Sequence record: PX880101.1 | Source: a phage | Reading direction: 5' to 3' (one strand) | DNA length: 64,000 nt | Part shown: in pieces, positions 1 through 64,000 of the stretch | How the letters are laid out: every line of letters begins with the position of its first letter | Numbering within the stretch: position 1 is the first letter of the stretch | Translations under genes and position numbers: made by a program | Notes under the pieces: model-generated | Told to the model about the DNA's origin: nothing | Seen by the model: only the letters and a program-made list of their open reading frames with translations | Database searches by the model: none

Positions 1-3
1 AAG

Positions 4-1503
4 ATGATTATGACTGTAGACCTTGTTGATGGCACAATCATCTATGTTCCTTTAGCTCAATATGCTGTCAGCATCTCAGAGGACAAGAATGTTGCAGAAA
101 TTCATATTGATTTTGAGGACTGCGTCGGGATGGACCAGAACAACAACATGATGGGTGTTGATCCTCGGCAGGTGAGAAGGATTTTAATACCGCTCATGCC
201 TAAAGACTGGGTAAGTAATAGCACAGACCCGAGAACGGAAAATGTAGAGTGTGAGTTGCGCCTAGATCTGCTCCAGCCAGACACAGGCTGGAAAATGATG
301 CAACTTAACAATATTCAGGTGAAAGAGCACGACGTTGGGATCTGCACAGCATATGACGATATGTGGAACGTATCCCCTTTAAGGGTGTTGAACAATATCA
401 AACGTCTGGGCTATACCGGAACCATAAACCATTATGTTGGTATGAGCCATTATTATGACTACACATGGTCAGGAACCCAATGGTCTATAAACAGAACAGG
501 GGCGCTAAACGCTGCAGCTTATAAATGGCATGATGATTTTATGTACAATGCCAAACGACATAACTTCGACGTTATGCAGTCTGTAAGTTTTGAGCTTTAC
601 AGCGATGCCTGTCCGTTGGAATGGACCCAAAGAGACTGGAACGATAACTACGCTAAAACAGGGTATACACCTTGTAGCTACCTCCTGTCTCCAACCATTG
701 AAGAGGGTATGAATTTCCTTACTGCAGTATTTAAGAATTTTGCATCAGCCGCTATGAGAAACAACCTGCCAGTGATTATGCAGGTTGGTGAACCGTGGTG
801 GTGGTACAATACCGATACTCGTAGACCTTGTATTTATGATTACCCTACAAAACAGGCGTTTTATGATGAGACAGGCGAGTATGCATTAGATATTGGGACT
901 ATTGACGATCCTAAAACTGGCGGTGTTTACGACAAGTATGTAGCATTTTGTCGTGGTAAGCTTGGCGCTCGTATTGCGGCTATTTCAAAGGCGATAAAAG
1001 CACACGCTGCATCAGCTCAGATGACAGCTTTGCTGTTTTTCCCAACCATTATGGAAACCGAGCTTACGCAAAAGCTGAACCTTGCTGACCAATATAAAAA
1101 GGAAGCAGGTGCTCTTGATTTCTTCTGCACTGAGTGTTACGATTGGGTGATGCAGGGAGGTATTGAAAAGGCAAAAGAGTCTGTAAACATACCTATCGTT
1201 AAGTTAGGTTGGCAACCGTCTGAAATACAATACCTTGCAGGGTTCGTTCCTAGTAAAGAGCTTGCTCCGGTATATGGCTACGACCCAACTAGGAATTACC
1301 AAGAATTTTTATGGAGATGTATTTGCGGAAACATGGCAACTATAGAATATAGATACCCTGAGGTAAAACAGTATGTGTGGGCATACCCGCAAGTAATGTC
1401 TGACAGCATCACTGTTACCGCTAGAGATTCTACCGTGCTTCATATGGGGCAGGTTGCTCTGAAAGGGTATGTAGAAGATGTTGTCCCGCCAAACTTCTCA
1501 TAA
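4..1503 (+). CDS. virion structural protein, tail/baseplate-associated (possibly 5'-truncated at window edge)
   Basis: 499-aa ORF; frame is open to the window start; sits directly upstream of the tail-fibre cluster; no catalytic motif recognised. Confidence 0.45.
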   Translation: MIMTVDLVDGTIIYVPLAQYAVSISEDKNVAEIHIDFEDCVGMDQNNNMMGVDPRQVRRILIPLMPKDWVSNSTDPRTENVECELRLDLLQPDTGWKMMQLNNIQVKEHDVGICTAYDDMWNVSPLRVLNNIKRLGYTGTINHYVGMSHYYDYTWSGTQWSINRTGALNAAAYKWHDDFMYNAKRHNFDVMQSVSFELYSDACPLEWTQRDWNDNYAKTGYTPCSYLLSPTIEEGMNFLTAVFKNFASAAMRNNLPVIMQVGEPWWWYNTDTRRPCIYDYPTKQAFYDETGEYALDIGTIDDPKTGGVYDKYVAFCRGKLGARIAAISKAIKAHAASAQMTALLFFPTIMETELTQKLNLADQYKKEAGALDFFCTECYDWVMQGGIEKAKESVNIPIVKLGWQPSEIQYLAGFVPSKELAPVYGYDPTRNYQEFLWRCICGNMATIEYRYPEVKQYVWAYPQVMSDSITVTARDSTVLHMGQVALKGYVEDVVPPNFS

Positions 1504-1515
1504 TCAGGAGATAAA

Positions 1516-2556
1516 ATGTCAAAACCTAGTTTTCCATTAGAGATTTGGGCAGAGGAGGATCAGGTTCTGCCTAACACCCACAGACAGAACAGGCTACGCC
1601 CGATTGATGATTTGTGGAGAAAAGGTTGGGATCTTGGTCAAAAGCCCTCATGTGAAGAACTTAACTATATTTTCAATATGCTCGGAACTTGGGCAAAATA
1701 CATTGCTGACGAGCAGATCCCCGCTCAAGAAGGCCGTTATCTGGTACGTGATAATAACTTGAGTGATCTTTTGAACATCCCTGTTGCCCGTAGAAACCTT
1801 GGGATTATTACTAAGGAAGAGGCAGACGCCAGGTATGTAAAAGTTACAGGTGATACAATGACAGGCCCCTTGGGGTTGCAACGTATCAACTTTAAAGCTG
1901 CCGAGACAGATAAGGCTTGGATAGAGACAACTATTGGCCCAGATAAGACAACCCTCGACTTTGGGTTAAGTGATAATACCGGGTCGTTTGATGATGGTGG
2001 TACATCTACAGTAGATGCGTTTCGTTGGAGATTCCAGCCAACTCAGCCGGATATTAATCCAGAGTTCACTTTGATGTACCTTAACGCGATCACGGCTAAT
2101 CGTGCGCTGTTGAAAGTGGTAGGCAATGTTGAAGTTGTCGATAACATGAGGTGCAATAACCTTACTATCAGCAATACAGCAACATTCACCAACTGTAATG
2201 TGGCTAGTCAGTTGACGGCTGGGTCAGTATATGTTAATGGTGGTGCAAGTTGTGACAGTATAGTTGTAAGAAGCCAGCACTGTGTTGTCGGTAACAGAAA
2301 TGTGGTGCGCTCTGTGAACGGGGTGACGGCTAACGGTAACGGTGATGTAACGATCACTATCCCGCAGACAGGTGTGCAAGACATCAGAATCGGTGCAAGA
2401 CTTGTGGACGGAGTTTCTGAATCTCCAATCCGCAACGGCTACGTTGTCACAGGCTGGCATTTCGGTGACAAAAAAGAGATGCGTGGTTCAACCTACTGGG
2501 CAGGACCTTTACAAAAACTTGTAAATGGTCAATGGATCACTGTTAATTATGCATAG
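1516..2556 (+). CDS. tail fibre protein (paralog A)
   Basis: RBS aggaga; ARRNLG and GDTMTGPL motifs typical of phage tail fibres; N- and C-termini (…FVNGQWITVNYA) shared with the 3569-4615 product. Confidence 0.6.
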   Translation: MSKPSFPLEIWAEEDQVLPNTHRQNRLRPIDDLWRKGWDLGQKPSCEELNYIFNMLGTWAKYIADEQIPAQEGRYLVRDNNLSDLLNIPVARRNLGIITKEEADARYVKVTGDTMTGPLGLQRINFKAAETDKAWIETTIGPDKTTLDFGLSDNTGSFDDGGTSTVDAFRWRFQPTQPDINPEFTLMYLNAITANRALLKVVGNVEVVDNMRCNNLTISNTATFTNCNVASQLTAGSVYVNGGASCDSIVVRSQHCVVGNRNVVRSVNGVTANGNGDVTITIPQTGVQDIRIGARLVDGVSESPIRNGYVVTGWHFGDKKEMRGSTYWAGPLQKLVNGQWITVNYA

Positions 2557-2570
2557 ATCGGAGGACTAGC

Positions 2571-3155
2571 ATGAAAATACTTCAAGAGTTTAAACTTTAC
2601 CAACCGGGATCTGGCGAATACCACGCCAACAAGGAAACCAAGGAGCTGACCCCTCAAGAGGTTGAGGACTACACCGCATACACTGGGTATTTTTTACGTA
2701 ATGATGATGGCGATTGGTATGTGCAGTCACGAACATTACGACAAGAAAATCCGGGTTGTATCTTCCTACTTGTTGACGAGAAGGGAATTCTTAAGACATC
2801 TACAGAAGAACCTGATGCCTTATGGCCTGCTCCAGGTCTTCGTGTGGTTATCGCCAAAAAAGAAGAGGTACCAGAAAACATTATGCTTCACCACGACGCT
2901 TTGCGTTTAGTTGGTGATGAATTTGTCACAGACAATGAATTCTTTGTTCAACAGGCAGAGGGTGTCATAGAGACAGAACTTGCTTGGGCTACTGCTAGAA
3001 TTGGTGCCTATCAAGACATGATTGACCTTGAATATGATCTTACTGATGACCAGAAACGCAACATCAGAGATTTGAAAATGTACAGGGTAAAACTTCTTGA
3101 AATAGATACATCTAAAGCCCCTGACATTTTCTTCCCGGAGCGACCTACCCTCTAA
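2571..3155 (+). CDS. putative tail fibre assembly/chaperone protein
   Basis: 194-aa ORF directly after a fibre gene, strong RBS; size and position fit Tfa-like chaperones; assignment is positional. Confidence 0.35.
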   Translation: MKILQEFKLYQPGSGEYHANKETKELTPQEVEDYTAYTGYFLRNDDGDWYVQSRTLRQENPGCIFLLVDEKGILKTSTEEPDALWPAPGLRVVIAKKEEVPENIMLHHDALRLVGDEFVTDNEFFVQQAEGVIETELAWATARIGAYQDMIDLEYDLTDDQKRNIRDLKMYRVKLLEIDTSKAPDIFFPERPTL

Positions 3156-3166
3156 GAGGAGGTGTT

Positions 3167-3481
3167 GTGGAGTTGGATTTGGCGGCATTGTACGGTATCT
3201 GCATGGGTACCGTTGTCCCGATCTGTGTATGGGCTTTCAACCAGTGGCACACCAAATGGAAAGGCATTTCCAAGAGGTTAGATGAGCTGGAGAAAGACCT
3301 CATTTTAGTGAAAAATAGCATGGTTACAAAAGATAGACTTGATTCCATTATCGAGACCCGGTTAAGTAAGCTAGAGGCCGATATTAACGACCTTAAGCAA
3401 GATGTCAGGACAGATGTCTCCGGTATCAGAGCTGATGTGCAAAAGATTTTACACATGCTTGTAGAGCATAGTAAAAGGTAA
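3167..3481 (+). CDS. membrane-anchored coiled-coil protein
   Basis: GTG start after RBS aagaggagg; hydrophobic N-terminus (ICMGTVVPICVWAF) followed by heptad-like charged region. Confidence 0.45.
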   Translation: MELDLAALYGICMGTVVPICVWAFNQWHTKWKGISKRLDELEKDLILVKNSMVTKDRLDSIIETRLSKLEADINDLKQDVRTDVSGIRADVQKILHMLVEHSKR

Positions 3482-3568
3482 ACAAAGGTCAGAACGGCAA
3501 GGATGCCGTTCTTGCATTTTGTTCTCTAAAGTGTTAAAATAGTCCTTAAGGAATTTTCTCAGGAGAAC

Positions 3569-4615
3569 GTGATGACTAAACCAGTTATCCCTCTTGATAT
3601 TTGGGCCAATCAGGATGTTGTGCTTGAAAATACAGGAGAGTTGAACAAATCTCAACCGAGCAAAGAAGAGAGATTGAAAGGTTGGGATATGACACAAAGG
3701 ATAGCATGTGAAGTTGTTAACTTTGAACTCCATATGCTCTCTGCGTGGCTAAAGCATTTAACAGAAGATGTTGTCCCTGGATGGGATAATAGATTCTTAA
3801 GGGTCACTAATAATCTGGCAGACGTTCCAGACAAAGCTGCTGCACGTAAAGTTCTCAATGTATACTCGCCTGAAGAAATGGATGACCTTTATGTTGACAA
3901 GACTGGAGACACAATGATCCAGACTCAAACTTTAGGTCTTCAAAGAATTGAGTTTGCATCTGCGTCAACAGACAATGCGGCGATATACACCACCATAACT
4001 CCAGACAAGACGATGATGGATTTCTGGATTATGGACAACATCGGTGGCGCTGACGGCACAGACCTTGATGATCCTTCTCACCAAATAGATGGTTTCCGTT
4101 GGAGATTTCAACCTTCTGGTGGGCAGCCTGTGTTTTCGGCTATGAAGCTCAATGCTATAACTGCCAACCGTGCAAGACTGGCTATCCAAGGAAATCTTGA
4201 ATGCAATGATGCAAAAAGCTCCTCTGCAAATGCCAATGCGGTAACGATACCAAGAGCCACTGTTAATGGACAACAATCCTGCGGCAGCGCTCAAATAGGT
4301 GGAAGAGTAGATTGTAACGATAAAACCGCCAGGGGTCAATATGCAACAGTTGGTGGGAGAAACGTGGTCCGCAGGGTAAATGGTAGTAGCGCAGATAGCA
4401 GTGGTAACCTTACTATCCCTATGCCTAGTAGAGGTGTTGAAGATGTAAGGATAGCAAACCGCTTCAGAACCACCTACAGAGAATCAAGAGTATACCCTGG
4501 GCATGTAATGTGCTCCGGCAATTACGCCTATAAACACCCGTATCAAGGCGACTATTGGACTGGTGCCATTCAAAAATTTGTAAACGGTCAATGGATCACG
4601 ATATCTTATGCTTAA
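3569..4615 (+). CDS. tail fibre protein (paralog B)
   Basis: RBS aggaga; shares N-terminal PLxIWAxxD, AARKVLNV, GDTM, FRWRFQP, LNAITANRA and C-terminal FVNGQWITISYA with the 1516-2556 product. Confidence 0.6.
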   Translation: MMTKPVIPLDIWANQDVVLENTGELNKSQPSKEERLKGWDMTQRIACEVVNFELHMLSAWLKHLTEDVVPGWDNRFLRVTNNLADVPDKAAARKVLNVYSPEEMDDLYVDKTGDTMIQTQTLGLQRIEFASASTDNAAIYTTITPDKTMMDFWIMDNIGGADGTDLDDPSHQIDGFRWRFQPSGGQPVFSAMKLNAITANRARLAIQGNLECNDAKSSSANANAVTIPRATVNGQQSCGSAQIGGRVDCNDKTARGQYATVGGRNVVRRVNGSSADSSGNLTIPMPSRGVEDVRIANRFRTTYRESRVYPGHVMCSGNYAYKHPYQGDYWTGAIQKFVNGQWITISYA

Positions 4616-4624
4616 AGAGGGTAA

Positions 4625-4891
4625 ATGAAATTAACTCAGTTTTTATGGGGGTTGGTTGCGGCATCTGATGACCCTACGAAAGTGTCCCAATCTAAGCTAT
4701 GGTCAAACATAGGCATGGCAGTGATGACTGGGGTGTTTATTCATATGGGGTATAATGATACGCTTCCTGAATGGTATGCGTGGATATACGCACCTTCGGT
4801 AGCTTGCCCCCAGCTTATTAGCAAATTCATCTCGCTCCGGTGGGGTTGCCAGCACCCTGACCACGTTAAAAACGAAGAGCAAAAAGCTTAA
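4625..4891 (+). CDS. small protein with one hydrophobic segment, tail-fibre module
   Basis: 88-aa ORF, RBS agaggg; hydrophobic stretch NIGMAVMTGVFIHMGY. Confidence 0.4.
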   Translation: MKLTQFLWGLVAASDDPTKVSQSKLWSNIGMAVMTGVFIHMGYNDTLPEWYAWIYAPSVACPQLISKFISLRWGCQHPDHVKNEEQKA

Positions 4892-4900
4892 GGAGAAATC

Positions 4901-6646
4901 ATGGCGCAAGACATGACAAGCTTCGAGCAGGCGGTAGATCAAGTAATTGTTGATTCTGAACGTTTGCACTTGATTGTCAACGGTAACGCTGTGGATGAAG
5001 TTGTCGTAGAGGATGGGACCACTATCCCTACGGTACGAAAAGCCATGCTTGACACCCTTTATTTTAAAACGCCACCAATCCCTTGGGCGTATGGTGCATC
5101 CACAACAGTTTTTAACCAGTTGTATGAGTTTAAAGGGGATACAGGCACTCAGTGGTGGTACGCCCCAGCAGCATCAAAATCTAACCCGGTTAGGATGCCA
5201 GCAGATCCTTCACAATCTCCGAACTGGAGATTATATACCGATTCTGCAGTAATGGCAAAATACTACGCAAAACTTAACAGTCCAAGGTTCGAAGGTGACC
5301 CGAGAGTACCTACACCTCCAATGGACGATAAGTCCGAATCTATAGCAAACACAGAGTTTGTTGTTGACTATGTGGATAGCATATTTAAAGCCATGGAGGG
5401 GATGAAAGTTACTGTAGGATCTTTGGTGGTAAAAGGTCTTACAGAACTTGCCAACACCATAGTTGGGGGCACCCTTACCTTACACGGACCTGTTAATGGA
5501 GCAGATTCTACTGCACGCTTCAGGAACCTAATCCTTACGGCAAATACTTCTACACTAACTTTTGCGTGGAGCGATCCTAAGCATGCAGACTGGAGAAGCA
5601 CAGAGCTGCAACCTCATGAAGTATCAACTCACAGAGTTATAGCTGACACTATAACTTCTGGGAAACCAGTGGCTAATAACAACGATGTGCATTTTGATGG
5701 TCTAGGTAATAACTTTTTTGACTACGTGTACATTCGTGGTAATGCCATGAAGGCAGCCACCGAACCGACATTGCAGGTTGATGGGACCACCAGGGTTAAG
5801 AACCTTGAGGTGACAGGCACCGTTACAGGGATAACCTACTCTGTAGATGGCACCATGATCTACCCTAGCTATATTGAAAGCACGGGAGATGCACTGATCA
5901 ATGGAGATTTAGAGGTTGGTGGATCTATAGTCATTCGTGGCACAGCATCTGTCCAGAACATATCTTTAAATACTCTGAGGGTGAATGAGCGTGCCACTTT
6001 TGAAGGAGAGGGGCTTACAGCCAACAAAGGTGTAATTACCGAGCTGACAACCACCACTCTAACTGCAACAACTGCAAACTCTGAAAACTGCAACGTTACC
6101 AGAAACTTGCAGGTAAATGGAGATGTTAGTTTAAACGCAGCAGGGACGGGCACCACCTACCTTCACAACCTTGAAATATCAGGTACAGTGACTGGGTGGC
6201 TGCCAGACTTCTCTAATGTCAACTTTGTCTGTAATGGCATTAACTCCAGTGGCAAGATAACCACCTCTCAAGAAATTGAAGCTGGTAAAACTATTACTGC
6301 CCCTGCTTTCCATGCAGGGAAGGTGGAGTTTGACTTAGAGGAGGCTGACGCATCTAGTGGGACATGGACACCTAACGGGCAGGCCAATATGTATGTTGTC
6401 CACGCGAAAGGGGATTTTACAATAGGGCAATGGCCTGGAACATCGGCTGAAGATAAACCTTACCCGTTCACTGCAATCATCTATGTCATTCAAGATGCTG
6501 TAGGCCACAACGTGACTTTACACGATAAATATGCCATACTGTCGGCTACTCCTGTTATTAACAACAAAGCCAACAGTGTCACCTTGCTACAATTGACATA
6601 TTGTGGTGTTGGTGATATTGTGGATGTGGTTATTGCACAACGTTAA
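4901..6646 (+). CDS. tail fibre protein
   Basis: RBS aaggag; N-terminal SPRFEGDPRVPTPP…SESIANTEFV resembles the conserved tail-fibre N-terminal attachment motif (PTAPT…TQIATTAFV); repetitive Thr/Gly/Asn-rich shaft. Confidence 0.6.
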   Translation: MAQDMTSFEQAVDQVIVDSERLHLIVNGNAVDEVVVEDGTTIPTVRKAMLDTLYFKTPPIPWAYGASTTVFNQLYEFKGDTGTQWWYAPAASKSNPVRMPADPSQSPNWRLYTDSAVMAKYYAKLNSPRFEGDPRVPTPPMDDKSESIANTEFVVDYVDSIFKAMEGMKVTVGSLVVKGLTELANTIVGGTLTLHGPVNGADSTARFRNLILTANTSTLTFAWSDPKHADWRSTELQPHEVSTHRVIADTITSGKPVANNNDVHFDGLGNNFFDYVYIRGNAMKAATEPTLQVDGTTRVKNLEVTGTVTGITYSVDGTMIYPSYIESTGDALINGDLEVGGSIVIRGTASVQNISLNTLRVNERATFEGEGLTANKGVITELTTTTLTATTANSENCNVTRNLQVNGDVSLNAAGTGTTYLHNLEISGTVTGWLPDFSNVNFVCNGINSSGKITTSQEIEAGKTITAPAFHAGKVEFDLEEADASSGTWTPNGQANMYVVHAKGDFTIGQWPGTSAEDKPYPFTAIIYVIQDAVGHNVTLHDKYAILSATPVINNKANSVTLLQLTYCGVGDIVDVVIAQR

Positions 6647-6655
6647 TATATCTGA

Positions 6656-6680
6656 CCGCTCCTGACGGGGCGGTTTTCTT
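6656..6680 (+). terminator. intrinsic terminator-like hairpin between fibre gene and giant gene
   Basis: ccgctcc-tgac-ggggcgg stem-loop followed by ttttctt. Confidence 0.45.
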
Positions 6681-6694
6681 ATCTGGAGAACACA

Positions 6695-9600
6695 ATGCTT
6701 CCAATCCCTTTGCTAAAACTTGGTCGTCATTTCCTCGATAAGAGGGGTGGAGTTAAGGAACTTGCTGTTCTGTCATACCCAATAGACAACAGTGACGGTA
6801 CAAGCACTACAGTAGCTTATGTAAATAGCTTAGCTATACTTTTTGACGACGGTCAGCTTAATATTACTGGCTATAACAAGTTCGGGGAGTGTCGCACTGG
6901 GGATCGTAACCCTATAAACTACCCGAGCGAGACGGCCTGGAATGTTGATCATGTGTGGAGAGCAGACCGTGCGTTTGTGATCCGGACTTTTGATAACCAG
7001 TTTTTCTACATCGGCTGCACTGCAGGTCTTATCGGATCCACTGCGGCAGGTGGTAACGATGTTTGCGTAAACGAGTGGACACCTCTTCCGGAACAGATTG
7101 TTAAAGGGTTACACCTTGACACGCACCCAGAGCGCCTTGTTGAGGTGATGGGGGGTATTAACAACACTGTTTGGGTTATTGCAGAGGCAGAAGGCACTGG
7201 CATACTGAACCTGTATGGATCTGGTAACAACACCTACGGATCTTTGCATGTAGATAAAAACCAGCATGCAACTCCTGTAAAGATTGGTGAAACATCGGAA
7301 AATCCTGAAACAGGTCCTTGGAAAAACCCAAGCATTAACTGTGAGGTGCATGATAACTCTGTTATTTTCGGTGGTCCTAGAGGTTTCTGGATTGCTGGGT
7401 ACGACTTTCTGAGAAACAATAGTAGAAACACTCTCGTTTGGCCTCCTGCTCAGATTACCCGTGACGATTTGAGAGGAATTCCTGCAGATGAGGAGTGGAA
7501 AGGGTTCATGTGCGGTCCGAATGGGGCAGTGGTTGCAACACAAAGAATGCACAGACCTGATGACCAACAACTTGTTAACGTATTTTATGGTCAAAACGTT
7601 TGGGGAGATGATACCTGGCGTGCTTTGAATATAACCTACACCCATGAGGTGATAATGGCTCGTGGGTACGGCACAAGTGGCATTTTCTTCAACAATGGTA
7701 CTAAGCAGTATCGTGGCTTCTCTCGAAACCTGTGCAACGATATTGGCGCACAATCTGCAAACAATAACCCCCGTGCCGATTTTGTTCATTACCAGGCCCT
7801 TGCTACGGCTAAATATGTTGAGCAACGTTTGCCAGTTAGCTGGACAGAGAGTGTTTATTTCCAAGGCATCCATAGAGAAGGTTTTTTAGGGACCTTTACT
7901 GTTGTTAATGGTAAACTTTGGTGGTCAGGTATCCCAAGGGGAAGTTTTGCAGGCTCTAATAACCTGTTTGGCGGCAGACTTAATAGTCAAGGGTTCACAG
8001 AGGTTCCTGAGAATTGGTATAAAAATGTCCCAGTAGATAGTTGGGGTGTTGATGATATTTTTGACGTTAACGGTGTTAGCAGCGTTAGCAATATTTACAT
8101 TGGTGACACGGTCAAGATGAAATTGAAGCCTCAGCCAGAGGGGGCTACGTTCATTATTGACAAGATTGAGCTGGTAAATGCTGCGGGTACGGTTGTTACA
8201 GATGCAAATTACCAATTCTCCACCAACTGGAACCACGGCGGGGCCAACGAAGTTGTTGTTACTCAGTATAACAGGAATGTTAACAGACGTGGCCTGTACT
8301 CTGTAAAAATAACCTATCATGACAAGCATGGCACAGGAAGAACTCACACGACAAGGACTTTGAACTGGAACACCATAGTTCCTGCGTATCCTTCTGACGG
8401 TAAGTGGCATACCGTTGGTAGAAACAAGCAGTTCCATGTTAACGATACTGTATACTTCGGGCTGAATGGGACTCAGCCTGCGGTAGAAGGAGATACATCG
8501 TATATGGTCCGACTCCACAGAATGGATGCTGGATCAGTCACCTATGATGTTACCCAAGAGATTTATGATCAGAGACGAAATACCTACAACAACTTAGTGC
8601 AGACACAGGCCGTATGGGAGTTCAACCCTAACGGCAGAGGCGGTAAAATGTTGCAGGTTAACGAGCAAAACGGAACGTCGTTGACTGTCCACGAACACCC
8701 AGACCCTTGGCCTGATCCTGGAAAACCTCACCCAGGTGCTCGTACACTGAAAATTGTCAGCCATGATGCAGGATATTTCGGAATACGCTGGGAAGCCACA
8801 GTAAGATATGCCGACGGGACAACAAACAACATAGGGATTACACTTGGAGGCACTAGTGAAGATAGCTCTCTGAAAATTGCCTACACTCCTAGAGGTATTT
8901 CTATTGATAATATGGATGTTGTTCGCAACGGTTACGGGGATGTGAACATCAAAGTTACTCTTGGTGAACATCTTGGCGGGGAAAGGATCATCATGTACGC
9001 CTTTGATCACGACCCACGCACTGACGGAACCTATGCAGACCAAGCGTGGAGCTACCTGATAAGCGCACCTGAGCCAAATACCAAAGAATTCTACTACGGT
9101 ATGAAACGGGATGTGTGCAAGAAAACAGGGACACATGACTGGATTGCAATCTGCGTTAAAGATGAACGTACCGCTTGGGACGAGCCTGTTAACAGATGGT
9201 TCATAGGAATTCCCACTCGAAGTGATAAATACGTTGAAGAATATATTGTATGCATGGGCGGCACCAACCTCAACATGTGTTGGAACGAGGATGCAAACAA
9301 ATACTCTGATTACGATTATATGAGGGATTACTCTTGCAATCAATGGTTTAACCAAACCGGGTATGCTAATCGACAGTCAAGAGTAAACCCTGCAATCTTT
9401 ACAGATACGCAGGTTTTCTTGACAAAACAGGCCAACGAGGTTCAGACCTTCAAGAACAAATACGACCCTAACAAGTGGTTTTATAACTGTTATGGCGCAT
9501 TTTTCTGGGGGCCAGGGGAACTGCCTAACGGGGGATCTTGCTTCGAGGCTGCAACTTACGCCAGTGATTACATCATGGGGCAGGTTAAGAAGTATAAGAT

Positions 9601-12328
9601 AATTCCAGGGCCTGAAACTCTTGGTAATGCCGTTGATCCTTATATCATCATGACTGCGCTGAGATCAAACATGGACGGGACATCTATGTCTATGCAGATC
9701 CCAGTAACAAATGGGTACAAACGTGTCGTGATGATTATTAAGTGTGACTTAATAGGTAAACAAGTCCTTGCAGAAAACGGGACCTCCACACATCCTTTTG
9801 AAATTGCTCTGCACTATCAGTTTGCTGACTCACCTTTTTCAGGAGATAAGCGAATATCTGATACAGATGCGCAGCGTTGTAAGAAGGTATTGTTGGGTGC
9901 AGGTTGGTGGTGGTATGAATTTGATTTAACAGACAAATTCACCGACACGTCAAAAGTTGTAACAGGACTTCGTCTAGACCTTGGCGAGAACATGCACAAA
10001 GCTGTTTGTGATGGCACCTATGGTGACCCTACAGTATATCTGAAGTATGTCTCTTTTGAGCATCCGGAAGATGTTGTTTACGGTCCAAAACTGAGATTGT
10101 TTGGCAGTTGGATTGCAAAAGACAGGGTAGGCATGGGTAAAAAGGTAAGAGGGTTCTTGGTTGATGCAGGAACAGAAGACATGCTGGTTAATGCAGTGTG
10201 GCCTGAATTACCTGGGACTCAGTGGGATAACTCAGCCAAGTCTATAAACTGGTTCAACATTCACAGAGCTATGTGGACCACTAACTGCTATTTGTGGAGA
10301 GAGCTTAACGATCAGGCTTTTGGCTTCAGTAACGGCAGAAGGATGGCGATCATTTGCTGGACAACGCTGCAAAGATGTTATGACCATGACTACGAGATTG
10401 GGGGCAGGGCATGGAAAAACATCAGGGATAGAATCATAACCAATTTTGCAGACGACAACGGCGGTGGAGCACATAACTTCGGCACAAGTAGACTTATTCA
10501 CTTGAATGGGTCATCCGCGTATAAGAAAGAGGGTTACTCCGGATCCATGATCGAGTGGGGTCTGGTGAAAGATGCTCGCGTATTGATGGGTCAACAACTT
10601 GCTGCTGCAATAGGTCCTAACGCAGTGCAGTCTGTTAAGCCAGCGTGGTTCGATATACCAATATGGTCATCTGGAACACCGGGAACTGCGGCAATCAACC
10701 CTACCACGGGGGATTTGGAAATCTCTTGGGAGGACTTAAAGCAGGTTGGTGGCTGGGATAAGACAGGGTACCAGGTACAATGGTGGAGATCTGACGGATC
10801 GTTAGCAGCTGATGAGTTTGTTAAGGACAATTTCTACACTATGTCCTCTGCAAAAGCCCAGCAATTGTTTGGTCAGGCCACTCCGTCAACAATCACCATG
10901 TCTATGTGTTGTAAAGACAACAGAACTGGAGCTTTGGGACCAAGGGTTGCTAAAGTTTTCTCAGGTATTAAATGGAATCTCCCTGTTCAAAGTGTTTCAT
11001 GGAAGCAAATAGGTGATAACAAGCTACTGGTTACTCCCGCCTGCCAGTTCAACGCAACCCTCAACGTTGATCCGGCTGTTGCAGCAAACTCAGCTAAAGC
11101 TTCTGACTTCTCTGTGTCTAACACTGCCATGGCAGATGTGAGAAAGATTGATACACTGAATGCCAGAATTACCTGTAAAAACACTTATGGCACATTCCAG
11201 ATCATCAACAACTTCACAGATTCTGATTCTAAGGTAGTGAGGACAGCAAGCCAGACTATGCAGTTGGGAACTCTGGCATACTCTGCCTTGATCACTGAAC
11301 AATCTCCTACCCTTCAGGGTGGGGGTGTTGGTAAGTTGATCACAACACCTGTGTGGAAGCCAAATGAGTGGGTTGTGTTTGATTTGACTGTAGACTTCTC
11401 CAGTGACAATAACTGGACATGGGTAAGGAATTGCTTGTCACAGTTGATGGGTGGTCCAAGCTCTGTTAGTGATAGCCACGACTCTACTGACCCGAGCGTG
11501 TTCCAGGTGGGTAAAACTCACCCAGAAACTGGGGCACAGTTGCCTGACAGGAAGTATGCTTTGGTTTGCATCTCCAACGGCAAGGCAGATGTAACCTTCT
11601 CAGGGACACACGCATATAACGGCACTTACAACTTCTCTAAAAAGTACAGCCTCAAGGCAGGTAACATTGTAGATGAAGTTGGTGCGTTGTATAATCCAGG
11701 TAACGGCATAGGGATTGTGGGCGGTAAACTGCAGATGCAGGAACCTTCTATTACCCCTTCCAATGTGCCAGGGATTAGAAAGACTTGGGAAAGTAGTAAT
11801 ACTAACATTGCAACAGTGGATGCTACCACAGGATTGGTAACATTTAAAGCCCCTGGTAATGTCACTATAAAGTTTGTAGTTACGGATGATGCAGGCCGCA
11901 AAACGTCTTCAACATCTTTCACTGTCAGACAGATGGCACCTCAGTGGAGAATGTGGATAGGCACAGCAACAAACGGGGCATACCCTAATCCGGCAGGGAC
12001 TTCTGGTATGAAGACTTTCTCTACAAGCAAGCCGATGGAGTACGGCAGCGGTCCTAAGGTAGGGCAGATGGTGTACTTTGGTGCATATATTCCTGAAATT
12101 ATAGGGCTTCCGAGAAGTCAGCTTCAGTTGCTGTTTGGAGCTGGTGTTGACGAGCTTGCCACTTTTGGGTATAGCGACAACATCGAGGCTGCAAGGAGTT
12201 CCGGATGGGTAGGGTTCAGAATGGAGTCTGGAAAGGAAGGCAGGATTCTAGGGACAGCCTCTATAGGTGTTATGTTCCCTGGTGACCAGCAGTATCGTCT
12301 GGGAGCCTACGCGACTTTCTCTCTTTAA
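6695..12328 (+). CDS. giant virion-associated protein (1877 aa) with C-terminal Ig-like (Big_2-type) domain
   Basis: Uninterrupted 5.6-kb ORF, RBS ggag; Trp/Gly/Asn-rich, not coiled-coil biased; C-terminal segment ATVDATTGLVTFKAPGNVTIKFVVTDDAGRKTSSTSFTV resembles bacterial Ig-like domains; last gene of the structural block. Confidence 0.55.
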   Translation: MLPIPLLKLGRHFLDKRGGVKELAVLSYPIDNSDGTSTTVAYVNSLAILFDDGQLNITGYNKFGECRTGDRNPINYPSETAWNVDHVWRADRAFVIRTFDNQFFYIGCTAGLIGSTAAGGNDVCVNEWTPLPEQIVKGLHLDTHPERLVEVMGGINNTVWVIAEAEGTGILNLYGSGNNTYGSLHVDKNQHATPVKIGETSENPETGPWKNPSINCEVHDNSVIFGGPRGFWIAGYDFLRNNSRNTLVWPPAQITRDDLRGIPADEEWKGFMCGPNGAVVATQRMHRPDDQQLVNVFYGQNVWGDDTWRALNITYTHEVIMARGYGTSGIFFNNGTKQYRGFSRNLCNDIGAQSANNNPRADFVHYQALATAKYVEQRLPVSWTESVYFQGIHREGFLGTFTVVNGKLWWSGIPRGSFAGSNNLFGGRLNSQGFTEVPENWYKNVPVDSWGVDDIFDVNGVSSVSNIYIGDTVKMKLKPQPEGATFIIDKIELVNAAGTVVTDANYQFSTNWNHGGANEVVVTQYNRNVNRRGLYSVKITYHDKHGTGRTHTTRTLNWNTIVPAYPSDGKWHTVGRNKQFHVNDTVYFGLNGTQPAVEGDTSYMVRLHRMDAGSVTYDVTQEIYDQRRNTYNNLVQTQAVWEFNPNGRGGKMLQVNEQNGTSLTVHEHPDPWPDPGKPHPGARTLKIVSHDAGYFGIRWEATVRYADGTTNNIGITLGGTSEDSSLKIAYTPRGISIDNMDVVRNGYGDVNIKVTLGEHLGGERIIMYAFDHDPRTDGTYADQAWSYLISAPEPNTKEFYYGMKRDVCKKTGTHDWIAICVKDERTAWDEPVNRWFIGIPTRSDKYVEEYIVCMGGTNLNMCWNEDANKYSDYDYMRDYSCNQWFNQTGYANRQSRVNPAIFTDTQVFLTKQANEVQTFKNKYDPNKWFYNCYGAFFWGPGELPNGGSCFEAATYASDYIMGQVKKYKIIPGPETLGNAVDPYIIMTALRSNMDGTSMSMQIPVTNGYKRVVMIIKCDLIGKQVLAENGTSTHPFEIALHYQFADSPFSGDKRISDTDAQRCKKVLLGAGWWWYEFDLTDKFTDTSKVVTGLRLDLGENMHKAVCDGTYGDPTVYLKYVSFEHPEDVVYGPKLRLFGSWIAKDRVGMGKKVRGFLVDAGTEDMLVNAVWPELPGTQWDNSAKSINWFNIHRAMWTTNCYLWRELNDQAFGFSNGRRMAIICWTTLQRCYDHDYEIGGRAWKNIRDRIITNFADDNGGGAHNFGTSRLIHLNGSSAYKKEGYSGSMIEWGLVKDARVLMGQQLAAAIGPNAVQSVKPAWFDIPIWSSGTPGTAAINPTTGDLEISWEDLKQVGGWDKTGYQVQWWRSDGSLAADEFVKDNFYTMSSAKAQQLFGQATPSTITMSMCCKDNRTGALGPRVAKVFSGIKWNLPVQSVSWKQIGDNKLLVTPACQFNATLNVDPAVAANSAKASDFSVSNTAMADVRKIDTLNARITCKNTYGTFQIINNFTDSDSKVVRTASQTMQLGTLAYSALITEQSPTLQGGGVGKLITTPVWKPNEWVVFDLTVDFSSDNNWTWVRNCLSQLMGGPSSVSDSHDSTDPSVFQVGKTHPETGAQLPDRKYALVCISNGKADVTFSGTHAYNGTYNFSKKYSLKAGNIVDEVGALYNPGNGIGIVGGKLQMQEPSITPSNVPGIRKTWESSNTNIATVDATTGLVTFKAPGNVTIKFVVTDDAGRKTSSTSFTVRQMAPQWRMWIGTATNGAYPNPAGTSGMKTFSTSKPMEYGSGPKVGQMVYFGAYIPEIIGLPRSQLQLLFGAGVDELATFGYSDNIEAARSSGWVGFRMESGKEGRILGTASIGVMFPGDQQYRLGAYATFSL

Positions 12329-12340
12329 CAAGTAGTAGAT

Positions 12341-12371
12341 AAAAAAGGGGCCAAATGGCCCCTTTCTTTTT
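12341..12371. terminator. bidirectional intrinsic terminator
   Basis: aaaaaa-ggggcc-aaat-ggcccc-tttcttttt: perfect GC hairpin flanked by A-run and T-run, between convergent gene blocks. Confidence 0.75.
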
Positions 12372-12375
12372 ATAG

Positions 12376-12576
12376 TTAGTAATACTCCCAACATGCCCCA
12401 TCTTCAGACGGCTTGACGCGCTTACCTTTATGGTCAACATAGGTATAGCCACAACCTTCACAAATAACAGGTGCCGCATAACCTTCCTTCCACTGGTCTT
12501 CTGTGATCAGTCCTTCCAGATCTCTGCAGTCAAAACCAAACAACTCTTCAGAACAATCTTTGCAAAAATCAGCCAT
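12376..12576 (-). CDS. zinc-ribbon protein
   Basis: 66 aa with CKDC…C…CEGC cysteine pairs; RBS gagga. Confidence 0.5.
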   Translation of the reverse strand: MADFCKDCSEELFGFDCRDLEGLITEDQWKEGYAAPVICEGCGYTYVDHKGKRVKPSEDGACWEYY

Positions 12577-12579
12577 TTC

Positions 12580-13062
12580 TCAGTCCTCGCATTTAACAAA
12601 TTTTTCTACAGATCCACCAAGCACAGCTTGTTGTTTGATGGCACTTACTTCATCATAGTGGATAGACTTATGTTCCGTACCTCCGAACTTACCTGTGTGG
12701 AAGGTGTGCACCCAAATCTCTTTGGGAAGGGATTTATTCTCTTCTTCCACCAATTCCCACATACCCCACAAGTGATCTGTGATATCTTTGATGAAATATC
12801 CCTCGCCGAGGTTTGTATTCACACTATAGGCCGATTCGTGATCTCCGCAAATATAACGGAAGGCAGTGTACTCTTTCCCAGGTGTGAAGTGGGTATCCAT
12901 CAGTATAGCTGTTAGAGAATTAGGGTCTCGAAAGCCCAAGAACTTTAGTTTAACAATTTCGACGTTCACACTTGCAAGATTATCCATGACAATCTCCTCT
13001 GCTTGGTTGATGAGATAATCATATATAAATCTGGTGTTGATGTCAAGCTTAATTTTAAGCAA
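12580..13062 (-). CDS. hypothetical protein
   Basis: 160-aa ORF in leftward array, 3-nt spacing to downstream gene. Confidence 0.5.
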   Translation of the reverse strand: MLKIKLDINTRFIYDYLINQAEEIVMDNLASVNVEIVKLKFLGFRDPNSLTAILMDTHFTPGKEYTAFRYICGDHESAYSVNTNLGEGYFIKDITDHLWGMWELVEEENKSLPKEIWVHTFHTGKFGGTEHKSIHYDEVSAIKQQAVLGGSVEKFVKCED

Positions 13063-13150
13063 TTTGAGAGGGTATTTTATTTAGAGAGGTAATCACACAG
13101 AGGTGGGCAGTTTATGAAGGCACAGGCCTCGTTTGAGGCCTTAAAACAGA

Positions 13151-13531
13151 TTATGACGATTTGACGTAGCGCTCTGACAAAGCTGGGAAGCCAAAAGCAG
13201 CACCTACACTACCGTACGCTATCCACCATTGAAGTTCATCGTGACACCATTTTCCGATCAGAAAGGTGCTGGGGTAGCGAGTCAGTATTTTGGCATAAGC
13301 TTTAGGGTCTGCATCCTCTGGGATAATGATGCTTGGAACATCTTTGTTATGACCACAGCAGCAGTTTAGAGTTTTCAATCCTGCCGCCCATAGACTCATG
13401 ATAGGTTTAGCCATGCACTTATCAAGGCACACACGTTTTTTGCCGTCACGGAGCTTTTTAGGCACATCAACGATAACATTTGGATGCTTGGCACCTTTCA
13501 CTTTCCAATTATAAGATTTACACTTGCACAT
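13151..13531 (-). CDS. cysteine-rich hypothetical protein
   Basis: 126 aa, multiple Cys clusters (CKCK, CLDKC, NCCCGHN) suggesting metal binding. Confidence 0.5.
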   Translation of the reverse strand: MCKCKSYNWKVKGAKHPNVIVDVPKKLRDGKKRVCLDKCMAKPIMSLWAAGLKTLNCCCGHNKDVPSIIIPEDADPKAYAKILTRYPSTFLIGKWCHDELQWWIAYGSVGAAFGFPALSERYVKSS

Positions 13532-13561
13532 TTAGTCAGTCTCCATCTAGAAAGCCATACT

Positions 13562-13732
13562 TTACTTAAAGTCTTTGTCACCTATTACGATTGCACGAAT
13601 CCACTCATTGTGATGCTCAATGGATGTAAGGTGTAACATAATGCAGTGATTGTCATTACCAAACACGGCTCGATAAGCCTTAGCAGCACCATGATATAAC
13701 TTCCACATCACGTAATGGTATCTTCGTTTCAT
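13562..13732 (-). CDS. small hypothetical protein (56 aa)
   Basis: Not in ORF track (<60 aa); ATG overlaps the stop of the upstream gene as ATGA, suggesting translational coupling. Confidence 0.3.
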   Translation of the reverse strand: MKRRYHYVMWKLYHGAAKAYRAVFGNDNHCIMLHLTSIEHHNEWIRAIVIGDKDFK

Positions 13733-14208
13733 GGTTCTTTCTCCGGTTCAGGATCTGGGTAATCTTCAATAATAAAGGGCCATCCGTTACGCTTAGCGTC
13801 AGACTTATACTCAATCTCCTTCATTGCAAACTCTAACTGATTCTTAGCCGGAATGCAAGCTGGAGAGTCATCAACCCAGATGTCTGGGTAGATATCAAAC
13901 TGCGCCAGATAAGCGGCCTTCTGAACGCCTCCAGTATAAAACACTCCAACATCGAGCTCCTTGCGCCAGTATTCGATGTCCACGTTGTCTTGAGTGATGA
14001 ATCGGGAAGTCACAAGATAGACTGTCCACCCTTCCTTCTTCAGGTCCTTAATAAGGCGGGAGAAGATGAAAGGGCTCGCATTAAACGTTCCATCAAAGTC
14101 AATAGCAATGATGTGTGTGCCGTGACGAGTCTCATATGGATTACTCGTGGTGAGATTGCTGTAGTTAAAAGGTACTTCTTCTCCGCAGTAGCTGTAGTCC
14201 ATATTCAC
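13729..14208 (-). CDS. HAD-superfamily phosphatase (possible 5'-deoxynucleotidase)
   Basis: HAD motif I IIAIDFDGTF (DxDGT) and motif IV-like IWVDDSP. Confidence 0.55.
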   Translation of the reverse strand: MNMDYSYCGEEVPFNYSNLTTSNPYETRHGTHIIAIDFDGTFNASPFIFSRLIKDLKKEGWTVYLVTSRFITQDNVDIEYWRKELDVGVFYTGGVQKAAYLAQFDIYPDIWVDDSPACIPAKNQLEFAMKEIEYKSDAKRNGWPFIIEDYPDPEPEKEP

Positions 14209-14480
14209 ACCTTCTCGTTGATAAATTTACGGGCGGTTTGGTGAGTTGTTTCTGCTGTCTTCAGAATGATATTAATTTTATTGTCAAGATCATTCATCTC
14301 AGCAGTTAATTCAGGAATCTCTCCCGCATGCATGGTGAAATCATACATAGACATACCCAGGATCTCATTGATGCGGCGGTTGCATTCTGCAGCACGCTGG
14401 TTCATTTTCCAAGCTAACACCAAAGCCTCCTGCGTAGCCTCCAGTGCAAAGTCTAATACGTCAGCTTCTTCTTTCGTCAT
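14205..14480 (-). CDS. hypothetical protein
   Basis: 91-aa ORF, 4-nt overlap with downstream gene. Confidence 0.5.
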   Translation of the reverse strand: MTKEEADVLDFALEATQEALVLAWKMNQRAAECNRRINEILGMSMYDFTMHAGEIPELTAEMNDLDNKINIILKTAETTHQTARKFINEKV

Positions 14481-14536
14481 CTCAGTCTCTCTTGTTGTAT
14501 TGTTGATAGGCGTATGAATGCTTTATAACTCACCTT

Positions 14537-15103
14537 TTATTCAAACTGCAATAGCAAATCCACTACCGCGCTAGGTCTGTCAACAAATTCCCCAGGCCCA
14601 CATGCCCACAGAGGGTATCCGTCTACATACCGCCAAATCCAACCTGCAGTGTGGAGTTCTAGCAGGGCAGTACCGTCCTTACTGTCAACCACTCTTTCCC
14701 ACAGTGTTGGGCAGCGAAGCTTGAGGATCGGATCCCCTCCCTTATACCCATCCATGTAGATACCCATCGCAAAGTTTAACATCATCTTTTTGTGCACTGA
14801 CCTCTTACTGAGGGTGCTCATCACTTCCTCTTTGTGAATGTTTGTAAGCTTCTCCTTGGCTACCCGCAGATCATTGCAGCCATTGTTCAGAAGATCTTCC
14901 AGACACTTGATCCGAAGGTCGTGAATATCTTTGTCGTGCACCGTTGGTACAGGGTCGTAGCGATAAAGCACCGTTGATACAAGGTTGCTCGGGTGTGGGT
15001 CTGACAGCAACCCATAACCCCAATACTCCTCTGTATCTGAAAGGACAAGACACCCAATGTCTCTGTCAAGCTTTCCTGTGTTGTAAGCCACATTGACCGC
15101 CAT
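14537..15103 (-). CDS. hypothetical protein
   Basis: 188-aa ORF in leftward array. Confidence 0.5.
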   Translation of the reverse strand: MAVNVAYNTGKLDRDIGCLVLSDTEEYWGYGLLSDPHPSNLVSTVLYRYDPVPTVHDKDIHDLRIKCLEDLLNNGCNDLRVAKEKLTNIHKEEVMSTLSKRSVHKKMMLNFAMGIYMDGYKGGDPILKLRCPTLWERVVDSKDGTALLELHTAGWIWRYVDGYPLWACGPGEFVDRPSAVVDLLLQFE

Positions 15104-15105
15104 AA

Positions 15106-15351
15106 TTATAGCTCCACTAGCAAAGTGCTCTCAAAATGCCTCTCATGCAGACCGTTATAAGGAACCACTTCCACAACACCGTCGCGGATGTATGGAGTCA
15201 TCATGGTGACATAATCACCGAACGGGTTGACATTATCACTAACCACGACCACATGCTGTCCCTCCTTGGCAGAGTGCCAGATAGATCTGCACTTCATCAT
15301 GTGTTCGAGAGCGCCAGGTAAAATCTTGTTACGTTCTTTACGGGTCTTCAT
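15106..15351 (-). CDS. hypothetical protein
   Basis: 81-aa ORF, tight spacing. Confidence 0.45.
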   Translation of the reverse strand: MKTRKERNKILPGALEHMMKCRSIWHSAKEGQHVVVVSDNVNPFGDYVTMMTPYIRDGVVEVVPYNGLHERHFESTLLVEL

Positions 15352-15797
15352 AACAGATATAGCTCCTTATGAAAGTGGGCTTTCAATTTCTCACCGAGAA
15401 ACTTCTTGATACCTTCCTCTAAAGTGTTTTCGATGTAGTCCAACTTAACTGCTTCGATGGACATATCATAGATCGCCAGCTCTAAGCTGTCAAGTCCCAT
15501 CATAGCATGAACCATAAGATTTTCATCTTCAGATACATTCAGGGGACTTCCTATAACATCTGGAGGCAGAATAGTTTCCCAATTATTCTGGGCGGTAGAT
15601 CTCCCGCCATCCACCTTACGTCTCAGCTCGAATGTATTCTTAGTGTAGAACACTTCATAAGAAACGATACGACTGTCACTCTCATAATAGACGAAGTTCA
15701 AGTAGGAGCCCAGCCGTAGTCGGCAAACTTCTACCCCAAACCATTGTTTCTTATAAGAATTCAGGCTAATGCTGTCGCATTCACGTTTGCTCAACAC
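15348..15797 (-). CDS. hypothetical protein
   Basis: 149-aa ORF, 4-nt overlap with next gene. Confidence 0.5.
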   Translation of the reverse strand: MLSKRECDSISLNSYKKQWFGVEVCRLRLGSYLNFVYYESDSRIVSYEVFYTKNTFELRRKVDGGRSTAQNNWETILPPDVIGSPLNVSEDENLMVHAMMGLDSLELAIYDMSIEAVKLDYIENTLEEGIKKFLGEKLKAHFHKELYLL

Positions 15798-15813
15798 GGC
15801 TCTCTCCTTCTTG

Positions 15814-16047
15814 TTAATCTTCGTAAATAATGATTTCTGCTTTAGGTTTTCGTGCTTTCAGGTCCAGCTCTATCCAGTGCACCATCGCTGTTTCAAGAAA
15901 AACAGCCTGGATGCATCCGTCTTCAGCGTGCCCTACCAGCATAACAAGATCTTCACATTCATCATCTGCATCACGGACATACAAGATCTCTCCAGATTCA
16001 AAGTCTTTCACAACCTGATTGCTGGATAATTTACGAATTTTTGCCAT
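15814..16047 (-). CDS. hypothetical protein
   Basis: 77-aa ORF. Confidence 0.45.
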   Translation of the reverse strand: MAKIRKLSSNQVVKDFESGEILYVRDADDECEDLVMLVGHAEDGCIQAVFLETAMVHWIELDLKARKPKAEIIIYED

Positions 16048-16048
16048 A

Positions 16049-16312
16049 TCAGAAACCCTCTAAAAAGCTCTTGTAGAAAATAATCTCAGTATCCACACCA
16101 GTCACGATCTTGTCGTTCCTGATTTCATCTGTAAGATAGGTGTCAAAACGCAGCACCTGTGTGGTATTGTCACACATCCACTCGGCTGTGACCATGGCAA
16201 AAATCTTGGCATCTTCATTATCTGGTGTGAATGTTACCACCTCACCGCATTTAAACTTTTCGATAGGTTGCGTGTTAGCTTTTGGTTCTGCAATGGTGAT
16301 TTTTGTAGTCAT
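16049..16312 (-). CDS. hypothetical protein
   Basis: 87-aa ORF. Confidence 0.45.
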   Translation of the reverse strand: MTTKITIAEPKANTQPIEKFKCGEVVTFTPDNEDAKIFAMVTAEWMCDNTTQVLRFDTYLTDEIRNDKIVTGVDTEIIFYKSFLEGF

Positions 16313-16578
16313 TACTCTTCCTCCATAGTTTCACCAAATACTTCGATACGAGCGTCAAGCTCTGTTGCTTTCAGCTCCCCGACAAAATCTTTCAGTTCTT
16401 TCTCGTCAAGATCATATGCCCACACACAAGATGAGCATGCAGATTTCACGATTAGCAGTGTAGATACACGGCCTGACTCTGTAATCATGCTCACAATGGT
16501 TCCTACAGGGAACGTGTTGATAGCTTTTTTAACTGGGCGTTCAGCTTTAATTACTACCTCTGTTGCCATAAATACCAT
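16312..16578 (-). CDS. hypothetical protein
   Basis: 88-aa ORF, 1-nt overlap with the adjacent gene. Confidence 0.45.
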   Translation of the reverse strand: MVFMATEVVIKAERPVKKAINTFPVGTIVSMITESGRVSTLLIVKSACSSCVWAYDLDEKELKDFVGELKATELDARIEVFGETMEEE

Positions 16579-16584
16579 CCTCTC

Positions 16585-18066
16585 TTACTTAGCATACTCG
16601 ATTAATTCCACAGTTTTCCCAAAGCTCGGGATATAATTTTTATTATACCCTTCGGTGAGAACCCATAAAGTATCGTACTTTTTCCACTTGTTGTCAACAG
16701 CCTTTTGTTCAAAGTTATGCTCAAAGTATAGGTCGGTAAGGACGATGACATCTTTTGCATTCGGTATGTTAGCATCCAGATACTCGAACACGCAGGCGGC
16801 TGTTGTGCCCCATGTTGAGTGGACCTCATAGTTGATCATCTCATCGATGTTACCGCGAGTGTATACTTTAACCTCTCCAACCTCGGTTGACCAACAGAAC
16901 ATCGTAACCTTAAACTCTTTATACAAATTGCACAACCCGGTGATCTCATTGAACATTTTCTTTAAAGTTCTTTGCGAGATCGATCCAGAAACGTCCAAAG
17001 CCACTACAATATCTATGGTGTTTTCCGGATTACGACCAGGAACAATAACGTGTTGATTCTTGTTTATAGCTCCAACTTTTCGCATTGTGGTGGTCAAAGA
17101 CCCAGATCGGCGACCAGGTTTTCTGTAGGTTAGCTCGGCCTTTCGTTTAGACAACATACGTTGCTTAATAATATCTATATAGTTGATTACAGGCTTGCCT
17201 CTGTTTTTGACAAACTCGCGCACCGCCTCAGGGCAACGACCTCCTGAAGCTTGCATTGCTGCTTCCAACATGTCACCAGAGTCCTGCATGGCCTGATCTT
17301 TATCAGATTGACTGATTACTGGTTGCGGCTGATCATACCCCATAGCCTTTCCAAGATCATCACTAGTGCCACCGTTCCCGCTCATGTGATCATCGGTTTG
17401 TCGTTTATCTCCTTGGGAGTTCTCGCCTTTACCGTTCTTACTTTTACCGCTATTCTGATCTCTTTGTTTATCAAGAACTGCATAGACGTTTTCAGCAATC
17501 CATCCATGAAACTTCATGTCGCAGTAGCAACTAGCTAAGAAGCCAAAAGGCTTACCTTTTACGAACTCAGTGCTTTTCCCCTTCGGGAAGAAAACACAAG
17601 GAGGCTTGCTAAAGTCAACCACAAGACCTGTGTTGATAACGTGATCACAAGCAATATTGAACAGTTCCGGCTCAAAGCTTTTACCACGGACCAGATGATC
17701 ACAGATAATATGCCCCACCTCATGTGACAGAAGAAAGGCCACCTCTTTCACAGATTTTGGGGAATAGAAAACCTCAGCCATCTCAAACTGCTTGTCAGTC
17801 AGAGATGCTTTAAGAATGGTTTTACGCTCATCTGCCAACCCCATAATGAACTCAGGGCTGTAGTAGATGCGTTTATGGTCTGTTGCCATAGTGGAGCACC
17901 ATGTGTGGTTTTCTACGAACTGCAACCCTGACAACAGTGTGCCATAAAACGGCAGCTTTTCAAGAAGGTACATGCGAGCGGCCTGCAGCATTCGCAAGGC
18001 ATCATCTTTTTGTGCGGTAATGATTTCTGAACTTCTGCTATCCATTAAAACTCCAGAAGGGGCCAT
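16585..18066 (-). CDS. VWA-domain protein with N-terminal HExxH metallopeptidase-like domain (DUF2201-like, MoxR-partner type)
   Basis: HEVGHIICDH (HExxH) in N-terminal half; MIDAS-like DVSGSIS (DxSxS) in C-terminal half; annotated ATG lies inside a GC hairpin, an ATG at 18045 with RBS ggag is an alternative start. Confidence 0.6.
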   Translation of the reverse strand: MAPSGVLMDSRSSEIITAQKDDALRMLQAARMYLLEKLPFYGTLLSGLQFVENHTWCSTMATDHKRIYYSPEFIMGLADERKTILKASLTDKQFEMAEVFYSPKSVKEVAFLLSHEVGHIICDHLVRGKSFEPELFNIACDHVINTGLVVDFSKPPCVFFPKGKSTEFVKGKPFGFLASCYCDMKFHGWIAENVYAVLDKQRDQNSGKSKNGKGENSQGDKRQTDDHMSGNGGTSDDLGKAMGYDQPQPVISQSDKDQAMQDSGDMLEAAMQASGGRCPEAVREFVKNRGKPVINYIDIIKQRMLSKRKAELTYRKPGRRSGSLTTTMRKVGAINKNQHVIVPGRNPENTIDIVVALDVSGSISQRTLKKMFNEITGLCNLYKEFKVTMFCWSTEVGEVKVYTRGNIDEMINYEVHSTWGTTAACVFEYLDANIPNAKDVIVLTDLYFEHNFEQKAVDNKWKKYDTLWVLTEGYNKNYIPSFGKTVELIEYAK

Positions 18067-18073
18067 TGGCCCC
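18059..18073. other. intercistronic GC hairpin (ggggcc-att-ggcccc)
   Basis: Near-identical stem to the bidirectional terminator at 12341; lies between two leftward genes. Confidence 0.4.
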
Positions 18074-18078
18074 TGTCA

Positions 18079-19068
18079 TTATTTAACGTGCTTGAAAATA
18101 CCAGCCAACTCGGTCATTGTCATGCGAGTGGTCTTCATAAGGTCTGTCATAGCCTTCTCCATGATTGGAGACACTACCATGAAGTTACCTTTGGTGAAAC
18201 CTTTGTTCCAGTCGGTAACTAATAGGGGTTTAAGTCCGGCACCGAGACGTTCACCAGTTAAAGCACAACATTTTCGAATGTATGTGCTCTTAAACTGGCT
18301 GAATGACAGATCAACTTTCATACCTGCATCGTAGAACGTCTGGCAATAGAAAGTGTAAGCTTTGGCAATCTCAACATCGTCAGGCAGTGCAGGAACCTCT
18401 TCTGTAAGCTCTTCTTCGACTCCTTGAGGCTCTTTTTCCTCTTCGTAAGCCTGTTGCGTCATCTCTTCAATCTCCTCTACTACAGGCTCGTTTACAATGT
18501 CAGAAATGTGCTTGTTGGCTCCACGATTAGCCATGAAGTTTTTAAAATCCTGCATTGGTGACATATCTTCCTCCCATTCTTCGTCAAAGAGTGCTAGTTT
18601 ATCCTCTTCCGTTCCATATTGCAAGATGAAATCTTCAAAAGTGTAATCACCTTTCAATTTCTCCATACGCTCTTCGCTCAGGTGGAGCATCATCTGCTGG
18701 ACAATTTTTCGATCAGTTTTGTCTTTAATCAAGACTGCGGTCTTTTTATCTACCAGACAGTCCTTTAGGGAGTTGCATCTCAATCCCACCACACAACAAT
18801 TATCAACCGCATAAGGACCTTCATCATCTATCCGCTCCAGAGATGGGTAGAAAGGATTTCCCAGTCCGTTTTCATCTGTGTGCATGTCGAAAGGTATAAG
18901 GGTATAGTCGCATACTCCCTCTCCTAAAAGTTTTTTACCAAATAGGAGATATTCTTCCCATGACAGGTTGAACTCTATATCCCGTTTCCGTGCGTTATTC
19001 TGTTTGCGTCTGTATTTTTTGAGCAAGCGCTCTAACTCTTCTGGTGTATAATATTTTTCAAGATTCAT
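18079..19068 (-). CDS. hypothetical protein
   Basis: ORF is open to 19128 (TTG), but ATG at 19068 lies downstream of the leftward promoter at 19100-19129; acidic C-terminal half. Confidence 0.5.
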   Translation of the reverse strand: MNLEKYYTPEELERLLKKYRRKQNNARKRDIEFNLSWEEYLLFGKKLLGEGVCDYTLIPFDMHTDENGLGNPFYPSLERIDDEGPYAVDNCCVVGLRCNSLKDCLVDKKTAVLIKDKTDRKIVQQMMLHLSEERMEKLKGDYTFEDFILQYGTEEDKLALFDEEWEEDMSPMQDFKNFMANRGANKHISDIVNEPVVEEIEEMTQQAYEEEKEPQGVEEELTEEVPALPDDVEIAKAYTFYCQTFYDAGMKVDLSFSQFKSTYIRKCCALTGERLGAGLKPLLVTDWNKGFTKGNFMVVSPIMEKAMTDLMKTTRMTMTELAGIFKHVK

Positions 19069-19099
19069 GAGTTGTCTCTTGTTCTCTGTGGGTGGAGAA

Positions 19100-19129
19100 A
19101 TCTTACCAAGTGCCTGAGAAGATGTCAAC
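19100..19129 (-). promoter_or_regulatory. sigma70-like promoter for the leftward block
   Basis: On the minus strand: TTGACA (19129-19124), 18-nt spacer, TAAGAT (19105-19100). Confidence 0.45.
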
Positions 19130-19141
19130 CTGAAAAACGTG

Positions 19142-19170
19142 TTGACTTTACTCTAAATCCACGATATAGT
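19142..19170 (+). promoter_or_regulatory. sigma70-like promoter for the rightward replication block
   Basis: TTGACT-17 nt-TATAGT, 40 nt upstream of the first rightward gene; back-to-back with the leftward promoter. Confidence 0.5.
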
Positions 19171-19210
19171 GCACCCATTCAAAAGAAAACTAACATAGGA
19201 GCACTTACTC

Positions 19211-20110
19211 ATGGCAAATCTTAACAGTTTTAGCACCAGGTGGAAACAAGATATCACAACCAATCTCTCAGCAGGTGATATCCTTTCTGCAATTTACGAG
19301 GCTTTGGATGATAAAGCTACTTCAAAATCGGTTTGTACTAATCCGCTAATCCCTGTAGTGATGAAGGTAATTGAGCGGAGGTTGGTATCTGGGTCAGATA
19401 AGTGGACATACCTTGATAATGGAGGGCATACTTACTCCAACGGATATGTTGATATAAAAGTGGAACACGCAGTATCATACCGCCGGAGCGGTTCTGTAAC
19501 TTTCAACTTCTCTGGAGGTTTCCGATCTCTGGCAACTTCACCTTTTGTTTCCTCAGAGGAGAAGTATGAGCTGCCATTTCTTTGGATGATGGCTAACGCG
19601 ACAGGAAAAACCCCCGTTAGCATCCGAGTAAAATACAACTACAACGGATCTAGTAAGATCTATGCCGAGAGTGTCTCAGCAAGTTTTTATTTTGTGATGG
19701 GGGATGGAATCCTCAAACATATAAAGATGTGCGATATGCATGATGTTATAAATGAAGTGACTGATAAGAATGTCCTAGTGAAAGACCTCAATAATTTTTA
19801 TACACCTGGAGACTATTACGTCAACCGCCCACTGTGCATCTTTAATGCCGCACACCCTTTAGGTGAGTATTTGATCGCCAATAGCGATATTGCCAATAAT
19901 CGCTTCGAGGTAGCAAGAGTACAGAATGAGGTGTTGACATCTTGCAAGAGCGGTGATAAGTTTACCGAAGAAGAGATGGGTGTTTTAGAGATGATGGGAT
20001 ATAAGTGTAGCCTTTGGGTAGATGAGGTGTTTAATGACGGCATCTATGGACAGGATATTTACCCACTAAAGAAGTATACTGATTCCAGTTTAATTTACGC
20101 GGAGATTTGA
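19211..20110 (+). CDS. hypothetical protein
   Basis: 299-aa ORF, RBS aggag; first gene after the divergent promoters. Confidence 0.55.
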   Translation: MANLNSFSTRWKQDITTNLSAGDILSAIYEALDDKATSKSVCTNPLIPVVMKVIERRLVSGSDKWTYLDNGGHTYSNGYVDIKVEHAVSYRRSGSVTFNFSGGFRSLATSPFVSSEEKYELPFLWMMANATGKTPVSIRVKYNYNGSSKIYAESVSASFYFVMGDGILKHIKMCDMHDVINEVTDKNVLVKDLNNFYTPGDYYVNRPLCIFNAAHPLGEYLIANSDIANNRFEVARVQNEVLTSCKSGDKFTEEEMGVLEMMGYKCSLWVDEVFNDGIYGQDIYPLKKYTDSSLIYAEI

Positions 20111-20385
20111 CTATGATGAAGTCATGTGGTAGTGTATATTATGTTGGTGAGAATGTTCAGGCAGATAGTGTGTGGAAATCCATTAAGTCCACCACCGATG
20201 ATGCCTTCTTGAGCGGGTTATGTTTCCCCAATCCTGGGGACATTCTCCCTCACCCTGGGGATTTTGTTGTCAACAAGACAGACGGTTATACCGTGTGCCT
20301 GATGGTTGAAAAAATCTTTTTAGACACTAGACACAATCACCGTCTTGTGCTAAAATTTCAAGAATGTAAAATGACAGTTGCCTAA
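20107..20385 (+). CDS. hypothetical protein
   Basis: 92-aa ORF, 4-nt overlap with upstream gene. Confidence 0.45.
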   Translation: MTMMKSCGSVYYVGENVQADSVWKSIKSTTDDAFLSGLCFPNPGDILPHPGDFVVNKTDGYTVCLMVEKIFLDTRHNHRLVLKFQECKMTVA

Positions 20386-20397
20386 GGAGGCCTATCA

Positions 20398-20754
20398 ATG
20401 TCTAAAGTTACTTATCGTGCAGCTATTTACTGCAATGAGCAACCAATCAATAGTGATGGTCACTGCTTTTTTAAAGAAAATCAGTTGGGCTGTATTGCCC
20501 TCCCTGATGAAGGGGAAGGTTATATGATTGCATTGACAGGGTTTGAGCCTGAAGCCTTGGAAGCCAATCTGGACTACCTGGTAGAGAAGGGTGCTGCAGA
20601 CTTGGTTGCCAATGGCCTCTCCATAAGCCTTGAAGAAGTGGAGCGCTTCATGGGCAATTACCGTGTAGTGCGTGAGTTTACTGTCGAGGTGGAAACTCCA
20701 GAGTGGGGTGGTACTGAAACTAATGCCGAAGAAAAAGAAGAGGAGGCAGAATAA
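20398..20754 (+). CDS. acidic hypothetical protein
   Basis: 118 aa, RBS aaggagg; strongly acidic C-terminal tail (EEKEEEAE). Confidence 0.5.
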   Translation: MSKVTYRAAIYCNEQPINSDGHCFFKENQLGCIALPDEGEGYMIALTGFEPEALEANLDYLVEKGAADLVANGLSISLEEVERFMGNYRVVREFTVEVETPEWGGTETNAEEKEEEAE

Positions 20755-21011
20755 TGAAAGTGCAAATCTTAACTAATGCCGAGAAGATGTTTATCGAAGA
20801 TACGCCTTTTGAAACTGGTGAGCTACAGTTTGTATATTTTGTTGACTTAGATAAGGTTTTTCCTGCGCTGAATTTGGGTTTGGAGAAAGTACCTTATAAA
20901 ACTCTATGCCAGGTTGTCCGTGCCTTAGCGGCAGATGGAGAGTTCCACACCTTTGAAGATATCCAGACCTATGGGTATCTTGAACTGCAACGAGAAGAAG
21001 AGGTAGACTGA
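20754..21011 (+). CDS. hypothetical protein
   Basis: 85-aa ORF, RBS gaggagg, start overlaps upstream stop. Confidence 0.5.
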   Translation: MKVQILTNAEKMFIEDTPFETGELQFVYFVDLDKVFPALNLGLEKVPYKTLCQVVRALAADGEFHTFEDIQTYGYLELQREEEVD

Positions 21012-21013
21012 TA

Positions 21014-21394
21014 ATGGCCCAGTGGAAGACAACAGTTGACCTTCATGATCAGTGGTTAGGACGCATAACTGAAGACGGGAAACTGGTAGAGTGGGACAAC
21101 AAACATGTTAGCGAGTTGGCAAGTATTGTGGCTGGCAAGTTACGCTCCAAGTTCCCTGAACAGCTGGATCCTGATAGTTCAAAGTTCGATCCTGAGTTGG
21201 AGGATGTTGTATACTACTTCGATACCGTTGATGACTACGACGCGTGGTTTGCAGCACGGGAGCTTTACCCACAAGGCTCTGCTATGCGCAAGATGGAAGA
21301 AGATTATCCTCCGTGTGAGCAATTCAATAGTGCAATGACTTGCCTCTATGATTGGGCAGATAAGAACCTTGTCTGGATTCGGACTGCATTTTAG
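21014..21394 (+). CDS. hypothetical protein
   Basis: 126-aa ORF, RBS agagg. Confidence 0.5.
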   Translation: MAQWKTTVDLHDQWLGRITEDGKLVEWDNKHVSELASIVAGKLRSKFPEQLDPDSSKFDPELEDVVYYFDTVDDYDAWFAARELYPQGSAMRKMEEDYPPCEQFNSAMTCLYDWADKNLVWIRTAF

Positions 21395-21438
21395 TGGGTA
21401 GGGATGGCGGCAAGGATGCTGCTTAAGGAGCAGTAGAG

Positions 21439-21708
21439 ATGTTATACCAGCAGTACGAACTTCGTGCAGAAAAAGAATTAAATTTTGACAAAGATATTCA
21501 CAGATATTATTATGGGAAAGTTAGAGGGCAAGCAAGAAAGTGTACTCCAACACTCTTTTATGCCAGCAGACGACTAGCGCCAGAAGAGGCAACAGCAGAA
21601 AGGGTTGCATATGGCTGGAGAGTTGCGTATGATATTGACAGATCCGATGTGATGTCTGTTTTGGAAAACTTTGAAAACACTTACACACAAGTAGAGGACT
21701 TTTACTAA
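21439..21708 (+). CDS. hypothetical protein
   Basis: 89-aa ORF, RBS aaggag. Confidence 0.5.
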   Translation: MLYQQYELRAEKELNFDKDIHRYYYGKVRGQARKCTPTLFYASRRLAPEEATAERVAYGWRVAYDIDRSDVMSVLENFENTYTQVEDFY

Positions 21709-22892
21709 TGTCAAGAAACGTATTCGAAAGTGGTCAAATCACTGTCCGCGAGTTGCCAGCTATTATTCAATTTGCCCAGCGTCATAACCGATCTGTCCTG
21801 ATTTTAGGACCGATGGGCGTGGGGAAGAGCCAGGTGATGAAGCAGATTGCTGATAATATGTTCGGTGAGCGAGATGACAACCTGGTTGACGTGCGGTTGT
21901 CAGATAAAGATCCTGCTGACTTATCTGGGCTACCTATCCCTGTAGAGTCGGATGGGACTACACGCACAGTGTTTGCAATTCCAGAATTTTGGCCTGCAGA
22001 TCCGGACTGGAGCGGAATTATCTTTCTAGATGAGCTTACTCATGCAGATAACTACCTGCAGAAGGTTGCAATGCAAATTATGCTCGACCACAAGTGCGGC
22101 ACCTATGCATTTCCTAAGGGCTCTGTTTTTGTAGCTGCAGGTAACCGTGCTACAGACGGTGCTGTTCTTTCGGCGCTCGAAGCTCCTCTAGCTAACCGCT
22201 TTATCATTGTAGAAGTTACAAGCAGTGCAGAGGTGTTTATTGAGGACTATGCATTCCTTAATGGGGTGCACTCCTCGGTAATTGGATATCTGAAAAGAGT
22301 CCCATCAGCCATCGATAATTATGAGGCCATGGCTGAGATTAATTGTCCATCTTTTGCTACACCGCGATCTTGGGTTGCTGCATCTGACATCCTGCACGAT
22401 TTTGACAGCGGTATTATTTCTGACGCTATGACCCGTGTCCTTCTACAAGGTGCAATTGGTCACACTGCAGCGGTAGAAATTTGGACCTACCACACCAAGA
22501 AACGAAACTTGCCAGAAATCGGTCGGATTATGGCAGGAGGCTGCAAAGAATATGTAGGTCCTAAGCAGCCAGACATCTTGTGGATTCTGGGGTCTGAAGG
22601 TTGTATCGCTATTCGTAATATGATGGAAAATGCAAGTATCTCCGACGAAGATCTCGTCAGCTGTGTGGCAAACTTCCTTGATTTCCTTTGGGAAAATTTC
22701 AAGGATGAGAACCGAGACTTTGTATTCTCAGTCTTTATGGCGATGATGAAACCTAACGCCTTAGGAAATGCCTTGCTTATTGGTAAAGGCAGGGACAAGA
22801 TCGTTGCTCAGCTGATCAAAGCATACCCAAACCTGATGAAGATTGTAAAAGAGTTTGGTGAAGAGTTTAGCGCCATTTTAGCTAAAGCTTGA
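21708..22892 (+). CDS. MoxR/AAA_5-like AAA+ ATPase
   Basis: Walker A ILGPMGVGKSQ, Walker B IIFLDELTHA, sensor-1-like AAGNRATDG; 394 aa. Confidence 0.65.
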   Translation: MSRNVFESGQITVRELPAIIQFAQRHNRSVLILGPMGVGKSQVMKQIADNMFGERDDNLVDVRLSDKDPADLSGLPIPVESDGTTRTVFAIPEFWPADPDWSGIIFLDELTHADNYLQKVAMQIMLDHKCGTYAFPKGSVFVAAGNRATDGAVLSALEAPLANRFIIVEVTSSAEVFIEDYAFLNGVHSSVIGYLKRVPSAIDNYEAMAEINCPSFATPRSWVAASDILHDFDSGIISDAMTRVLLQGAIGHTAAVEIWTYHTKKRNLPEIGRIMAGGCKEYVGPKQPDILWILGSEGCIAIRNMMENASISDEDLVSCVANFLDFLWENFKDENRDFVFSVFMAMMKPNALGNALLIGKGRDKIVAQLIKAYPNLMKIVKEFGEEFSAILAKA

Positions 22893-22901
22893 GGAGGTTG
22901 T

Positions 22902-23282
22902 ATGGCTAAAGTAGGTAAGCGGGGAAACTACTTGGTGGTATTGACCGAGGAGCCGGAGAAGGAGTACGAATGCAGCTCCACTTGTGTGATCGATATCCGA
23001 GAAAAAGATGTGGATGAAATCTGGTTTAAAATACTGGACGCTTGCGACAGCAGTGACTATTTCTTCATCTATGTCAACGATAAAGCGGGGTTCTTCCATG
23101 ACGATGGGGAATTACCGTATGAAATCTATGAACTTGTAGAGGCTTGCCATCGTGGAGATGCGGAGTTGTTTGGTCTACGGCTGAAAAGCGGTAAATTCTT
23201 CTATCAAGATGAATGCATGAATCTTCACAACTTCGTAGAGGGGACTTGCAACGATGGAGAGATTTTGGCACACTACGATTAA
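22902..23282 (+). CDS. hypothetical protein
   Basis: 126-aa ORF, RBS gaggagg. Confidence 0.5.
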   Translation: MAKVGKRGNYLVVLTEEPEKEYECSSTCVIDIREKDVDEIWFKILDACDSSDYFFIYVNDKAGFFHDDGELPYEIYELVEACHRGDAELFGLRLKSGKFFYQDECMNLHNFVEGTCNDGEILAHYD

Positions 23283-23295
23283 TTTCTAAGACACA

Positions 23296-23322
23296 CCCCG
23301 CTTCGGCGGGGATTTTCTATTT
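23296..23322 (+). terminator. intrinsic terminator
   Basis: ccccg-cttcgg-cgggg hairpin followed by attttctattt. Confidence 0.6.
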
Positions 23323-23331
23323 GGAGCTATT

Positions 23332-23832
23332 GTGAAAATTAAAATCTTTGCTATTATTTTGAGCGCATTTTTATCGCTGCCTGTTGTTGCAGCACCAAAA
23401 CAAAAAGTATATCACACTTGCAAGCCGTCGGATACTAAGGAAAACATTCTAGCATGCAATATCTACAGGGAGGCTAGAGGGGATGGCACGATGGGTATGC
23501 TGGCATCCGGATTTGCCACACTAAACAGGAAATCTCACCCCAAATACCCAGACACTATAAGAAAGATTGTCTACCAACCTAACCAGTTTTCGTGGACAAA
23601 CCACGGCAAAACTTTTAAGGTGACAGAAAAAGATTCATGGGATCACGCTAAAAGTCTTGCAAAGATGCTTCTAAAGGTCTATAATAACAACCATGTTGCA
23701 TACATGGCTATGGATATAACAGGCGGAGCAACACACTACCATACAACAAAAGTACGACCGAAATGGGCAAAAAAGATGCAGAGGACAGCTCAATTCGGGA
23801 GCCATATCTACTACAAGGAGCGCAATAAATGA
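23332..23832 (+). CDS. secreted cell-wall hydrolase (SleB/Hydrolase_2-like)
   Basis: GTG start; N-terminal signal peptide KIKIFAIILSAFLSLPVVAAP; motifs NIYREARGDG, ATLNRK, NQFSWTN, GGATHYH resemble the SleB cell-wall hydrolase family. Confidence 0.6.
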   Translation: MKIKIFAIILSAFLSLPVVAAPKQKVYHTCKPSDTKENILACNIYREARGDGTMGMLASGFATLNRKSHPKYPDTIRKIVYQPNQFSWTNHGKTFKVTEKDSWDHAKSLAKMLLKVYNNNHVAYMAMDITGGATHYHTTKVRPKWAKKMQRTAQFGSHIYYKERNK

Positions 23833-25811
23833 TTGTAAACAGCAATGAAATTAAAGCGGTGCTAACTGGGAACATGGAGGTCACCAGGGGCTCAATTTCT
23901 CTGAACAAAGAGACTTTTGGGCTAATCATTAAAGGGATTTACGAAGATAAGGTGCTGGCAAGCTGCCGTGAACCAATCTTCAATGCTGTGGACTCCCATG
24001 TTGAGTCTGGACGGGGTGATGTACCGATCATCATTCACTCCCCTACAGACCTTGAACCATACTTCTTTGTGCAGGACGTTGGATTGGGTATGTCAGAAGA
24101 GATGGTCCGCAACACTTTCATGAACCTCGGGGAGTCAACCAAGCGCAACAGCAACGCTCTGGTAGGTAATAAAGGTGTAGGTTCAAAGGCCCCGTTCAGC
24201 ATGGTGGACACTTTCGATGTGATTAGTGTGCACAACGGTGTTGAAAGCACATATCTATTGTTCTTGGATCAGGGTATCCCAAACGTTACCAAGATCCGCG
24301 AGCGGAAGACTGAAGAGCACAACGGGGTAAAAGTTCAGTTCCATGTTAAGAAAGAGCATGTTCTGAAATATCGCACTGCTATTGCGTCATGCCTACGCTA
24401 TGCAAAGTTTCCGTTTACCGTTACCGACCCTATGACCAGTAAGATGCTGGAAGGTGACAAGGTTGAGGCGCAGTATTGCTACGAGAAAGATGGTTGGAAA
24501 ATGACTATCCTGAAAGGTTATACCAGCTCTGATGAGAGCCGTGTTGTGATGGGTCACCAACCTTACCGCTCTAAGTTCCTGGAGACATTGACCGATTACC
24601 CTGCAATCTGCGTGGAAATTCCTATTGGGGATTGCAATATTAACCCTGGGCGTGAATGGACCATAGAGGGCCATGACGACGGTGGATTCCAGGATCGCCT
24701 GGAGGCCTTTGTCAAAGAAGGTATACGTCTTCGCGGGGCAGAAGTTGTTGCAGAACTGGAGACGGCAAAAACCTCCGCAGAAGCACGTGAAATGATGAAG
24801 AATAGTGGGGTGTTCGGACACATCTTCGGCAAAAACTTTATGTGGAACCGTTGGGAAGAAACAGGACTTGGAGACTTAGGCGATTGTGAAATTTTCGCTG
24901 GCGGCTTAAATAAAGGCCGCATAGGCTATGCTCGTTATGGAAAGTCAGAGTTCTTACGGGGAGTCTATTTAGTATTTAACGACGGAGACGGCAAATATAA
25001 CCGAAATAAGTGTAACTACTTAAGCGAGATCACCGGACGCAACGTTTTCTATTGCCGTAACACGGATCTGGTGGAAGAGTTTAAAGAAGCGGCACACCAC
25101 CCGTTCTTTGCAGATACGGTCAAATTGTTATCAGAGCTCCCTCGCCGACCTGTCAAGAAAGGTGAAACAAAAACTCGTTATGAGCCAGGCTATTGGGTTA
25201 AAAAACTTGAGAAGGATGGTTACTTCCGCCGTGAGCGTATTACTAAGGCAGAGTTCCGGAAGATTAAACACTGCATCCCTTATGAGGGTGATATCCAACG
25301 TGGAAGTTGTTGGCTGGGGCAGATGAGTAACATCTACCAGCAAGATTATGACCGTGTACGTGCGGCACTTCAGATTCCTGAAGGTGAAGATCTGTATCTG
25401 GTATCTGAATCTCGTCTGCTTTGGACTGATCCTGATTGCCAGTATGTTACAGAGAAGAATGTGGAGCACCTGTTGAAAGAGGATGCTTGGAAATTCTTAC
25501 TGACCCGTGCAGCAAATGAGACTTCTTATGACAACCTGTATAGACAATTAGGGAAAATTATTCCCATGCAAGATTTTGGAAATTATCGGCCACATTTCCA
25601 CAAGTGGGAAGGTAACACCACGTGGAAGCACAGTGAGCTAAATCATCGTGCCAAAATCTTAATCGCCAACCGAGTTAAGTGCGGGAAGGCCTATATTGCA
25701 AGATTGGAAAAGAAATACCCACTTTTGAAGCATGTAGGCTTGAAATATTGGGACACCCCTGCTATGATTGAATACCGTGAGCTGATTGATACAAAGAATA
25801 ACACCAAATAA
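23829..25811 (+). CDS. GHKL (Bergerat-fold) ATPase-domain protein
   Basis: N-box EPIFNAVD (ExxxNxxD), G1 box QDVGLGM (DxGxG), G2 box GNKGVGSKA (GxxGxG) in canonical order and spacing in the N-terminal 120 aa; no Toprim motif seen. Confidence 0.55.
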   Translation: MIVNSNEIKAVLTGNMEVTRGSISLNKETFGLIIKGIYEDKVLASCREPIFNAVDSHVESGRGDVPIIIHSPTDLEPYFFVQDVGLGMSEEMVRNTFMNLGESTKRNSNALVGNKGVGSKAPFSMVDTFDVISVHNGVESTYLLFLDQGIPNVTKIRERKTEEHNGVKVQFHVKKEHVLKYRTAIASCLRYAKFPFTVTDPMTSKMLEGDKVEAQYCYEKDGWKMTILKGYTSSDESRVVMGHQPYRSKFLETLTDYPAICVEIPIGDCNINPGREWTIEGHDDGGFQDRLEAFVKEGIRLRGAEVVAELETAKTSAEAREMMKNSGVFGHIFGKNFMWNRWEETGLGDLGDCEIFAGGLNKGRIGYARYGKSEFLRGVYLVFNDGDGKYNRNKCNYLSEITGRNVFYCRNTDLVEEFKEAAHHPFFADTVKLLSELPRRPVKKGETKTRYEPGYWVKKLEKDGYFRRERITKAEFRKIKHCIPYEGDIQRGSCWLGQMSNIYQQDYDRVRAALQIPEGEDLYLVSESRLLWTDPDCQYVTEKNVEHLLKEDAWKFLLTRAANETSYDNLYRQLGKIIPMQDFGNYRPHFHKWEGNTTWKHSELNHRAKILIANRVKCGKAYIARLEKKYPLLKHVGLKYWDTPAMIEYRELIDTKNNTK

Positions 25812-25821
25812 GGAGACAGTT

Positions 25822-27027
25822 ATGATTTTCATCTACGAACACTTCAAGACTCGTAAAGAAGCACGCGACCGCCGTGCAGAACTTGAGAAGAAGGGTTTCA
25901 CATGTGCCATTGAGAAAGGCGACACAACCTGGACACTGGCAGTTGGTGCCCCAGAGTTGTTCGATCCTGACCGTGACAGCGTCTGCTACACCCGTGAGGA
26001 TTTTGAAACCCGCGAAGAGGCCCGTTTATTTCGATACGGTCTGGAAGATAACGGTAAGTACGCTATGATCTTAGACTTAGGCGAAGGTTCCGTTAAACGT
26101 TGGGGCGTGGTATACCCACTGTGTGTTGTTCACGGTGTGGGGTTCACTGGGGTGGCAATCAAGTCAGAAGAACCTTTAGTAGAAGTCAAAGACCCGGTGC
26201 TGGAGGTGGTGAGCAGTGTGTCTGAGCAACAGACTCGAAGCATCGAGCCTTTAGTAGTTATTTGTGGGGAACTCCTCCAGATCACCTGCAACGAAGGCAT
26301 TTTTGAAATTCGCCGCAGCGAAAGTGAGGAAGTTTACCAGAAAGTCTTCGACCATATCTCTGTTCAGGAATATGATGAGGCAATTGGTGAAATCCTTGTC
26401 TGGCTGGAACGCAAGAATGAGTTCACCACACTTGCAGACAACCTGATCATGAAAGATGGTAAGCTCTACTACTACGGTGTAGAGATGCGATCCACCATCG
26501 CAAAGAAAATTGAGAAAGATTATGCAGACGGAACACTGGATGACCGCTATGTGAAATTCCTCGTTCGCCTGCTACGCAATCCTTCTGCAAAATCTGTAAA
26601 CATGCTCTACGGTTTTATGCAGGCCAATGATATTCAGATTGCAGAAGATGGTCGAATCATTTGCTACAAAGGGGTTCAGTTTAACGGCAGCAAGTGGGTG
26701 GATTGGCACAGTGGTAAAGTCCCACAATACCAAGGTGCTTTTGTATCCATGCCTCGTAACTTTGTAGAGGATGATCCTGAAGCTGCGTGCTCCTATGGCT
26801 TACACTGCGCCAGCAAAGAGTATGCGAAGAGCTACGGCACTGTAATGACTGTTATGGTTGACCCTGCAGATGTGGTTAGTGTGCCATACCAACACAATAG
26901 CGCTAAGTGCCGTGCATGCCGCTATGAGATTGTGGTAGCTCCGGAAGCACGCAAGGACGGAGACCCGATTGAATACGTGGTTGACCGAGACGGTAACACT
27001 ATCGACATTCTTTACGAGGAGGCGTAA
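25822..27027 (+). CDS. hypothetical protein (possible partner of the GHKL ATPase)
   Basis: ORF is open from 25786, but ATG at 25822 follows RBS aaggaga; 401 aa. Confidence 0.5.
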   Translation: MIFIYEHFKTRKEARDRRAELEKKGFTCAIEKGDTTWTLAVGAPELFDPDRDSVCYTREDFETREEARLFRYGLEDNGKYAMILDLGEGSVKRWGVVYPLCVVHGVGFTGVAIKSEEPLVEVKDPVLEVVSSVSEQQTRSIEPLVVICGELLQITCNEGIFEIRRSESEEVYQKVFDHISVQEYDEAIGEILVWLERKNEFTTLADNLIMKDGKLYYYGVEMRSTIAKKIEKDYADGTLDDRYVKFLVRLLRNPSAKSVNMLYGFMQANDIQIAEDGRIICYKGVQFNGSKWVDWHSGKVPQYQGAFVSMPRNFVEDDPEAACSYGLHCASKEYAKSYGTVMTVMVDPADVVSVPYQHNSAKCRACRYEIVVAPEARKDGDPIEYVVDRDGNTIDILYEEA

Positions 27028-28397
27028 TGGAAAAAGGGCAGTATGATGTAGGCACAGATGCTGCCCTTGTTGCAATCATGAGTGGGGAGAATGTCTTCGT
27101 TTCAGGACCCGCAGGTTGTGGGAAGACGTACCTCATCAACATGATCCAGTCAATGTATGGAGACTCTTGCATAACGGTTGCCCCGACAGGGGTAGCCGCT
27201 TTAAACGTTAATGGAGCAACAGCACACCGAACCTTCGATCTTGCAGCAGGTGTGAGCATGGAGTCTGACTGGACTGCAATAAGGGCAAAAACAGCAAAGC
27301 CTTTGAAAAGCAAGGCATTTACCATCCTAATTATCGATGAAATCTCTATGATCCGTGCTGATAAGTTTATAGAGATGGATAGGAAACTCCGCTTCCTTCG
27401 AAAAAATGACAAACCTTTCGGAGGCATACAGGTCATATTGTTTGGCGATTTTTACCAGGCACCTCCTGTTGTCTCTTCTATGGAGAAGGAGGCCTACTTC
27501 AACTTCTACCACACAGACCTATGTTGCTATACCGAATCTTGGAAAGAGTTGGACCTTCACAACATAGCCCTAATAGACCAGTTCCGACAGGAGTCTATTC
27601 GATTTGCCACAATGCTCAACTGTGTTCGTGAGGGTCGTCGCATAAAAGAGGTTGTAGCAGAACTTAATGCTCGCTGTTACAAAGGCGGTGTACCAACAGA
27701 CGCTCTCACAATTTGCGCCACCAACAAACAAGCAGAGGAAGTGAACAGAAGGTTCTATGATGCCATCAACGCCCCAGAGAAGGTATACACTGGTGAAATG
27801 AAGGGTAAGTTTCCCTCCACCCTGCCAGTTGAGCAGGAGATGAAGTTGAAAATTGGCATGAAAGTTATGATAACCGCCAACGATGTTGACCCGACGCACA
27901 AAGTACCTTATTATGTTAACGGAACACGTGCCACAATTGTTAAATTTAAGAACAAGGCGGTGGTGGTAGAGCTTGAAGATGGAACACAGGTTGACATAGA
28001 GCAGAGGTTGTGGGAAAATAACGAGTATAAGCCATCTCAGAGATACAACATTGCAGAAAGGAAGATGGAGAAGTTTATAGAGAGGGTAGTGATTGGATCA
28101 TACAAGCAACTTCCTCTGAAATCTGGGTACGCCGTAACATCTCATAAAAGTCAAGGACTTACGCTAGATTGTTACAACCTAGACCTTGGAAAGAACGGAG
28201 CTTTCTCTCCTGGGATGACGTATGTCGCTTTGAGTAGAGTTAAGACAATACAAGGAATAAACTTGTTGCGTCCACTAAGAGAGGTTGACATTATTGTTGA
28301 CCCGCGAGTCGTAGAGTTTTACAATACAACATTCCCTGACTTAGACAAAATTGTCAGGAAAGATTTTGAAACCAGAGCAGAAGAGGGGGACGTATGA
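27027..28397 (+). CDS. Dda/RecD-like superfamily-1 DNA helicase
   Basis: Walker A GPAGCGKTYL, Walker B ILIIDEISM, conserved AVTSHKSQGLTLD motif. Confidence 0.7.
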   Translation: MEKGQYDVGTDAALVAIMSGENVFVSGPAGCGKTYLINMIQSMYGDSCITVAPTGVAALNVNGATAHRTFDLAAGVSMESDWTAIRAKTAKPLKSKAFTILIIDEISMIRADKFIEMDRKLRFLRKNDKPFGGIQVILFGDFYQAPPVVSSMEKEAYFNFYHTDLCCYTESWKELDLHNIALIDQFRQESIRFATMLNCVREGRRIKEVVAELNARCYKGGVPTDALTICATNKQAEEVNRRFYDAINAPEKVYTGEMKGKFPSTLPVEQEMKLKIGMKVMITANDVDPTHKVPYYVNGTRATIVKFKNKAVVVELEDGTQVDIEQRLWENNEYKPSQRYNIAERKMEKFIERVVIGSYKQLPLKSGYAVTSHKSQGLTLDCYNLDLGKNGAFSPGMTYVALSRVKTIQGINLLRPLREVDIIVDPRVVEFYNTTFPDLDKIVRKDFETRAEEGDV

Positions 28398-28735
28398 GTT
28401 TGTGGAGAAATATCGTTAACTACGTGTGCGGCAATCCAACTCCTGAAGAGAAGGATGTTGTGATTCACGATTTTACTAAAAGATCTCGTGAAAAAGATCT
28501 ACTGCTAACAAAGGTGACTGATAAAGATCCTGCAGTAGGGGACTGGGCAGGTTTTGCGTTTACATCGGACAAATACACCTTTAACAAAGGTGACTACCTT
28601 GTTGTGGATTTTAACGAAGACATTGAGGGTGCTGAACCTTACTATCAAACCCTTATTGTTGCAGGGTGTGTTGATCTCTCTGCAGGCATGCACAGTTTGA
28701 TTCTTTTTGAGCTTGACTCTGAAGACCTTGAGTAG
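28394..28735 (+). CDS. hypothetical protein
   Basis: 113-aa ORF, 4-nt overlap with the helicase gene. Confidence 0.5.
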   Translation: MSLWRNIVNYVCGNPTPEEKDVVIHDFTKRSREKDLLLTKVTDKDPAVGDWAGFAFTSDKYTFNKGDYLVVDFNEDIEGAEPYYQTLIVAGCVDLSAGMHSLILFELDSEDLE

Positions 28736-28795
28736 TAAGATGTGAGTATAAAGGGGAGGCACTCCTCCCCACAAAAACTAAGGAAGCACTAAACG

Positions 28796-29098
28796 ATGAA
28801 ACGTTATAAACCATACACTTTTGAAATCGATTTCGAACTTGACGATATGTTTACTGTGGAAGCTCAGGCAGTTGTCCAGTTGCCAGACTCGGAGTGCCGT
28901 GACTCTGATGTTGACTATTACGGGTTTAGACAAATTACCGATGTGCGTGTTTACCACAACGGTGAAGAGGTGGACTTCCACCAACTGCCAAACGATATGC
29001 GCCACTCAATTTACAAACGTGCAGCCCGTGAACTAGAGTCCTATCTGGATGCAGCGACGACAGCAGCTGCATTTGCTGAAGAAGTGGGAGGTTTCTGA
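28796..29098 (+). CDS. hypothetical protein
   Basis: 100-aa ORF, RBS aagga, preceded by a GC hairpin. Confidence 0.5.
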   Translation: MKRYKPYTFEIDFELDDMFTVEAQAVVQLPDSECRDSDVDYYGFRQITDVRVYHNGEEVDFHQLPNDMRHSIYKRAARELESYLDAATTAAAFAEEVGGF

Positions 29099-29493
29099 TG
29101 ATTACAGGTGTGAAGATTATCCAATACCACTTAACCAAATTGGAAGATGCTGAAAAAGAGCTTGCAGAAGTTCTGAATAGTGGATATACTTTGCTATCAT
29201 GCGCCTGCTCAGACACATACGCTGTGTGGACACTTATCCGGAAGGAAGAGCCTGCGGGGATCTTGGTGCCAAACCCTAAGATCATTAGTGAGGTGGATGA
29301 CTACGCTCAGGACGGCCTGCCAGAAGGCTGGGAAGTATGGGAAGGTGGTGAAAACCCTGCACCAGGTAAGTGGGTAAAATACAAACTGCGTAGTGGCGCA
29401 CAGTACGCTGACTATTCTGATGACCTGGACTGGAGTCATTCTTCACCAGAATCATCTGCAAGTTCCTATGATATCATAGCTTTTAAGGAATAA
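29098..29493 (+). CDS. hypothetical protein
   Basis: 131-aa ORF, start overlaps upstream stop. Confidence 0.5.
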   Translation: MITGVKIIQYHLTKLEDAEKELAEVLNSGYTLLSCACSDTYAVWTLIRKEEPAGILVPNPKIISEVDDYAQDGLPEGWEVWEGGENPAPGKWVKYKLRSGAQYADYSDDLDWSHSSPESSASSYDIIAFKE

Positions 29494-29505
29494 GGAGAAG
29501 GTGGT

Positions 29506-29988
29506 ATGTCAGATTTTATGTGGAAAGTTGGTTATTCCTCCCCTGAAATGTGTAAGGCCTGTTTTGTGAAAATAGGTCGCGAGGATATCGACAAAGTGAT
29601 TCTTAAGTTTCGTGATGTGGCTGTAATCGGCAACCGAGTGCTTAAGCACTTAAAGAATCTGAAGCTCACCAAAAAGAAGTTCTTTGGACTTTTCGAAGAG
29701 AAGGTTGATGCTTGGACCCATTGCATTCAGGAAGCTAAATCTCACTACAGTGCTATCATTACCCCAGAACGGGTAGCCAAGATGGAAGGATTCATCAACA
29801 GCACAGAGTTTGAGTGCCTGAAAGCTGCACTTGATAGTTATCCGAAATGCCTCAAGCACTTGGACAAGTATGTAGAAAAGGATGGGGAAATGTACCTAAC
29901 CCTGGACGCATATTATGAGATGCAAGAAATTTTAAATTTAGATTTGACATTGGTATCCACCGAGTATACAATAGGTATCCGGGTTTAA
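29506..29988 (+). CDS. hypothetical protein
   Basis: 160-aa ORF, RBS aaggaga. Confidence 0.5.
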   Translation: MSDFMWKVGYSSPEMCKACFVKIGREDIDKVILKFRDVAVIGNRVLKHLKNLKLTKKKFFGLFEEKVDAWTHCIQEAKSHYSAIITPERVAKMEGFINSTEFECLKAALDSYPKCLKHLDKYVEKDGEMYLTLDAYYEMQEILNLDLTLVSTEYTIGIRV

Positions 29989-29994
29989 CACTAG

Positions 29995-30021
29995 GCCCTG
30001 CCCGAAAGGGTGGGGCTTTTT
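29995..30021 (+). terminator. intrinsic terminator (repeated element, copy 1)
   Basis: gccctgccc-gaaa-gggtggggc plus T5; the same 22-nt hairpin recurs at 41057. Confidence 0.6.
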
Positions 30022-30039
30022 GCATTAGGAGACAGCAAA

Positions 30040-30804
30040 TTGAAATTCATCTACAAAGAACACTACCACAAAGGTGTTGTGTGGAGTCTATTTGACGGGT
30101 CTGGTGGTGCAGTTATTGACTGGGCAAAAGCTGGGTACCTGTGCCTGTGCTTTAATGCAGAAGGTGCTGACCACGGCAGTTATGCAGAGGTGATAACCGA
30201 TCATCCTAACATTCACTATGTGGATTATTGGATTGACCCATGGTTCCCTCAGGAAACTTTTTGCATGTATCCAGCTCCAGACTTTATTCTTGCATTTCCT
30301 CCGTGCACGCATTTAGCGGTATCAGGTGCTGCACATTTTAAGAAAAAGCTGGCTAAGGATCCTTTGATCCAAATTAATGCTGTAAAGGATGCTCGGGTTG
30401 CGGAAGAGTTGGGAGAGATTTACGATTGCCCGTGGCATGTAGAGAATCCTGTAGGGGTTATGTCCACACTGTGGCGAAAACCTGATTACCGTTTTCATCC
30501 TTCGGATTATGGTGGGTATTTACCGGAGGATGATGTAAACCCCTGGTTTCCTGAATTTATAGCTCCACGTGATGCCTATCCAAAAATAACTTGCGGCTGG
30601 ATAGGCAATGGATTTATAATCCCGGCCACAAAACCTGTCCCGCAAATAGTTGACGCGGTTAGCGGGTATTCCATGCAACACGCCAAGCTGGGTGGAAAGA
30701 GTGCAAGAACGAAGATGATCCGAAGCCTCACGCCACGTGGCTGGGCAAAAGCCGTATTCTTAGCAAACGAGCCTGTAGTAAGGAGCAGAATTAATGGGAA
30801 GTAA
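30040..30804 (+). CDS. divergent DNA (cytosine-5)-methyltransferase-like protein
   Basis: ORF track starts at GTG 30010 inside the terminator hairpin; TTG at 30040 after RBS aggaga is more plausible. Motif I SLFDGSGG, motif IV-like FPPCT (PC-Q with T for Q), motif VI HVENP. Confidence 0.4.
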   Translation: MKFIYKEHYHKGVVWSLFDGSGGAVIDWAKAGYLCLCFNAEGADHGSYAEVITDHPNIHYVDYWIDPWFPQETFCMYPAPDFILAFPPCTHLAVSGAAHFKKKLAKDPLIQINAVKDARVAEELGEIYDCPWHVENPVGVMSTLWRKPDYRFHPSDYGGYLPEDDVNPWFPEFIAPRDAYPKITCGWIGNGFIIPATKPVPQIVDAVSGYSMQHAKLGGKSARTKMIRSLTPRGWAKAVFLANEPVVRSRINGK

Positions 30805-32872
30805 ATTTATGGCATCTGCATACAACCGTTTCGGTGAGCCAAACCCGAAAGCAACTAAGTATAAAAGTGGGGGAAGTGTGAAACGAGACTATCGTGATGA
30901 AAAAGAGGTTGAAACTGTAGAGACTGTTTTAGAAAATACTAAAATTGTCCCTGTCCCACAACAAAATATCGGTCTGATGGCTGCACAATATTTTGGTGTG
31001 CGATCAGCATTGTCACAAGAAGACGGTGTGACAGTCACTGCAACATATTTCCCATATTACGACCGCTACGGAAATCTGTCCGGTTTCAAAAAGCGTGACT
31101 GGGCTATTCCTAAAGAACAAAGGGGCCACTTCTCCGTTGTTGGCATCGTAAAGGCCAACTCCCAGATGTTTGGTCAAAAGCTGTGTGCATCTTCCAACAA
31201 CCGTAAGCAGATTAACGTTTGTGAGGGAGAAGGTGATGTTATTGCAGCATGGCAGGCTGCATATCAGATACAAGTAAAAGGGATTCTCACCAACGCTAAA
31301 GCCCCGGCAAAGGTGAAGCAGTGGGCTAAAGAGGTCCAGGACGGGATCGACGCAGTTATCAACGGTGGTGATCTGGCAGGAAAACCCTGCCTGCCTTTTG
31401 TTGGAATTAACTGTGGATGTGCAAACGCAGTAGATACTTTTGCAAACAATGAGAAGTTTATCCGTAGCTATGGAACAGTTGTGCTGGCAATGGATAACGA
31501 TGCAGCTAACGAGGTAGAGAAGCAAAAACACGTCATTAAAGGTGTTGAGGCCACGCACAATATCGCAGCATTTTTGATGGCTGATAACGTTTACCACGTA
31601 GAATACCCTGGTGAAGTAAATGACCCTGACGGGGTAAAAGATATCCGTGACATGCTGAAGGCTAAAAAGCTGGAAGATATTGTCAACATGTTCCGGCACC
31701 CTGTTAAATATGTGCCTGATGCTGTGTCGGATTTAGAAGACTTCTCTATCGAGTCTTTGCGGAAAAAGACTTCCAACGGGGTAGATATCAGCGCAGAGTT
31801 CCCAAAACTGCAAAAAATGCTAAAAGGCTTGCACAAAGGGACACTCGTAATGCTTACAGGGCCATCAGGGGGCGGTAAAACAACTGTAGCTAAAAAACTG
31901 GAACATTGTATTGCAAGATACCTAATGGACCCGACATGCCCGAAGGCTGATGACTATGAAGAGGATGATCGTCTATGTATGATCCATCTTGAGGAGGACC
32001 CAGAGGAAGCAATTAACTCCTTGTATGCAAACCAGTTAGGGTTTGATGTTAAAGAGTTTGTTGAAGATCCTAGCCAGTTTTTAACTGATCAAGAACACGC
32101 AGAGATTCACCAATCATGGGCAAAAGCTGGAAAAATCAAAGTGTTCAAACATTTCGGATCTATTCCGGTGGACGAGTTGATTACCAAGCTTAAGCAAATG
32201 GTTTGCCTGTACCATTGCCGTTATATTGTGCTGGATCACCTGTCCATGGTAATTTCAGGGCTTAATGTTAAGGATGAGCGAAAAGAACTGGACATGGCTA
32301 TGACTCAGCTGGCTGCGTTTTGTAAGCAGTTTAACGTGTTTATCTTGGTGATCGCTCACCTCAAACGTACAGAGATTGTGCCTCCTAAGGACAAGGATGG
32401 TAACCCGTTACCTTTCTGGTATCCTGTGCGAAAAGAGAATTTGCGAGGATCGGCGGGGCTTGAACAGTTGAGTTGGGTAGTCATAGGTGTCGAGGCCGAA
32501 GAAATGGTGGATCGTTCTCGTGGACGTGTCCGTCTGGTAGGTCTTAAAAACCGTCCAGCAAAAACTCTAGGTATTGCTGACACTTTGGTTATGGACCCGC
32601 ACACAGGTAAGTTCCATGATGCCAGTAATTGGTACTGGGACAAAGAAATGCAAATGTTTACAGACGGAGAAGGTGGGGAGGTTGTTTGGAGACCTCAGGC
32701 TATGTTTGAGGATCAGGAGCATGCAGTTGTAGAAACACCTATGGGCAAGGTTGTGGCTGATAAGGTTGTAACTCCTACTGTTAAGCCTGTTGACACGCAG
32801 GAAGACCTCCAGTACGATGATCCATCCTCTGACCAGGTCCCTGGTTTTGAGGATGATGAAACGCCTTTTTAA
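30794..32872 (+). CDS. primase-helicase (T7 gp4-like: TOPRIM primase plus DnaB-family helicase)
   Basis: TOPRIM-like VCEGEGDVIAAW and AMDNDAANE; helicase Walker A LTGPSGGGKTT and Walker B IVLDHL; acidic C-terminus ending in Phe (FEDDETPF). Confidence 0.65.
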   Translation: MGSKFMASAYNRFGEPNPKATKYKSGGSVKRDYRDEKEVETVETVLENTKIVPVPQQNIGLMAAQYFGVRSALSQEDGVTVTATYFPYYDRYGNLSGFKKRDWAIPKEQRGHFSVVGIVKANSQMFGQKLCASSNNRKQINVCEGEGDVIAAWQAAYQIQVKGILTNAKAPAKVKQWAKEVQDGIDAVINGGDLAGKPCLPFVGINCGCANAVDTFANNEKFIRSYGTVVLAMDNDAANEVEKQKHVIKGVEATHNIAAFLMADNVYHVEYPGEVNDPDGVKDIRDMLKAKKLEDIVNMFRHPVKYVPDAVSDLEDFSIESLRKKTSNGVDISAEFPKLQKMLKGLHKGTLVMLTGPSGGGKTTVAKKLEHCIARYLMDPTCPKADDYEEDDRLCMIHLEEDPEEAINSLYANQLGFDVKEFVEDPSQFLTDQEHAEIHQSWAKAGKIKVFKHFGSIPVDELITKLKQMVCLYHCRYIVLDHLSMVISGLNVKDERKELDMAMTQLAAFCKQFNVFILVIAHLKRTEIVPPKDKDGNPLPFWYPVRKENLRGSAGLEQLSWVVIGVEAEEMVDRSRGRVRLVGLKNRPAKTLGIADTLVMDPHTGKFHDASNWYWDKEMQMFTDGEGGEVVWRPQAMFEDQEHAVVETPMGKVVADKVVTPTVKPVDTQEDLQYDDPSSDQVPGFEDDETPF

Positions 32873-32930
32873 TGTTTAACAAAGAGTGGGAGGGGTAGTA
32901 CAACCGCCTCCCCTTTAAGGAGAACTGTAT

Positions 32931-35360
32931 ATGAGCATGTGGTCGTTCGATTTTGAGTCATCCGGTTTGCTGGAAGACCCAGATCTTTATTATCACTGCG
33001 GTCTGTTTAAAGAGCTGAATAAGAACCGTTTTATGCTGTTCCTTCCTCTAAATGACCGCACACACTACTCCGAGGAGGATATAGAAAAGGCTAAGAACTT
33101 CATTCTGGCAAAGAAAACTCTTTATAAAGATTTTGAAGTTCGCATAGCAGATTTTTCGGAGTTGGAAGGTTGGCTTACAGGCAATTCCGACTGGTCACCA
33201 ACAGCTTTGAACTGCCATAACTGCTACAGTTATGACTTTATGCTGATGGAGAGATTGTCCGGTATTCATTTTGATATGTTCCGTGATCCTAAATGCATGG
33301 GGACTATCAACGACCACCAGGTTAACCTGTTTGATACGTTGGCGATGAGCCGAATTTTGTGGCCTGATCGCCCTCTACCAAAAGGTTGTCCGGACGCTGT
33401 ATTCAACCCGGTTACTAAGAAAATGCAGCCTGTTGGTCCTCACGGCCTTATGGCATGGGGCTACGCCCTTGGTAACCAGAAAGTTCAAATTGATGACTGG
33501 CGCGATCTTCCGTTGTGGAAGTATGTGGATCGTGTATTCGAGGACGTTATCATCCAGGAGCTGCTCTGGAAAGAGCTGGTAGCGGAATCAAAAGGTGTAT
33601 TCTACGGCAAATCTGACATGCAGAACTTTATGTACGATCCTGCCAAAGAGAAGCCGAAAGGGTTCAAGAAGATCACCTGGAAGAACGCATTACGCCGGGG
33701 TATGCTGCAGCACTTCCTGATGGAGCTGCAGGCCCGTCAGGGTGTATATTTCGACATAGATGGAGCTATTGCTTTACGTGACCGTTGTGATGCGTGGATG
33801 AAAGAGATCGCTGATCGTGTTGAACCTCAACTTCCTTTAAAAGAGTTGTCAATGTCTCAGCGGCCCAAGTTCCCTGAAAAGCCGTTTAACCAAGATGGGA
33901 CAATCTCCAATAATGGTTGGAAATGGTTAAAAGATAAGCTTGGCTATCCTGTGGACATGAGCGCTTTAGAGTTCAAAGCCCCACCTAAGCGAGCATTTAC
34001 CTCCACAGGGGATGTCAGTAAGATGGGGATAAAATGGTGTGAAGAGATGGGCTGTAAAGACCCTGATAAGATGGCTGATTTCTTGAGGGGCTATATTAAG
34101 GGCACCTCCACACCACAACCTTTACCTAAAGAGCTAATGGATCAGGCAATAAGTGATCTACAGCAGAAGCGAATGCCTGACTGCAAGATACCTATGAAAA
34201 TCAGCAATCAGGACGACATTAAGCGATACCTGATCAGTGCTGGTTGGCTTCCGACAATGTGGAGAACTAAGGATGTAACTAAAGACAGCAAGAAGAAAGC
34301 TCTACCTGATGCAGATGTTGATGCACGAGTATATGCATATATGGACGAGCTTTTAGAGTCAGAGTATTGTGACCTGATTATCAACTTCTGGAACAAAACT
34401 GATGCTAAGTTCCAGACAACCGTGCACAAGTTCCGAAGCTTTCCTAACTCCGAAAGGATTAAAAAGGAAGTATTCGGGAAAATACGTAGAAAAGCCAGGG
34501 CACTTATTACTTCTCCGCAACTGAAAGATACGTTTGGACACCTATGTCCGAATCTTGAAAAATTGAACGGAGAGATGGCTAAAGATATCGTCTTGTGGTT
34601 ATCCTTGCGAAACCGCAGATCGGTCCTTGATCCAATCAAGGAGGATAAGGTTGATACTGGTCTTCTTAATCACCCACGTTTGAAGATTGACCATAAGCTT
34701 CCTGCTAAAAGTTCTGGATTAACAAACACTTCCCGACAGAAACACAGTATTTGTGCGAACATGCCTAAACCATCTCCTAAAGTGGTTATGGGTAAAGAGA
34801 TGCGTAGTCTGTGGGGTGTTCCTCCAGGATACTTTGAGATTGGTATTGACGGGTCCAACTTAGAGCAGCTTATCGGGGCTTGGGGTGCCTTTGAGTTCGA
34901 CAACGGCTTGTATTATGATGTTGTAAGTAACGGGGACGCACACCAAAACAATGCTGAGGCATATACAAAAGTAGCAGGTAGAGAGGTGTCTCGTAACGAC
35001 GGTAAACCTATCACGTATGGGGTTATGTATGGGGCACAAAAAGATAAAGTTGCAGATATGCTGGACATCTCTCCAGAGTTGGGACAAAGGGTAATCGATG
35101 CACTCTGGGATGCCAACCCAGGTCTTAAGGGGCGCAAAGAGGATCTGGAGAAATTCTGGGAAGCAACAGGTAAGAAGTTTATCTACTCTTTTGATGGTCA
35201 TGCTATCTGGACCCGATCTAAACACTCTTTACTTAATGCATACCAACAAAATGGCGGTGCATCGTTGTGTGACTTAGTTGGAATACTCATGCACCACCAG
35301 ATGGTGAAGCGTGGGTGGTACGATGAAGGTGTTCGTCGTATTATTTATTACCATAAATAA
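32931..35360 (+). CDS. family-A DNA polymerase, 5' exon with 3'-5' exonuclease and polymerase motifs A and B (inferred splice donor after 35354)
   Basis: Exo I FDFESSGL; motif A IGIDGSNLEQL; O-helix region RNDGKPITYGVMYG; the ORF stops at …RRIIYYHK* exactly where motif C (HDE) should follow. Confidence 0.75.
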   Translation: MSMWSFDFESSGLLEDPDLYYHCGLFKELNKNRFMLFLPLNDRTHYSEEDIEKAKNFILAKKTLYKDFEVRIADFSELEGWLTGNSDWSPTALNCHNCYSYDFMLMERLSGIHFDMFRDPKCMGTINDHQVNLFDTLAMSRILWPDRPLPKGCPDAVFNPVTKKMQPVGPHGLMAWGYALGNQKVQIDDWRDLPLWKYVDRVFEDVIIQELLWKELVAESKGVFYGKSDMQNFMYDPAKEKPKGFKKITWKNALRRGMLQHFLMELQARQGVYFDIDGAIALRDRCDAWMKEIADRVEPQLPLKELSMSQRPKFPEKPFNQDGTISNNGWKWLKDKLGYPVDMSALEFKAPPKRAFTSTGDVSKMGIKWCEEMGCKDPDKMADFLRGYIKGTSTPQPLPKELMDQAISDLQQKRMPDCKIPMKISNQDDIKRYLISAGWLPTMWRTKDVTKDSKKKALPDADVDARVYAYMDELLESEYCDLIINFWNKTDAKFQTTVHKFRSFPNSERIKKEVFGKIRRKARALITSPQLKDTFGHLCPNLEKLNGEMAKDIVLWLSLRNRRSVLDPIKEDKVDTGLLNHPRLKIDHKLPAKSSGLTNTSRQKHSICANMPKPSPKVVMGKEMRSLWGVPPGYFEIGIDGSNLEQLIGAWGAFEFDNGLYYDVVSNGDAHQNNAEAYTKVAGREVSRNDGKPITYGVMYGAQKDKVADMLDISPELGQRVIDALWDANPGLKGRKEDLEKFWEATGKKFIYSFDGHAIWTRSKHSLLNAYQQNGGASLCDLVGILMHHQMVKRGWYDEGVRRIIYYHK

Positions 35361-35630
35361 CATTGTGGCTTCATAGAGTAATCTATGTCGAATAACCTCT
35401 TTAACTGCGGGAAGCCTAAACCTTATGGCAAGGTAATCCGCAACGAAGCGCTCAAAAGAGCGAACGCTCAGAGGCCATTCCGAAAGGAAGTAGACCAGCA
35501 AGTGCGGTCGAAATGGGAGGATTCCTGTGGTTGCTTATCATAGGAATATGAGATGGTCCGATCCTACGTGAAAACGTATGGCTATGCACGTAAAGGTGCG
35601 GGGTAGCTTAACGACCTACCTGAACTATTG
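35355..35630 (+). ncRNA. group I self-splicing intron (276 nt, no internal ORF) within the DNA polymerase gene
   Basis: 5' exon ends in U (35354), intron ends in G (35630); guide sequence CAUU|GUGG (35361-35368) pairs with both exon ends; P-like CUGCGGGAAG (35405-14), Q-like AAUCCGCAACG (35435-45), P7 GACCA (35493-97) with UGGUC (35554-58); splicing restores …YYH-DEYQLQV…. Confidence 0.7.
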
Positions 35631-35984
35631 GATGAGTACCAACTTCAAGTCCCTGACACACCGAAGTATAAGACTGTGTACACCTTCGACACAATCGAAG
35701 AACTGGAAGCATTTAAGGCAGAGCAGGAGGCCAAACTTCATGTGTTCGACGGTCATAAGTACAAAAAGGCACGCAAGGATGAGGACGGAAACGAAGTGGT
35801 TGACAGAGACGGAAACACGGTGTACGATCCTATCCTGAATGATGACGGAAAGCTTGAACTTATCTGGAGCCCTGTGGGTGAAATGGTGGTGCATTGCTTC
35901 TGGCAAGCTTCTAAAATGATGGGCGTCCCGTTCCAGATCACAGGTGAATACTTGTGTGGTCGTAATTGGGGTGATTGTCACTAA
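35628..35984 (+). CDS. family-A DNA polymerase, 3' exon with motif C and C-terminus (coding sequence inferred to begin at 35631)
   Basis: Begins DEYQLQV (motif C HDE after joining to exon 1) and ends …GRNWGDCH, resembling the T7 DNA polymerase C-terminus …GPNWAICH. Confidence 0.7.
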   Translation: MDEYQLQVPDTPKYKTVYTFDTIEELEAFKAEQEAKLHVFDGHKYKKARKDEDGNEVVDRDGNTVYDPILNDDGKLELIWSPVGEMVVHCFWQASKMMGVPFQITGEYLCGRNWGDCH

Positions 35985-36033
35985 TGTAAACTATCAACAC
36001 ATGGAAGTGTTGTTGAGCAAAGAGGAGACTTTT

Positions 36034-36318
36034 ATGGTAGTAGAACCAACAAAAACATTTACATCCATGACTATCCCTGTTATTATGCAGGTGGAGTGTG
36101 TTCAGGTATCTCAAGTGTGGCCAGGCACTAAAATCCCAACAGGGCCTGATTTCTTTCAGGTTGGGAAAGTGTACAATGTCTGGAAGGCACCAGATTGTCA
36201 CCCTTTCATTAAAGATGACCGTGGAATGCTGTGGTATCTTGGAAATGATTTGACACTGCACCTTGGGAATGCTATTATTGCAGTATTCAGACTTAACAAG
36301 AAGGAGACCGATCAATGA
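36034..36318 (+). CDS. hypothetical protein
   Basis: ORF is open from 35944 overlapping the polymerase 3' exon; ATG at 36034 follows RBS agaggag. Confidence 0.45.
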   Translation: MVVEPTKTFTSMTIPVIMQVECVQVSQVWPGTKIPTGPDFFQVGKVYNVWKAPDCHPFIKDDRGMLWYLGNDLTLHLGNAIIAVFRLNKKETDQ

Positions 36319-36542
36319 CGACTTTGGTTAAAGCTACCTTTGTAGAAGAAAAGATGACAGACATGTCATTCTTTAAAGAAGGAAAGACCTACGAGGTTTA
36401 TTACGATAAAGCTCGTGCAAACAAAATGATTAAAGACGAGGAAGGGGTTGACTGGTATATCTCTCACCTGGCAAACGGTGAGTATCATATCTACGGAACC
36501 ACTTTGCTTGCCAAGTTTGTAGTTGTTGAAGAGGACCTATGA
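36315..36542 (+). CDS. hypothetical protein
   Basis: 75-aa ORF, RBS aaggaga. Confidence 0.5.
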   Translation: MTTLVKATFVEEKMTDMSFFKEGKTYEVYYDKARANKMIKDEEGVDWYISHLANGEYHIYGTTLLAKFVVVEEDL

Positions 36543-36733
36543 AAGTAAAGTATCTTGCTGAAGGTATGAATAGGTATTTTACCCTTGGTGAAGAATATTG
36601 GCCCTTTACAAACAACGGCGATGTCTACGTGAAAGATAATTTCGGCACGCCGTGGTTTCTGCACTCTAATGGGCTGGGATACTCCATTTACTGCGGTGCA
36701 GTGAACAACACAACTCTTGCAGAGTTCGTTTAG
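36539..36733 (+). CDS. hypothetical protein
   Basis: 64-aa ORF, RBS agagga. Confidence 0.45.
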   Translation: MKVKYLAEGMNRYFTLGEEYWPFTNNGDVYVKDNFGTPWFLHSNGLGYSIYCGAVNNTTLAEFV

Positions 36734-36743
36734 AGGAGGTAGG

Positions 36744-37115
36744 ATGTTAGTAAAAGGTACCCACACAGTCAAACAACGTATTGAAGTTGAGATTGATGAT
36801 TGTGAGCTGAAGCATATTTTACGGTCATGCTCCAACGTTTTGCTCCTTAGTATTCTTCAGGAGCGAGCGGAGAACGAGTTCTTAAATGCATTGGCAGGCC
36901 GTCCCGGTGACTTCTGTGTGCGTAAGCGTGGTGACAACAAGTCGTGGTTGTGGGAGATCGATGCCGACTGGGATTACCACAAAAATGAGGGTATAGATGG
37001 GCCTATTCGTGAACTGACGGACAAAGAGATTCAGATGTACAATGAAGTTTGTCATTGGGCAACACGCCAACAAATTTACCTAGACCCTGTGTGGCTGATT
37101 GAAAATAGTCGTTGA
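36744..37115 (+). CDS. hypothetical protein
   Basis: ATG at 36744 follows RBS agaggagg (ORF open from 36717). Confidence 0.5.
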   Translation: MLVKGTHTVKQRIEVEIDDCELKHILRSCSNVLLLSILQERAENEFLNALAGRPGDFCVRKRGDNKSWLWEIDADWDYHKNEGIDGPIRELTDKEIQMYNEVCHWATRQQIYLDPVWLIENSR

Positions 37116-37191
37116 CAAGAAGTAAGGCTAGATGTAAGATACTCCCCACAAACAGAGTATTGATTGTTAAATAATTAAGGAGACCTCTAAG

Positions 37192-37446
37192 ATGAAAATC
37201 ATGTTGAAACCAGAATGCGTTGCAAACGACCGAGCTTTTAAAGATTGCACACTTGGCGCTACTTATGAAGCAGAGTTTTGTGAGAACCCTTTGGTAAAAG
37301 CCCTTCTGGAAGAAGGGGCCCCTTTATCACAAGAAGAGATTGATGAGCTGGAAAACTCAGCACAGTGCCTTACCTTTAAAGATGATGAAGGAGACTCTGT
37401 CTGGTGCACTGTTAATGAAGTAGTTTTTGTAAAACCTGAACATTAA
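37192..37446 (+). CDS. small hypothetical protein (tandem paralog 1)
   Basis: 84 aa, RBS aaggaga; resembles the next gene (DRAFKDCT…EGDSVWCT versus DSAFRDCT…QGDYVCCT). Confidence 0.5.
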   Translation: MKIMLKPECVANDRAFKDCTLGATYEAEFCENPLVKALLEEGAPLSQEEIDELENSAQCLTFKDDEGDSVWCTVNEVVFVKPEH

Positions 37447-37509
37447 TACTTGACAACAGTGATGGGGCCTAATATAATGGCCCTATCAAAACGAAAGGGG
37501 ACCACAGCA

Positions 37510-37782
37510 ATGACCAAACAATATCAACGAATTAAAGCCAAGGTTAAGCCAGACTATCTGGAGAAGGACTCTGCTTTTCGGGACTGCACAGCTGACAAAG
37601 TTTATACAGGGGCCGTCCTGTTGAACGATGAACTTGAAGTAGATATTCTGGGTAAAGAGGCAACTATTAAGGACGACCAAGGCGATTATGTTTGCTGCAC
37701 CACACGTGAGCTAGAAATCTTAGAATACTTCGGTGAAATCTTCACCTCTCTTGATGATTACTTAGATGATGAGGAAGCGTGA
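37510..37782 (+). CDS. small hypothetical protein (tandem paralog 2)
   Basis: ATG at 37510 after RBS aagggga (ORF open from 37450); paralogous to the 37192-37446 product. Confidence 0.45.
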   Translation: MTKQYQRIKAKVKPDYLEKDSAFRDCTADKVYTGAVLLNDELEVDILGKEATIKDDQGDYVCCTTRELEILEYFGEIFTSLDDYLDDEEA

Positions 37783-38171
37783 TGAAAAATATTTGGGATA
37801 TCGATATCTTTGAAGCCTCTAAGCTTGATGGTGCTGATGGAGTGATTATGGTGTCTGATGGCAAGGCAACACTAACTTCCGGAGATATCATCTATGCCTT
37901 GGACGAGCTGGCGCTTCTGAAATCTACCGGTAACACTTTGGAGGAGCGTCTTCAGGGATTCGCTTTCAAAGAAGGTACAAATACAGCCATGATGTGCACC
38001 ACACGGACAGTTCAGGTTGGTAACGGTGTCTATATGATTATTGCTGTGTGTCCTAAATTCAGCAACGTCAACAAAGATGATGCTGACGCGGTCAACGATG
38101 TGGTTGTTCTCTTCGTGGGTGACGCTATGGCAGATCTGATGAATGCAGGAGAAGCAGCAAATGAAGACTGA
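37779..38171 (+). CDS. hypothetical protein
   Basis: 130-aa ORF, RBS gaggaag. Confidence 0.5.
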   Translation: MMKNIWDIDIFEASKLDGADGVIMVSDGKATLTSGDIIYALDELALLKSTGNTLEERLQGFAFKEGTNTAMMCTTRTVQVGNGVYMIIAVCPKFSNVNKDDADAVNDVVVLFVGDAMADLMNAGEAANED

Positions 38172-38463
38172 AAACATCACCCCAGCAGGGTTCTTAAAAG
38201 TATACCGTGAACTGCTATATACTACAGAGGACAGTGTTCTAGAGTATCCAGAATATCTTTTGCTGTATAAGTATCTGCAGGAGGCTGGTGAAAATCTGCC
38301 AGTTAGTGCAGAAGGTGGTCCAAACTGGATATACAGCGCATGGAGAAAGGTTGACATTCTCCCAGACCCAGGTAAAGATATGGTAGTTTGGCAGCTTATC
38401 AACAACATCGGGATTCCAATCTTTGATGAAGCTGTTAAAATCTATTTTGAACTTGACGATTAA
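38161..38463 (+). CDS. hypothetical protein
   Basis: ORF open from 38143; ATG 38161 preferred by RBS spacing. Confidence 0.45.
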   Translation: MKTENITPAGFLKVYRELLYTTEDSVLEYPEYLLLYKYLQEAGENLPVSAEGGPNWIYSAWRKVDILPDPGKDMVVWQLINNIGIPIFDEAVKIYFELDD

Positions 38464-38480
38464 TATCAGGAGACCTTAAG

Positions 38481-38726
38481 ATGACTGAAGCAGTTGCTCG
38501 CGCAGGACAGAAAGTACGTTGTGTTGAAGTGGGTTTTGGTGGCAAAGGGTGTCAAAACTTGACTCAAGGCAAGGAATATGCTGTTATCTCTGGTGGTGGC
38601 GACGAAAGTATTGTGTTCGAGGGCCACATCCTGGATGCTGAAAACTTTGAAATCTTTGACGACGATGGGGATCCGATCACCTGCCTGCTGGACGGGAATT
38701 GGGGAACTTTCGAAGTGATTGGCTAA
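38481..38726 (+). CDS. hypothetical protein
   Basis: 81-aa ORF, RBS aggaga. Confidence 0.5.
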   Translation: MTEAVARAGQKVRCVEVGFGGKGCQNLTQGKEYAVISGGGDESIVFEGHILDAENFEIFDDDGDPITCLLDGNWGTFEVIG

Positions 38727-38809
38727 CAAATACCTATTGTAATTTACAGAAGGGGATGCTAAAATAGTATCTCCTTCTATGTTGTTCAAATAAAATCGGA
38801 GATTCCATA

Positions 38810-39178
38810 ATGGAACAAATGAACGATCAAGAGTCGGTTGCGATGAACGAGCAAGAACAACCTCAAGAATTTTTCTTAGGGTTAAGTAAAGATCAAGTGT
38901 CTCTTTTGCTAGTGCTTTCTTCTTTCATGGGAAGACTTCAGGAGCTCACACAACAACCGGAGGCTGAACAATTATTTCAGGCTCTGCGTGAAGAAGAAAA
39001 ATATCGTCGTTTGGACTATGCCTTAGGTTGGGTAGCTCAACAACGAGATATGTTGATGGCCCTCTCTGGGACCACAAGTTTTGCAATGGGCCTGTTGGCT
39101 CAAGTTCAGGACAAATTAATTCAAGCAGGGTTTGCACACACGGCAAACACTAACGAAGAACAAGGAGACAAAGAATGA
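38810..39178 (+). CDS. hypothetical protein
   Basis: 122-aa ORF, RBS ggaga; preceded by a hairpin. Confidence 0.5.
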   Translation: MEQMNDQESVAMNEQEQPQEFFLGLSKDQVSLLLVLSSFMGRLQELTQQPEAEQLFQALREEEKYRRLDYALGWVAQQRDMLMALSGTTSFAMGLLAQVQDKLIQAGFAHTANTNEEQGDKE

Positions 39179-40446
39179 GCGTTATTCAACAATTCGCTAA
39201 CCCGATGAATCCGCGTGAAACTGTTTTACTGGCTCACGGCATGATTAAACGCGTCAGCATCAAGCCTATCAAAGGTGCTGATCCTACAACAGGTATTAAA
39301 ACCACTGTGTGGCAAGGTAAGAAAATTGAGTCCAGCCACACCATCTCTTTACTGATTTCTGAACTGGATTCCTCTGATAACCTACTTCAAGGTGGTGAAG
39401 AAGTTTGGATCAGTATGGGCGATAAGCTGCTTAAACCGGGTCATCAAGACTCTGTCTCTGTTAAAATTGATGACAAGTGGGAAACCGTAACGCCAGGATG
39501 GATCGTAAATATCCCTTTGAAGGCAAACGAGCATAACGGTAAGACCTACTACAAAGGCTCACTGGCTAAGATGGTTAAGCTGGGTGCAGGAGAGACTCCA
39601 GCAGCGACTCAGCAGCAAAAACCGCAACAAGGTGCACAATCACAAGGCCAGAAGCAGAAACCTCAGCAGAATGCCAATCAGGACGTTTTACGCATCTATG
39701 GTGATGTGACTCAGATTGTTGGCAACGTGGTTACTGTTAATGACCACAAGATTGGCGAAGGTGCTATGGTTGTAACTGATGAGCAGCTTAAAGACCTGGT
39801 GGTAGGTGGTCGTGTTGCAGCCATTGTTGACAAAGACACCGGAAACATTATCAGTGGTTTCAAAGCCTATCCTCCTAAGGCAGAGAACGGTACTCAAGGC
39901 TCTGGTGGCAAGCGTAAATCCTCTTACGACCCTATCGGTGTGGAAACGGGGCATAGCATCAATGCGTTGCAAATCATCCTGGATCGCGGGTTTAAGGTAG
40001 ACGACCCACTAGGAGTGGCTAAAACACTACACGTAGTCACTATTGAGCTTAAGAAAGAGTATGCTCAAGCCACCAACCGAACTGAAGATGAAGTAGGTGC
40101 CAGTGTCGGTAATGCGGTGTTGAACGCTTGTCGCCGTATTGACAAGAAAACGAAAGTTGATGATTTTGCAGCGGCAATTACTGCAGAAGCAAAAGATGTC
40201 TTGACTAATCTGGCTGAGCCGTTGTACGATTGGATCAAGAACGGTGCTGGGTCAACTGACCATCAAGAACCTCAGGCTGCCAAACAGGAAGCAGCTCCAC
40301 AGCAAAACACTGTAGACGCTCCTCCTGTAAATGATGGGGAAGATGACCCGATGGATCAGAATCCAGCACAGTATGACTTCTGTGATGACATACCTTTCGC
40401 TCCGGTAGGTCTGCAATATGGTAAAAGTAGAATCTACGCATTGTAA
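39175..40446 (+). CDS. putative ssDNA-binding/replisome accessory protein with Gln-rich linker
   Basis: 423 aa; low-complexity [26 protein letters not shown] linker; acidic …DFCDDIPF motif near the C-terminus recalls acidic-Phe tails of T7 replisome proteins; function unproven. Confidence 0.3.
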
Positions 40447-41041
40447 GAGGTGCATCAAGTGCGGAGAGGTGAAAAACCTCTCCGAGTTCTACAAACATCC
40501 AAAGATGGCTGACGGTCATCTTAATAAGTGCAAAGAGTGCTGTAAGAAGGCCAGCAGAGAGGCTGACCAGTTTTCCCACGACTCTTCAGAAAAAGGTGTA
40601 ATACGCGTGCTGTACAAGGCTCAAAAGTGCAACAGCAAGCAAAGAGGTCACCCTCCTCCGACTTACACCAAAAAAGAGTTTAAGGAGTGGCTATACCTGA
40701 ACGGTTACAAAGAGTTGTATGATCAGTGGGTAGCCAGCGGATACGACAAAAGGAAAAAGCCTTCTTGTGACAGGATAGATGATTTCAAAGGGTACTCTTT
40801 TGATAATATCCGTTTAACAACCTGGGGAGAAAATAAAGACAAGCAGACGGAGGATATTCTGTTGCATAGAAGCACCAGCGGTAGACGGTGTAAAAATGTA
40901 AGGAGGCTGGACATGAATGGCAACGTTCTTAAAGAATGGGTATCCCACAATTCTTGTAGAAGAGAAACCGGAATATGTGTTGATTACTACATTCATGAAA
41001 AAATTCCAGCTCCCGATGGATACCTCTATGAATACTTTTAG
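40418..41041 (+). CDS. HNH/zinc-finger homing-endonuclease-like protein
   Basis: N-terminal [19 protein letters not shown]…[11 protein letters not shown] zinc ribbon; later [26 protein letters not shown] resembling HNH-type nuclease motifs; overlaps the upstream gene by 29 nt. Confidence 0.45.
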
Positions 41042-41056
41042 CACCTAACTGACATA

Positions 41057-41085
41057 GCCCTGCCCGAAAGGGTGGGGCATTTTTG
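41057..41085 (+). terminator. intrinsic terminator (repeated element, copy 2)
   Basis: Identical gccctgcccgaaagggtggggc hairpin plus T5, directly after the HNH gene. Confidence 0.6.
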
Positions 41086-41103
41086 TATAAGGAGATCTGA
41101 AAA

Positions 41104-41520
41104 ATGACATTAGAAGATATCATTGTTAAACCTGAGAACTATGACCAATACAACCTGTCAACTCAATCTGTAGACCTTGGATGCGCCACGGTCAGTGCGT
41201 GGATGGTTAACGGAAAAGAGCTGGATAAATGCTTAGAAGCTCACATGTCTATTAACAAGTTTCTGGATGAAAATACTCACTGGCTTGAGGGTGCAGGTGT
41301 ATATGCTTCATGGTTGGAGAGTATGGGATTCGACTACCAATCTGAAGAGGGGTGGTGGAGCTATTTAGCTATCTGCCCAGAGACGCTGCAATGCTTCATG
41401 AAATATTCTGAAGATTTGGAGTACCGGGCGGTGGTTGATAGTGCTATTGCCCGTTATAGCCGTAAACCTTTTTCCCACGACATTAAAACTGTGGAAGAAT
41501 TTGTTGAAGTTTTCTGTTGA
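41104..41520 (+). CDS. hypothetical protein
   Basis: 138-aa ORF, RBS aaggaga. Confidence 0.5.
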   Translation: MTLEDIIVKPENYDQYNLSTQSVDLGCATVSAWMVNGKELDKCLEAHMSINKFLDENTHWLEGAGVYASWLESMGFDYQSEEGWWSYLAICPETLQCFMKYSEDLEYRAVVDSAIARYSRKPFSHDIKTVEEFVEVFC

Positions 41521-41616
41521 CACAAGTTGAAAGGTGTGCAATTATAACTTCATAGAACGGGAGGACGTGATGAACGAAGAAAACTGGGATGTATAACTAA
41601 CAGGAGGCCACTGCCC

Positions 41617-41814
41617 ATGATTTATCGAATCCGTGTAAGAGAAGATGCACCAGGCTGTTACTTTGACTGGCGTGGGTGGTGGTTTCTCCACCCAATGGAT
41701 GGACTCACAGATAGAATGCTGGAGGCTGCCCTTTATACAGATACCGACATAGAATATAATCTTTATCTGAAGGACGGTATAGATAACGGCCTGTTTGAAG
41801 CAATTCCTGTGTAA
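41617..41814 (+). CDS. hypothetical protein
   Basis: 65-aa ORF, RBS aggagg. Confidence 0.45.
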   Translation: MIYRIRVREDAPGCYFDWRGWWFLHPMDGLTDRMLEAALYTDTDIEYNLYLKDGIDNGLFEAIPV

Positions 41815-41882
41815 GAGACTATGATAGCCATGTTTTATGATCTTCCTGTAGCACCACCACCTGTTGAACCCGGAGAACTAAG

Positions 41883-42308
41883 ATGATCTATGAAATGCCA
41901 AAACTGATTCGCGACGATGCCCAAAACGCCCACACCTTTATCATGGGCAAGCGCATGGATATTATTTGTCATAAAGACTTCTGGGAAGGGAGTTACTTCA
42001 CAGAGTATTTTGGTAAACTGGACAATGGTCTGCTGATCCAGTTCTACACCGATGCGGAAAACAACATTCACTGGGAGTTCGAAACTGAAGATATCCATAA
42101 ACTTTTCACCTTCCTCGGTATTAAGGTTGAGGCCAAGTTTGAAGAAGGTGAGTGCGACGATTGTGGATTCTATGAGGTAACAGATTTCTACCTTCCAAGT
42201 GGTAAAAATCTCTACTACGAAAGCCACTTCGGCAACTCAAATATGCCACAGTGTTGGGATGAGTTTTTGGAAATTGCAGAAGAGGAGCTGGAATACCGTG
42301 ATTATTGA
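41883..42308 (+). CDS. hypothetical protein
   Basis: 141-aa ORF, RBS ggaga. Confidence 0.5.
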   Translation: MIYEMPKLIRDDAQNAHTFIMGKRMDIICHKDFWEGSYFTEYFGKLDNGLLIQFYTDAENNIHWEFETEDIHKLFTFLGIKVEAKFEEGECDDCGFYEVTDFYLPSGKNLYYESHFGNSNMPQCWDEFLEIAEEELEYRDY

Positions 42309-42756
42309 TACTGTAGAGGGAGATCTAATCTCCCTTTTCAAGAAAGGGGCAGGACACATGATCCACGGTTGCAACTGCTTTCACACAATGGGTGCAGGCA
42401 TAGCGAAAGATATTGCCCGTGAGTTCCCTCAAGCATTGGCAGCAGACAAAGAGACTGCTTATGGTAATCTAGACAAGCTGGGTATGTTTTCTTGTTGGGA
42501 GCATTTTGCCAAGAACAAGGTTGTATATGGAATCAACCTATATACTCAGTTCTACCCAGGACCTAATGCTGAATACTTCTCAATCATGAAAGGCTTTGAG
42601 CGAGTCAACGAGGTATTCAAAGGTATGTCATTACCGTTCTACATTCCTAAAATCGGATGCGGTATTGGTGGTCTAAAGTGGGAACACGTGGAAGACGTCA
42701 TTAATCTTGCCACCACCGACATCGATGTGATCGTGGTGGAGTACAAAAAGTGTTGA
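42296..42756 (+). CDS. macro-domain protein (ADP-ribose binding/processing)
   Basis: GTG start overlapping the upstream stop; VIIDTVEGDL…MIHGCNCFHTMGAGIAKDIAREFP and later IPKIGCGIGGL match the macro-domain glycine-rich loops; ORF open from 42199 upstream. Confidence 0.5.
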
Positions 42757-42810
42757 CGACCATCTTCTGAGGTGATATAGTTTCCACAACAACTAAGAGA
42801 GGAGAGCACT

Positions 42811-42981
42811 GTGGAGACTAAAATCTTAATTCTTGCTGTGGTAGATACAACCGAAGGAGCTATATTCGAATCTGCAGGAGGGTATTTCTACCTACCATAC
42901 GGAAAAAGAACTTCCGAGCCAAGTAAAGATTCAATCCTCAAAGTGTTCCCGTGTGCTTTCTGGCTGGAGATTTTGGTATAA
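42811..42981 (+). CDS. small hypothetical protein (56 aa)
   Basis: Not in ORF track; GTG start after RBS agaggagag. Confidence 0.25.
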   Translation: METKILILAVVDTTEGAIFESAGGYFYLPYGKRTSEPSKDSILKVFPCAFWLEILV

Positions 42982-43007
42982 GATTGCAGAGGATTTTGGA
43001 GAGAATT

Positions 43008-43202
43008 ATGAGAAACAAGAAAGAGCTTTACTCTGGCGAGTGGATTAACGATCAACAGATCGGAGAGGTAACCTGCTTCCGATGTTTTACCAGGTACAAT
43101 ATTAAAACTGCACCAAAAAGTGTTCCAAAGACTGACGGTTATTACATAAAAGAACCTCATTGCCCAAAATGTAAATGCCGATTGTACTGGAGCAATCTGT
43201 AA
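43008..43202 (+). CDS. small zinc-ribbon protein
   Basis: ATG 43008 after RBS ggagaga; CFRCF…CPKCKC cysteine pairs. Confidence 0.45.
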   Translation: MRNKKELYSGEWINDQQIGEVTCFRCFTRYNIKTAPKSVPKTDGYYIKEPHCPKCKCRLYWSNL

Positions 43203-43265
43203 GAGGTTGACATCTGAAAACTGCAGTGTATAATATACGCATAAACTAACAGAGAGTGATGTATT

Positions 43266-43457
43266 ATGGTAATTTTTAACCGGGATGGTATCATAGTTAG
43301 ACAGCACCCGTTCCTTGAATACTATCAAATTGAGCAATGGTGCTACGGGGATTGCAGTCACTCCTATGGGCAAAGTTGGGGATATCGCACAGTTTTTGAA
43401 TCAACAGACCTTGACAAAGTAAGACAGAAAGTTTTAGAACTTATTAACAACAAGTGA
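43266..43457 (+). CDS. hypothetical protein
   Basis: 63-aa ORF. Confidence 0.4.
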   Translation: MVIFNRDGIIVRQHPFLEYYQIEQWCYGDCSHSYGQSWGYRTVFESTDLDKVRQKVLELINNK

Positions 43458-43466
43458 GTATGATAT

Positions 43467-43799
43467 ATGGTAACATTAGAAAGACGTAAAGCTATCGCCG
43501 CCACACTGGCAGACATCTTTTGGGATTGCAACTTAAAAGATACCAGAAATTGTGGCGCATCTGTAGATGTATTATTCCCACGGCCCACCATTGTTGCAAT
43601 GGGAAACCTGTTAAACGTAGTGTACGGAGCATGGGACAAAGAAGGTGGATTCTATATCTGGCAACCTGACTACAGAGCCTGGAAAGAGGTAAGGGGTGCG
43701 GTTGACTTTGGGCCTGCAAGTGCTAAGATGGATGGCTGGGAAATTTATGTTGGAAACGACATGAAGCTGAAAGGCGAGATTGTTTACTGGTTACCTTAA
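43467..43799 (+). CDS. hypothetical protein
   Basis: 110-aa ORF. Confidence 0.45.
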   Translation: MVTLERRKAIAATLADIFWDCNLKDTRNCGASVDVLFPRPTIVAMGNLLNVVYGAWDKEGGFYIWQPDYRAWKEVRGAVDFGPASAKMDGWEIYVGNDMKLKGEIVYWLP

Positions 43800-43819
43800 G
43801 AAAGTGCAGGAGATAAAGT

Positions 43820-44065
43820 ATGAACAAAGGGTGGACATTTGTAGACGGAGTTAAAAACATGCCTCTAGGAAAGTATATCGTAGCCATGGCTGATGAGGAT
43901 GGCAATGTAGATTTCGGAGCTTGCGAGGTTGTTCTTGCAGGATCTGGTAACTATGTGAGTAAAACCGGGATAATTAACGGTCAGTTCTACTTTGATCACA
44001 ACCCTGTTGTAGCGTATATGGCTATGCCAGAGTTCAAGTTCCCAAAGGAGGGTGCAGATGTTTAA
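43820..44065 (+). CDS. hypothetical protein
   Basis: 81-aa ORF, RBS aggaga. Confidence 0.5.
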   Translation: MNKGWTFVDGVKNMPLGKYIVAMADEDGNVDFGACEVVLAGSGNYVSKTGIINGQFYFDHNPVVAYMAMPEFKFPKEGADV

Positions 44066-44255
44066 GCTTAAATCTGCATGGAACATCGCTGTGGGGGACG
44101 AGATCCGTATCCCAGGTGGAAAGACCATTATGAAGATATCTCGTATTGAGTACGAAGGTGACCGTGTATTCCACATCTTCGCAGAAGATGGTCGAGAAAT
44201 TTATATACAGGCAGGTTCTCACATTTATATCCGTAAGAAAGGGGACGACAAATGA
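44052..44255 (+). CDS. hypothetical protein
   Basis: 67-aa ORF, RBS aaggagg. Confidence 0.45.
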   Translation: MQMFKLKSAWNIAVGDEIRIPGGKTIMKISRIEYEGDRVFHIFAEDGREIYIQAGSHIYIRKKGDDK

Positions 44256-44581
44256 CAGAGATCATCATTTCAACTGCAGGGTATGTGTTCCTGACAATCA
44301 TTGCACTGACTATTTTGGTGACAGTGTATGGGTTTGTTATCCTTCCTATCCTTGAGACATTTAGTTTGTGTCGGTGTTGGAGAAAAGCTTACGGTCCACA
44401 ACCATGGAAGGACTGGCCCCACCTGGTGCGCTTAGCGTTCTCTTATGCTTACGATCACTCCAGTAGTGCATGCATAACCGGATACCACGCCCACAACTGG
44501 AGCTGGGAAGGATTGAGGAAATGGAATGTTACAAAGACCATACCTCTACGCATGTACAAACCTAAAAACAAAGACAGCTGA
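44252..44581 (+). CDS. membrane protein
   Basis: 109 aa; N-terminal TM segment IIISTAGYVFLTIIALTILVTVYGFVILPIL; last gene of the replication block. Confidence 0.5.
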   Translation: MTEIIISTAGYVFLTIIALTILVTVYGFVILPILETFSLCRCWRKAYGPQPWKDWPHLVRLAFSYAYDHSSSACITGYHAHNWSWEGLRKWNVTKTIPLRMYKPKNKDS

Positions 44582-44892
44582 TACTTGAAAATTCCTGGCA
44601 TATCAAGTGTAAGGGGGATTTCTAAAATGGATTTCCTCCTTTTGATATTTCACCGGGCTGGATATTTTAAAATTCTTAGAAAATCAGAAAATGGATCGAA
44701 AACTAAAATGGATTTTTCAGAGTAGGCGCGACAAGCTGAATAACTCATCCTATCGTTTGCACCATATTCCAGGCCACCATTATAGATTTCCCACACATGC
44801 TAACCTCCCTCTACTAGAACTTCCTCCACTTGCCCTTAACCTTCTATGGTAACAATCTAACCACTATCTTGAAGTTGCGGTGCAGCTTTCCA

Positions 44893-45025
44893 AGTACTCG
44901 ATCTACTTTTCATTTCATGGCTTGGATTTTCTGAAAATTTTTCTCGATAAATTTCTCAGTACTCGATCTGTTTTTCGTTTTCTGAATCGGATTTTCTGGA
45001 AATCGTTCCGGATCTCGACCTGAAA
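44893..45025. repeat. imperfect tandem direct repeat, two 65-bp units
   Basis: agtactcgatct…ggattttctg…ttctc occurs at 44893 and 44958 in the same order and spacing. Confidence 0.6.
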
Positions 45026-45130
45026 TTTTTGGGGACGAAATCGATTTTTCGTTTTCAGAAATGGATTTTTAAAATTTCTATATGGGAATATTTTATGGGA
45101 TACTGTTTTATAGGAAATTGTTACGGAGGG

Positions 45131-45148
45131 TAATTAGCATGCTAATTA
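45131..45148. repeat. 18-bp perfect palindrome taattagcatgctaatta
   Basis: Exact inverted symmetry seen directly; possible protein-binding site. Confidence 0.6.
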
Positions 45149-45216
45149 AATTTATTAAATGCGAGGAGTTCTCATTTAGAATTTTGAATGATAATCATTC
45201 TCGTTTGCAGAATAAC

Positions 45217-45258
45217 GGGCAGGCCCGGTGATTGTCTCCCGGCCCCTGTTGCCCCGGC
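45217..45258 (+). repeat. GC-rich repeated element, copy 1
   Basis: gggcaggcccggtgattgtctcccggcccctgttgcc; GC-rich island in AT-rich DNA; near-identical inverted copy at 54969-55013. Confidence 0.55.
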
Positions 45259-45356
45259 TTGTTATTATAGTATCACACAGGACAAAGAAAGCAAGGATTT
45301 TTTGCATAAATTTTTAAATGATAATGATAACCGTTCTCATTTTATGCAGCGCCCAT

Positions 45357-45396
45357 CCCCGGTGGTTGTCTCCCCCGTCACCGGTGCCTGCCGTCC
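45357..45396 (+). repeat. GC-rich repeated element, copy 2 (diverged)
   Basis: ccccggtggttgtctcccccgtcaccggtgcctgccgtcc shares the ggtgRttgtctccc core; the preceding aatgataat…tgcag is also duplicated at 45183 and 45315. Confidence 0.45.
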
Positions 45397-45598
45397 TTTC
45401 GATAGGTATATTTTGCCACCTGGCGGGGCCGCTGTCAACACTTTTCAAAAAAAAATTTCTAACCTGATGCGCTGACCGCTGCAACCTGGCGGGGCCAGCC
45501 TGGCAGGGCCTAACTGACCAGGTAGGAGATAATGAAGGCTTGCAAACCTGGTGGGCCTATGCTATAGGATAGGTAACAATTGAAGAGGAGGTACAAAA

Positions 45599-45775
45599 AT
45601 GGAAGGTAATATGATCCCCCTGGAAAATGTAGCTATTAATGACACTGAGGCTATCGCCCTGGTTGAAAAGGCTATGGCGGGAGCGTTGGAACATAAAGAA
45701 GAGTACGAAAAAATGATGGTTAACCTGGCAGGGGCGGCGGCTGGAGAATTCTACCCAAAAAATAATTTTAACTAA
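45599..45775 (+). CDS. small hypothetical protein (58 aa), first gene of the early array
   Basis: Not in ORF track; ATG follows strong RBS gaagaggagg at 7-nt spacing. Confidence 0.45.
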   Translation: MEGNMIPLENVAINDTEAIALVEKAMAGALEHKEEYEKMMVNLAGAAAGEFYPKNNFN

Positions 45776-45778
45776 TGG

Positions 45779-45807
45779 TTGACAGCTCGGACAGTTCTTG
45801 TTATTCT
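45779..45807 (+). promoter_or_regulatory. sigma70-like early promoter
   Basis: TTGACA-17 nt-TATTCT. Confidence 0.45.
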
Positions 45808-45860
45808 TATCCTCGCAAGGTGAACAACACCACACCAATTAACAGAGAGGATAAAAAATC

Positions 45861-46058
45861 ATGAACGCCTACGGAATTAAAGTACGTCGCAACACTCGCC
45901 AGGTGGTCACCAATCAAGTGATTTGCCGGGTGGATGTAACCATCAACAACGGGCAAGGCCTTTATAAATTTCGTCGCGGTCATAGCTATACCCTGCAGCA
46001 GCTTAACCGTTGCGCCCTGACAAAAGGTCAGATCAACCACTGGTTTAATAAAAAATAA
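45861..46058 (+). CDS. small basic hypothetical protein
   Basis: 65-aa ORF, RBS agagagga. Confidence 0.5.
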   Translation: MNAYGIKVRRNTRQVVTNQVICRVDVTINNGQGLYKFRRGHSYTLQQLNRCALTKGQINHWFNKK

Positions 46059-46061
46059 ATA

Positions 46062-46090
46062 TTGACACGTAGTCTGACACAAAATATACT
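46062..46090 (+). promoter_or_regulatory. sigma70-like early promoter
   Basis: TTGACA-17 nt-TATACT. Confidence 0.55.
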
Positions 46091-46122
46091 TAAATCACAA
46101 AAGACACTAAGAGGATAAAATC

Positions 46123-46521
46123 ATGAAAACTACAACCTTTAATTTTGACAATGCCGACTTCTCTTTTTCTGATGTTAAGAATTGCCGCCGTGATCGTGGA
46201 TTTTACAAGGCTTATAATCTGGTTGGCCTAGACGATGATAATAATTTGCACGAAGTAGCGGAGATCCGGTACTATGCCGCCGCCAGCGGTAACACTAACT
46301 ACTGCGTTTTTTGGATACACGACAACAAGAATAATAAGTACGGTTATACTGGTGGCAAGGCGAGCGGTCACGGTTATGATAAGGCCAATGCAGCACTTGA
46401 GAGCGCGTTAAATGCTATGGGGATCACTGCCAACGGCTGGATCTATGAAGATGAGTTTTTGTCAGCACTTGCTGCCCACCTGGGGTATAAAAAGCACATT
46501 GTGACATGCGCCCACGAATAA
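46123..46521 (+). CDS. hypothetical protein
   Basis: 132-aa ORF, RBS aagagga. Confidence 0.55.
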   Translation: MKTTTFNFDNADFSFSDVKNCRRDRGFYKAYNLVGLDDDNNLHEVAEIRYYAAASGNTNYCVFWIHDNKNNKYGYTGGKASGHGYDKANAALESALNAMGITANGWIYEDEFLSALAAHLGYKKHIVTCAHE

Positions 46522-46531
46522 AAAAAAATTA

Positions 46532-46560
46532 TTGACACGCTGCAAAATTAAAGTAAACTA
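46532..46560 (+). promoter_or_regulatory. sigma70-like early promoter
   Basis: TTGACA-17 nt-TAAACT, followed by leader hairpin ggcggg-aatgttt-cccgcc. Confidence 0.5.
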
Positions 46561-46608
46561 GACACAAAAGGCGGGAATGTTTCCCGCCAACACAAAGGAA
46601 AAAAGATC

Positions 46609-47004
46609 ATGAATAAGAACGTACGCCGCATCATGAACGAACTGGCAAACGATGAAAAAATTATTGATATGCATTTGGTAAACATTTGCCGCCGTTGTGT
46701 AACATATAACAACCGCGCCGCAAAAGCGCGTGAGATGAACGCAAAAGGCACCTTAAAGCCCTTTCAGGTGGTTGTAAAATCTATAACCAGTGCAGCAGAC
46801 CAGGCGCATGACCACAACAACGGGAGCACTAATATTGATCCGTCTTACGTAATGAAACGGATCCGGACTTGCAAGAATAAAGAGCAGGTGTATAACGTCA
46901 TAGATTGGTTGGACTCCCTGGGCGATGTGGTTTATAATAGGTTTTCTGCAGCTATCGAGATCCAGCTTGACAGACTGGACGGGAAAGTACTGAAAACTTA
47001 CTAA
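46609..47004 (+). CDS. hypothetical protein
   Basis: 131-aa ORF, RBS aaggaaaa. Confidence 0.55.
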   Translation: MNKNVRRIMNELANDEKIIDMHLVNICRRCVTYNNRAAKAREMNAKGTLKPFQVVVKSITSAADQAHDHNNGSTNIDPSYVMKRIRTCKNKEQVYNVIDWLDSLGDVVYNRFSAAIEIQLDRLDGKVLKTY

Positions 47005-47052
47005 GTTTATTTTTAGATGGCCTTGACGCCAGGGCCATCAATAAAGTAAACT
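47005..47052 (+). repeat. promoter-stem-loop cassette (PeSL-like), copy A
   Basis: ttatttttagatggccTTGACgccagggccatcaataaagTAAACT: 7-bp stem gatggcc/ggccatc with the -35 hexamer in the loop, -10 18 nt downstream. Confidence 0.6.
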
Positions 47053-47083
47053 AATCCCAGTTAAGCTAAAAGGAGGCTTGAAG

Positions 47084-47203
47084 ATGAGCACTACACGCCA
47101 GCACACAAAGGTAACTATTATCGTTTGCATCATTGGTTATATCCTGGCGCAAATGTTGATGGGTAGCGCCAACGGTGTCGCAAAATTTTTCTTAAACTTT
47201 TAA
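47084..47203 (+). CDS. small membrane peptide (39 aa)
   Basis: Not in ORF track; strong RBS aaaggagg; hydrophobic core IIVCIIGYILAQMLMG. Confidence 0.4.
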   Translation: MSTTRQHTKVTIIVCIIGYILAQMLMGSANGVAKFFLNF

Positions 47204-47231
47204 TTGACAAGCTAACTTAGATCGGTATACT
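47204..47231 (+). promoter_or_regulatory. sigma70-like early promoter
   Basis: TTGACA-16 nt-TATACT, then leader hairpin gggaaaacttccc. Confidence 0.55.
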
Positions 47232-47281
47232 AAACACATCAACGGGAAAACTTCCCAGAACACACAAAAGGAGAAAACACC

Positions 47282-47623
47282 ATGACCACTATGACCGCCG
47301 CAGAAAAAGCTATTCAGATCGCTGCCCTGAAAAAACAGATCGCAGACCTTGAGAATAAGATCGATAACTTTGAAATCGACGAGGACAAGTACGACGAAAA
47401 CTATGATGAATGGTTAGACGAGATCTACGGCGAAATTATGATCGGAAACATTTCTTTTCTTCCGTCGCGTATCCTCAAGGAGCTAGATCCTATCGCTTAC
47501 CGCTGCGGATTTAGCGACTACATCGACAGCCTGGATATTGAGGACGATGAAGAATACCAGGAATTACAGACAGAGTTGGAAGAAGCAAAAGAAGAGCTTG
47601 CGGAGCTGGAAGAAAACGAGTAA
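47282..47623 (+). CDS. highly acidic protein; candidate DNA-mimic/anti-restriction factor
   Basis: 113 aa with very high Asp/Glu content (…DIEDDEEYQELQTELEEAKEELAELEENE); RBS aaaggag. Confidence 0.5.
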   Translation: MTTMTAAEKAIQIAALKKQIADLENKIDNFEIDEDKYDENYDEWLDEIYGEIMIGNISFLPSRILKELDPIAYRCGFSDYIDSLDIEDDEEYQELQTELEEAKEELAELEENE

Positions 47624-47671
47624 GATTATTTTTAGATGGCCTTGACTCCAGGGCCATCAATAAAGTAAACT
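47624..47671 (+). repeat. promoter-stem-loop cassette (PeSL-like), copy B
   Basis: gattatttttagatggccTTGACTccagggccatcaataaagTAAACT; one mismatch to copy A. Confidence 0.6.
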
Positions 47672-47712
47672 TTATACTGTTAACACTGAACTAATGCATA
47701 GGAGTTAAAACC

Positions 47713-47958
47713 ATGGCAGCACTAATCACTAAATATTACGCCCCTACCAACACCAAAAGCGCCCGTATCATGGTAAAAGGCTTCGGACGTAAAAAGGTTT
47801 ACACCTGGGATTATGCCTTAGACACGGAAGACAACTACACCAACGCGATGACAGATTTTATTAATGAGCTGAACACGCGGATCTTGACAAATTATAAAAT
47901 TACCGATATTGCCTATATAGGGGAAGGCGGGATCTGTTTTGTCGGTATCGTCAAATAA
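47713..47958 (+). CDS. hypothetical protein
   Basis: 81-aa ORF, RBS aggag. Confidence 0.5.
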   Translation: MAALITKYYAPTNTKSARIMVKGFGRKKVYTWDYALDTEDNYTNAMTDFINELNTRILTNYKITDIAYIGEGGICFVGIVK

Positions 47959-48016
47959 ACTGTTTTTTCGGTGGTCCTGGTAGCAGGGCCATCTATAAAG
48001 ATAGTTTATCAATACA

Positions 48017-48388
48017 ATGAAAGGAGAAAGTAACATGATCAGTGGGGCAAGTTTTATTATTGGCGCTATTGCTACGGCTTTAATTGTAAACAAGATCCAA
48101 TCTAAAAACGAAAAAGAGAGCAACGCGCTCACAGAATACCCATTTTGGATATTCAACGACAATGAAGACTACATTATCAAGTACAAGAATGAGAAGGGCG
48201 ACCAGGTAACACCGCGACCGATCCCGGCCTACAAGATGCAAGAAACACTATACCGCCTAAAGGCTGGAGGCGCAAAAATCGTAGACTTTTGGGGATATGA
48301 TTGCAAGGATCAGGAGGTTATAAAACGGCGTATCCGGGCTATTCAGGCCAATATTGAAGTTAGCAAGGGGGGAATATATGAAGATTAA
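48017..48388 (+). CDS. hypothetical protein with N-terminal hydrophobic segment
   Basis: 123 aa, RBS aaaggag; preceded by a degenerate PeSL-like hairpin (47971-48000). Confidence 0.5.
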   Translation: MKGESNMISGASFIIGAIATALIVNKIQSKNEKESNALTEYPFWIFNDNEDYIIKYKNEKGDQVTPRPIPAYKMQETLYRLKAGGAKIVDFWGYDCKDQEVIKRRIRAIQANIEVSKGGIYED

Positions 48389-48575
48389 TTTTGAGAAGAT
48401 TGTAAAGCGATCTCATGATTCCGAAGAGCTGCCGGAACGCCGCCAGCGTAACAATAAACTGAATAAGCCAAAAAGATTTGGGAAGATCTGGCGGAATCAT
48501 TATGATCGTAAATTGCCGGGCCTCCTTTTGGAACGTGAACGGCAGGCGGAACGATACCGCCACAAAGGCAACTAA
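48378..48575 (+). CDS. small basic hypothetical protein
   Basis: ATG 48378 after RBS aagggggg (ORF open from 48354). Confidence 0.4.
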   Translation: MKINFEKIVKRSHDSEELPERRQRNNKLNKPKRFGKIWRNHYDRKLPGLLLERERQAERYRHKGN

Positions 48576-48583
48576 CAACCAAC

Positions 48584-48612
48584 GCCCCGCCATCGTGCGG
48601 GGCTTTTTATTT
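48584..48612 (+). terminator. intrinsic terminator
   Basis: gccccgc-catcgt-gcggggc followed by tttttattt. Confidence 0.65.
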
Positions 48613-48755
48613 CTACCCTACGAATAGCGCCCCTGGTTGGCCCTGTAAGCGCCAAAAAGGCCCCACCTATGCAATCGCCCCCTTTAACCTGAAAACATCG
48701 CTTAGGGCCGTTTTATGGCGTTAAAAATATCATTGACAGTGATTTTATTTAAAGC

Positions 48756-48783
48756 TTGACATCTTAAACAGGTTAGCTATACT
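48756..48783 (+). promoter_or_regulatory. sigma70-like early promoter
   Basis: TTGACA-16 nt-TATACT; a second TTGACA lies 23 nt upstream. Confidence 0.55.
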
Positions 48784-48815
48784 AACCACATCAAAGAGAG
48801 AAAGGAGTAAACGCC

Positions 48816-49076
48816 ATGCGTAAATTAAAAAATTTTGATAAAGTTGATGTTGTCCTGAATAATTTTTACTACTGCAACAACAAGGCCATTTGGTGGCGTG
48901 ATAGTTCCACCGATAAAGTCAAGGCGCGCTTTCTCCAGGGGCACTGGCAAGGCCGCCCAGTGATTAAAATCATGGGGCAATTGGTAGCGTTTAAAAATTG
49001 CCGCCGTGTTGATGACGTTGAGGAGATTTTAAACATTTTGCGCCACAATAATTTAAAAAATAGTGTTGACAAGTAA
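48816..49076 (+). CDS. hypothetical protein
   Basis: 86-aa ORF, RBS aaaggag. Confidence 0.5.
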   Translation: MRKLKNFDKVDVVLNNFYYCNNKAIWWRDSSTDKVKARFLQGHWQGRPVIKIMGQLVAFKNCRRVDDVEEILNILRHNNLKNSVDK

Positions 49077-49093
49077 ATCTCAATAAGTATAAT
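49066..49093 (+). promoter_or_regulatory. sigma70-like early promoter
   Basis: TTGACA-16 nt-TATAAT overlapping the stop of the upstream gene; leader hairpin ggcgggaaaacttaccgcc. Confidence 0.55.
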
Positions 49094-49150
49094 TAAACAC
49101 ACAGGCGGGAAAACTTACCGCCACTAACAAAGAAAACAGGAGAAAATATC

Positions 49151-49774
49151 ATGACCACCGTTAACATTACCACAGGTTACAATTTATCTTTCGACGTGCT
49201 GACCGACGAACAAAAAGAAAAAGCCATTGAAATGGTACGCGAAAGAGAAGAACACAGCGGGGATGACTTTTTTGCAGAAAGTGTAATTGAACACTACAAA
49301 GAATATATCTTTCCAGAGTACGGCCTTGAAGATACCGAAGTACATTGGTCCGGCTTTTGGTGCCAGGGTGACGGCGCGTCAATCAGTGCTGAAAACGTGG
49401 ATTTAGAAAAATTTTTGCGTAAAGTAAAGGCCCTGACCAAGTTCCGATCAATTCGTCACTTGTTCGGCACAATGCACGATGGCGAGTTATCAGCCAGTGT
49501 TGAACGCGACAAGTACAGCCATTACAGCCATGAAAACACTGTAAGCGGATACATTGATACCACCTGGCTAGATCTGACCGCCAAACAAGAAAACAAAGTG
49601 GAAGACCTGGAAGAGCTGATCACCGAGACGGTACGGGAGCTATCCCGCAAGGTTTACGTAGACCTGGAGGAGGCCTATCTAGAACAGTTCACTACCGAAA
49701 ACCTGATCGGCCTTATTGAGGCCAATGATTGGCGGTTTGATGTGGATGAATATGGAGAGATGAGTTTTTCATAA
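49151..49774 (+). CDS. acidic hypothetical protein
   Basis: 207-aa ORF, RBS caggaga; net acidic. Confidence 0.55.
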   Translation: MTTVNITTGYNLSFDVLTDEQKEKAIEMVREREEHSGDDFFAESVIEHYKEYIFPEYGLEDTEVHWSGFWCQGDGASISAENVDLEKFLRKVKALTKFRSIRHLFGTMHDGELSASVERDKYSHYSHENTVSGYIDTTWLDLTAKQENKVEDLEELITETVRELSRKVYVDLEEAYLEQFTTENLIGLIEANDWRFDVDEYGEMSFS

Positions 49775-49782
49775 ATAAAGTG

Positions 49783-49810
49783 TTGCAATAATCTAAAAAC
49801 CTGCTATATT
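49783..49810 (+). promoter_or_regulatory. sigma70-like early promoter
   Basis: TTGCAA-16 nt-TATATT, then leader hairpin ggggcaagacgtttgcccc. Confidence 0.45.
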
Positions 49811-49865
49811 AAAACTCAAGGGGGGGCAAGACGTTTGCCCCACACAAAACAAAGAGGAAAACATT

Positions 49866-50246
49866 ATGAAAAACACTACTAAAGCTATTGACACCGTTAT
49901 GTTTAACCTGGTTACCTTTCGCGAGGATATGAAAGATCTTCCACGTGAAACAGTGTGCGATCACATTGAAAACTATCGCAAACTAATCAAAGAGTTGCCT
50001 TTAAAACGTGACCAGTATGCGGCTAACGCTATGCTCAACGCCATGATCAAAAAGATGATTCAGTGTGATTTAACCCTGGCCTATGATTATGCAGGTGGTC
50101 GTTTTGCAGTATACAATCAGCCCGTGCCTGGTATGAGCACCACCGAAGAATTGCACGCGTTAAATCTGAAACAAGATGTATGGGATAACATGCCCCGCGT
50201 GGTGGTGTGGGCAGAAAGCGGAAAGATTTACGGCGATAATTTTTAA
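49866..50246 (+). CDS. hypothetical protein
   Basis: 126-aa ORF, RBS agaggaaaa. Confidence 0.55.
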   Translation: MKNTTKAIDTVMFNLVTFREDMKDLPRETVCDHIENYRKLIKELPLKRDQYAANAMLNAMIKKMIQCDLTLAYDYAGGRFAVYNQPVPGMSTTEELHALNLKQDVWDNMPRVVVWAESGKIYGDNF

Positions 50247-50256
50247 TCAGGTAACA

Positions 50257-50284
50257 GGCGGCATATTTGCCGCCTTATTGTTAA
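50257..50284 (+). terminator. intrinsic terminator/attenuator
   Basis: ggcggc-atattt-gccgcc followed by ttattgtt. Confidence 0.5.
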
Positions 50285-50310
50285 ACAGAACTGCAAAAGA
50301 GGTACATAGA

Positions 50311-50682
50311 ATGGAATTTATTATTTTGGCTGTAGTAGTTGCCTTGTTCAACGCCTGGATCGCTGGCAAGATAGGTAGATCCGCTTTTCTATGGTTTGTT
50401 ATATCTATTTTCCTGGGAGTGGTTGCAACTATTGTATTGGTTATCCTTGCAATTGTTGACAAGGGCGATAATAGAAAGGGTAAAGTGTTTTCCGACCTGT
50501 ATGACGCACAAACGTTTGTCAACGCCTATTATAGTGATCTTCCAGTCTCCCTACGCTGCAGCCTGGCACAACAGGTTTTTGATGAGGCTAAAACCAGAGA
50601 CCAAGCCCATGAGATATGTTTAACTGAAGCGGATCGCCTATTTGAGAGGAATAGAAAATATGTGGACCAGCCGTTTAAATAA
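50311..50682 (+). CDS. membrane protein with two predicted TM helices
   Basis: ATG 50311 after RBS aaagagg (ORF open from 50176); MEFIILAVVVALFNAWIAG and FLWFVISIFLGVVATIVLVILAIV. Confidence 0.5.
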   Translation: MEFIILAVVVALFNAWIAGKIGRSAFLWFVISIFLGVVATIVLVILAIVDKGDNRKGKVFSDLYDAQTFVNAYYSDLPVSLRCSLAQQVFDEAKTRDQAHEICLTEADRLFERNRKYVDQPFK

Positions 50683-50792
50683 CGCCACGTTAATTAATCC
50701 CTTTAGTGAAGATTTGAAGCCAGCCGCCTGGCGTGACGGATTCAATAACGAACGCTTTATTTTCAGGCCTGATCTTGAGGAATTTTATAACA

Positions 50793-50918
50793 ATGGATCG
50801 AACAACAGCGGAGATAATTTTTCTTGTGGTGTGCGTGGTGATAGGACTCCTGGGGGCCATTGTAAACCACGTCACTACTAACAGGAGGGAAGGGGGAGAC
50901 GATGACAACCAAGGATAA
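50793..50918 (+). CDS. small membrane peptide (41 aa)
   Basis: Hydrophobic core IIFLVVCVVIGLLGAIV; an alternative overlapping frame (50660-50881) cannot be excluded. Confidence 0.25.
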   Translation: MDRTTAEIIFLVVCVVIGLLGAIVNHVTTNRREGGDDDNQG

Positions 50919-51021
50919 GCCATGCGCTGATAAGGTGCGCCGTGTTATGGTATGGCTTGAGATTATCGCCCTTGAAATATTGTTAGGCGTAGGGATGTAC
51001 TTTATCGCTGTAAGTAACTAA
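50902..51021 (+). CDS. small membrane peptide (39 aa)
   Basis: Not in ORF track; RBS aggagggaaggggga; hydrophobic core VMVWLEIIALEILLGVGMYFIAV. Confidence 0.3.
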   Translation: MTTKDKPCADKVRRVMVWLEIIALEILLGVGMYFIAVSN

Positions 51022-51025
51022 GAGC

Positions 51026-51053
51026 GGCCCCCGATCATGGGGGCCTATCTTTT
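51026..51053 (+). terminator. intrinsic terminator
   Basis: ggccccc-gatcat-gggggcc followed by tatctttt. Confidence 0.65.
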
Positions 51054-51075
51054 AAAAAATTTTTCTTCCGGGGTG

Positions 51076-51103
51076 TTGCAATCCGGTCCGGAATGTGGAT
51101 AAT
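51076..51103 (+). promoter_or_regulatory. sigma70-like early promoter
   Basis: TTGCAA-16 nt-GATAAT, then leader hairpin ggggagctaatcccc. Confidence 0.45.
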
Positions 51104-51159
51104 AACAATCAACGGGGAGCTAATCCCCACCACCACAAAAACCAGAAAGGAGAAACAAA

Positions 51160-51360
51160 ATGAGCAACAATATCCGCGTTATTAACTTCAAAAAAGAAGA
51201 AAAAATTGCCGTGCTGATTGACGGTCAAGAAATCTTCAAGGGCGACTATGAAGATCATCAAACGGCGATTAGTATCACTCGCGTGATTGGTTATCATAAT
51301 TTCTACCCCCAAGGCGCTGAGGCAGCAGTTAAACGAATCAAAGAGATTGTAGGCCTGTAA
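51160..51360 (+). CDS. hypothetical protein
   Basis: 66-aa ORF, RBS aaaggaga. Confidence 0.5.
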   Translation: MSNNIRVINFKKEEKIAVLIDGQEIFKGDYEDHQTAISITRVIGYHNFYPQGAEAAVKRIKEIVGL

Positions 51361-51362
51361 AA

Positions 51363-51409
51363 TTTATTTTTAGATGGCCTTGACTTCAGGGCCATCGATA
51401 AAGTAAATT
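51363..51409 (+). repeat. promoter-stem-loop cassette (PeSL-like), copy C
   Basis: tttatttttagatggccTTGACTtcagggccatcgataaagTAAATT; same architecture as copies A and B. Confidence 0.6.
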
Positions 51410-51444
51410 TAAACCCTGTTAAAATACCACGCAGTTAACAAGGA

Positions 51445-51753
51445 GTGATAGACATGTTTATCCAGGCTAATAATCTTTATTTCTTTGATGGTCAGATCGT
51501 AGATGGTGTGGAAGTGGAGATCACCGGGTGCCCTGGCGGTCAGGCTATGACTTTTCGGAATAATGCCTTTGATGATTCTCATATCGTTATGAGAATGGAA
51601 GTTACGAAGCTGGACGACAAGAAAACACTTATTGACTATTCTGTGAAAGATCATCCAGACTACCGCATGATCCATGGTGATTTGTGCATTGTTGACCGTG
51701 ACAAGGTGGGCGGCATTGTGATCGCTATTGTGAACGATGTTTTCTCAAACTAA
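51445..51753 (+). CDS. hypothetical protein
   Basis: 102-aa ORF, RBS aaggag. Confidence 0.5.
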   Translation: MIDMFIQANNLYFFDGQIVDGVEVEITGCPGGQAMTFRNNAFDDSHIVMRMEVTKLDDKKTLIDYSVKDHPDYRMIHGDLCIVDRDKVGGIVIAIVNDVFSN

Positions 51754-51930
51754 TTTCAGCAGGCGATTTTATGAAAGTCAAACTATATTACCTTAATGAG
51801 CTTAACCCCCTTGCCCAGGTCCGCGCCCTAGCTAATACCTTGATTTGTGAGAAATCTGTATATTGTGTTGAGCTTAACACGTCTCAAAGGTGGTTACTTT
51901 GACATCCATGCTGCAATCAACGGCCTGAAT

Positions 51931-52110
51931 ATGGAATTTATACGCTTACGTAACAGCCGCCGGAATCTGGCAAGAATGGAACAAGATCCGGCCCACCTTC
52001 GCAAGCTGGTTATTGAAAATCATCTGATGTTTAATGCCGAGGGGGATTATTACCATTTTCACCGCAAACGCTGGTACCGTGGCGGCAATACAGGCAAGAA
52101 TGCAAAATAA
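51931..52110 (+). CDS. small basic hypothetical protein
   Basis: In frame with ORF 51847-52110; start ambiguous (ATG 51847 or 51931); a 43-aa ORF at 51771-51902 is an alternative neighbour. Confidence 0.35.
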   Translation: MEFIRLRNSRRNLARMEQDPAHLRKLVIENHLMFNAEGDYYHFHRKRWYRGGNTGKNAK

Positions 52111-52147
52111 GGCCCCTAGCAGGGCCTGCAGCAATATAATCACATAA

Positions 52148-52179
52148 AGGCCATGCGGTTGCATGGCCTTTATTATTTT
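52148..52179 (+). terminator. intrinsic terminator
   Basis: aggccatgc-ggtt-gcatggcct followed by ttattatttt; preceded by a second hairpin ggcccctagcagggcc. Confidence 0.65.
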
Positions 52180-52227
52180 GGCGTTACAACGGCATACGGG
52201 GCGCTTAAAAAATTTTTAAAGAAGTAC

Positions 52228-52256
52228 TTGCATCATTCCCGACAATATGGATAATA
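52228..52256 (+). promoter_or_regulatory. sigma70-like early promoter
   Basis: TTGCAT-17 nt-ATAATA, then leader hairpin gggggaggccccc. Confidence 0.45.
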
Positions 52257-52312
52257 AGAGTTGTCGAGGGGGAGGCCCCCAATCGTTGACCAGATAGATA
52301 GGAGTTAAAATC

Positions 52313-52597
52313 ATGGCTATTGTTACCGCTGGCGATGTAGTAGAAATGGAAGCAAAATACTTAAAAGCGGGTATGCACATCCTACGGAATGATCAAGAGT
52401 TATTATTAACGATGGTTGACTATAATCACGGCCAGGATTATCCAAGCATCGACTACTTTTTTGAGTATGTTGATGAAGAGTTGAAAGAGGATGAGGCCTA
52501 TTGCGGTGAGTTCTGCAACTTCTTTTGTCCTGATGAGGTTGTAAAGGTTATTTATCAACCTGGCGTAGCTTTCCCGCTGCACGCTATCAATAAATAA
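52313..52597 (+). CDS. hypothetical protein
   Basis: 94-aa ORF, RBS taggag. Confidence 0.5.
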   Translation: MAIVTAGDVVEMEAKYLKAGMHILRNDQELLLTMVDYNHGQDYPSIDYFFEYVDEELKEDEAYCGEFCNFFCPDEVVKVIYQPGVAFPLHAINK

Positions 52598-52652
52598 ACC
52601 TGGCGGGGCCGAAAAGGCCCCCAATTATGAAAATAAAGAGAGGCAAATCATC

Positions 52653-52886
52653 ATGATGGAACAAATTAAACGCGCCGAGGCTATTAATGGCAACGTGATC
52701 TATTTTGTCAGCAAAAACGAAAAAGGCGTACCATATGCGGCAGTAATAGTACAACCTGACGGCGATTATTGGTTTACTGTGTACGGCGCTTATTCTTTTG
52801 GGCGTCCAGTGCATGATAAAATTTTGAAAGTAGCGAACCCTACCGGGAAGAATATCACAGCAGAAAAATTTTTTGAAAATAGTTGA
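52653..52886 (+). CDS. hypothetical protein
   Basis: 77-aa ORF, RBS agagagg; leader hairpin ggggccgaaaaggcccc. Confidence 0.5.
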   Translation: MMEQIKRAEAINGNVIYFVSKNEKGVPYAAVIVQPDGDYWFTVYGAYSFGRPVHDKILKVANPTGKNITAEKFFENS

Positions 52887-52910
52887 CATGACCATATAAG
52901 ACTGTAATAT
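52883..52910 (+). promoter_or_regulatory. sigma70-like early promoter
   Basis: TTGACA-16 nt-TAATAT; the -35 overlaps the stop codon of the upstream gene. Confidence 0.5.
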
Positions 52911-52961
52911 ATAAATCAAAGGGGGCAACGAACCCCACCAACTACAAAGAGGATAAAAATC

Positions 52962-53141
52962 ATGGCTATTATTGCAAAGACTGAGATCGTAGGCTTAGAT
53001 TCTATTCTCCTCGCATATGAGGAAGCTATAGAAATGTATGTGGTTTCCTATGGTGAGTATATCCGTGAATATAAATCTATTGATCTGGCTTTTGAATGTT
53101 ATATCCGCCAGGTTAATAAAGCGTACGATGATTATCGTTAA
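52962..53141 (+). CDS. small hypothetical protein (59 aa)
   Basis: Not in ORF track; RBS aagagga; downstream of promoter and leader hairpin gggggcaacgaacccc. Confidence 0.45.
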   Translation: MAIIAKTEIVGLDSILLAYEEAIEMYVVSYGEYIREYKSIDLAFECYIRQVNKAYDDYR

Positions 53142-53147
53142 AATAGT

Positions 53148-53177
53148 TTGACAACAGCCATCTTACAAAGCATAATA
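53148..53177 (+). promoter_or_regulatory. sigma70-like early promoter
   Basis: TTGACA-18 nt-ATAATA, then leader hairpin ggcggtggaatggtccgcc. Confidence 0.5.
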
Positions 53178-53228
53178 CATAAGGCGGTGGAATGGTCCGC
53201 CACCTGGAACAAAGAAGAGGTAAACACC

Positions 53229-53474
53229 ATGAAAAGCAATAAAGGTTATAACGGTTACAAAAACAAAACTCATTGGAATGTAAGCCTTTGGATTAATAAC
53301 GATGAGTCATTGTACCGGTTGGCCCAAGGCTTTATTAACGCCAATGCTAATCGTAATGATGCGGCGCGGGATATGATGCTTTTTCTGGAGCTAACCGGAC
53401 AAGATAAGACCCCGGACGGCTTCAAGTACAGCACTACGGCGATCCGTGCCGCGATGGTTGGAATGAAACACTAA
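53229..53474 (+). CDS. hypothetical protein
   Basis: ATG 53229 after RBS aagaggtaa (ORF open from 53148, which would overlap the promoter). Confidence 0.5.
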   Translation: MKSNKGYNGYKNKTHWNVSLWINNDESLYRLAQGFINANANRNDAARDMMLFLELTGQDKTPDGFKYSTTAIRAAMVGMKH

Positions 53475-53665
53475 AAGCACATAGCTGCCTTACCCTGGGG
53501 CTGTGGTAGCGGCCCCATGAATAAGGTTACTAACAGAAGAGAATAAACACCGTGAAACAGAAATTAATCGATGCAGTGATCTTGGTTATTGCCCTGGGTA
53601 TTGGCCTGATTGCAACCATGTCTAATATGATCTTGTCTTCCAACGGTATCTGGTGAGGTTGGCAA

Positions 53666-53881
53666 ATGATCACTAACAAAACAGGCAAAACGGAATTTTT
53701 ACGCAACTTACAGATCGGCAAGCCTGAGATCTGGTACTGCACTAAAACACCGCGTGACGAAATGAAAGACTTCACCGCCACGCTGCAACGGGTAAAGATA
53801 TCTATCACGCAGAAAAAGGCCTTACTAGTGGTGGAAGGGGAGATCCCCCAAACCGTTGTTATAGTTGAGCGTACAGCATAG
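53666..53881 (+). CDS. hypothetical protein
   Basis: 71-aa ORF, RBS gaggttgg; a 34-aa hydrophobic peptide ORF (53551-53655, GTG start) may precede it. Confidence 0.45.
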   Translation: MITNKTGKTEFLRNLQIGKPEIWYCTKTPRDEMKDFTATLQRVKISITQKKALLVVEGEIPQTVVIVERTA

Positions 53882-53972
53882 TTTAATTTATACAGATACC
53901 TGAAAATTAACCAACAAAGCATAAACAGGCGGTTACCGCCGCCTTAAACGTAGCAGAAAGAGGATAGACACA

Positions 53973-54257
53973 ATGAAAAAGATGATCGCAGTGGTTACCC
54001 TGGTTGTTGGACTTAATGCGCCTGTAATGGCTAAAGAGCTGGCAAAAGAGGTTAATCTAACGGATATTCATGCCGTCAATCAAATCGGGGTTACTTATCG
54101 CTTATGCCTTGCCGCTAAAACTTTTAAGGACGGCACAACAGAGTACTACGGATTCGAGGGTATCCGGTGCGGTGAGCTTGCTCGCGACCTTAAGGAAGAT
54201 CCAGACCTGGAGGAACTGCCCATAACCGTGAACGGGAAAACTTACGTGAACCGTTAA
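53973..54257 (+). CDS. secreted/periplasmic small protein
   Basis: 94 aa; signal-peptide-like N-terminus MKKMIAVVTLVVGLNAPVMA; RBS aagagga. Confidence 0.5.
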   Translation: MKKMIAVVTLVVGLNAPVMAKELAKEVNLTDIHAVNQIGVTYRLCLAAKTFKDGTTEYYGFEGIRCGELARDLKEDPDLEELPITVNGKTYVNR

Positions 54258-54259
54258 CC

Positions 54260-54394
54260 ATGAGAAAGATAATTATTACCATGGGGATCGTGGCGGCAAT
54301 GTTGGCGATCTTTCCCTTTATGGTTAGGTATGTGCTGATTAATGTTGTCCTGGTAGTCAGCGATCTGGTGTTATATATTAACTCATTGTTTTAG
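54260..54394 (+). CDS. small membrane peptide (44 aa)
   Basis: Not in ORF track; hydrophobic MGIVAAMLAIFPFMVRYVLINVVLVVSDLVLYI; 2 nt after the upstream stop. Confidence 0.3.
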   Translation: MRKIIITMGIVAAMLAIFPFMVRYVLINVVLVVSDLVLYINSLF

Positions 54395-54402
54395 GCGCGA
54401 TA

Positions 54403-54594
54403 ATGACAGCGGAAGAAGTTAAAAAAGTACTGGCGGTACTGCGTTATCATAATCATTGCAAGGTGAAGAATGATCCTGATTATCTTGATTCATCCCTTGA
54501 AGAGGATACACTACAAGCCATAAGCAACATGCAAGAATTGCTTAAGCGTATGACAGAGAAAAACCGACCGGACTACATAGGGGGTAAAATATGA
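54403..54594 (+). CDS. hypothetical protein
   Basis: 63-aa ORF. Confidence 0.4.
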   Translation: MTAEEVKKVLAVLRYHNHCKVKNDPDYLDSSLEEDTLQAISNMQELLKRMTEKNRPDYIGGKI

Positions 54595-54902
54595 TCGCTA
54601 TTACGCCAACCGTTTTAGATTGGTATCGGCAACGCATAGCGCCTCCGCTGGCTATCTTCAAAGATGCGGAAGCAAAACAACGCCGGATCTCAATACATGA
54701 GATCATCAACCTTAACGCTGGAGGCACACCATACCGCCCAGGACCTGGCCGTGAGATGGACAATACATTGGCGATCCTGAAGATACGCCGTAAACGGTCC
54801 TCCCTTACGCTGGATTCATTACACACAATGCAGTCTCCGTTCCAGGTGACTGGGAAACGGATCGCCAGGTCCTGGACAAAGGCCAATGACCGGACCGTAT
54901 AA
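54591..54902 (+). CDS. basic hypothetical protein
   Basis: 103-aa ORF, 4-nt overlap with upstream gene. Confidence 0.45.
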   Translation: MIAITPTVLDWYRQRIAPPLAIFKDAEAKQRRISIHEIINLNAGGTPYRPGPGREMDNTLAILKIRRKRSSLTLDSLHTMQSPFQVTGKRIARSWTKANDRTV

Positions 54903-54968
54903 ATAAAAAGTGTTTTGGTACTGATTTTGGGGTTGACTTGTTCGGCCCCTTTTGCTATTCTTATTAAA

Positions 54969-55013
54969 CGGGCGGCACTTGGGAACAGGGGGAGACAATC
55001 ACCAGGCCTGCCT
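54969..55013 (-). repeat. GC-rich repeated element, copy 3 (inverted relative to copy 1)
   Basis: Reverse complement reads caggcaggcctggtgattgtctccccctgttcccaag, about 30 of 34 identical to copy 1 at 45217. Confidence 0.55.
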
Positions 55014-55037
55014 GTCATATAAGAACTATAAAAACCG

Positions 55038-55067
55038 TTGACATCTGCCAGGGGGGTGGGGTAACAT
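55038..55067 (+). promoter_or_regulatory. sigma70-like early promoter
   Basis: TTGACA-18 nt-TAACAT, then leader hairpin gggcaaaggtgccc. Confidence 0.4.
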
Positions 55068-55121
55068 TTATCTTGAAGGGGCAAAGGTGCCCACACAACA
55101 ACCAGAAGAGAGGAAAACACT

Positions 55122-55394
55122 ATGTCAAGCTGGATTAATCAAGAAGTCGAATCACGTTTTAATGCTATTTGGGATCTCATCGAAAAAGAAGACGGCACAT
55201 CAAGCCCCTACCTCAACAATTTGGAATTCCATTTTGTGGAAGCGATGAACGCAGAACATGATCACGAAGGTGGTGCGGACGAGTTCGCTAAAGGGTATGG
55301 CTTCAATAATGCCAACGAAATGATCGAGGCGGTTGTACTCCAGGCTGAGGAAGATTATCAATTAAAAACGCTTGAATTCTGCCGCCGTAAGTAA
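55122..55394 (+). CDS. acidic hypothetical protein
   Basis: 90-aa ORF, RBS agagagga. Confidence 0.5.
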   Translation: MSSWINQEVESRFNAIWDLIEKEDGTSSPYLNNLEFHFVEAMNAEHDHEGGADEFAKGYGFNNANEMIEAVVLQAEEDYQLKTLEFCRRK

Positions 55395-55454
55395 TAGGAT
55401 AATGACACGGGCCGGGAGGCCCACTAATCAGAACCACACAAAGAGGTAAACATC

Positions 55455-55718
55455 ATGAAACGTCTTGATCAGCTTAAACTAGTTCAGTACATGGCCTACA
55501 AAGTTCTTGAAGTCCAAAAAGGTAGCAAAAAAGAGGTTTGCGAGAAAGCATATAAGATCTTTACCCGTAAAAAAGATGATTGGATGTTACGCCAGACCAA
55601 AAAAGCCGATATCCTGGGATACCTGGAAGAAGAGATCCGACTTGAAGAACAAGAAGAGATCCGCCGTAGTGAGGCAGATTATCAGGCAGCTTGGGAAAAC
55701 TGGATGAGTAACAAATAA
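55455..55718 (+). CDS. hypothetical protein
   Basis: 87-aa ORF, RBS aagaggtaa; leader hairpin gggccgggaggccc. Confidence 0.5.
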   Translation: MKRLDQLKLVQYMAYKVLEVQKGSKKEVCEKAYKIFTRKKDDWMLRQTKKADILGYLEEEIRLEEQEEIRRSEADYQAAWENWMSNK

Positions 55719-55785
55719 TACAACAAGTTACATGGTCAGGGGCAATAAAGCCCCTTGATCGCATAAAAAATTATGCTATCCTTGG

Positions 55786-55814
55786 TTGACAAGGATCGTC
55801 AGTTTTGCTATATT
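55786..55814 (+). promoter_or_regulatory. sigma70-like early promoter
   Basis: TTGACA-17 nt-TATATT. Confidence 0.55.
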
Positions 55815-55862
55815 CTTTTTGAAGGGAAGTTGTAAGAAAATTAACTAAGAGGTAAAAACACC

Positions 55863-56282
55863 ATGAACATTAAATCTAATAATCCGGCATATAGCTTTGA
55901 TAACGCTTTTTGTCACGGTCCGGCGGCGAAAGGATTCGAAATCGATGGTAAACTAATTATTGTCAATGTTGACGGGGAAGAGGTTGCAGTATATCCGGTG
56001 GCAGACGTAAAAAGCCGTTTACAATGCCGCATTGATGTTACCGCCTATCAGCTTGATCCGGTCCGCATAGTTGCCCTGGTCCTGGAAGAAGAAATTAAAG
56101 CCATGCACCATAGCAACAGATTTATTGGTGACGCGCAGGATAATATGAAAGTATGCCGCCATAAAGTTAATGAAGTGCTTAAAGAGTACGGCTATAAAGA
56201 TCTTATGATCAAACGTGAGGAAAAATTCCGCTACCGTAACGACCTGGCAAATCGAATCTATGAAATATACGAATCATTATAA
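55863..56282 (+). CDS. hypothetical protein, last gene of the rightward early array
   Basis: 139-aa ORF, RBS aagaggtaa; followed by a terminator. Confidence 0.55.
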   Translation: MNIKSNNPAYSFDNAFCHGPAAKGFEIDGKLIIVNVDGEEVAVYPVADVKSRLQCRIDVTAYQLDPVRIVALVLEEEIKAMHHSNRFIGDAQDNMKVCRHKVNEVLKEYGYKDLMIKREEKFRYRNDLANRIYEIYESL

Positions 56283-56300
56283 TTTCTTAACTAAACTATC

Positions 56301-56328
56301 AGGGGCTTTAAAAGGCCCCTTTCTTTTT
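56301..56328 (+). terminator. intrinsic terminator closing the early array
   Basis: aggggc-tttaaaag-gcccct followed by ttcttttt. Confidence 0.65.
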
Positions 56329-58805
56329 GTCTGTATTTCTCCTACCACAAACGGCCCAGCCTGGCAAGTGGAATAATTGACTAGCCATCAATCCCACACA
56401 CTGTACAAATATACATGGAAAATAACTATTGCATAATTTTTCATTGTGTGGTAGCAAGTCCATTTTTACCCGTTTTCTCTCTCAAAATTGCACGTAATGC
56501 CGCTATTGCACAAATTTTAACCTGATGCACATCTCCAATATCTTGTCAACAACTAAAAATCTTTATAAGTCATACACTTACACAGCATCGAAAGCGTGTT
56601 CTACGCGAAAAATCGAGTATAACTATAGCCGCCAGATCTCAGAATTCACGTACGCACGCCATTCTATAGCCTGCAAAGTATTTATTCCAACCACAGAATA
56701 ACGGAATAGTCAATACCTGCATAAAATAATTATTCGTGTAAACTGCATAACATAAATCAGCTCAGGTGTCAACATTTTTCGTAAACAGTCCGAAATTATC
56801 ACGATGAGTTATCATAAACAGAGAAATCTTTAGTCGTCTAATGTTTACTGTACATTACTATACTGACTGGAATCATTAGATGACTAAGAGAAAGATAAGA
56901 AATAATTAATAATGTAATTATTTTACCTGTAACAATAAGGCAACTATGCAAACGAATGGCATGGCGCGACGGAGTCGCGACATAATATAAAAGCAGTAAC
57001 CATCACCCCCGTGATAGTTTGTCTGCAATCTATTAATCAGATCATAGTTGCCTTGTATTCAGTTAATCATGACATAATAAGCAAGGCAACTATAGATCTG
57101 CTAATAGTTGCCCTGCTTTTATATTATGTCATAGAAACACCCGAAGGGGTGACCAAAGGTCACCTGGCATGGCCAGTGAAAGATTATTAACTTGTTAATT
57201 GTTAACTTGCTAATTGTTTTCATGCAAACGAATGTCATGGCTTATCCTATCTGTGTAAACAGTTAAGGTGTAAACTATCCAGGCGTAAACAGTCTATGCG
57301 GGAACAATCTATACGTGAACAGTGAAACATGAAATAATAACAATCGTTATTGTGTCGAAAGTGTATAAGGTGTCATAGTATGTCAGACAAGTTTTTCTCC
57401 TCTTTGTCAAGTGCTGCATGAAAATTTACAAACTGGTATGGTAGCATTTTTGCGGCCCTGTTTACATTCAGTTGTGTATGTATAACCCTTGTTGTGTGGG
57501 CGTTTAGACGTCTGGACGGTTGGAAGTCTACAGGTCAATATCTAATCTATTGGCTGCTAACTATATCCCACACAAATAGTAAGAAATACAATTGTTATGT
57601 GAGTAAACGGTAACTCATGTTATCAATCCCTGTATGGATCGCCAGTGGTGCGCATAATGGGTATTATGTTAAATTGCCCGTAATGATAACTATTCTCACA
57701 ATGATAGGTATTCTCATTCACTCCCACAAGATAGGTTGCAAATGTTGTGCCACTGTGTGAACGGCCTCACCTATTAATTTGCCTCACTGCCTCGATATTT
57801 GAGAATTGTTATAAGAATGAGAAGTATTCCCATTTCGTCCGCCTGGCAGCACTCCAGTCGCTACCGCTCATGACAGGGCAGAACTGGGTCCATTCAGATA
57901 TTTCTGGCTGACTCTTCAGGTCTGTGTGGGAAAAGCCAACCTCTCCGGCGGGGCAGGGGTAGGTCAATTAAAAAATTTACGTGGTGTATGAAGAGCCCTT
58001 CAGGTAAGGCATGTATTATGGGATGAAACACCCTTCAGGCAATGATATTTGTGGGTGGGATATTTGCTGGAAAGCCAGATATGACGGGACTCCTGGCGGG
58101 GCAGGGGTAGTACAGACAGGGGAAATATGGTGGATGTAGTTGGGTGGATTGATCAGGCAGGTAGAGTATGGAATATGTTACAAGTATGTTAAATATGGAG
58201 GATGAATATCTGTAGGATTTGTGTGTAAAATCAAAGACTTAAGTGGTGTTGTGGTATTTTCTATAAATAATTCAAGTTTAATAGGTAATATTTGTCTCTA
58301 TCCGCTTTGTGTGGTAAACAAATTCAGATGGTGTTGGTTTACAAGTGTATACATAATATACAAATTAAAGATACAAGAAACCCCCCTCCCCCTTCGGCTA
58401 CCATTCACCTTTTCCTCTGACTGGTACTTAAACACTTATTCAGACTCTTCAGGTTATCACCCATATATCATATGGCAGTGACTGGTGTCCTCCGGCCCCT
58501 CTTTCGTCACCCGTCCGCTTCGCCATGCTAATGCCATAGCCAACGGTTCGGTTGTTCACCCTGTTCACTCAGGTGTATCTCCATACCCCTTCAAACCGAA
58601 GAGAACAGAAAACCCGAATTACTCGGTAAAAGAAAAGAGAAGAACTTAATTTTATCAGGATAGGCAAGAATGTCAAGGCATGACTGCTCACTAAACAAGC
58701 AAACAGTCATGTGTGGAAGGTAAGTGATTGTGGTGGTAGGAAATTTAGTTGAAAGATGTGTTATAGGTGCGCTTCCAGCACTTTAGCCGGGCAGCTAATT
58801 GTGTG
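56329..58805. other. 2.5-kb ORF-free, repeat-dense region between convergent gene blocks
   Basis: No ORF with an RBS. 18-bp inverted repeat gacataatataaaagcag (56979-56996 and 57113-57130); hairpins cgcgac-gga-gtcgcg (56965) and ggtgacc-aaa-ggtcacc (57148); direct repeats atgcaaacgaatgNcatggc (56946, 57231); gtaaacagt-like iterons (57252-57325); ctggcggggcaggggtag twice (57935, 58093). Confidence 0.5.
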
Positions 58806-59021
58806 TCAGTCCAGCGGTTCATCCTCTACTTCACTGAAATCAATGTTCATGGTCTCTTCCCAACCATCGATCTCAGCACAAGAGTGGAGTTCTTTAGGGT
58901 TTACTCCCAAAGCCTCAGCAACAGAGTCTATATTTAACACCTCTGGCAGGTATGATTCATCGAATTCAAGGTAAATCAGGCCACGAGTGTTGTCAGCTCC
59001 ACCAAATATTTCTATCTTCAT
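58806..59021 (-). CDS. small acidic hypothetical protein
   Basis: 71-aa ORF; last gene of the leftward array. Confidence 0.45.
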   Translation of the reverse strand: MKIEIFGGADNTRGLIYLEFDESYLPEVLNIDSVAEALGVNPKELHSCAEIDGWEETMNIDFSEVEDEPLD

Positions 59022-59142
59022 AAAATCTCCTCTGGAAATGAGAGTGTGAACAGGGTTTTATACGTTCTAATGCACAGGAATTATACACGTTTTCCTCTTC
59101 AGGCCATGCTTTAGCATGAGGAACCTGTGTGGGCTCGGTGCT

Positions 59143-59355
59143 TCATAGTCTACCACCCCTGAACTCTTCGTGCTCAGGCATAATAGAGAACCAGATATCT
59201 ACGATGTCTTCCCACGTTAGGTCATCAGCCTCAGGATCTACCTGGAGCGAAGATGGAGAATCTTCAGAATCGAAGTTTTCCTCTTTCACTGGCTCAGCCA
59301 AGGGACATATAGTCACTCCTTTGGATGTCTCTTCAGATGCATGTGTGTTTATCAT
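59143..59355 (-). CDS. small acidic hypothetical protein
   Basis: 70-aa ORF. Confidence 0.45.
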   Translation of the reverse strand: MINTHASEETSKGVTICPLAEPVKEENFDSEDSPSSLQVDPEADDLTWEDIVDIWFSIMPEHEEFRGGRL

Positions 59356-59453
59356 GTTCCACCCGTGAGTATTCCGGCAACAGCCGCTATGGACGTAATG
59401 ATCATCAGGATCACCACTAAAACTTCGGACAATGTTCTCATTGTGTACCTCAT
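59352..59453 (-). CDS. small membrane peptide (33 aa)
   Basis: Not in ORF track; RBS ggaga; hydrophobic LVVILMIITSIAAVAGIL; stop overlaps the next ATG as ATGA. Confidence 0.25.
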   Translation of the reverse strand: MRYTMRTLSEVLVVILMIITSIAAVAGILTGGT

Positions 59454-59660
59454 ATTCTCCAAACTATGTGTGGATACTATCACGAGAGTGGCAATGTGTC
59501 AACAGAAACGCCGCGAGGGTTTGGTTAAAATCCGAGCGTATGGTGATTTGGGTCAAAACGGACGTGCGTTCTCGCTACGCTCGAAATATGGAGTTGTTTG
59601 TAGGAAGCTCTTAAACGCTCTGTAATGAGATTATCTGTCCAAGGTATGCAATCGTGCACC

Positions 59661-59690
59661 AGATAAAGAAAAGGACGCCACAGAGCGTCC
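59661..59690 (-). terminator. intrinsic terminator (minus strand)
   Basis: On the minus strand: ggacgc-tctgtg-gcgtcc followed by ttttctttat. Confidence 0.55.
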
Positions 59691-59715
59691 TAGGTGTCTT
59701 AAATTTGATATTTTG

Positions 59716-60027
59716 CTATACCCATGAGGGCTTATCAAGGTTGGAGTAGCTGAAAGGTGTCAAAAGGTGACTGTCAAAATCCCTCAAACTATCCAAATCT
59801 TTTTCCTCGTCCTGACACCATCTGTGCCTACATTTATTGTTGTAGTGCATGGAATGCATGGCGTTCTGCAACTTAACAGGCACAAGTGATTCAGGAGTAG
59901 ATAGTATTGTTGGGTATGCCAGAACCACCTCAAACAGTGGAAACACATCGAAACTAAAGTCTACCTCTGCAGAGGTTGATGGCATATAGGAGTATTTAGC
60001 CGCCTTTGTAGACATAATCCACCTCAC
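59716..60027 (-). CDS. hypothetical protein
   Basis: 103-aa ORF, 4-nt overlap with upstream gene. Confidence 0.45.
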   Translation of the reverse strand: MRWIMSTKAAKYSYMPSTSAEVDFSFDVFPLFEVVLAYPTILSTPESLVPVKLQNAMHSMHYNNKCRHRWCQDEEKDLDSLRDFDSHLLTPFSYSNLDKPSWV

Positions 60028-60356
60028 ACAGGTTTGATAATACCTTTACCGAATAACTCTTCGTATCTAATCTTGTCCGGATCCCACTCCTGGATAATTT
60101 CGAAGACAATATCCAACCCAGGAACAATCACTTCTCCAGTGTCAAGCTTAGCAAGAACAAAACCGGAAGGTTGAATGGTTTCCCAGTTACGGCGATCAGA
60201 ATAAAATACTTCGAAAATATCACCAACCTCAATCCGTTTCTGTTGCTCAAGATGCTCAAGGTTCTCTTTCATACGGATGCAACGGATTTTTCGTACAGGC
60301 CATAGACCACCTGCATCACGTTCATTCAATTCTTTTACAGTGATCGGCATACCCAT
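60024..60356 (-). CDS. hypothetical protein
   Basis: 110-aa ORF, RBS aaggaga. Confidence 0.5.
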   Translation of the reverse strand: MGMPITVKELNERDAGGLWPVRKIRCIRMKENLEHLEQQKRIEVGDIFEVFYSDRRNWETIQPSGFVLAKLDTGEVIVPGLDIVFEIIQEWDPDKIRYEELFGKGIIKPV

Positions 60357-60375
60357 CTCAAATCTCCTTCATAGA

Positions 60376-60405
60376 TAGTAAAAAGAGGGGCCTAAGCCCC
60401 CCTCT
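60376..60405 (-). terminator. intrinsic terminator/attenuator (minus strand)
   Basis: On the minus strand: agagggggg-cttagg-cccctct followed by ttttt, then the RBS of the next gene. Confidence 0.55.
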
Positions 60406-60411
60406 TTGTCA

Positions 60412-60717
60412 TTATTCTACAGAGCGTTTGAACAGAATGTCTGCCTCAGACATGTGCTCAACCTCTTCTTCGATTTTAGCTCGACGTTTTTCAGCCTCAT
60501 ATCGAATATCGAACTCGGTAGCCACCAAAGATTTGATGAATTTAGGAGAATACAGATGATCCTGCTTCTCAACAAGAATGATATCCTTGATGGCATCTTT
60601 CAGATCTTTAATCTGAAGCTGGAGTTCCACCAGTTCTTCGATTGTTTTGCGAAGGCGATCACGTTCTGCAGTGTCAGAAGGAAGAGAGGTGAACAGTTCA
60701 ACTTTAGATTTAGCCAT
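60412..60717 (-). CDS. coiled-coil hypothetical protein
   Basis: 101 aa, charged heptad-like sequence (ELVELQLQIKDLKDAIKD). Confidence 0.5.
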   Translation of the reverse strand: MAKSKVELFTSLPSDTAERDRLRKTIEELVELQLQIKDLKDAIKDIILVEKQDHLYSPKFIKSLVATEFDIRYEAEKRRAKIEEEVEHMSEADILFKRSVE

Positions 60718-60745
60718 AGTAAGAGTCTCCTTATGTTGTTTTAAA

Positions 60746-61063
60746 TTAACGTTCTACAAAAATACCGTTCAGTTCAATAACCAGGAATTTCTGGTCTTCA
60801 CTATCGTCTCGTGCCAGCACCTCACAGACGTATCGGTCATCCCCATCATCATCGCAGTCAAATACAAGACTGAGGACTTTATCATGATAAACCTTCGCCA
60901 CTACCGCCTCATAAGTATTGCCGATTGTGAATCCAAGATAATCTCCGATGCATTTGACAACAACATGGTCGCCAGCATTCAAGTCAATCTTCGTCATTAC
61001 TGCGCTCCTTGGGTAATAATACTGTATGTAAAACTTTAACCAGAGATGTGAATAACGCCCCAA
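60746..61063 (-). CDS. hypothetical protein
   Basis: 105-aa ORF. Confidence 0.5.
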   Translation of the reverse strand: MGRYSHLWLKFYIQYYYPRSAVMTKIDLNAGDHVVVKCIGDYLGFTIGNTYEAVVAKVYHDKVLSLVFDCDDDGDDRYVCEVLARDDSEDQKFLVIELNGIFVER

Positions 61064-61152
61064 AACACACCGATAGCGCTAAAACAGACAAGGCCATCAT
61101 TAAAGCTTCAGTAAAATCAGTCACTCCTCACCTCTTGTTAGTCACTATACTG

Positions 61153-61416
61153 TCATTTATCCTTGCCGTCAAGAACTTTTTTAAATCTTTCAGGAATATC
61201 ACCTGTTCTTAGATAGTTCATGACCTCACAAGGTTCCCACTTGAATTTCTTACAAAGCAGGGCGGCTGAGATTGTTTCATTGCGAAAAGAAAGGATATTA
61301 ATATCCCATTCTGAGAACCCCAACTTCCGAAGGGTAGCTACAGAAATCCTCACCGCAACCCAGCAGCAAAAACATGCAACAAACGCCACTGCTATAACCC
61401 ACATCAGGATGTTCAT
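61153..61416 (-). CDS. membrane-anchored hypothetical protein
   Basis: 87 aa; N-terminal TM segment ILMWVIAVAFVACFCCWVAV. Confidence 0.5.
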   Translation of the reverse strand: MNILMWVIAVAFVACFCCWVAVRISVATLRKLGFSEWDINILSFRNETISAALLCKKFKWEPCEVMNYLRTGDIPERFKKVLDGKDK

Positions 61417-61505
61417 ACAAGCACCTCACTGAAATACAAGACACAGTGTTAAGGTTACTGACCAGCAAATAATTAACAGTACCGTTGCAACCTTGGCAAG
61501 ATTTA

Positions 61506-61793
61506 TCATAGTGCCTCTAAGATTTCATATCCTTCGGGTCGGAATACAAGCCACTCCGTGGCTCCGTTTGGTCGATACGCTTTATACAGAACAACCTGGT
61601 CTCGGCACATGCACATGGCTACATAGTTTTCATCCACACCTGCAGCCTGCATTGCATCTTCTTCTCCGGCAACTGCTTTGCTTACAACTTCCTTGGTAGG
61701 CAGGTGTGCGATCAGCTCGTCACCATCATTAATTCCAAAATGGCTGAGTTCGCCGTTGGTATCTTTAATCTTAATCTTAACCAGATCTTTCAT
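61506..61793 (-). CDS. hypothetical protein
   Basis: 95-aa ORF. Confidence 0.5.
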   Translation of the reverse strand: MKDLVKIKIKDTNGELSHFGINDGDELIAHLPTKEVVSKAVAGEEDAMQAAGVDENYVAMCMCRDQVVLYKAYRPNGATEWLVFRPEGYEILEAL

Positions 61794-62122
61794 TAGTCTT
61801 CCCCCAGGTTCAAAGGTCCTAAGATTTCATATGCCAGATTAGAAGTTACAAGAGGGTCTTCTGCGTCTTTAGTATTATACCACCCGTGAATAACCAGAGT
61901 CCCACTTTGTTTCATGTCCAACTGGAACTCTTCTGCCGTTTCCTCATCCAGCTCCAAGATTTCCATAAGGTATTTGATGTTAGGGAGGTATGCAGCTGTT
62001 ACAGTCCCCTCTACCAGACCTTCAGGCCAACCTACATCTGGATGACAAGTAGGAACCAGGTTGGTCAGCTTAATGGTGTACGCTTTTTCTGCACGAGCCT
62101 TCAGTAACGGGTCAATCTTCAT
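61793..62122 (-). CDS. hypothetical protein
   Basis: 109-aa ORF, 1-nt overlap. Confidence 0.5.
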   Translation of the reverse strand: MKIDPLLKARAEKAYTIKLTNLVPTCHPDVGWPEGLVEGTVTAAYLPNIKYLMEILELDEETAEEFQLDMKQSGTLVIHGWYNTKDAEDPLVTSNLAYEILGPLNLGED

Positions 62123-62472
62123 TATTCGTCCTCCTCTTCGGTACCTGCTTCCAGTAATAAGTTAAGAATATCTTCTGCACAAGGCTCATAGAACTCTTGG
62201 CCTTCATTATCGATGATTTTATAGTCATCTCCACGAATAATCAGGGGATCACTCTCAAAATTATCGAGACCTTTAACAACGACAACACGATCGATTGCCA
62301 TCATTGTAAGAACTTTATCGACATCTTCCTCTGCTACACCATACTGCAGCAGAATGTCTTTGGTAGGAGGAACAGCATCCACCACAACACCGTTACCAAA
62401 ACCTTCCGGGAGTTTAGCTAAAATATCTTCCGGAACCACATTCACATCAAAACCAGTAATTTCTACTTTCAT
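62122..62472 (-). CDS. acidic hypothetical protein
   Basis: 116-aa ORF. Confidence 0.5.
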   Translation of the reverse strand: MKVEITGFDVNVVPEDILAKLPEGFGNGVVVDAVPPTKDILLQYGVAEEDVDKVLTMMAIDRVVVVKGLDNFESDPLIIRGDDYKIIDNEGQEFYEPCAEDILNLLLEAGTEEEDE

Positions 62473-62733
62473 TTACAGCACCTCTTCGTCAACTACTTCA
62501 TAAAAATGGCTTGGGATTGCAATAGCGTTCTCACCTTCACCCAAGAACACTGTCCCACTAACGATTAACATTAGAAGAACGTCTGCGATACCTTCCTCGG
62601 GGACGTTGCCAAAACCTTTGATCAGCTCGTAGGTTGGAATATTTACCTCTAAGATGTCACCATCTTTAGAACGGAAATCAACACCGTCCTGAATCTCTGC
62701 CGTTTCAAGGTTTTTCAATTTAATCTTCATCAA
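62473..62733 (-). CDS. hypothetical protein
   Basis: 86-aa ORF, RBS aggaga. Confidence 0.5.
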   Translation of the reverse strand: MMKIKLKNLETAEIQDGVDFRSKDGDILEVNIPTYELIKGFGNVPEEGIADVLLMLIVSGTVFLGEGENAIAIPSHFYEVVDEEVL

Positions 62734-62761
62734 TCGGTCTCCTGTCTTGTTAAGATGAAGG

Positions 62762-62792
62762 TATTATTTCACACAGGGTTGGCGTTGTCAAC
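62762..62792 (-). promoter_or_regulatory. sigma70-like promoter (minus strand) with overlapping imperfect palindrome
   Basis: On the minus strand: TTGACA-18/19 nt-ATAATA/AATAAT, about 25 nt upstream of the gene starting at 62733; -35 sits in the near-palindrome cacaggtgttgacaacgccaaccctgtgtg. Confidence 0.4.
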
Positions 62793-62809
62793 ACCTGTGT
62801 GCAAGAAAA

Positions 62810-63205
62810 TTACTGAAACAGTGCAGATAAATTACCTTCTGGTGGGAACTTATCTGCCAAAAACGGTGTTAGCACAGTAGCCTTCTGAAGATCTGGGGTC
62901 CACTCGTTGTTCAGAACATCCCAGTAGTACGCAATATTGCTGTGTGGGTGCCGCATTACGAACTTTTTCCCTTCGTAGTCATCTGAAACCTCTACAGAAG
63001 AAATAACAACAGAATCTTCAAGGGTTTCTTCATAGAAAGATCCACCTTCAAATTTCCAACGAGATGCAAGAGCCCCTGCCTTGAACGCTGCAGATAACGG
63101 ACTGTCGGCAAGAACATACATTTCTTGCACTCTGTCGCTGCGATCTTTGCTTCTTACGTTGTATACAGTATCTGAGCTATACTCAACACGGTATAGGCTT
63201 ACCAT
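62810..63205 (-). CDS. hypothetical protein
   Basis: 131-aa ORF. Confidence 0.5.
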   Translation of the reverse strand: MVSLYRVEYSSDTVYNVRSKDRSDRVQEMYVLADSPLSAAFKAGALASRWKFEGGSFYEETLEDSVVISSVEVSDDYEGKKFVMRHPHSNIAYYWDVLNNEWTPDLQKATVLTPFLADKFPPEGNLSALFQ

Positions 63206-63564
63206 TACCGCACCTCCTCAATAACTTCCACATCTGAACCTACCACAAATGCAAAAGGACAGGTTTCATGAAAGATATCCGGATCGCCGCCAAGCTTGCT
63301 AACAATTTCTCCACCACTAATAAACACAAGCTCACCGATATTCATCAGATTGCTGAAATAGTACCCATAATGATTAAAGAATGCAGCAGGGTCAGGTAGA
63401 CTAGTAGCCTCAAGCACTACATCGGTTGAGGTTACTTTCTTATCATAACCTCTCGCCTTTTGAGATGCAAGATCTGCAGAATCCTCAGGAGACCGGAGAT
63501 GCACAGGAATTGTTTCACCAATAAAGCGTACTTTCATATTATCACCCAACAACCATAGCTTCAA
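63205..63564 (-). CDS. hypothetical protein
   Basis: 119-aa ORF, 1-nt overlap. Confidence 0.5.
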   Translation of the reverse strand: MKLWLLGDNMKVRFIGETIPVHLRSPEDSADLASQKARGYDKKVTSTDVVLEATSLPDPAAFFNHYGYYFSNLMNIGELVFISGGEIVSKLGGDPDIFHETCPFAFVVGSDVEVIEEVR

Positions 63565-63805
63565 AAGGAGTCATGAACGAATAAACGGCATCATCATCTG
63601 CTTCAGGGAATGCTCCCAAAGACTTCATGTCTGAGCCCTTGACAAATACAAGGTTTTGATCAAAAGCTTCTTGGGGGTCAATCCGATACATATTTCGTAG
63701 AATATCGCTTACCTCCTCATCAAGAGGTGAGTATGCTGTGCACGTTTTTCCGATCAAGCTTTGAGAATCAGGGTAGCCACCTGAAGTTTTAAAATAAACA
63801 ATCAT
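63542..63805 (-). CDS. hypothetical protein
   Basis: 87-aa ORF overlapping the downstream gene by 23 nt. Confidence 0.45.
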   Translation of the reverse strand: MIVYFKTSGGYPDSQSLIGKTCTAYSPLDEEVSDILRNMYRIDPQEAFDQNLVFVKGSDMKSLGAFPEADDDAVYSFMTPFEAMVVG

Positions 63806-63896
63806 ATAGTATCACCTCTGGTAAGAGATTGGGATTCCTTTCCCATAAATAATTACAAATCTTCCTTAGCGAGGAAGTATGCTAATCCAAGCAGGA

Positions 63897-64000
63897 TTAT
63901 TCCTCTACAATCTCATACACATCAGGAGTTACAATCAACTCTTCTCCATTACCAGGTGCAACAAACACCACCAAACCCTCAGGTGTGTGCTTTTTAGCCA
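63897..64000 (-). CDS. hypothetical protein (3' end only; gene starts beyond the window)
   Basis: Minus-strand frame open from the window edge to a stop at 63897-63899. Confidence 0.3.
   Translation of the reverse strand, partial: AKKHTPEGLVVFVAPGNGEELIVTPDVYEIVEE

Follow-up and report, generated by a model that had tools for sequence, protein, structure and literature searches.

The rIIA–rIIB module of a Vequintavirus phage: a GHKL-type ATPase and its neighbour as a probable counter-defence pair

The window analyzed in this work, a stretch of 64,000 nucleotides from the sequence record PX880101.1, belongs to a Vequintavirus, an rV5-like coliphage, and is 98–99% identical at the nucleotide level to deposited genomes. 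Two consecutive open reading frames on the plus strand, rIIA and rIIB, are considered here together with the following features of their sequences and products:

23815–23820, plus strand: AAGGAG preceding rIIA, by sequence reading
23829–25811, plus strand: rIIA, an open reading frame of 660 amino acids plus stop codon
23877–24398, plus strand: GHKL (Bergerat-fold) ATPase domain of RIIA, about residues 17–190
23970–23993, plus strand: N box EPIFNAVD, residues 48–55 (E48, N52, D55), invariant in the RIIA family and in T4 rIIA
24075–24092, plus strand: G1 box DVGLGM, residues 83–88 (D83, G85, G87), invariant across the RIIA family
24135–24146, plus strand: lid motif STKR (S103-T104-K105-R106), of which S103, T104 and K105 are invariant
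24165–24191, plus strand: G2 box GNKGVGSKA, residues 113–121 (G113, G116, G118), invariant across the RIIA family
24399–24683, plus strand: second, transducer-like domain of RIIA, about residues 191–285, with invariant Y246
24651–24656, plus strand: R275-E276 of the motif (P/S)(G/S)RE, invariant across 30 homologues as well as T4 rIIA (R278-E279)
24684–25808, plus strand: C-terminal region of RIIA, residues 286–660, mixed alpha/beta, conserved within Vequintavirinae
25810–25815, plus strand: Shine–Dalgarno-like AAGGAG for rIIB, by sequence reading, overlapping the rIIA stop codon
25822–27027, plus strand: rIIB, an open reading frame of 401 amino acids plus stop codon
25831–26130, plus strand: duplicated beta-alpha-beta-beta units at the RIIB N-terminus, residues 4–42 and 53–103, SPOR-like and lineage-specific
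26251–26991, plus strand: conserved core of RIIB, residues 144–390

The two genes are tightly packed among their neighbours. The start codon of rIIA shares bases with the stop codon of the upstream gene (ATGA), which encodes a SleB/CwlJ-like hydrolase, the rIIB stop codon overlaps the start of a downstream gene for a Pif1/Dda-like helicase, and the rIIA stop and the rIIB start are separated by a gap of 10 nucleotides, each gene possessing its own Shine–Dalgarno sequence. A primase-helicase and a MoxR-like AAA ATPase are also encoded nearby. The gene order, with the hydrolase upstream of rIIA, is kept across Vequintavirinae, and the order hydrolase–rIIA–rIIB–helicase was also found in SalP219, a Seunavirus, where identity is 40%; rIIA lies directly 5' of rIIB on the same strand in slur16 and EdH4, as well as in SalP219. 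Compared with the Vequintavirus genomes of rV5, EdH4, slur16 and inoa, nucleotide identity of the present sequence across the whole 3.2-kb module is 92–99%, the flanking genes are alike, and the module differs by point substitutions only.

Profile searches assigned both proteins to the rII families. RIIA matched PHROG 612, ‘RIIA lysis inhibitor’, at E = 1.1e-123 and over its full length (residues 1–657 against positions 1–723 of the 725 in the profile), while RIIB matched PHROG 609, ‘RIIB lysis inhibitor’, at E = 2.3e-61, as well as four more RIIB PHROGs, and the precomputed PF26926 assignment is present on all 117 of the 117 RIIB homologues. The EdH4 orthologues are 98% (RIIA) and 97% (RIIB) identical, and the ‘rIIB protector’ of rV5 is 99.5% identical to RIIB. 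Similarity to the T4 proteins was also detectable by BLASTP, being 29% identity for RIIA (E = 8e-22, residues 1–190) and 36% for the RIIB core (E = 3e-38, residues 172–371). Most related GenBank records (slur16, inoa, rV5 and others) carry the rIIA and rIIB names, whereas some Vequintavirus records label these genes ‘hypothetical protein’, ‘ATP-binding protein’ or ‘SPOR domain-containing protein’. rIIA and rIIB of this phage form a well-known pair, already named in GenBank and with function probed in a phage of the same genus.

Matches to rIIA were present in 2643 of 50,697 phage records (5.2%) and those to rIIB in 2878 (5.7%), the two distributions being nearly equal, with matching genus counts; tblastn matches of RIIA outside Vequintavirinae covered only 25–50% of the query. 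Given these frequencies, a GHKL ATPase of the rIIA kind is ordinary for a phage, and the initial annotation, made from the sequence alone, erred in regarding it as unusual, the more so as near-identical genomes are annotated accordingly. Its suggestion of a possible partnership with the adjacent 401-aa gene, on the contrary, gained in strength: since the genes are adjacent, are separated by 10 nucleotides, have a Shine–Dalgarno sequence each and are nearly equally distributed among phages, RIIA almost certainly acts together with RIIB, possibly as a RIIA–RIIB complex.

The classical rII locus, that of T4 (Tevenvirinae), which counters lambda RexAB, has the same two-gene order and orientation, but adjoins the gene of the gp39 topoisomerase rather than those of a hydrolase and a helicase. 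RIIA is shorter in the phage studied here (660 vs 725 aa in T4), and RIIB is longer (401 vs 312 aa) and differs at its N-terminus, which consists of two SPOR-like repeats and a disordered linker. BLASTP likeness of the RIIA proteins is limited to approximately the first 190 residues, the C-terminal two thirds having diverged; residues 286–660 are not alignable to T4 rIIA by this method. Nevertheless, T4 RIIA keeps every catalytic-type residue (E47/N51/D54, D81/G83/G85, K109, G117/G120/G122 and R278-E279).

The N, G1 and G2 boxes, which the initial annotation had read in the 660-aa product, were all recovered at the residues listed above, conforming in the expected order to the GHKL patterns ExxxNxxD, DxGxG and GxxGxG. 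The proposed profile check agreed with them, as Pfam HATPase_c_3 scored 34.9 bits, the cut-off being 25, and so did structure prediction, in which RIIA displays the Bergerat alpha/beta sandwich; the pTM of the model is only 0.56, making the arrangement of the domains uncertain. By motifs, profile and fold RIIA is a GHKL/Bergerat ATPase, predicted from these features to bind and hydrolyze ATP. Its fold is nearest to the Hsp90/MORC/MutL/GyrB group, which combines the ATPase with a transducer domain, and the earlier description of the protein as MORC/Hsp90-like is therefore correct at the level of fold. No Toprim domain or motif (E-G-D-S-A, DxD) was found in RIIA or RIIB by Pfam or by motif reading, so that the protein was also correctly described as a GHKL ATPase other than a topoisomerase subunit (GyrB, ParE or T4 gp39).

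Within this group the sequence profiles point to N-domains of the Hsp90 type. In the profile alignment of RIIA to PDB, the STKR lid was aligned with the Hsp90 lid ‘SGTK’, being in the predicted model a flexible stretch of low pLDDT. The best single-sequence PDB match was TRAP1 (E = 0.1), and searches of PDB chains with RIIA and RIIB turned up no relative of either protein with a solved structure. The likeness to Hsp90 is nevertheless one of mechanism, not of family membership: for the Hsp90 family (Hsp90, TRAP1, GRP94, HtpG) the N-domain alone matches by profile, while the C-terminal region of RIIA is unrelated, and the NCBIfam HSP90 model scored 17.8 bits where its cut-off is 455. All GHKL-type matches in NCBIfam and PADLOC were below threshold, with no defence-system model among them. 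The partner domains of MORC, MutL and GyrB-ParE (Toprim, the MutL C-terminal endonuclease/dimerization domain, CW zinc finger, coiled coil) are absent from RIIA. Membership of RIIA in the Hsp90 or MORC families was rejected on these family-level scores and absent partner domains.

The second domain of RIIA contains a further conserved element. R275-E276 falls, within one HMM domain, against the S335-R336-E337 region of E. coli HtpG (R336-E337), which makes R275 a candidate gamma-phosphate-sensing arginine. The equivalence of this region to the Hsp90 middle domain is treated here as a lead from a single HMM alignment, because the sub-profile of residues 186–335, when searched alone against PDB, gave nothing below E = 1. 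In RIIB, the conserved core includes the invariant residues N253, G277, R312, C323, G326, H328, P348, D350, V351, V352, P355, K362 and R364, and a three-helix segment is modelled at residues 225–269; the RIIB profile had no match among PDB chains. Neither a transmembrane segment nor a signal peptide was predicted in RIIA or RIIB, so any association with the membrane would have to be peripheral. Integral membrane proteins were rejected as candidates for the lack of a strongly hydrophobic segment, the top 19-residue Kyte–Doolittle scores being 0.83 for RIIA and 1.69 for RIIB.

The function of the module is indicated by work on its orthologues. Knockdown of RIIA or RIIB in T4, MM02, EdH4, SUSP1 and N4 had no effect in the absence of Rex and reduced the plating efficiency on lambda-RexAB cells (PMC11879866). 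Transposon data for T4 agree with this dependence on Rex, rII insertions being non-essential without RexAB. EdH4 is a Vequintavirus, i.e., it belongs to the same genus as the source phage, and by analogy with its near-identical orthologues a role in RexAB counter-defence may be carried over to the genes described here. We consider it highly probable that the two open reading frames are the rIIA–rIIB module of Vequintavirus, a counter-defence pair conditionally required against RexAB-type abortive infection.

Among other explanations, the one which survives best is a module for lysis timing or ‘membrane integrity’ that works jointly with the neighbouring cell-wall hydrolase and has lysis control rather than counter-defence as its primary role, and even so it seems very unlikely. 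The rapid-lysis (r) phenotype of rII is historically established, the databases use the names ‘RIIA/RIIB lysis inhibitor’ and ‘membrane integrity protector’, and the overlap of rIIA with the hydrolase gene belongs to an order conserved throughout the subfamily. On the other hand, the orthologue phenotype as reported depends on RexAB, the absence of predicted membrane-spanning segments and signal peptides in both proteins fits poorly with such a role, and ‘lysis inhibitor’ is a historical label rather than a function tested in the Vequintavirus lineage. A marginally smaller chance is given to RIIB modulating the transcription of the phage as a specific transcription factor, with RIIA acting separately; rIIB orthologues were put down as such a factor by Iyer et al., 2021 (PMC7824862), and the three-helix segment in the RIIB model is consistent with it.

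The initial annotation favoured an ATPase acting on nucleic acids or as a chaperone within the replication module; in the wider form considered here, this would be a MORC/Hsp90-like chaperone or DNA-manipulating enzyme with the adjacent gene product as a cofactor, the module being needed for DNA replication or compaction. The group of folds nearest to RIIA speaks for it, as do the helicase, primase-helicase and MoxR-like neighbours and the position of T4 rIIA beside the gene of a topoisomerase II ATPase subunit. However, rII insertions in T4 are dispensable without RexAB, and for EdH4 the absence of a replication or burst-size defect on defence-free hosts has already been reported (PMC11879866); besides, RIIA falls far short of the HSP90 cut-off, and Pfam revealed neither DNA-binding nor CW domains in RIIA, in addition to the missing Toprim. 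With the documented role being RexAB-type counter-defence, including that of the EdH4 orthologues, this assignment found no support and is very improbable. A split type IIA topoisomerase ATPase subunit, with its Toprim/cleavage partner encoded elsewhere, can practically be dismissed, as Toprim is absent from RIIA and from the downstream RIIB alike, it is the rIIA profile, rather than that of gp39/GyrB, which matches over the full length, the profiles favour Hsp90-type N-domains, and gp39 and rIIA are separate genes in T4.

Under the counter-defence reading, the rII pair would let the phage grow in cells with RexAB-type abortive infection, e.g., in lambda lysogens. RIIA would be a GHKL ATPase of the Hsp90/MutL/GyrB/MORC type with two domains, either soluble or peripheral, and would bind ATP via E48/N52/D55, D83xGxG, the STK105 lid and G113xxGxG, with R275 of the second domain possibly sensing the gamma-phosphate like R380 of Hsp90 or R336 of HtpG. 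Binding and hydrolysis of ATP could drive N-terminal dimerization or a clamp cycle of RIIA, whereupon its variable C-terminal region, together with RIIB, may neutralize the Rex sensor/channel or its trigger, and membrane depolarization would be prevented; RIIB would contribute its conserved core, a fold without assignment. We only tentatively propose that RIIA is an Hsp90-type ATP-driven clamp (S-T-K lid, R275/T4 R278) and that Cys323, His328, Asp350, Lys362 and Arg364 of the RIIB core form a possible ligand-binding or catalytic site, this being the less probable side of the question. No phage paper joining rIIA with Hsp90 was found in the limited set of literature searched.

As the residues concerned are equally conserved in T4, the clamp reading would be family-wide and not specific to the source locus, which is in itself routine for genome annotation; the residue-level lead covers the whole rII family and is no discovery about this locus. 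Its wider interest stems from the fact that rII is historically important, yet its mechanism is ‘poorly understood’ according to the literature. The invariant ATP site of RIIA, the Hsp90-like lid, R275-E276 and the Cys, His, Asp, Lys and Arg residues of RIIB could be probed as mutants, and, if the clamp reading is true, they would offer concrete point mutants for a question now 70 years old, namely by what means RexAB is overcome by rII. The bacterial side of this interplay involves RIIB as well: RIIB of phage T6 sets off the CARD/gasdermin system of Lysobacter, and RIIB of T-even phages is sensed by some bacterial systems (CARD/gasdermin).

The 660-aa protein, in which the initial annotation had seen a GHKL ATPase, is identified by sequence comparison as RIIA, and the neighbouring 401-aa protein as RIIB. 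Residues 1-657 of RIIA match positions 1-723 of 725 of PHROG 612 ('RIIA lysis inhibitor'; E 1.1e-123), and RIIB hits PHROG 609 as well as four further RIIB families, at E values down to 2.3e-61. T4 rIIA aligns by BLASTP with the first 190 residues of RIIA (29% identity, E 8e-22) and T4 rIIB with residues 172-371 of RIIB (36% identity, E 3e-38); in every sequence-level respect the pair conforms to rIIA and rIIB. The two + strand ORFs are tightly packed within the following block:

23296-23311, + strand, strong terminator-like GC hairpin with a T run (upstream border of the hydrolase-rIIA-rIIB-helicase block)
23332-23832, + strand, SleB/CwlJ-type cell-wall hydrolase (Pfam Hydrolase_2, E 2e-19)
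23815-23820, + strand, AAGGAG before the rIIA ATG
23829-25811, + strand, rIIA ORF, 660 aa, its ATG overlapping the hydrolase stop codon (ATGA)
25810-25815, + strand, AAGGAG before rIIB, overlapping the rIIA stop codon
25822-27027, + strand, rIIB ORF, 401 aa
29993-30018, + strand, strong terminator-like GC hairpin with a T run (downstream border of the same block)

Since these hairpins flank the hydrolase, rIIA, rIIB, helicase and five more small ORFs (28394-29988), a single transcription unit is suggested; the record of EdH4, a Vequintavirus, has a terminator annotated at the equivalent of the 23296-23311 hairpin. The mechanical ORF list also holds a longer rIIB version with a TTG start from 25786; the start annotated in related genomes is the ATG at 25822. 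The hydrolase N-terminus bears a hydrophobic, signal-like segment (MKIKIFAIILSAFLSLPVVAAP).

The motifs named in the initial annotation were found exactly where it had placed them, at RIIA residues 48-55 (N box, EPIFNAVD), 83-88 (G1 box, DVGLGM) and 113-121 (G2 box, GNKGVGSKA). Pfam HATPase_c_3 scored 34.9 bits over residues 50-147 (E 1.8e-8; gathering score 25), and Pfam gave no Toprim hit. In the alignment of 30 database homologues, on which both the invariance and the profile are based, E48, N52, D55, D83, G85, G87, S103, T104, K105, G113, G116, G118 and G166 are invariant, and this profile matched Hsp90-family N-terminal domains in the PDB (E 6e-9 to 1e-5). The GHKL assignment is more than chance, and RIIA belongs to this superfamily.

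Fold comparison of RIIA (structure, score, aligned length)
TRAP1, 17.8, 310
ParE 43K, 17.1, 274
T6 topoisomerase II ATPase, 16.9, 266
MORC2, 16.7, 263
SMCHD1, 15.9, 254
MutL, 15.8, 256
Histidine kinases, 8 or less, about 100

These alignments run beyond the length of a Bergerat domain by itself and thus place RIIA, with an ATPase plus a transducer, in the GyrB/Hsp90/MutL/MORC branch. The earlier reading as a MORC/Hsp90-like ATPase holds in that the fold branch is shared (TRAP1, MORC2), but membership of either family was rejected: the NCBIfam Hsp90 score was 17.8 bits versus a cut-off of 455, and the MORC partner domains are absent. A type IIA topoisomerase subunit was rejected as well, as neither a DxD Toprim motif nor, as originally noticed, an EGDSA-like one was found in the RIIA sequence.

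Despite this lack of family membership, RIIA may resemble the Hsp90 or MutL ATPases in its mode of action. Its conserved residues would correspond to those with which GHKL enzymes hydrolyse ATP, with the N-box Glu as general base and Asn as Mg-binding residue, the G1-box Asp binding adenine and the glycine-rich G2 serving as lid hinge; the S-T-K lid motif aligns with the Hsp90 'SGTK' in the comparison of the profile with the PDB. Three second-domain residues, Y246, R275 and E276, are strictly conserved across the Vequintavirinae-centred alignment, distant homologues ('ASRExLQY') and T4 rIIA (R278-E279), and the family HMM aligned R275-E276 to R336-E337 of E. coli HtpG ('NVSREILQ'). In Hsp90, the middle-domain arginine equivalent to HtpG R336 touches the ATP gamma-phosphate. 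Because of the conserved catalytic-type set and the HtpG alignment, we propose for RIIA a cycle of ATP-gated dimerisation like that of Hsp90/MutL, in which R275 would couple the second domain to hydrolysis. The equivalence of R275 and HtpG R336 stays a lead, since the middle region searched alone against the PDB gave no significant match. Conservation of the C-terminal 375 residues is limited to the subfamily.

The AF2 model of RIIB (pLDDT 79.2) comprises four parts:

Residues 4-42 and 53-103 (25831-26130), two N-terminal beta-alpha-beta-beta units
Residues about 100-140, disordered linker
Residues 144-390, confident core
Residues 391-401, short C-terminal tail of low confidence

The N-terminus is an internal duplication of a unit of ~45 aa with sub-threshold SPOR similarity; the part of T4 rIIB that can be aligned lacks it. 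The orthologue in the GenBank record of phage YP-6 is named 'SPOR domain-containing protein'; a peptidoglycan-binding role seems unlikely because RIIB has no signal peptide. A moderately hydrophobic stretch, WGVVYPLCVVHGVGFTGVAI (residues about 94-113, 26101-26160; maximum 19-residue Kyte-Doolittle score 1.69), lies where the linker begins and could mediate peripheral membrane contact. Invariant residues C323, G326, H328, P348, D350, V351, V352, P355, K362 and R364 cluster at 323-364 (26788-26913), in a domain without a solved structural relative, and together with N253 and R312 look like a binding or active site.

RIIA and RIIB match different segments of the 1055-position PHROG 609 'RIIB' profile (29-186 and 806-1045, respectively), so that the family may include long proteins with a GHKL N-terminus and a RIIB C-terminus; these would be a possible Rosetta-stone link between RIIA and RIIB. 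The 330-aa metagenomic protein P0102, in which the first 66 residues of RIIA are joined to a near-complete RIIB core, reads as an rIIA-rIIB fusion, natural or assembly-derived, that recalls the r1589 deletion of T4 (noted in PMC8594841).

T-even phages use rIIA and rIIB to overcome RexAB, the abortive-infection system of lambda lysogens that works through depolarisation of the membrane. Knockdown of RIIA or RIIB, in EdH4 among other phages, made plating less efficient where lambda RexAB was expressed (PMC11879866). The EdH4 module is 94.6% identical to that of the window in DNA, and its RIIA and RIIB are 98% (647/660) and 97% (389/401) identical; on this similarity, the RexAB counter-defence function is predicted with high confidence for the window's pair. 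Elsewhere, T6 RIIB, which is toxic when it alone is expressed, sets off a CARD/gasdermin defence system of Lysobacter (PMC10312443), and the Bas63 rII pair was proposed to counter QatABCD (PMC11482910); the rII mechanism is repeatedly called poorly understood in the literature. Already known and annotated, the pair has also been tested functionally in a phage of the same genus. The initial observation is confirmed and its interpretation partly supported; the only forward-looking value lies in the family-wide residues proposed for mutagenesis.

Deposited phage records that match the 3.2-kb module at 92-99% nucleotide identity number 121 and come almost without exception from Vequintavirus (rV5-like) coliphages; the majority of them annotate rIIA, rIIB, the upstream SleB/CwlJ-type hydrolase and the downstream helicase. 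RIIB and the rV5 'rIIB protector' share 99.5% identity, and in several records, rV5 itself included, genome numbering starts at rIIA. Seunavirus SalP219 keeps the hydrolase-rIIA-rIIB-helicase order at only 40% RIIA identity. Such an ATPase had been thought unusual for a phage; this proved wrong, since tblastn against 50,697 phage records gave hits to RIIA in 2643 and to RIIB in 2878 (about 5% each), and a review likewise places rIIB, in an operon with rIIA, in 5% of phages (PMC13434031). The genus breakdowns are nearly alike (RIIA versus RIIB: Escherichia, 905 and 929; Vibrio, 173 and 177; Pseudomonas, 117 and 117; Streptomyces, 93 and 93; Aeromonas, 81 and 81; Acinetobacter, 73 and 73).

Sixteen unannotated 'Campylobacter phage' records (host C. 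jejuni; e.g., MG065654, MG065666, MG065655; genomes of ~135-143 kb) are 94-97% identical over the module to E. coli rV5-like phages; their host label looks doubtful, or they look like coliphages carried in Campylobacter phage stocks. A segment of ~1.33 kb in slur16 (L001 10973-12305, gene annotated 'methyltransferase') is absent from the window at about 28791-28799, with 95.6-96.9% identity between the flanking sequences; this indel is polymorphic among Vequintaviruses. Two minus-strand ORFs of 493 and 349 aa (16585-19128), in a region with GC skew opposite to that of its flanks, match in position two slur16 genes annotated as HNH endonucleases.

Follow-up and report, generated by a model that had tools for sequence, protein, structure and literature searches.

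The natural substrate of the Bacillus enzymes SleB and CwlJ is the spore cortex with its muramic delta-lactam, which is absent from E. coli. Their common catalytic fold (4F55 and 4FET; profile TIGR02869) carries the motif Y-x-E-[AS]-R-G, the glutamate of which is essential in SleB (PMC12331253), and CwlJ has a single-domain layout. SAR endolysins, as exemplified by P1 Lyz and R21 of phage 21, possess an N-terminal hydrophobic segment, and their muralytic domain passes the inner membrane by the Sec route before lysis. The SAR domain itself has low hydrophobicity and a high content of Gly, Ala and Ser, it stays uncleaved, and the enzyme that bears it is the essential endolysin of the phage. Tgl of the kayviruses is secreted and serves, beside the late endolysin LysK, as an additional endolysin of the lytic-transglycosylase type. 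It is expressed from an early-type promoter for the host RNA polymerase, and it is lytic or toxic in E. coli when expressed with its signal peptide (PMC7150955). The gene that is the subject of this analysis has a record of its own in the rV5-like phages. It was annotated in 2013 as gene 2 of rV5, a "cell wall hydrolase" of 166 aa with a pI of 10.0 and the domain PF07486 (Kropinski et al. 2013, Table S3). In 2020, signal-peptide-bearing SleB-like homologues were published for all genera of the Vequintavirinae; one such homologue, CB7_83, has a signal peptide and was toxic upon expression in E. coli ("data not shown") (Buttimer et al. 2020, PMC7344957). The dispensability of the gene was reported in a 2025 preprint (10.1101/2025.11.20.689424).

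We analysed this gene in a window of 64,000 nucleotides of phage DNA (record PX880101.1), the whole of the stretch under study. The region shares 96-97% identity with Escherichia phages of the rV5-like genus Vequintavirus, and the gene is identical in kind to rV5 gene 2 and its Vequintavirinae orthologues, located between a T5.083-like hypothetical gene and rIIA and behind the terminator t003, with nothing material different and most relatives 95-99% identical. The hydrolase is an ordinary, known feature, in that the gene, domain, signal peptide, terminator and dispensability are all on record for rV5-like phages. It has the catalytic fold and motif of SleB and CwlJ, and its layout resembles that of CwlJ. 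It resembles the SAR endolysins in its N-terminal hydrophobic segment and in the predicted Sec passage of a muralytic domain, and differs from them in the strong hydrophobicity and the cleavage motif of that segment and in the dispensability of the gene. The likeness to Tgl, on paper, extends to a small glycan-strand-cleaving enzyme, a signal peptide, an early-type promoter and a separate major endolysin. Tgl, however, has an IsaA/SceD-type transglycosylase fold and a Gram-positive Staphylococcus host, whereas the phage hydrolase is of the Hydrolase_2 type; Tgl is known from biochemistry and localisation, and the phage hydrolase is likened to it from sequence and a model. Taken as an analogy, Tgl is the nearest worked example for how the hydrolase may act.

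Family and fold of the hydrolase

The coding sequence (23332..23832, + strand) comprises 166 codons, is initiated at GTG and has a Shine-Dalgarno sequence, GGAG (23323..23326, +), 5 nt 5' of the start. We assign it as an exported-type SleB/CwlJ (Hydrolase_2) hydrolase from homology, a structural model and TA-site counts. The preliminary description of this DNA, made from the letters and from translated reading frames, had proposed a resemblance to the SleB/Hydrolase_2 family on account of the motifs NIYREARGDG, QFSWTN and GGATHYH. All three are present in the reading frame (residues 43-52, 85-90 and 131-137, respectively), and profile and structure searches confirmed the resemblance. Pfam Hydrolase_2 (PF07486) matched with E=2e-19 and 70.4 bits (cutoff 27) over profile positions 2-100 of 100, and PHROG 938 matched at E=2e-27. 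The sole solved structures matched by sequence (phmmer) were the SleB catalytic domains 4F55 and 4FET, in the alignment of which YREARGD of the hydrolase is paired with YGESRGE of SleB. The AlphaFold model from the single sequence was unusable (pLDDT 46), and an alignment-based model was used instead; the AF2 model from a 65-sequence alignment reached a pLDDT of 95. Its significant PDB matches in Foldseek were again limited to 4FET and 4F55 (probability 1.0, target-normalised TM 0.72-0.79), and dozens of phage "SleB" proteins matched it in the viral structure library.

The homologue search depended on its mode: the word-indexed version gave 10 proteins, and the exhaustive version gave 11,334 clusters at E <= 0.001. 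The 65-sequence alignment shows no variation at Y45, E47 and R66, and the motif Y-x-E-[AS]-R-G is found in 148 of the best 150 family representatives. Glu47 (codon at 23470..23472, +), within Y-R-E-A-R-G, is the putative catalytic glutamate by its alignment with the corresponding motif of SleB. The family, the fold and the conservation of this glutamate are established. The protein is not SleB itself, since it has the SleB/CwlJ catalytic domain and lacks the N-terminal peptidoglycan-binding domain. The SleB equivalog profile (TIGR02869, spore_SleB) scored 48.3 bits, below its cutoff of 236.5, with profile positions 83-201 alone matching, and identity to Bacillus SleB is only 21-24%. In contrast to the Bacillus enzymes, the hydrolase is of the Sec-exported type and belongs to a phage of a Gram-negative host that has neither a spore cortex nor muramic delta-lactam. 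Homology makes a lytic transglycosylase probable; both the substrate and the chemistry are extrapolated, because E. coli lacks the muramic delta-lactam substrate of SleB and CwlJ. The only two cysteines, Cys30 and Cys42 (23419..23457, +), are kept as a pair in the Vequintavirinae-type subgroup (HxCK...LACN), a conservation that fits a possible periplasmic disulfide.

The N-terminal export signal

The signal-like segment reported earlier at the N-terminus was borne out. Residues 1-20 (23332..23391, +) constitute a predicted cleavable Sec signal peptide by hydropathy and composition, with the cleavage position given by the -3/-1 rule. Residues 1-21 are MKIK followed by IFAIILSAFLSLPVVAA. The n-region MKIK is basic, and the h-region, IFAIILSAFLSLPVV, is of 17 residues, 10 of which are strongly hydrophobic and six small; the best 11-residue Kyte-Doolittle mean of the N-terminus is 2.6. 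A proline stands at -4, and V-V-A↓A-P conforms to the -3/-1 rule, with small residues at both positions and no proline at +1. Signal peptidase I rejects proline at +1, which is the residue that the next candidate site would present there. Cleavage would thus be expected at VVA↓AP, to give a mature protein of ~146 aa with a pI of ~10. Because of the strong hydrophobicity and the signal-peptidase-type site, the segment has the look of a cleavable signal peptide and not of a signal anchor or a SAR domain. The export-type character of the N-terminus is established, and from it we infer a periplasmic location for the enzyme.

This character is retained among homologues even where the letters are not. 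In an 81%-identical relative (P0002), the signal sequence is different in letters and equivalent in character, and the same retention with divergence is seen in the homologues of Klebsiella phage KB57, Cronobacter phage CR9, Erwinia phage Hena1 and the T5-like phages. A signal-type N-terminus occurs in a Phapecoctavirus-like phage as well, and the VivaForever homologue likewise has an N-terminal signal peptide or anchor. The PAK_P4 homologue carries, instead of a classical signal peptide, an N-terminal TM anchor that looks uncleaved. A strongly hydrophobic N-terminal segment was present in 127 of 142 representatives (those among the best 150 in which 25 or more residues precede the motif).

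Genomic context and transcription signals

The gene order is MoxR-like AAA ATPase (21708-22892, +; two genes 5' of the hydrolase), an acidic, T5.083-like hypothetical gene of 126 aa (22902-23282; directly 5'), the hydrolase, rIIA (23829..25811, +), rIIB and a helicase, followed later by primase and polymerase. The earlier placement of the gene inside a replication module was roughly right: the immediate downstream neighbours are rIIA and rIIB, and the helicase, primase and polymerase come after them. The ATG of rIIA overlaps the stop codon of the hydrolase (ATGA), which suggests translational coupling. The acidic gene at 22902-23282 was considered as a conserved partner or inhibitor of the hydrolase and was rejected, as no homologue of it lies near the hydrolase in the other lineages fetched.

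An intrinsic terminator hairpin (23296..23322, +) abuts the ribosome-binding site of the hydrolase. It consists of CCCCGCTTCGGCGGGG, with the stem-loop CCCCGC-TTCG-GCGGGG, followed by ATTTTCTATTT, ends directly 5' of the ribosome-binding site, and is listed for rV5 as t003 (Kropinski et al. 2013, Table S4). In rV5 the hydrolase gene is contained in transcription unit 10-1-238-164, and the promoters are of the sigma-70 type (Kropinski et al. 2013). The nearest strong sigma-70-like promoter upstream, by consensus match, is TTGACA-17-TATTAT (21485..21513, +; 11/12). No consensus match was found between the hairpin and the ribosome-binding site, where there is no space for a promoter, so transcripts of the hydrolase must read through t003; the promoter at 21485..21513 is their likely source. 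A further promoter-like site, likewise a consensus match, lies within the hydrolase reading frame (TTGCAA-17-TATAAT, 23657..23685, +; 10/12) and could drive rIIA and rIIB independently of the hydrolase and of terminator read-through. The GTG start and the terminator directly 5' suggest low expression, and synthesis of the enzyme is probably both early and weak. Literature searches for transcriptome or timing data on rV5 gave nothing usable.

The hairpin is a recurrent feature. It is found directly 5' of the homologue in seven of the nine lineages examined (this phage, KB57, CR9, Hena1, PAK_P4, VivaForever and Mendera), which span unrelated phage groups, and in each case it is GC-rich and followed by a T-run. 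In VivaForever and Mendera a promoter-like site is located 3' of the hairpin. The T5-like locus has no hairpin upstream of its SleB-like gene. The recurrence may reflect selection to insulate or to limit the expression of a toxic enzyme.

Orthologues and distant homologues

The orthologues of the hydrolase include rV5 gene 2, bas51_0065, bas54_0065, CB7_83, CR3_087 and the FFH2 "SleB". The assignment of bas54_0065 is supported by the same gene order, the same gene lengths and TA-site counts identical to those of Bas54 (36/36 for the hydrolase, 22 for the upstream gene and 64 for the ATPase). The gene is present in every genus of the Vequintavirinae, and in more than 110 Vequintavirus genomes the reading frame is intact and the protein 95-99% conserved. 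Between 16 and 23 GenBank records named Campylobacter phage (MG0656xx) are 95-99% identical to the E. coli Vequintavirus region; a wrong host or name label, or mixed propagation cultures, is the likely explanation for them.

Homologues were found by tblastn in 1,266 phage records. Those of the T5-like phages (AKFV33 ORF81, JLBYU40_110), the pakpunaviruses (PAK_P4 gp154) and the phapecoctaviruses are 35-41% identical to the hydrolase, begin with a signal peptide or anchor, and are located in early or nucleotide-metabolism regions, with other neighbour genes than those of the present locus. The T5-like homologues sit in the early region of phages that have a separate lysozyme and holin, the PAK_P4 homologue is flanked by genes for DNA ligase and phosphoesterase, and the phapecoctaviruses carry both a Phage_lysozyme protein and a Hydrolase_2 protein; a separate canonical endolysin is thus present in the T5-like phages and phapecoctaviruses, as it is in the rV5-like group. 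The T5 homologue goes unmentioned in the main text of the CRISPRi-ART paper, and the work on "toxic phage products" (PNAS 2026) does not involve the hydrolase gene.

The position of the gene, far from any structural or lysis cluster, had been regarded as atypical. The comparison does not support that view, as lysis genes are scattered in the rV5-like group, with the endolysin at the ligase and the spanins at the terminase. The homologues of the T5-like phages, pakpunaviruses, phapecoctaviruses and other Vequintavirinae are likewise encoded among early or replication genes, which indicates that such a position is typical of this gene.

In certreviruses an overlapping 2-TM holin candidate lies by the SleB-like gene (Buttimer et al. 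2020, PMC7344957). In Erwinia phage Hena1 the interval between the SleB-like gene and rIIA (L009, 3011-3244) encodes a protein of 77 aa for which three TM segments are predicted. It is a holin-like candidate, and the order of SleB-like gene, TM protein, rIIA and rIIB in Hena1 looks like a small envelope module.

Role of the hydrolase in infection

The preliminary description had left a choice between a signal-anchored endolysin exported by the Sec system and a secreted accessory muralytic enzyme. As the true endolysin, whether of the signal-peptide or the SAR type, the hydrolase would pass through Sec in advance, to be released or activated on membrane depolarisation. The union of an export signal and a muralytic fold in one protein is what this reading predicts, homologues are labelled "endolysin" in PHROG 938 and in many GenBank records, and the toxicity of an expressed homologue, as well as the small multi-TM holin-like gene that adjoins the homologue in certreviruses and Hena1, would agree with it. 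The endolysin of these phages, however, is a different enzyme. The annotated endolysin of WalterGehring, bas51_0211 (156 aa), adjoins the DNA ligase gene, and the spanins adjoin the terminase; endolysin and spanins are located outside the 64-kb window. In rV5 the product Gp89 was described as the "obvious lysin" (Kropinski et al. 2013), and LysECP26, which is 98% identical to the rV5 endolysin, lyses Gram-negative cells as a purified protein (PMC9728275). Transposon sequencing of the Vequintavirus Bas54 (HIDEN-SEQ) separated the two enzymes: the hydrolase gene bas54_0065 was hit at 32 of its 36 TA sites and is non-essential, whereas the endolysin bas54_0202 (24 TA sites), the i-spanin bas54_0001 (29 TA sites) and the o-spanin bas54_0002 (18 TA sites) received zero insertions (10.1101/2025.11.20.689424). 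In the same study, knockout of bas54_0065 had no detectable cost on E. coli K-12, and one comparison on a clinical isolate gave no sign of conditional essentiality for the gene (log2FC -0.88, adjusted p = 1) (10.1101/2025.11.20.689424). The gene is therefore not required for plaque formation or host lysis, to judge from its orthologue. It has no linked holin or spanin either: the absence of such neighbours noted earlier was upheld within the window, no small multi-TM ORF lies beside the hydrolase, and the 77-aa TM protein of Hena1 has no homologue in the 64 kb. The h-region, with its V-x-A motif, is unlike the Gly/Ala-rich segment of a SAR endolysin. The separate endolysin, the cleavable type of the signal peptide and the Bas54 data contradict the signal-anchored alternative; the transposon data largely refute the view of the hydrolase as the endolysin, which we regard as highly improbable. 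Two further readings were discarded. A 2-TM ORF at 23708-23929 (minus strand) was considered as a holin, and it is antisense to the hydrolase and rIIA and was taken as spurious. The mean insertion count of bas54_0065 (916, where other listed non-essential genes have ~120-800) was considered as a sign of a costly gene and was set aside, the site-to-site variance evidently being large.

The dispensability of the orthologue bears on two further explanations. SleB-type domains are found inside very large virion or internal proteins of some phages (BFVD hits of ~1100-1300 aa; DarB-like proteins), from which one might suppose that the hydrolase is a virion-associated lysin that pierces the wall at DNA injection. 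It is, however, small and stand-alone, bears a Sec signal peptide and is encoded outside the structural module; it is absent among the virion proteins named in the text of the rV5 proteome, the phage already has an essential baseplate spike/tail lysozyme, and the hydrolase gene can be lost. A role at injection is scarcely credible. A non-essential gene with a weak GTG start, placed directly 3' of a terminator, could also be a decaying remnant whose product is catalytically dead or vestigial. This is very unlikely, given an intact reading frame that is 95-99% conserved across the Vequintavirus genomes and present in every genus of the subfamily, the invariance of Glu47 and the core motifs, and a signal peptide that has kept its character despite drift of its sequence.

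The main rival to the explanation that we prefer is remodelling for a purpose other than lysis, and it has the same anatomy. Here an early periplasmic enzyme would alter the sacculus or release anhydromuropeptides, with superinfection exclusion, counter-defence or an adjustment of growth or division as the outcome. The gene belongs to an early/middle unit with accessory and anti-defence genes, among them the MoxR ATPase two genes 5' that counters DS-28, and rIIA/rIIB follow directly 3' in probable translational coupling. Dispensability in the laboratory is typical of accessory and anti-defence genes, and the gene is conserved in a number of virulent phage groups that are unrelated to one another and in part have a working endolysin. 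The adjacency to rII may nonetheless be inherited synteny, as certreviruses that lack rII still keep the hydrolase gene; the one comparison on a clinical isolate showed no conditional essentiality of the orthologue; and the same facts are explained more simply by a helper role in lysis. We hold such remodelling to be rather unlikely, though a serious contender. Its specific form, in which the hydrolase is an early periplasmic peptidoglycan editor that blocks superinfection, blunts an envelope-linked defence or manages the envelope together with rIIA/rIIB, is marginally less probable still. If true, it would explain why the gene is retained outside the late genes in several unrelated groups of virulent phages, some with a full lysis kit of their own.

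The second alternative of the preliminary description, a secreted accessory muralytic enzyme, fits the family, the export signal and the 32 of 36 TA sites hit. We consider it probable, with some reserve, that the hydrolase is a Sec-exported accessory periplasmic muralytic enzyme that supplements, and does not replace, lysis by holin, endolysin and spanins. In this mechanism the gene would be transcribed in the rightward early/middle unit from host-type sigma-70 promoters, and the GTG start and the intrinsic terminator would keep the product early and at a low level. The cleavable Sec signal peptide would deliver a basic mature protein of ~146 aa to the periplasm of the infected E. coli, where the single-domain SleB/CwlJ-family enzyme would cleave the glycan strands of peptidoglycan by means of Glu47. 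Its most likely role would be to cut nicks in the sacculus, or slacken it, from within the periplasm ahead of holin triggering, which may aid lysis under conditions that laboratory culture does not reproduce. Lysis of the host itself depends on the lysozyme-type endolysin (of the rV5 Gp89 or LysECP26 type) and the spanins encoded elsewhere in the genome. The genomic context is established, as is the fact that the orthologue is dispensable; the contribution to lysis is what we infer. Some considerations count against the accessory role. No transcription route for the hydrolase is evident if t003 is efficient, an early-active periplasmic enzyme would need a restraint and none was identified, and loss of the orthologue had no detectable cost on K-12 or in the one clinical-isolate comparison.

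The automatic "endolysin" labels of PHROG 938 and of many GenBank records mislead for the Vequintavirinae, the essential endolysin of which is a different enzyme. The hydrolase represents a case of a widely conserved, exported-type, non-essential muralytic enzyme in large virulent phages.

Other features of the window

Two other genes of the window have orthologues with host-dependent phenotypes in Bas54. The orthologue of the MoxR-like ATPase, bas54_0063, is dispensable on K-12 and required against the predicted defence DS-28 of E. coli CFE311. The helicase gene (27027-28397, +) corresponds to bas54_0068, which tolerated insertions on K-12 and was strongly depleted in the clinical-isolate comparison (log2FC -6.3); this helicase appears to be conditionally essential.

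A stretch of ~3.4 kb without an ORF of at least 100 aa (~56283-59715) is located at the switch from + to - strand genes, and searches of it found no tRNA and no Rfam family. It corresponds to the "non-coding" box of rV5 and to a ~2-kb intergenic region of Bas54 with no transposon insertions, a correspondence that points to an essential non-coding element. A group I catalytic intron (RF00028; 35345-35580, +; 64.7 bits, E=4e-14) starts at the 3' end of the DNA polymerase ORF (809 aa; 32931-35360). Its location indicates that the polymerase gene is split, as in the joined CDS of WalterGehring.

Follow-up and report, generated by a model that had tools for sequence, protein, structure and literature searches.

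The locus analysed here is a family-A DNA polymerase gene that is interrupted between the His and the Asp of motif C. The locus lies in a phage DNA stretch of 64,000 nucleotides (the window) that represents an rV5-like E. coli myovirus (Vequintavirus), the best record match amounting to 97.6% over 15 kb. The ORF list contains, as the first-pass annotation had stated, a frame at 32931-35360 that encodes 809 amino acids and terminates with ...RRIIYYHK directly before a stop codon, and a downstream frame at 35628-35984 that can be read from a TTG start as MDEYQLQV... to ...GRNWGDCH. The elements of the locus are as follows:

32931-35354, + strand: exon 1 of the polymerase gene, 808 codons ending with ...IIYYH and including motifs A and B (ORF list)
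35355-35630, + strand: IA2 group I intron of 276 nt, devoid of an endonuclease ORF (Rfam, intron-less allele, covariation)
35631-35984, + strand: exon 2, encoding DEYQLQV...GRNWGDCH and including the stop codon of the polymerase gene; its first two codons specify the catalytic Asp and Glu of motif C

The segment 35355-35630 on the plus strand is very probably a functional group I intron of subgroup IA2 in the Vequintavirus family-A polymerase gene. Joining position 35354 to position 35631 restores an open frame of 925 codons that reads ...IIYYH|DEYQLQV..., as had been proposed, and the gap of 276 nt is preceded by an exon ending with U35354 and terminates with G35630. The exact junction was demonstrated by the intron-less allele L004, the exons of which are 96-97% identical to those of the window and the alignment of which stops at 35354 and restarts at 35631. 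The insert itself carries an in-frame UAA codon at 35358-35360, only two codons after the junction, that ends translation of the unspliced RNA, and further stop codons are present in all frames. Two checks suggested by the first-pass annotation, a covariance-model scan and a polymerase alignment, both supported the assignment. The scan of the whole 64-kb window against 4227 Rfam families returned RF00028 as the sole match, located at 35345-35580 and covering the full model from 1 to 253, with 64.7 bits (E = 4e-14) compared with a gathering score of 50; five homologues score between 70 and 91 bits. A phmmer comparison of the joined protein with T7 DNA polymerase yielded an E-value of 9e-16 with motifs A, B and C all aligned, and the alignment runs unbroken over the junction (rriiyyHDEyql versus aymawvHDEiqv). 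Exon 1 contributes GIDGSNLEQL, corresponding to GIDASGLELR of T7, and RNDGKPITYGVMYGAQ, corresponding to RDNAKTFIYGFLYGAG of T7. The protein accordingly contains the three motifs and the catalytic Asp and Glu residues of a family-A polymerase, and its Pfam DNA_pol_A score of 31.8 bits is just under the curated cut-off of 34.3. Additionally, the sequence RRIIYYHDEYQ is invariant in six metagenomic homologues encoded by one contiguous ORF, and homologue P0001 shows 100% identity to the predicted spliced product (293-aa query).

The fold of the intron was assigned helix by helix, and all elements are located on the plus strand:

35351-35368, + strand: P1, CCAU|AA (35351-35356) paired with the guide UUGUGG (35363-35368)
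35361-35364, + strand: guide part CAUU of P10, pairing with GAUG at the very start of exon 2 (35631-35634)
35372-35387, + strand: P2 hairpin CAUAGA-GUAA-UCUAUG, 6/6 pairs compensatory, 100% of cells paired
35396-35401, + strand: P3 5' strand CCUCUU, pairing with 35515-35520, 100% paired, three pairs compensatory
35406-35466, + strand: P4-P6 domain (Rfam match and homologue alignment)
35406-35411 and 35437-35442, + strand: P4, UGCGG(G)/(U)CCGCA
35414-35417 and 35431-35434, + strand: P5
35421-35422 and 35427-35428, + strand: P5a
35444-35445 and 35465-35466, + strand: P6
35449-35462, + strand: P6a hairpin of 14 nt, the site of the HNH gene in relatives
35473-35477, + strand: P7 5' strand GGCCA, pairing with UGGUC at 35554-35558 and forming a pseudoknot with P3
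35478-35489, + strand: P7.1, UUCC-GAAA-GGAA
35490-35492, + strand: GUA linker between P7.1 and P7.2
35493-35509, + strand: P7.2, GACC.GC/GC.GGUC, covarying
35515-35520, + strand: P3 3' strand GGGAGG (covariation alignment)
35521-35547, + strand: P8 hairpin, AUUCCUGUG / CAUAGGAAU, 6/7 aligned pairs compensatory
35554-35558, + strand: P7 3' strand UGGUC
35563-35581, + strand: P9, with a GAAA loop and one bulged U
35585-35600, + strand: P9.1
35601-35621, + strand: P9.2
35630, + strand: terminal (omega) G at the 3' splice site

The guide sequence CAUU|GUGG at 35361-35368 pairs with both exons as predicted by the first-pass annotation, namely with GAUG in P10 and with CCAU in P1. The six pairs of P1 are invariant in 13/13 homologues, including the wobble pair U35354.G35365 that places the last base of exon 1 at the 5' splice site. 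The omega G at 35630 is likewise invariant in 13/13 homologues, and the four base pairs of P10 are paired in 48/52 cells of the homologue alignment. The earlier assignment of P4 (UGCGG/CCGCA) also stood. The minimum-energy fold (z = -2.53) recovers all helices except the pseudoknotted P7.

The published definition of subgroup IA2, as given in PMC3428280, is the presence of P7.1 and P7.2 between P7 and the 3' strand of P3, joined by G-U-A. The window contains precisely this P7.1-GUA-P7.2 arrangement, with P7.2 supported by covariation. The earlier proposal of GACCA as 5' strand of P7 had to be revised, as this sequence belongs to P7.2 and the actual strand is GGCCA at 35473-35477. The helix GGCCA/UGGUC is paired in 65/65 cells with one covarying pair, occurs in homologues also as GACUA/UAGUC and GACCA/UGGUC, and is structurally pseudoknotted with P3, guanosine binding being predicted. 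The rejected combination of GACCA (35493-35497) with UGGUC is paired in 80% of cells, compared with 100% for GGCCA, and shows no covariation. The sequence GACCA at 35493-35497 does pair with UGGUC in the window itself.

Near the 3' end, the P9.0 interaction was tentatively assigned to GAU (35560-35562) and AUU (35627-35629), just 5' of the omega G. A long helix predicted by RNAalifold (alignment A2, columns 279-285 with 352-358), which links J7/9 and the 3' strand of P7 with exon 2 and the end of the intron, was judged to be an artefact because the predictor cannot draw the P3/P7 pseudoknot; its inner three base pairs were kept as P9.0. Two peculiarities of the window copy were apparent: P9 is one base shorter than in most homologues, resulting in the bulged U, and P6 comprises just two base pairs beside an A.C mismatch that is a G.U pair in other introns.

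Covariation was demonstrated in an alignment of 13 homologous introns from six phage groups, all of them located at the same H|DE codon junction. The proportion of paired cells was 96.6%, in comparison with 35-41% in slid controls, this pair count being derived from an alignment that was partly steered by our own structure and in which we chose the excision points of the ORF inserts. Compensatory changes with both sides altered were detected in 41/76 pairs, and a covariation score as high as that observed was reached in 0/500 shuffles. Helices P9, P9.1 and P9.2 are paired in 99-100% of cells with compensatory changes, and the helices are thus maintained by compensatory substitutions in the manner of group I introns. 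Covariation is silent on the pairs of P1 and on most of those in P4 and P7, since these do not vary.

According to the proposed mechanism, one pre-mRNA would be transcribed from the polymerase gene, and the intron would fold into a P1-P10 ribozyme core. Free guanosine would attack 3' of U35354, which is held by the guide as the U.G wobble of P1, and the freed 3'-OH of exon 1 would attack after G35630, with P10 (CAUU/GAUG) aligning exon 2. The ligated mRNA, with the predicted junction ...TATTACCAT|GATGAGTAC..., would direct synthesis of a single 925-aa polymerase in which His808 and Asp809-Glu810 rebuild motif C and from which the junction-spanning peptide IIYYHDEYQLQVPDTPK is predicted. Unspliced RNA would be read to the UAA codon at 35358-35360 and would yield an 809-aa protein without the carboxylates of motif C. 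The ORF-less copy is one of several forms in which a polymorphic mobile element occurs. Catalysis by the window copy is to be expected because it belongs to the group I family and because splicing of the homologous intron of the Pectobacterium phage CB7 was seen by RT-PCR.

The same ORF-less intron of 276 nt, in the same gene and at the same junction, is present in rV5 (NC_011041), RudolfGeigy (MZ501102), MaxTheCat, LL12, O157 typing phage 5 and others. Its sequence recurs with 99.3-99.6% identity in 23 deposited phage records, so that there is essentially no difference between the window and the rV5/RudolfGeigy group, with 2-4% divergence in the flanking exons. The intron had been described as apparently unannotated, which does not hold in general: at least the RudolfGeigy record joins the polymerase CDS, and the protein QXV84155.1 is the exact product of splicing at 35354|35631. 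The expectation that annotations would show two polymerase fragments is borne out by the rV5 RefSeq entry and several other records, which additionally list spurious small ORFs, and the rV5 genome paper reports a '775-aa' polymerase and mentions no intron except that of the terminase. The identification is correct, and since the intron is annotated in sister phages it is an ordinary finding. Its practical value is that the rV5 reference and many related GenBank records need a join at 35354|35631.

More distant homologues with the same H|DE junction and the same core helices occur in CB7 (CB7_50; Certrevirus) and in APECc02-type vequintaviruses. The CB7 intron (CB7_50, between CB7_51 and CB7_49) is 74.9% identical over 73% of the intron, and it is spliced in infected cells as determined by RT-PCR and Sanger sequencing (PMC7344957). 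The CB7 and APECc02-type introns carry an HNH_3 gene in the P6a loop and have a total length of 687-842 nt, whereas P6a of the window is a hairpin of 14 nt. Compared with the APECc02/JEP1 form, P5 and P7.1 are shorter and P8 is longer in the window.

It is unlikely that the intron is genuine and removed in vivo but does not self-splice autonomously, its folding depending on ongoing translation or on a protein of the host or the phage, although several observations would suit such a dependence. The periphery is minimal, with a short P5, a P6 of two base pairs and a bulge in P9, splicing of the CB7 homologue is known from RT-PCR in vivo only, and efficient in vivo splicing of the T4 introns, for which Sandegren and Sjoberg 2007 is listed among the references of PMC11878797, reportedly needs translation of the pre-mRNA. 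On the other hand, the window intron has a full catalytic core that scores above the Rfam threshold, and the IA2 polymerase introns of PhiI and W31 studied by Bonocora and Shub in 2004 are said to self-splice in vitro. The same is stated for the IA2 polymerase intron of Pf-WMP3 in PMC3428280.

A dead intron remnant or a split gene, the 809-aa and approximately 118-aa polypeptides of which assemble post-translationally as reported for the split NrdA of Aeromonas phage Aeh1, is very improbable. Compensatory changes preserve the ribozyme fold in six phage groups, which is not to be expected of a dead remnant; moreover, the CB7 homologue at the same site is spliced (PMC7344957), and the break would sit between the His and the Asp-Glu of the catalytic motif C. 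Both pieces are nevertheless open frames, exon 2 being readable from TTG 35628, the polymerase is annotated as two fragments in several GenBank records, and non-splicing HNH insertions that split genes of phages are known, with Aeh1 NrdA cited and CB7_245 reported as unspliced (PMC7344957). The TTG codon at 35628 was rejected as start of a separate C-terminal protein, as the frame continues from exon 1 once the intron is spliced out and no purine-rich ribosome-binding sequence was found 5' of it (CCUACCUGAACUAUUG).

There is next to no chance that the interruption reflects an intein, programmed recoding or an artefact of assembly instead of an RNA intron, despite the abundance of inteins in vequintavirus-like replication genes, including three in CB7 (PMC7344957). 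This reading is refuted by the in-frame stop after two codons, the stops in every frame, the match to an RNA covariance model and the 99.3-99.6% identity in 23 independently sequenced phage records.

The preferred assignment as a functional group I intron places the element in the same ribozyme class, with the same mechanism, as the T4 td, nrdB and nrdD(sunY) introns, which reside in other host genes and with which no sequence kinship was seen. T4 is the other classic case of an enterobacterial myovirus, and its nrdB intron displays ORF-less and defunct-ORF states. Residue 881 of E. coli Pol I is the His of the HDE motif. The family-A polymerase introns of the T7-like enterobacterial phages PhiI and W31 also belong to subgroup IA2 and occupy the same polymerase site as the window intron, being reported at 'site 881' by the numbering of E. 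coli Pol I (PMC3428280). They contain an HNH gene in P6a like the HNH-bearing relatives of the window intron; PhiI and W31 are podoviruses with I-TslI in their introns, whereas the window represents a myovirus with an intron devoid of an ORF. Nicking HNH enzymes are encoded by the polymerase group I introns of SPO1, SP82, Bastille and Pf-WMP3. These introns interrupt the fingers subdomain (site 674) rather than motif C, and that of Pf-WMP3 is of subgroup IA2 like the intron of the window (PMC3428280). Group I introns at conserved positions of phage polymerase genes, including those at the motif C site, have been known since 1990-2004, and no new question is opened by the present case.

The earlier statement that the intron has no internal ORF is valid with respect to endonuclease genes, whereas two trivial ORFs, one encoding 52 aa (35385-35543) and the other 86 aa (35578-35838), lie in or overlap the intron. 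They are listed as hypothetical proteins in the rV5 RefSeq entry (gp222 and gp221, respectively) and were rejected as genes, as they overlie the structured core and are affected by indels among homologues that are not multiples of three. The four ORFs 3' of the polymerase gene match only PHROGs of unknown function; no free-standing endonuclease that could act by 'collaborative homing' was found among them, and the RudolfGeigy annotation lists no endonuclease near the polymerase.

No homing endonuclease gene was found in the 276 nt of the window copy, which therefore cannot self-mobilise and is not itself classed as a mobile intron; it works like the splicing part only of a mobile element. Polymorphism of the site was demonstrated within Vequintavirus, which comprises intron-less, ORF-less (276 and ~328 nt) and HNH-bearing alleles, many isolated vequintaviruses being intron-less at the polymerase site. 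Relatives are intron-less (for example nomo and CarlMeissner), have an intron without an ORF, or possess an endonuclease gene, HNH genes (carried for example by APECc02 and HeinrichReichert) being placed in P6a and LAGLIDADG genes downstream of the P7 5' strand; the endonucleases belong to HNH_3 or LAGLIDADG_2. The life cycle of homing endonucleases and introns is well illustrated by this locus, where a single polymerase codon junction shows empty, ORF-less, HNH and LAGLIDADG states among six or more phage groups. It appears rather doubtful that the ORF-less intron is more than a relic of homing and is retained because, in combination with the recoding of codons 1-4 of exon 2, it shields the essential polymerase gene from the HNH or LAGLIDADG enzymes of rivals, or that it gates polymerase expression by the availability of GTP; if the shielding did apply, the intron would be an 'immunity allele' in phage-phage competition, with co-infecting relatives targeting the empty site. 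A tblastn search with the intronic HNH protein of APECc02 matched 1536 records of a very broad HNH_3 family and was uninformative on kinship with I-TslI or T3 gp5.3. A scan of IMG/VR with the P1/guide motif detected eight contigs, none in a T7-like context and all with the exon end ...YH|.

The family-A DNA polymerase gene of this rV5-like vequintavirus is interrupted by a 276-nt group I intron (35355-35630). According to the ORF list, the upstream frame (32931-35360) specifies 809 aa with the C-terminus ...RRIIYYHK*, and the downstream frame (35628-35984) encodes 118 aa from a TTG start (MDEYQLQV...GRNWGDCH). With the splice site marked by a hyphen, the raw sequence reads ...UAU UAC CAU - AAA UAA CAUUGUGG... 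at 35346-35368 and ...CUGAACUAUUG - GAU GAG UAC... at 35620-35639. Joining of 35354 to 35631 combines 2424 and 354 nt into a single frame of 925 aa that continues as ...IIYYH-DEYQLQV.... All coordinates and strings in the first-pass annotation, which had been made by a model from the sequence alone, agreed with the ORF list and the raw sequence. The alignment of the joined protein to T7 DNA polymerase that it had suggested as a check yielded an E value of about 1e-15, with the motif A pair GIDGSNLEQL (window) and GIDASGLELR (T7), the motif B pair RNDGKPITYGVMYGAQ (window) and RDNAKTFIYGFLYGAG (T7), and an ungapped junction (rriiyyHDEyql versus aymawvHDEiqv). Since the alignment runs through the junction, the intron separates the histidine of motif C from the catalytic Asp-Glu pair.

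When the junction region was used as a protein query, six metagenomic homologues that consist of a single contiguous ORF were detected, with RRIIYYHDEYQ invariant in all six. One of the six, P0001, encoded on the intron-less metagenome contig L004 (1530 nt), shows 100% identity to the product expected from splicing across the 293-aa query. The contig itself shows 97.3% identity to exon 1 and 96.3% to exon 2, and its BLAST alignment ends at 35354 and restarts at 35631. As the flanking bases differ (U/A at the 5' end, G/G-G... at the 3' end), these boundaries are not shiftable. Accordingly, the joined motif C proposed initially is borne out by the 925-aa frame, the gapless T7 alignment and the break in L004. 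The site is also empty in many isolated vequintaviruses, including nomo, pangalan, O157 typing phage 14, V18, CarlMeissner and DrSchubert.

The covariance-model scan that had likewise been suggested matched the group I catalytic intron family RF00028 at 35345-35580 (+) with 64.7 bits (threshold 50; E = 4e-14) and full coverage of the model; this was the sole Rfam match above the gathering score in the 64-kb window (4227 families). The canonical helices were written on an alignment of 13 sequences from which ORF inserts had been taken out, resulting in the following elements.

Structural elements of the intron (coordinates verified)
35351-35356 / 35363-35368, (+), P1
35372-35387, (+), P2
35396-35401 / 35515-35520, (+), P3
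35406-35411 / 35437-35442, (+), P4
35414-35417 / 35431-35434, (+), P5
35444-35445 / 35465-35466, (+), P6
35449-35462, (+), P6a
35473-35477 / 35554-35558, (+), P7
35478-35489, (+), P7.1
35490-35492, (+), GUA linker
35493-35509, (+), P7.2
35521-35547, (+), P8
35563-35581, (+), P9
35585-35600, (+), P9.1
35601-35621, (+), P9.2
35630, (+), omega G
35361-35364 / 35631-35634, (+), P10

Standard pairs occupy 96.6% of 920 cells in this alignment, versus 35-41% when the partners are slid by 1-3 columns. Both sides changed in 41 of 76 pairs, and the observed covariation score was reached by none of 500 shuffles. P2, P3, P7.2, P8, P9, P9.1 and P9.2 each contain several compensatory pairs, and P1 is invariant. 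The minimum-energy fold of the single sequence recovered every listed element but the pseudoknotted P7 (z = -2.53 versus shuffles). The P1, guide sequence, P10 and P4 named in the first-pass annotation were right, but its P7, pairing GACCA (35493-35497) with UGGUC, has to be replaced: only 80% of the homologue cells pair, and the complementarity is a chance match in the window sequence. The true 5' strand is GGCCA (35473-35477), which pairs in 65 of 65 homologue cells with covariation. Assignment to subgroup IA2 is based in the literature on a P7.1-GUA-P7.2 arrangement (PMC3428280), which the window intron possesses. The RF00028 match, the fold and the exact junction thus support a group I intron at polymerase motif C; the original observation is real and its interpretation essentially right.

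Homologous introns occupy exactly the same ...(Y/S/A)YH-DE... junction in several phage groups.

Homologous introns at the motif C junction
Vequintavirus JEP1, JLBYU08: 328-329 nt, no ORF
Vequintavirus APECc02: 842 nt, HNH
Avunavirus 18-1-2: 317 nt, no ORF
Certrevirus CB7, PBES02: 687, 772 nt, HNH
Seunavirus SSE121: 771 nt, HNH
Seunavirus PVP-SE1: 919 nt, LAGLIDADG
Unclassified Vequintavirinae A5-4: 772 nt, HNH
Vibrio phages K412, qdvp001: 253-254 nt, no ORF
Pakpunavirus (Pseudomonas) SPA01: 790 nt, HNH-like

Five ORF-less homologues reached RF00028 scores of 70-91 bits, and the intronic HNH_3 and LAGLIDADG_2 genes were confirmed by Pfam. The HNH genes are located in the P6a loop, whereas the LAGLIDADG_2 gene in the intron of Salmonella phage PVP-SE1 (L014, NC_016071; intron at 660-1578) is placed 3' of the P7 5' strand, indicating that endonucleases of two families invaded different loops of a single intron lineage on separate occasions. 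In the Pectobacterium phage CB7, the intron containing CB7_50 was shown by RT-PCR and Sanger sequencing to be spliced out in infected-cell RNA (PMC7344957, Table 3); this intron, between CB7_51 and CB7_49, is a homologue of the window intron. A Pakpunavirus-like polymerase on contig L023 (IMGVR_UViG_3300015214_000054) carries a 266-nt ORF-less intron from position 1766 at a ...LIAYH-DEAQLEL junction, and the stops in its exon-1 frame only about 25 codons upstream hint at a second interruption.

Among the Escherichia vequintaviruses, RudolfGeigy and rV5 share 98.1% and 97.6% identity with the polymerase region, and collinearity between the window and RudolfGeigy extends across about 48 kb, with identities of 93-96%. 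The 276-nt intron is present in 23 records at 99.3-99.6% identity. In the RudolfGeigy record the polymerase is one joined CDS, and splicing of its genome at the equivalent bases reproduced the deposited protein QXV84155.1 residue for residue; the BASEL paper used comparative genomics to set intron boundaries (PMC8594841). The rV5 RefSeq record contains two 'DNA polymerase' fragments and two small hypothetical ORFs covering the intron, and the rV5 genome paper gives the polymerase a length of 775 aa and names introns for the terminase gene only (PMC3606486). The small ORFs, 35385-35543 (52 aa) and 35578-35838 (86 aa) in the window, correspond to gp222 and gp221 ('hypothetical protein', NC_011041); one inside the intron and the other overlapping it, they cover the ribozyme core and almost certainly reflect misannotation. 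The predicted 925-aa product occurs verbatim in NCBI nr and UniRef, where some entries must derive from intron-less alleles. Sister-record annotation and database proteins indicate that the intron was already public, though inconsistently annotated, and the joined CDS and the 23 records contradict its initial description as apparently unannotated. Sixteen unannotated MG0656xx records ('Campylobacter phage D1, A142, C2 ...') are 97-98% identical to the vequintavirus region, intron included, and their Campylobacter jejuni host label looks doubtful.

With fold, junction and polymorphism of the intron observed directly, family membership and the CB7 experiment suggest the splicing chemistry. The pre-mRNA would fold into the ribozyme, guanosine would attack after U35354, and the freed exon-1 end would then attack after G35630 with exon 2 held by P10, so that the spliced mRNA would be translated into complete polymerase. 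On unspliced RNA, ribosomes would halt at the UAA that forms the second codon of the intron, yielding a protein without the motif C carboxylates. Efficient splicing may depend on translation or a protein cofactor, a refinement rather than an alternative. Expression of the split gene as two polypeptides is unlikely, because the split would fall within a catalytic motif, no ribosome-binding site serves the downstream frame, homologues preserve the ribozyme fold and the one in CB7 splices. The ORF list, the RF00028 match and the near-identity among the 23 records exclude explanations by an intein, by recoding or by faulty assembly.

Because the self-splicing intron proposed here contains no endonuclease gene, the window copy cannot home alone and can spread or be lost only via recombination with relatives. 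The first four exon-2 codons (35631-35642, GAT GAG TAC CAA) all differ silently from L004 (1151-1162, GAC GAA TAT CAG) at positions 3, 6, 9 and 12, versus about one difference per 35 nt in the rest of exon 2, and among the four it is the U at position 3 that P10 needs. This cluster at the insertion site would fit a tract co-converted along with the intron, selection on P10 pairing or a recoded endonuclease target.

In E. coli Pol I, the histidine of the HDE motif is residue 881. In this numbering, the polymerase introns of SPO1, SP82, Bastille and Pf-WMP3 are located at site 674, that of phiL7 at site 676, and those of the T7-like phages PhiI and W31, which belong to IA2 and carry an HNH gene in P6a, at site 881 (PMC3428280). 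The vequintavirus intron therefore appears to share its site, subgroup and ORF position with the introns of PhiI and W31. Records of sister phages already annotate the identical intron, a homologue has experimental validation, and an equivalent site and subgroup were reportedly described for T7-like phages in 2004; the window intron is thus a known element, with the corrected secondary structure and the recognition that the rV5 reference annotation of the polymerase gene is wrong as useful outcomes.

Elsewhere in the window, a 207-aa ORF (40418-41041, +) matched phrog_1035 'endonuclease VII' (E 9e-41) and had no Pfam match; it is contained in a 655-bp segment (40397-41052) absent from RudolfGeigy, lies about 4.4 kb downstream of the polymerase and probably encodes a free-standing Endo VII-motif homing endonuclease. 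At about 28791-28799, the window is missing approximately 1.3 kb of RudolfGeigy, including the 'putative N6 adenine methyltransferase' bas52_0070, a segment apparently present in rV5 and in several further relatives. A group I intron core-like sequence, AAUUGCGGGAAA...AAUCCGCAGCGAAG...GUUCAGAGACUA...UAGUCCGAU, was noticed at about 1380-1700 of L016 (Vibrio phage ICP1, MW794141), downstream of the tape measure gene, where it falls between annotated genes in a stretch that itself bears no annotation.

Follow-up and report, generated by a model that had tools for sequence, protein, structure and literature searches.

Among the open reading frames (ORFs) of a 64,000-nucleotide stretch of phage DNA (sequence record PX880101.1; here called the window), one listed at 42199-42756 raises the question of whether the phage carries its own enzyme for handling ADP-ribose and, if so, on what that enzyme would act. 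This ORF holds the peptides quoted in an initial annotation, which had proposed a macro-domain protein with two glycine-rich ADP-ribose-binding loops. That proposal was borne out. The Pfam check it had called for gave a match to the Macro profile (PF01661) at 26.1 bits, above the gathering cutoff of 22 and spanning profile positions 1 to 117 of 118; the phrog_335 profile matched at 3e-60; and both loops are conserved across 108 homologs. The segment at 42298-42756 is a real macrodomain gene rather than a chance motif. The features of the locus are as follows.

41057-41078, + strand: predicted terminator-like hairpin followed by a T-run, the upstream unit boundary; a terminator is also predicted in Gotham
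41517-41545, + strand: predicted sigma-70-like promoter, TTGACA-17-AATTAT with TG, from a consensus scan; predicted also in the Gotham record
41883-42308, + strand: upstream gene of 141 amino acids, matching phrog_8157 over its full length (1-141 of 141); function unknown
42281-42287, + strand: Shine-Dalgarno-like AGAGGAG, read from the sequence, 10 nt 5' of the GTG
42298-42756, + strand: coding sequence of a stand-alone macrodomain protein of 152 amino acids, with a GTG start and a TGA stop at 42754-42756
42753-42781, + strand: predicted sigma-70-like promoter, TTGACG-17-TATAGT with TG, from a consensus scan; a promoter is also predicted in Gotham

The 2-kb macro region shares 96 to 97% nucleotide identity with many rV5/FV3-like E. 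coli myophages of the genus Vequintavirus, including PMBT16, FV3, slur12/16, and several BASEL phages. The closest protein relative, at 99.3% identity, belongs to Gotham (Vequintavirus murica). Near-identical proteins in GenBank are variously labeled "Macro domain protein," "phosphatase," "Poa1p-like," or "hypothetical."

A second question was where the gene begins. The initial annotation had preferred a GTG over the ORF-track start at 42199, and this preference stood; its coordinate of 42296 did not, as positions 42296-42298 read CCG and the GTG occupies 42298-42300. The true start is GTG 42298, favored over both GTG 42199 and ATG 42259 because of the annotation of relatives, a conserved Shine-Dalgarno sequence, the N termini of homologs, and the substitution pattern. 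GTG 42298 is annotated identically in FV3 (RefSeq), slur12, nomine, and Gotham, while ATG 42259 is the start in the PMBT16 record only. The AGAGGAG is kept in PMBT16, FV3, slur12, and nomine. Macrodomain homologs are about 145 to 160 amino acids long, which speaks against N-terminal extensions; the homolog in phage JK32 starts with ATG-ATT-ATT-GAT and has just four open codons 5' of that ATG, and the alignment with T4 Tk.4 starts at residue 1. Extensions from GTG 42199 or ATG 42259 were rejected, the candidate upstream start codons not being conserved among relatives. A macro-coding role for 42199-42297 was likewise rejected: the stretch evolves in the frame of the upstream gene and not in the macro frame. 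Compared with FV3, slur12, and nomine, it carries 1 to 2 synonymous versus 10 to 12 nonsynonymous changes in the macro frame and 6 to 8 versus 3 to 4 in the upstream-gene frame. From 42298 on, the macro frame is rich in synonymous changes (synonymous to nonsynonymous, 14:5, 22:7, and 41:24 against the same three phages), so that the synonymous bias of the upstream-gene frame holds up to 42297 and switches to the macro frame at 42298.

The stop codon of the upstream gene (TGA, 42306-42308) falls within macro codons 3 and 4, and the resulting 11-nt overlap with the gene at 41883-42308 suggests that the two are translationally coupled. The macro gene lies on the + strand within a long row of small codirectional genes, downstream of a replication module that comprises rIIA/rIIB, helicases, a primase-helicase, and a family-A DNA polymerase. 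Its flanks encode small proteins with no Pfam match at an E value of 0.01 or below except Phage_zn_bind_2, together with an endonuclease VII-like PHROG match. The promoter at 41517-41545 is the probable start of a unit made up of 41617-41814, 41883-42308, and the macro gene, and the one at 42753-42781 overlaps the macro stop codon, at the start of the next small-gene unit. On the + strand of 40000-44500, 17 sigma-70-like sites were found, versus 8.0 ± 2.7 in shuffled sequences, an enrichment that would be consistent with a gene block read by unmodified host RNA polymerase. A perfect sigma-70 consensus (TTGACA-16-TATAAT, 12 of 12 positions) is found at 43207-43234 on the + strand. Two genes downstream of the macro gene, an ORF at 42951-43202 (+) matches the "Phage zinc binding domain" (PF23903) at an E value of 1.8e-22; its annotated start varies among relatives.

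Several features of the surrounding DNA differ among close relatives. A free-standing gene at 40418-41041 (+) encodes an HNH/endonuclease VII-like protein of 207 amino acids (phrog_1035, 9e-41; no Pfam hit), the 5' end of the gene overlapping the 3' end of ORF 39175-40446. PMBT16 and slur12 also have the gene, but at the corresponding site it is absent from FV3 and nomine, where the preceding 1,227-nt gene abuts the intergenic region; it looks like a mobile insertion of the homing-endonuclease type. The family-A DNA polymerase gene is interrupted by a group I self-splicing intron at 35345-35580 (+), detected with the full Rfam RF00028 model at 64.7 bits against a gathering threshold of 50 (E value, 4e-14). 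Relative to PMBT16, the intron is a 276-nt insertion at 35355-35630 with no homing-endonuclease ORF inside, and it splits the polymerase gene into ORFs 32931-35360 (809 amino acids) and 35628-35984 (118 amino acids), compared with a single 925-amino-acid coding sequence in PMBT16. The insert is at least 95% identical in 24 phage records, rV5 included (at least 99% in 23 of them), and absent in many relatives; it is therefore polymorphic within Vequintavirus. A DNA methyltransferase gene is also variably present: PMBT16 has a 1,326-nt gene annotated as [quoted passage not shown] between the homologs of window ORFs 28394-28735 and 28796-29098, and the window has only a 60-nt spacer between 28735 and 28796. 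Finally, some 14 to 16 "Campylobacter phage" records (MG065646-MG065689, for example C15, D1, and A141), with Campylobacter jejuni as their stated host, show 96 to 99.7% nucleotide identity to this E. coli Vequintavirus over the 2-kb macro region and a 311-bp intron query. Most probably they are E. coli phages whose host was misassigned or that came from a mixed lysate.

What kind of macrodomain does the gene encode? A very confident AlphaFold2 model built on an alignment of 108 sequences (pLDDT, 96.7; pTM, 0.91) has the three-layer alpha/beta/alpha macro fold. A sequence search of solved structures returned SCO6735, the DarG macrodomains of M. tuberculosis and T. aquaticus, yeast Poa1p, BT1257, and human TARG1. 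When the family profile was searched against the PDB, these SCO6735, DarG, Poa1p, BT1257, and TARG1 proteins were the significant matches (E values of 3e-15 to 5e-9), and the sole further match was a weak one to TTHA0132 (2dx6; E value, 2.2e-4). This places the protein in the ALC1-like class (TARG1/DarG/Poa1p/SCO6735) rather than with the MacroD or viral X-domain type. In both sequence and structure it is nearer to ALC1-like members than to the MacroD, viral X-domain, PARG, or macroH2A types. DarG models scored best in NCBIfam and PADLOC, matching by their macrodomain portion only and far under the full-length cutoff; for NF048014 (DarG), positions 3 to 143 of 338 were matched at 47.7 bits against a cutoff of 250.

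Conservation was then read over the 108 homologs, which are 36 to 96% identical to the query, with positions conserved in at least 90% termed nearly invariant. Three motifs stand out.

42364-42405, + strand: loop 1/catalytic-side motif H23-G-C-N26-C-F-H-T-M-G32-A-G34-I-A36, from HMMER alignments to 5e3b, 5m3i, and 6lfu
42535-42549, + strand: N80-L-Y82-T83-Q84 motif, with Q84 at the catalytic-Lys position
42643-42675, + strand: loop 2, predicted to bind diphosphate, I116-P-K-I-G120-C-G122-I-G-G125-L, from conservation and alignment

In loop 1, G24, N26, C27, G34, and A36 are invariant and G32 and A33 nearly so, as is H23, which aligns to a His of Poa1p. N80, Y82, T83, and Q84 are all invariant. 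In loop 2, whose counterparts in the alignments are PRIGCGLAGG in SCO6735 and PPLGVGNGGL in DarG, P117, G120, and G122 are invariant and I119 and G125 nearly invariant. With the 20-residue tag of chain 5e3b taken into account, the HMMER alignments place Q84 at the position of DarG K80, TARG1 K84, and SCO6735 Gln85, and N26 at that of SCO6735 Asn27 and a conserved Asn of DarG; G24 falls opposite SCO6735 Val25. At the position of TARG1 Asp125 the phage protein has Gly, as does DarG.

The Gln85 of SCO6735 has been equated with TARG1 Lys84; the Q85A substitution abolishes and N27S nearly abolishes hydrolysis of thymidine-ADP-ribose by SCO6735; and a water-mediated mechanism has been proposed in which the Gln positions the distal ribose (PMC9411070). 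SCO6735 outperforms DarG and TARG1 on DarT-modified DNA and can rescue E. coli from DarT; on guanine-linked ADP-ribose it shows no activity (PMC9411070). The mobile loop of SCO6735 and BT1257 is five residues longer and carries Lys89/Lys94, thought to aid DNA binding by SCO6735 (PMC9411070). The query has a gap of five residues relative to 5e3b right after Q84-F85. The phage protein joins the Gln chemistry to a loop of DarG/TARG1 length. We consider it very likely that the protein is a catalytically competent ALC1-like ADP-ribosylhydrolase, its activity being predicted.

What would such a hydrolase act on? Over its whole length, the window protein shares 39% identity with T4 Tk.4 (positives, 67% in an alignment of 153 columns; E value, 3e-43). 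In a HIDEN-SEQ preprint whose evidence on this point is entirely genetic, tk.4 alone among T4 genes was depleted on a DarTG2 host, and a clean tk.4 knockout made T4 sensitive to DarTG2; the authors renamed the gene adfM, for "anti-DarT factor macrodomain" (10.1101/2025.11.20.689424). A second phage macrodomain, PhiKZ gp104 (AdfM), strips DarT2-made ADP-ribose from DNA in vitro and neutralizes DarT2 toxicity (PMC13309987). The initial annotation had suggested, with due caution, a counterdefense factor against ADP-ribosylation-based immunity; the homology to T4 Tk.4 supports that suggestion and narrows it to DNA de-ADP-ribosylation. Its wider wording, which had also named NAD-derived signaling as a target, fared less well: DNA de-ADP-ribosylation is better supported than NAD-derived signals, because the protein combines the ALC1-like class with full-length homology to T4 Tk.4, which is needed against DarTG2.

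We therefore favor, with a probability of roughly 60%, the reading that the protein strips ADP-ribose from phage DNA and so defeats the bacterial DarTG2 defense. That it acts on thymine-linked ADP-ribose in DNA and that it counters DarTG2 are inferred from homology, and the timing of its expression is predicted from consensus promoters alone. On this model, host-type promoters would drive the gene within the small-gene block downstream of the replication module. Host DarT2 toxin, freed during infection, would ADP-ribosylate phage DNA at thymines where it is single stranded; the two glycine-rich loops of the macrodomain would then take up the ADP-ribose, and Asn26 and Gln84 would hold the distal ribose in position. 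The N-glycosidic bond might then be hydrolyzed by an activated water, as proposed for SCO6735, rather than by the Lys-based chemistry of DarG and TARG1. Free ADP-ribose would be released and thymine restored, allowing replication to proceed, and the protein would act in effect as an orphan antitoxin without a toxin-binding domain.

The ecological setting is compatible with such a role. DarTG systems are present in E. coli (EPEC; PMC7003065), and NADAR-type AdfN acts against DarTG1 in three other Vequintavirinae, Bas60 to Bas62 (PMC11825919); DarTG pressure on the Vequintavirinae is therefore evident. Against an anti-DarT2 role, 39% identity to Tk.4 is no assurance of a shared substrate, macrodomains of the ALC1-like class are promiscuous, and the phage protein lacks the Lys89/Lys94 mobile loop linked to DNA binding in SCO6735. 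The literature searched yielded no study in which a Vequintavirus macrodomain was assayed or Vequintavirinae were challenged with DarTG2.

Other substrates could be imagined for the same fold. The protein might process small soluble ADP-ribose derivatives instead of DNA adducts, as an ADPr-1''-P phosphatase, an O-acetyl-ADP-ribose deacetylase, or a destroyer of ADP-ribose-derived immune signals, Thoeris cyclic ADPR isomers for example. Iyer et al. argue from context that most phage macrodomains target molecules of this kind (PMC9503650), and the GenBank "phosphatase" labels would be accounted for. Those labels, however, are transferred annotations and not experiments, the only genetic phenotype of a full-length homolog (T4 Tk.4) is DarTG2 sensitivity, and the invariant Asn-Gln pair corresponds to the residues that SCO6735 needs for thymidine-ADPr hydrolysis. 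Moreover, no partner gene of ADPr or NAD metabolism occurs among the 90 ORFs of the 64-kb window, in which a Pfam scan found no Nudix, NADAR, ART, sirtuin, DarT, or 2H domain. A small-molecule substrate is thus unlikely. The same scan bears on the idea of a housekeeping role alongside a phage-encoded ADP-ribosyltransferase, in which the protein would serve self-immunity or recycling as in ART-Macro and sirtuin-Macro pairs. Such pairs occur in some phages (PMC9503650), and one distant tblastn match falls within a gene that a Microbacterium phage record annotates as an ADP-ribosyltransferase; with no ART, sirtuin, or DarT among the 90 ORFs of the window (genome, ~137 kb) and neighbors that are small proteins of no assigned function, a partnership of this sort is highly improbable here.

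The remaining alternatives turn on the active site. Absence of the DarG/TARG1 catalytic Lys (Q84 here) and the Gly at the TARG1 Asp125 position might suggest a noncatalytic ADP-ribose binder, a sponge or reader domain. SCO6735, however, has the equivalent Lys-to-Gln state and yet outdoes DarG and TARG1 on thymidine-ADPr DNA (PMC9411070), and N26 and Q84 are invariant over homologs 36 to 96% identical, as expected of catalytic or positioning residues; we regard mere binding as very unlikely indeed. A broader eraser deserves somewhat more thought, one that would remove protein (Asp/Glu-linked) or RNA (uracil-linked) ADP-ribosylation laid down by host ADP-ribosyltransferase toxins or defenses other than DarT2, possibly in addition to DNA marks. 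TARG1 and SCO6735 hydrolyze Glu/Asp-linked protein ADP-ribose (PMC9411070) and act on uracil-linked RNA ADP-ribose (PMC13036486), and the phage protein belongs to the class of both and has the Gln of SCO6735. SCO6735 nonetheless strongly prefers a DNA substrate in competition assays (PMC9411070), the phenotype of the T4 homolog was DarTG2 specific in the reported screens (10.1101/2025.11.20.689424), and the literature searched yielded no bacterial defense that would mark phage components reversibly through Asp/Glu or uracil linkages, so we give this reading little weight. A bolder version, which we advance only as a speculation with the odds against it, is that Tk.4-type macrodomains, the present one among them, represent a distinct third catalytic solution in the ALC1-like class, pairing an invariant Gln for Lys, as in SCO6735, with the short loop of DarG/TARG1, and could be broad erasers of marks on DNA thymine and on RNA uracil or acidic protein residues. 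If true, one small broad-eraser gene could disarm several ADP-ribosylating defenses beyond DarTG2.

Should the favored role in stripping ADP-ribose from phage DNA hold, rV5-like phages would come already equipped with an enzyme that counters DarTG2. Such phages are often put forward for phage therapy and for the biocontrol of E. coli O157, and the gene would help to predict host range on DarTG-positive E. coli. They would also constitute a second major phage lineage with Gln-type AdfM enzymes, whose chemistry is unlike that of DarG. The present analysis supplies a corrected gene start and a specific predicted function in place of the labels "phosphatase" and "hypothetical protein."

Among known systems, the protein most resembles T4 Tk.4 (AdfM). 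Both are stand-alone proteins of about 150 amino acids with end-to-end homology, over 152 and 155 residues, and the core motifs HGCNCFHTMG and NLYTQF-PGPN-EY are identical in the two, including the Gln at the catalytic-Lys position. At the level of sequence, the window protein is the predicted Vequintavirus counterpart of T4 Tk.4 and a member of the Tk.4/AdfM family. The genomic settings differ: T4 tk.4 sits between vs and tk, whereas the window gene sits 3' of the family-A DNA polymerase among a block of small genes, has a GTG start, and overlaps an unrelated upstream ORF. The phrog_335 family unites T4 Tk.4, PhiKZ gp104, the JK32 homolog, and the window protein, and tblastn found homologs in 2,836 phage records, T4-like tk.4 genes among them at about 38 to 44% identity. 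In the Krischvirus JK32, a Shigella phage, the gene in the tk.4 slot between vs and tk (JK32 positions 3001-3456) encodes a protein 67.5% identical to the window protein, far above the 39% of T4 Tk.4 itself; this suggests that an adfM-type gene may have been laterally exchanged between the Krischvirus and Vequintavirus lineages. PhiKZ gp104, a DarG2-like antitoxin of a chimallivirus, is likewise a stand-alone phage macrodomain with the conserved Asn of loop 1 and the G-x-G-G-L of loop 2, but it is only 22% identical and has a DarG-type Lys (FPTKDNW) where the window protein has Gln (LYTQFYP). It is also imported into a phage nucleus, a structure not known from Vequintaviruses.

Outside phages, SCO6735 shares the Gln at the catalytic-Lys position (Q84/Gln85) together with the conserved Asn (N26/Asn27). 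The window protein differs from SCO6735 of Streptomyces coelicolor (PDB 5E3B) and BT1257 of Bacteroides (PDB 2FG1/2AFC), both orphan ALC1-like proteins, in being only about 22 to 24% identical and in lacking the longer mobile loop and its lysines, and from SCO6735 in having Gly24 in place of Val25, whose proposed role is via the backbone. Strict membership in the SCO6735/BT1257 subclass was ruled out by the short loop. Unlike DarG (PDB 5M3I, 5M31, and 7OMU), the protein is a single domain of 152 amino acids with Gln in place of Lys80; membership among the DarG antitoxins was rejected, as it has no C-terminal DarT-binding domain, no darT neighbor, and no catalytic Lys. In the one bacterial homolog examined, a chromosomal gene of Pelagimonas whose product is 40% identical, the gene stands alone among housekeeping genes with no adjoining toxin. 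The catalytic dyad of TARG1/OARD1, Lys84/Asp125, is absent (Gln84 and Gly). To yeast Poa1p the resemblance is structural; Poa1p is an ADPr-1''-phosphatase and the source of the inherited "phosphatase" label in GenBank and PHROGs. The role of the AdfM family has already been assigned in T4 and PhiKZ, and the Vequintavirus protein is predicted, from its sequence, to be an added member.
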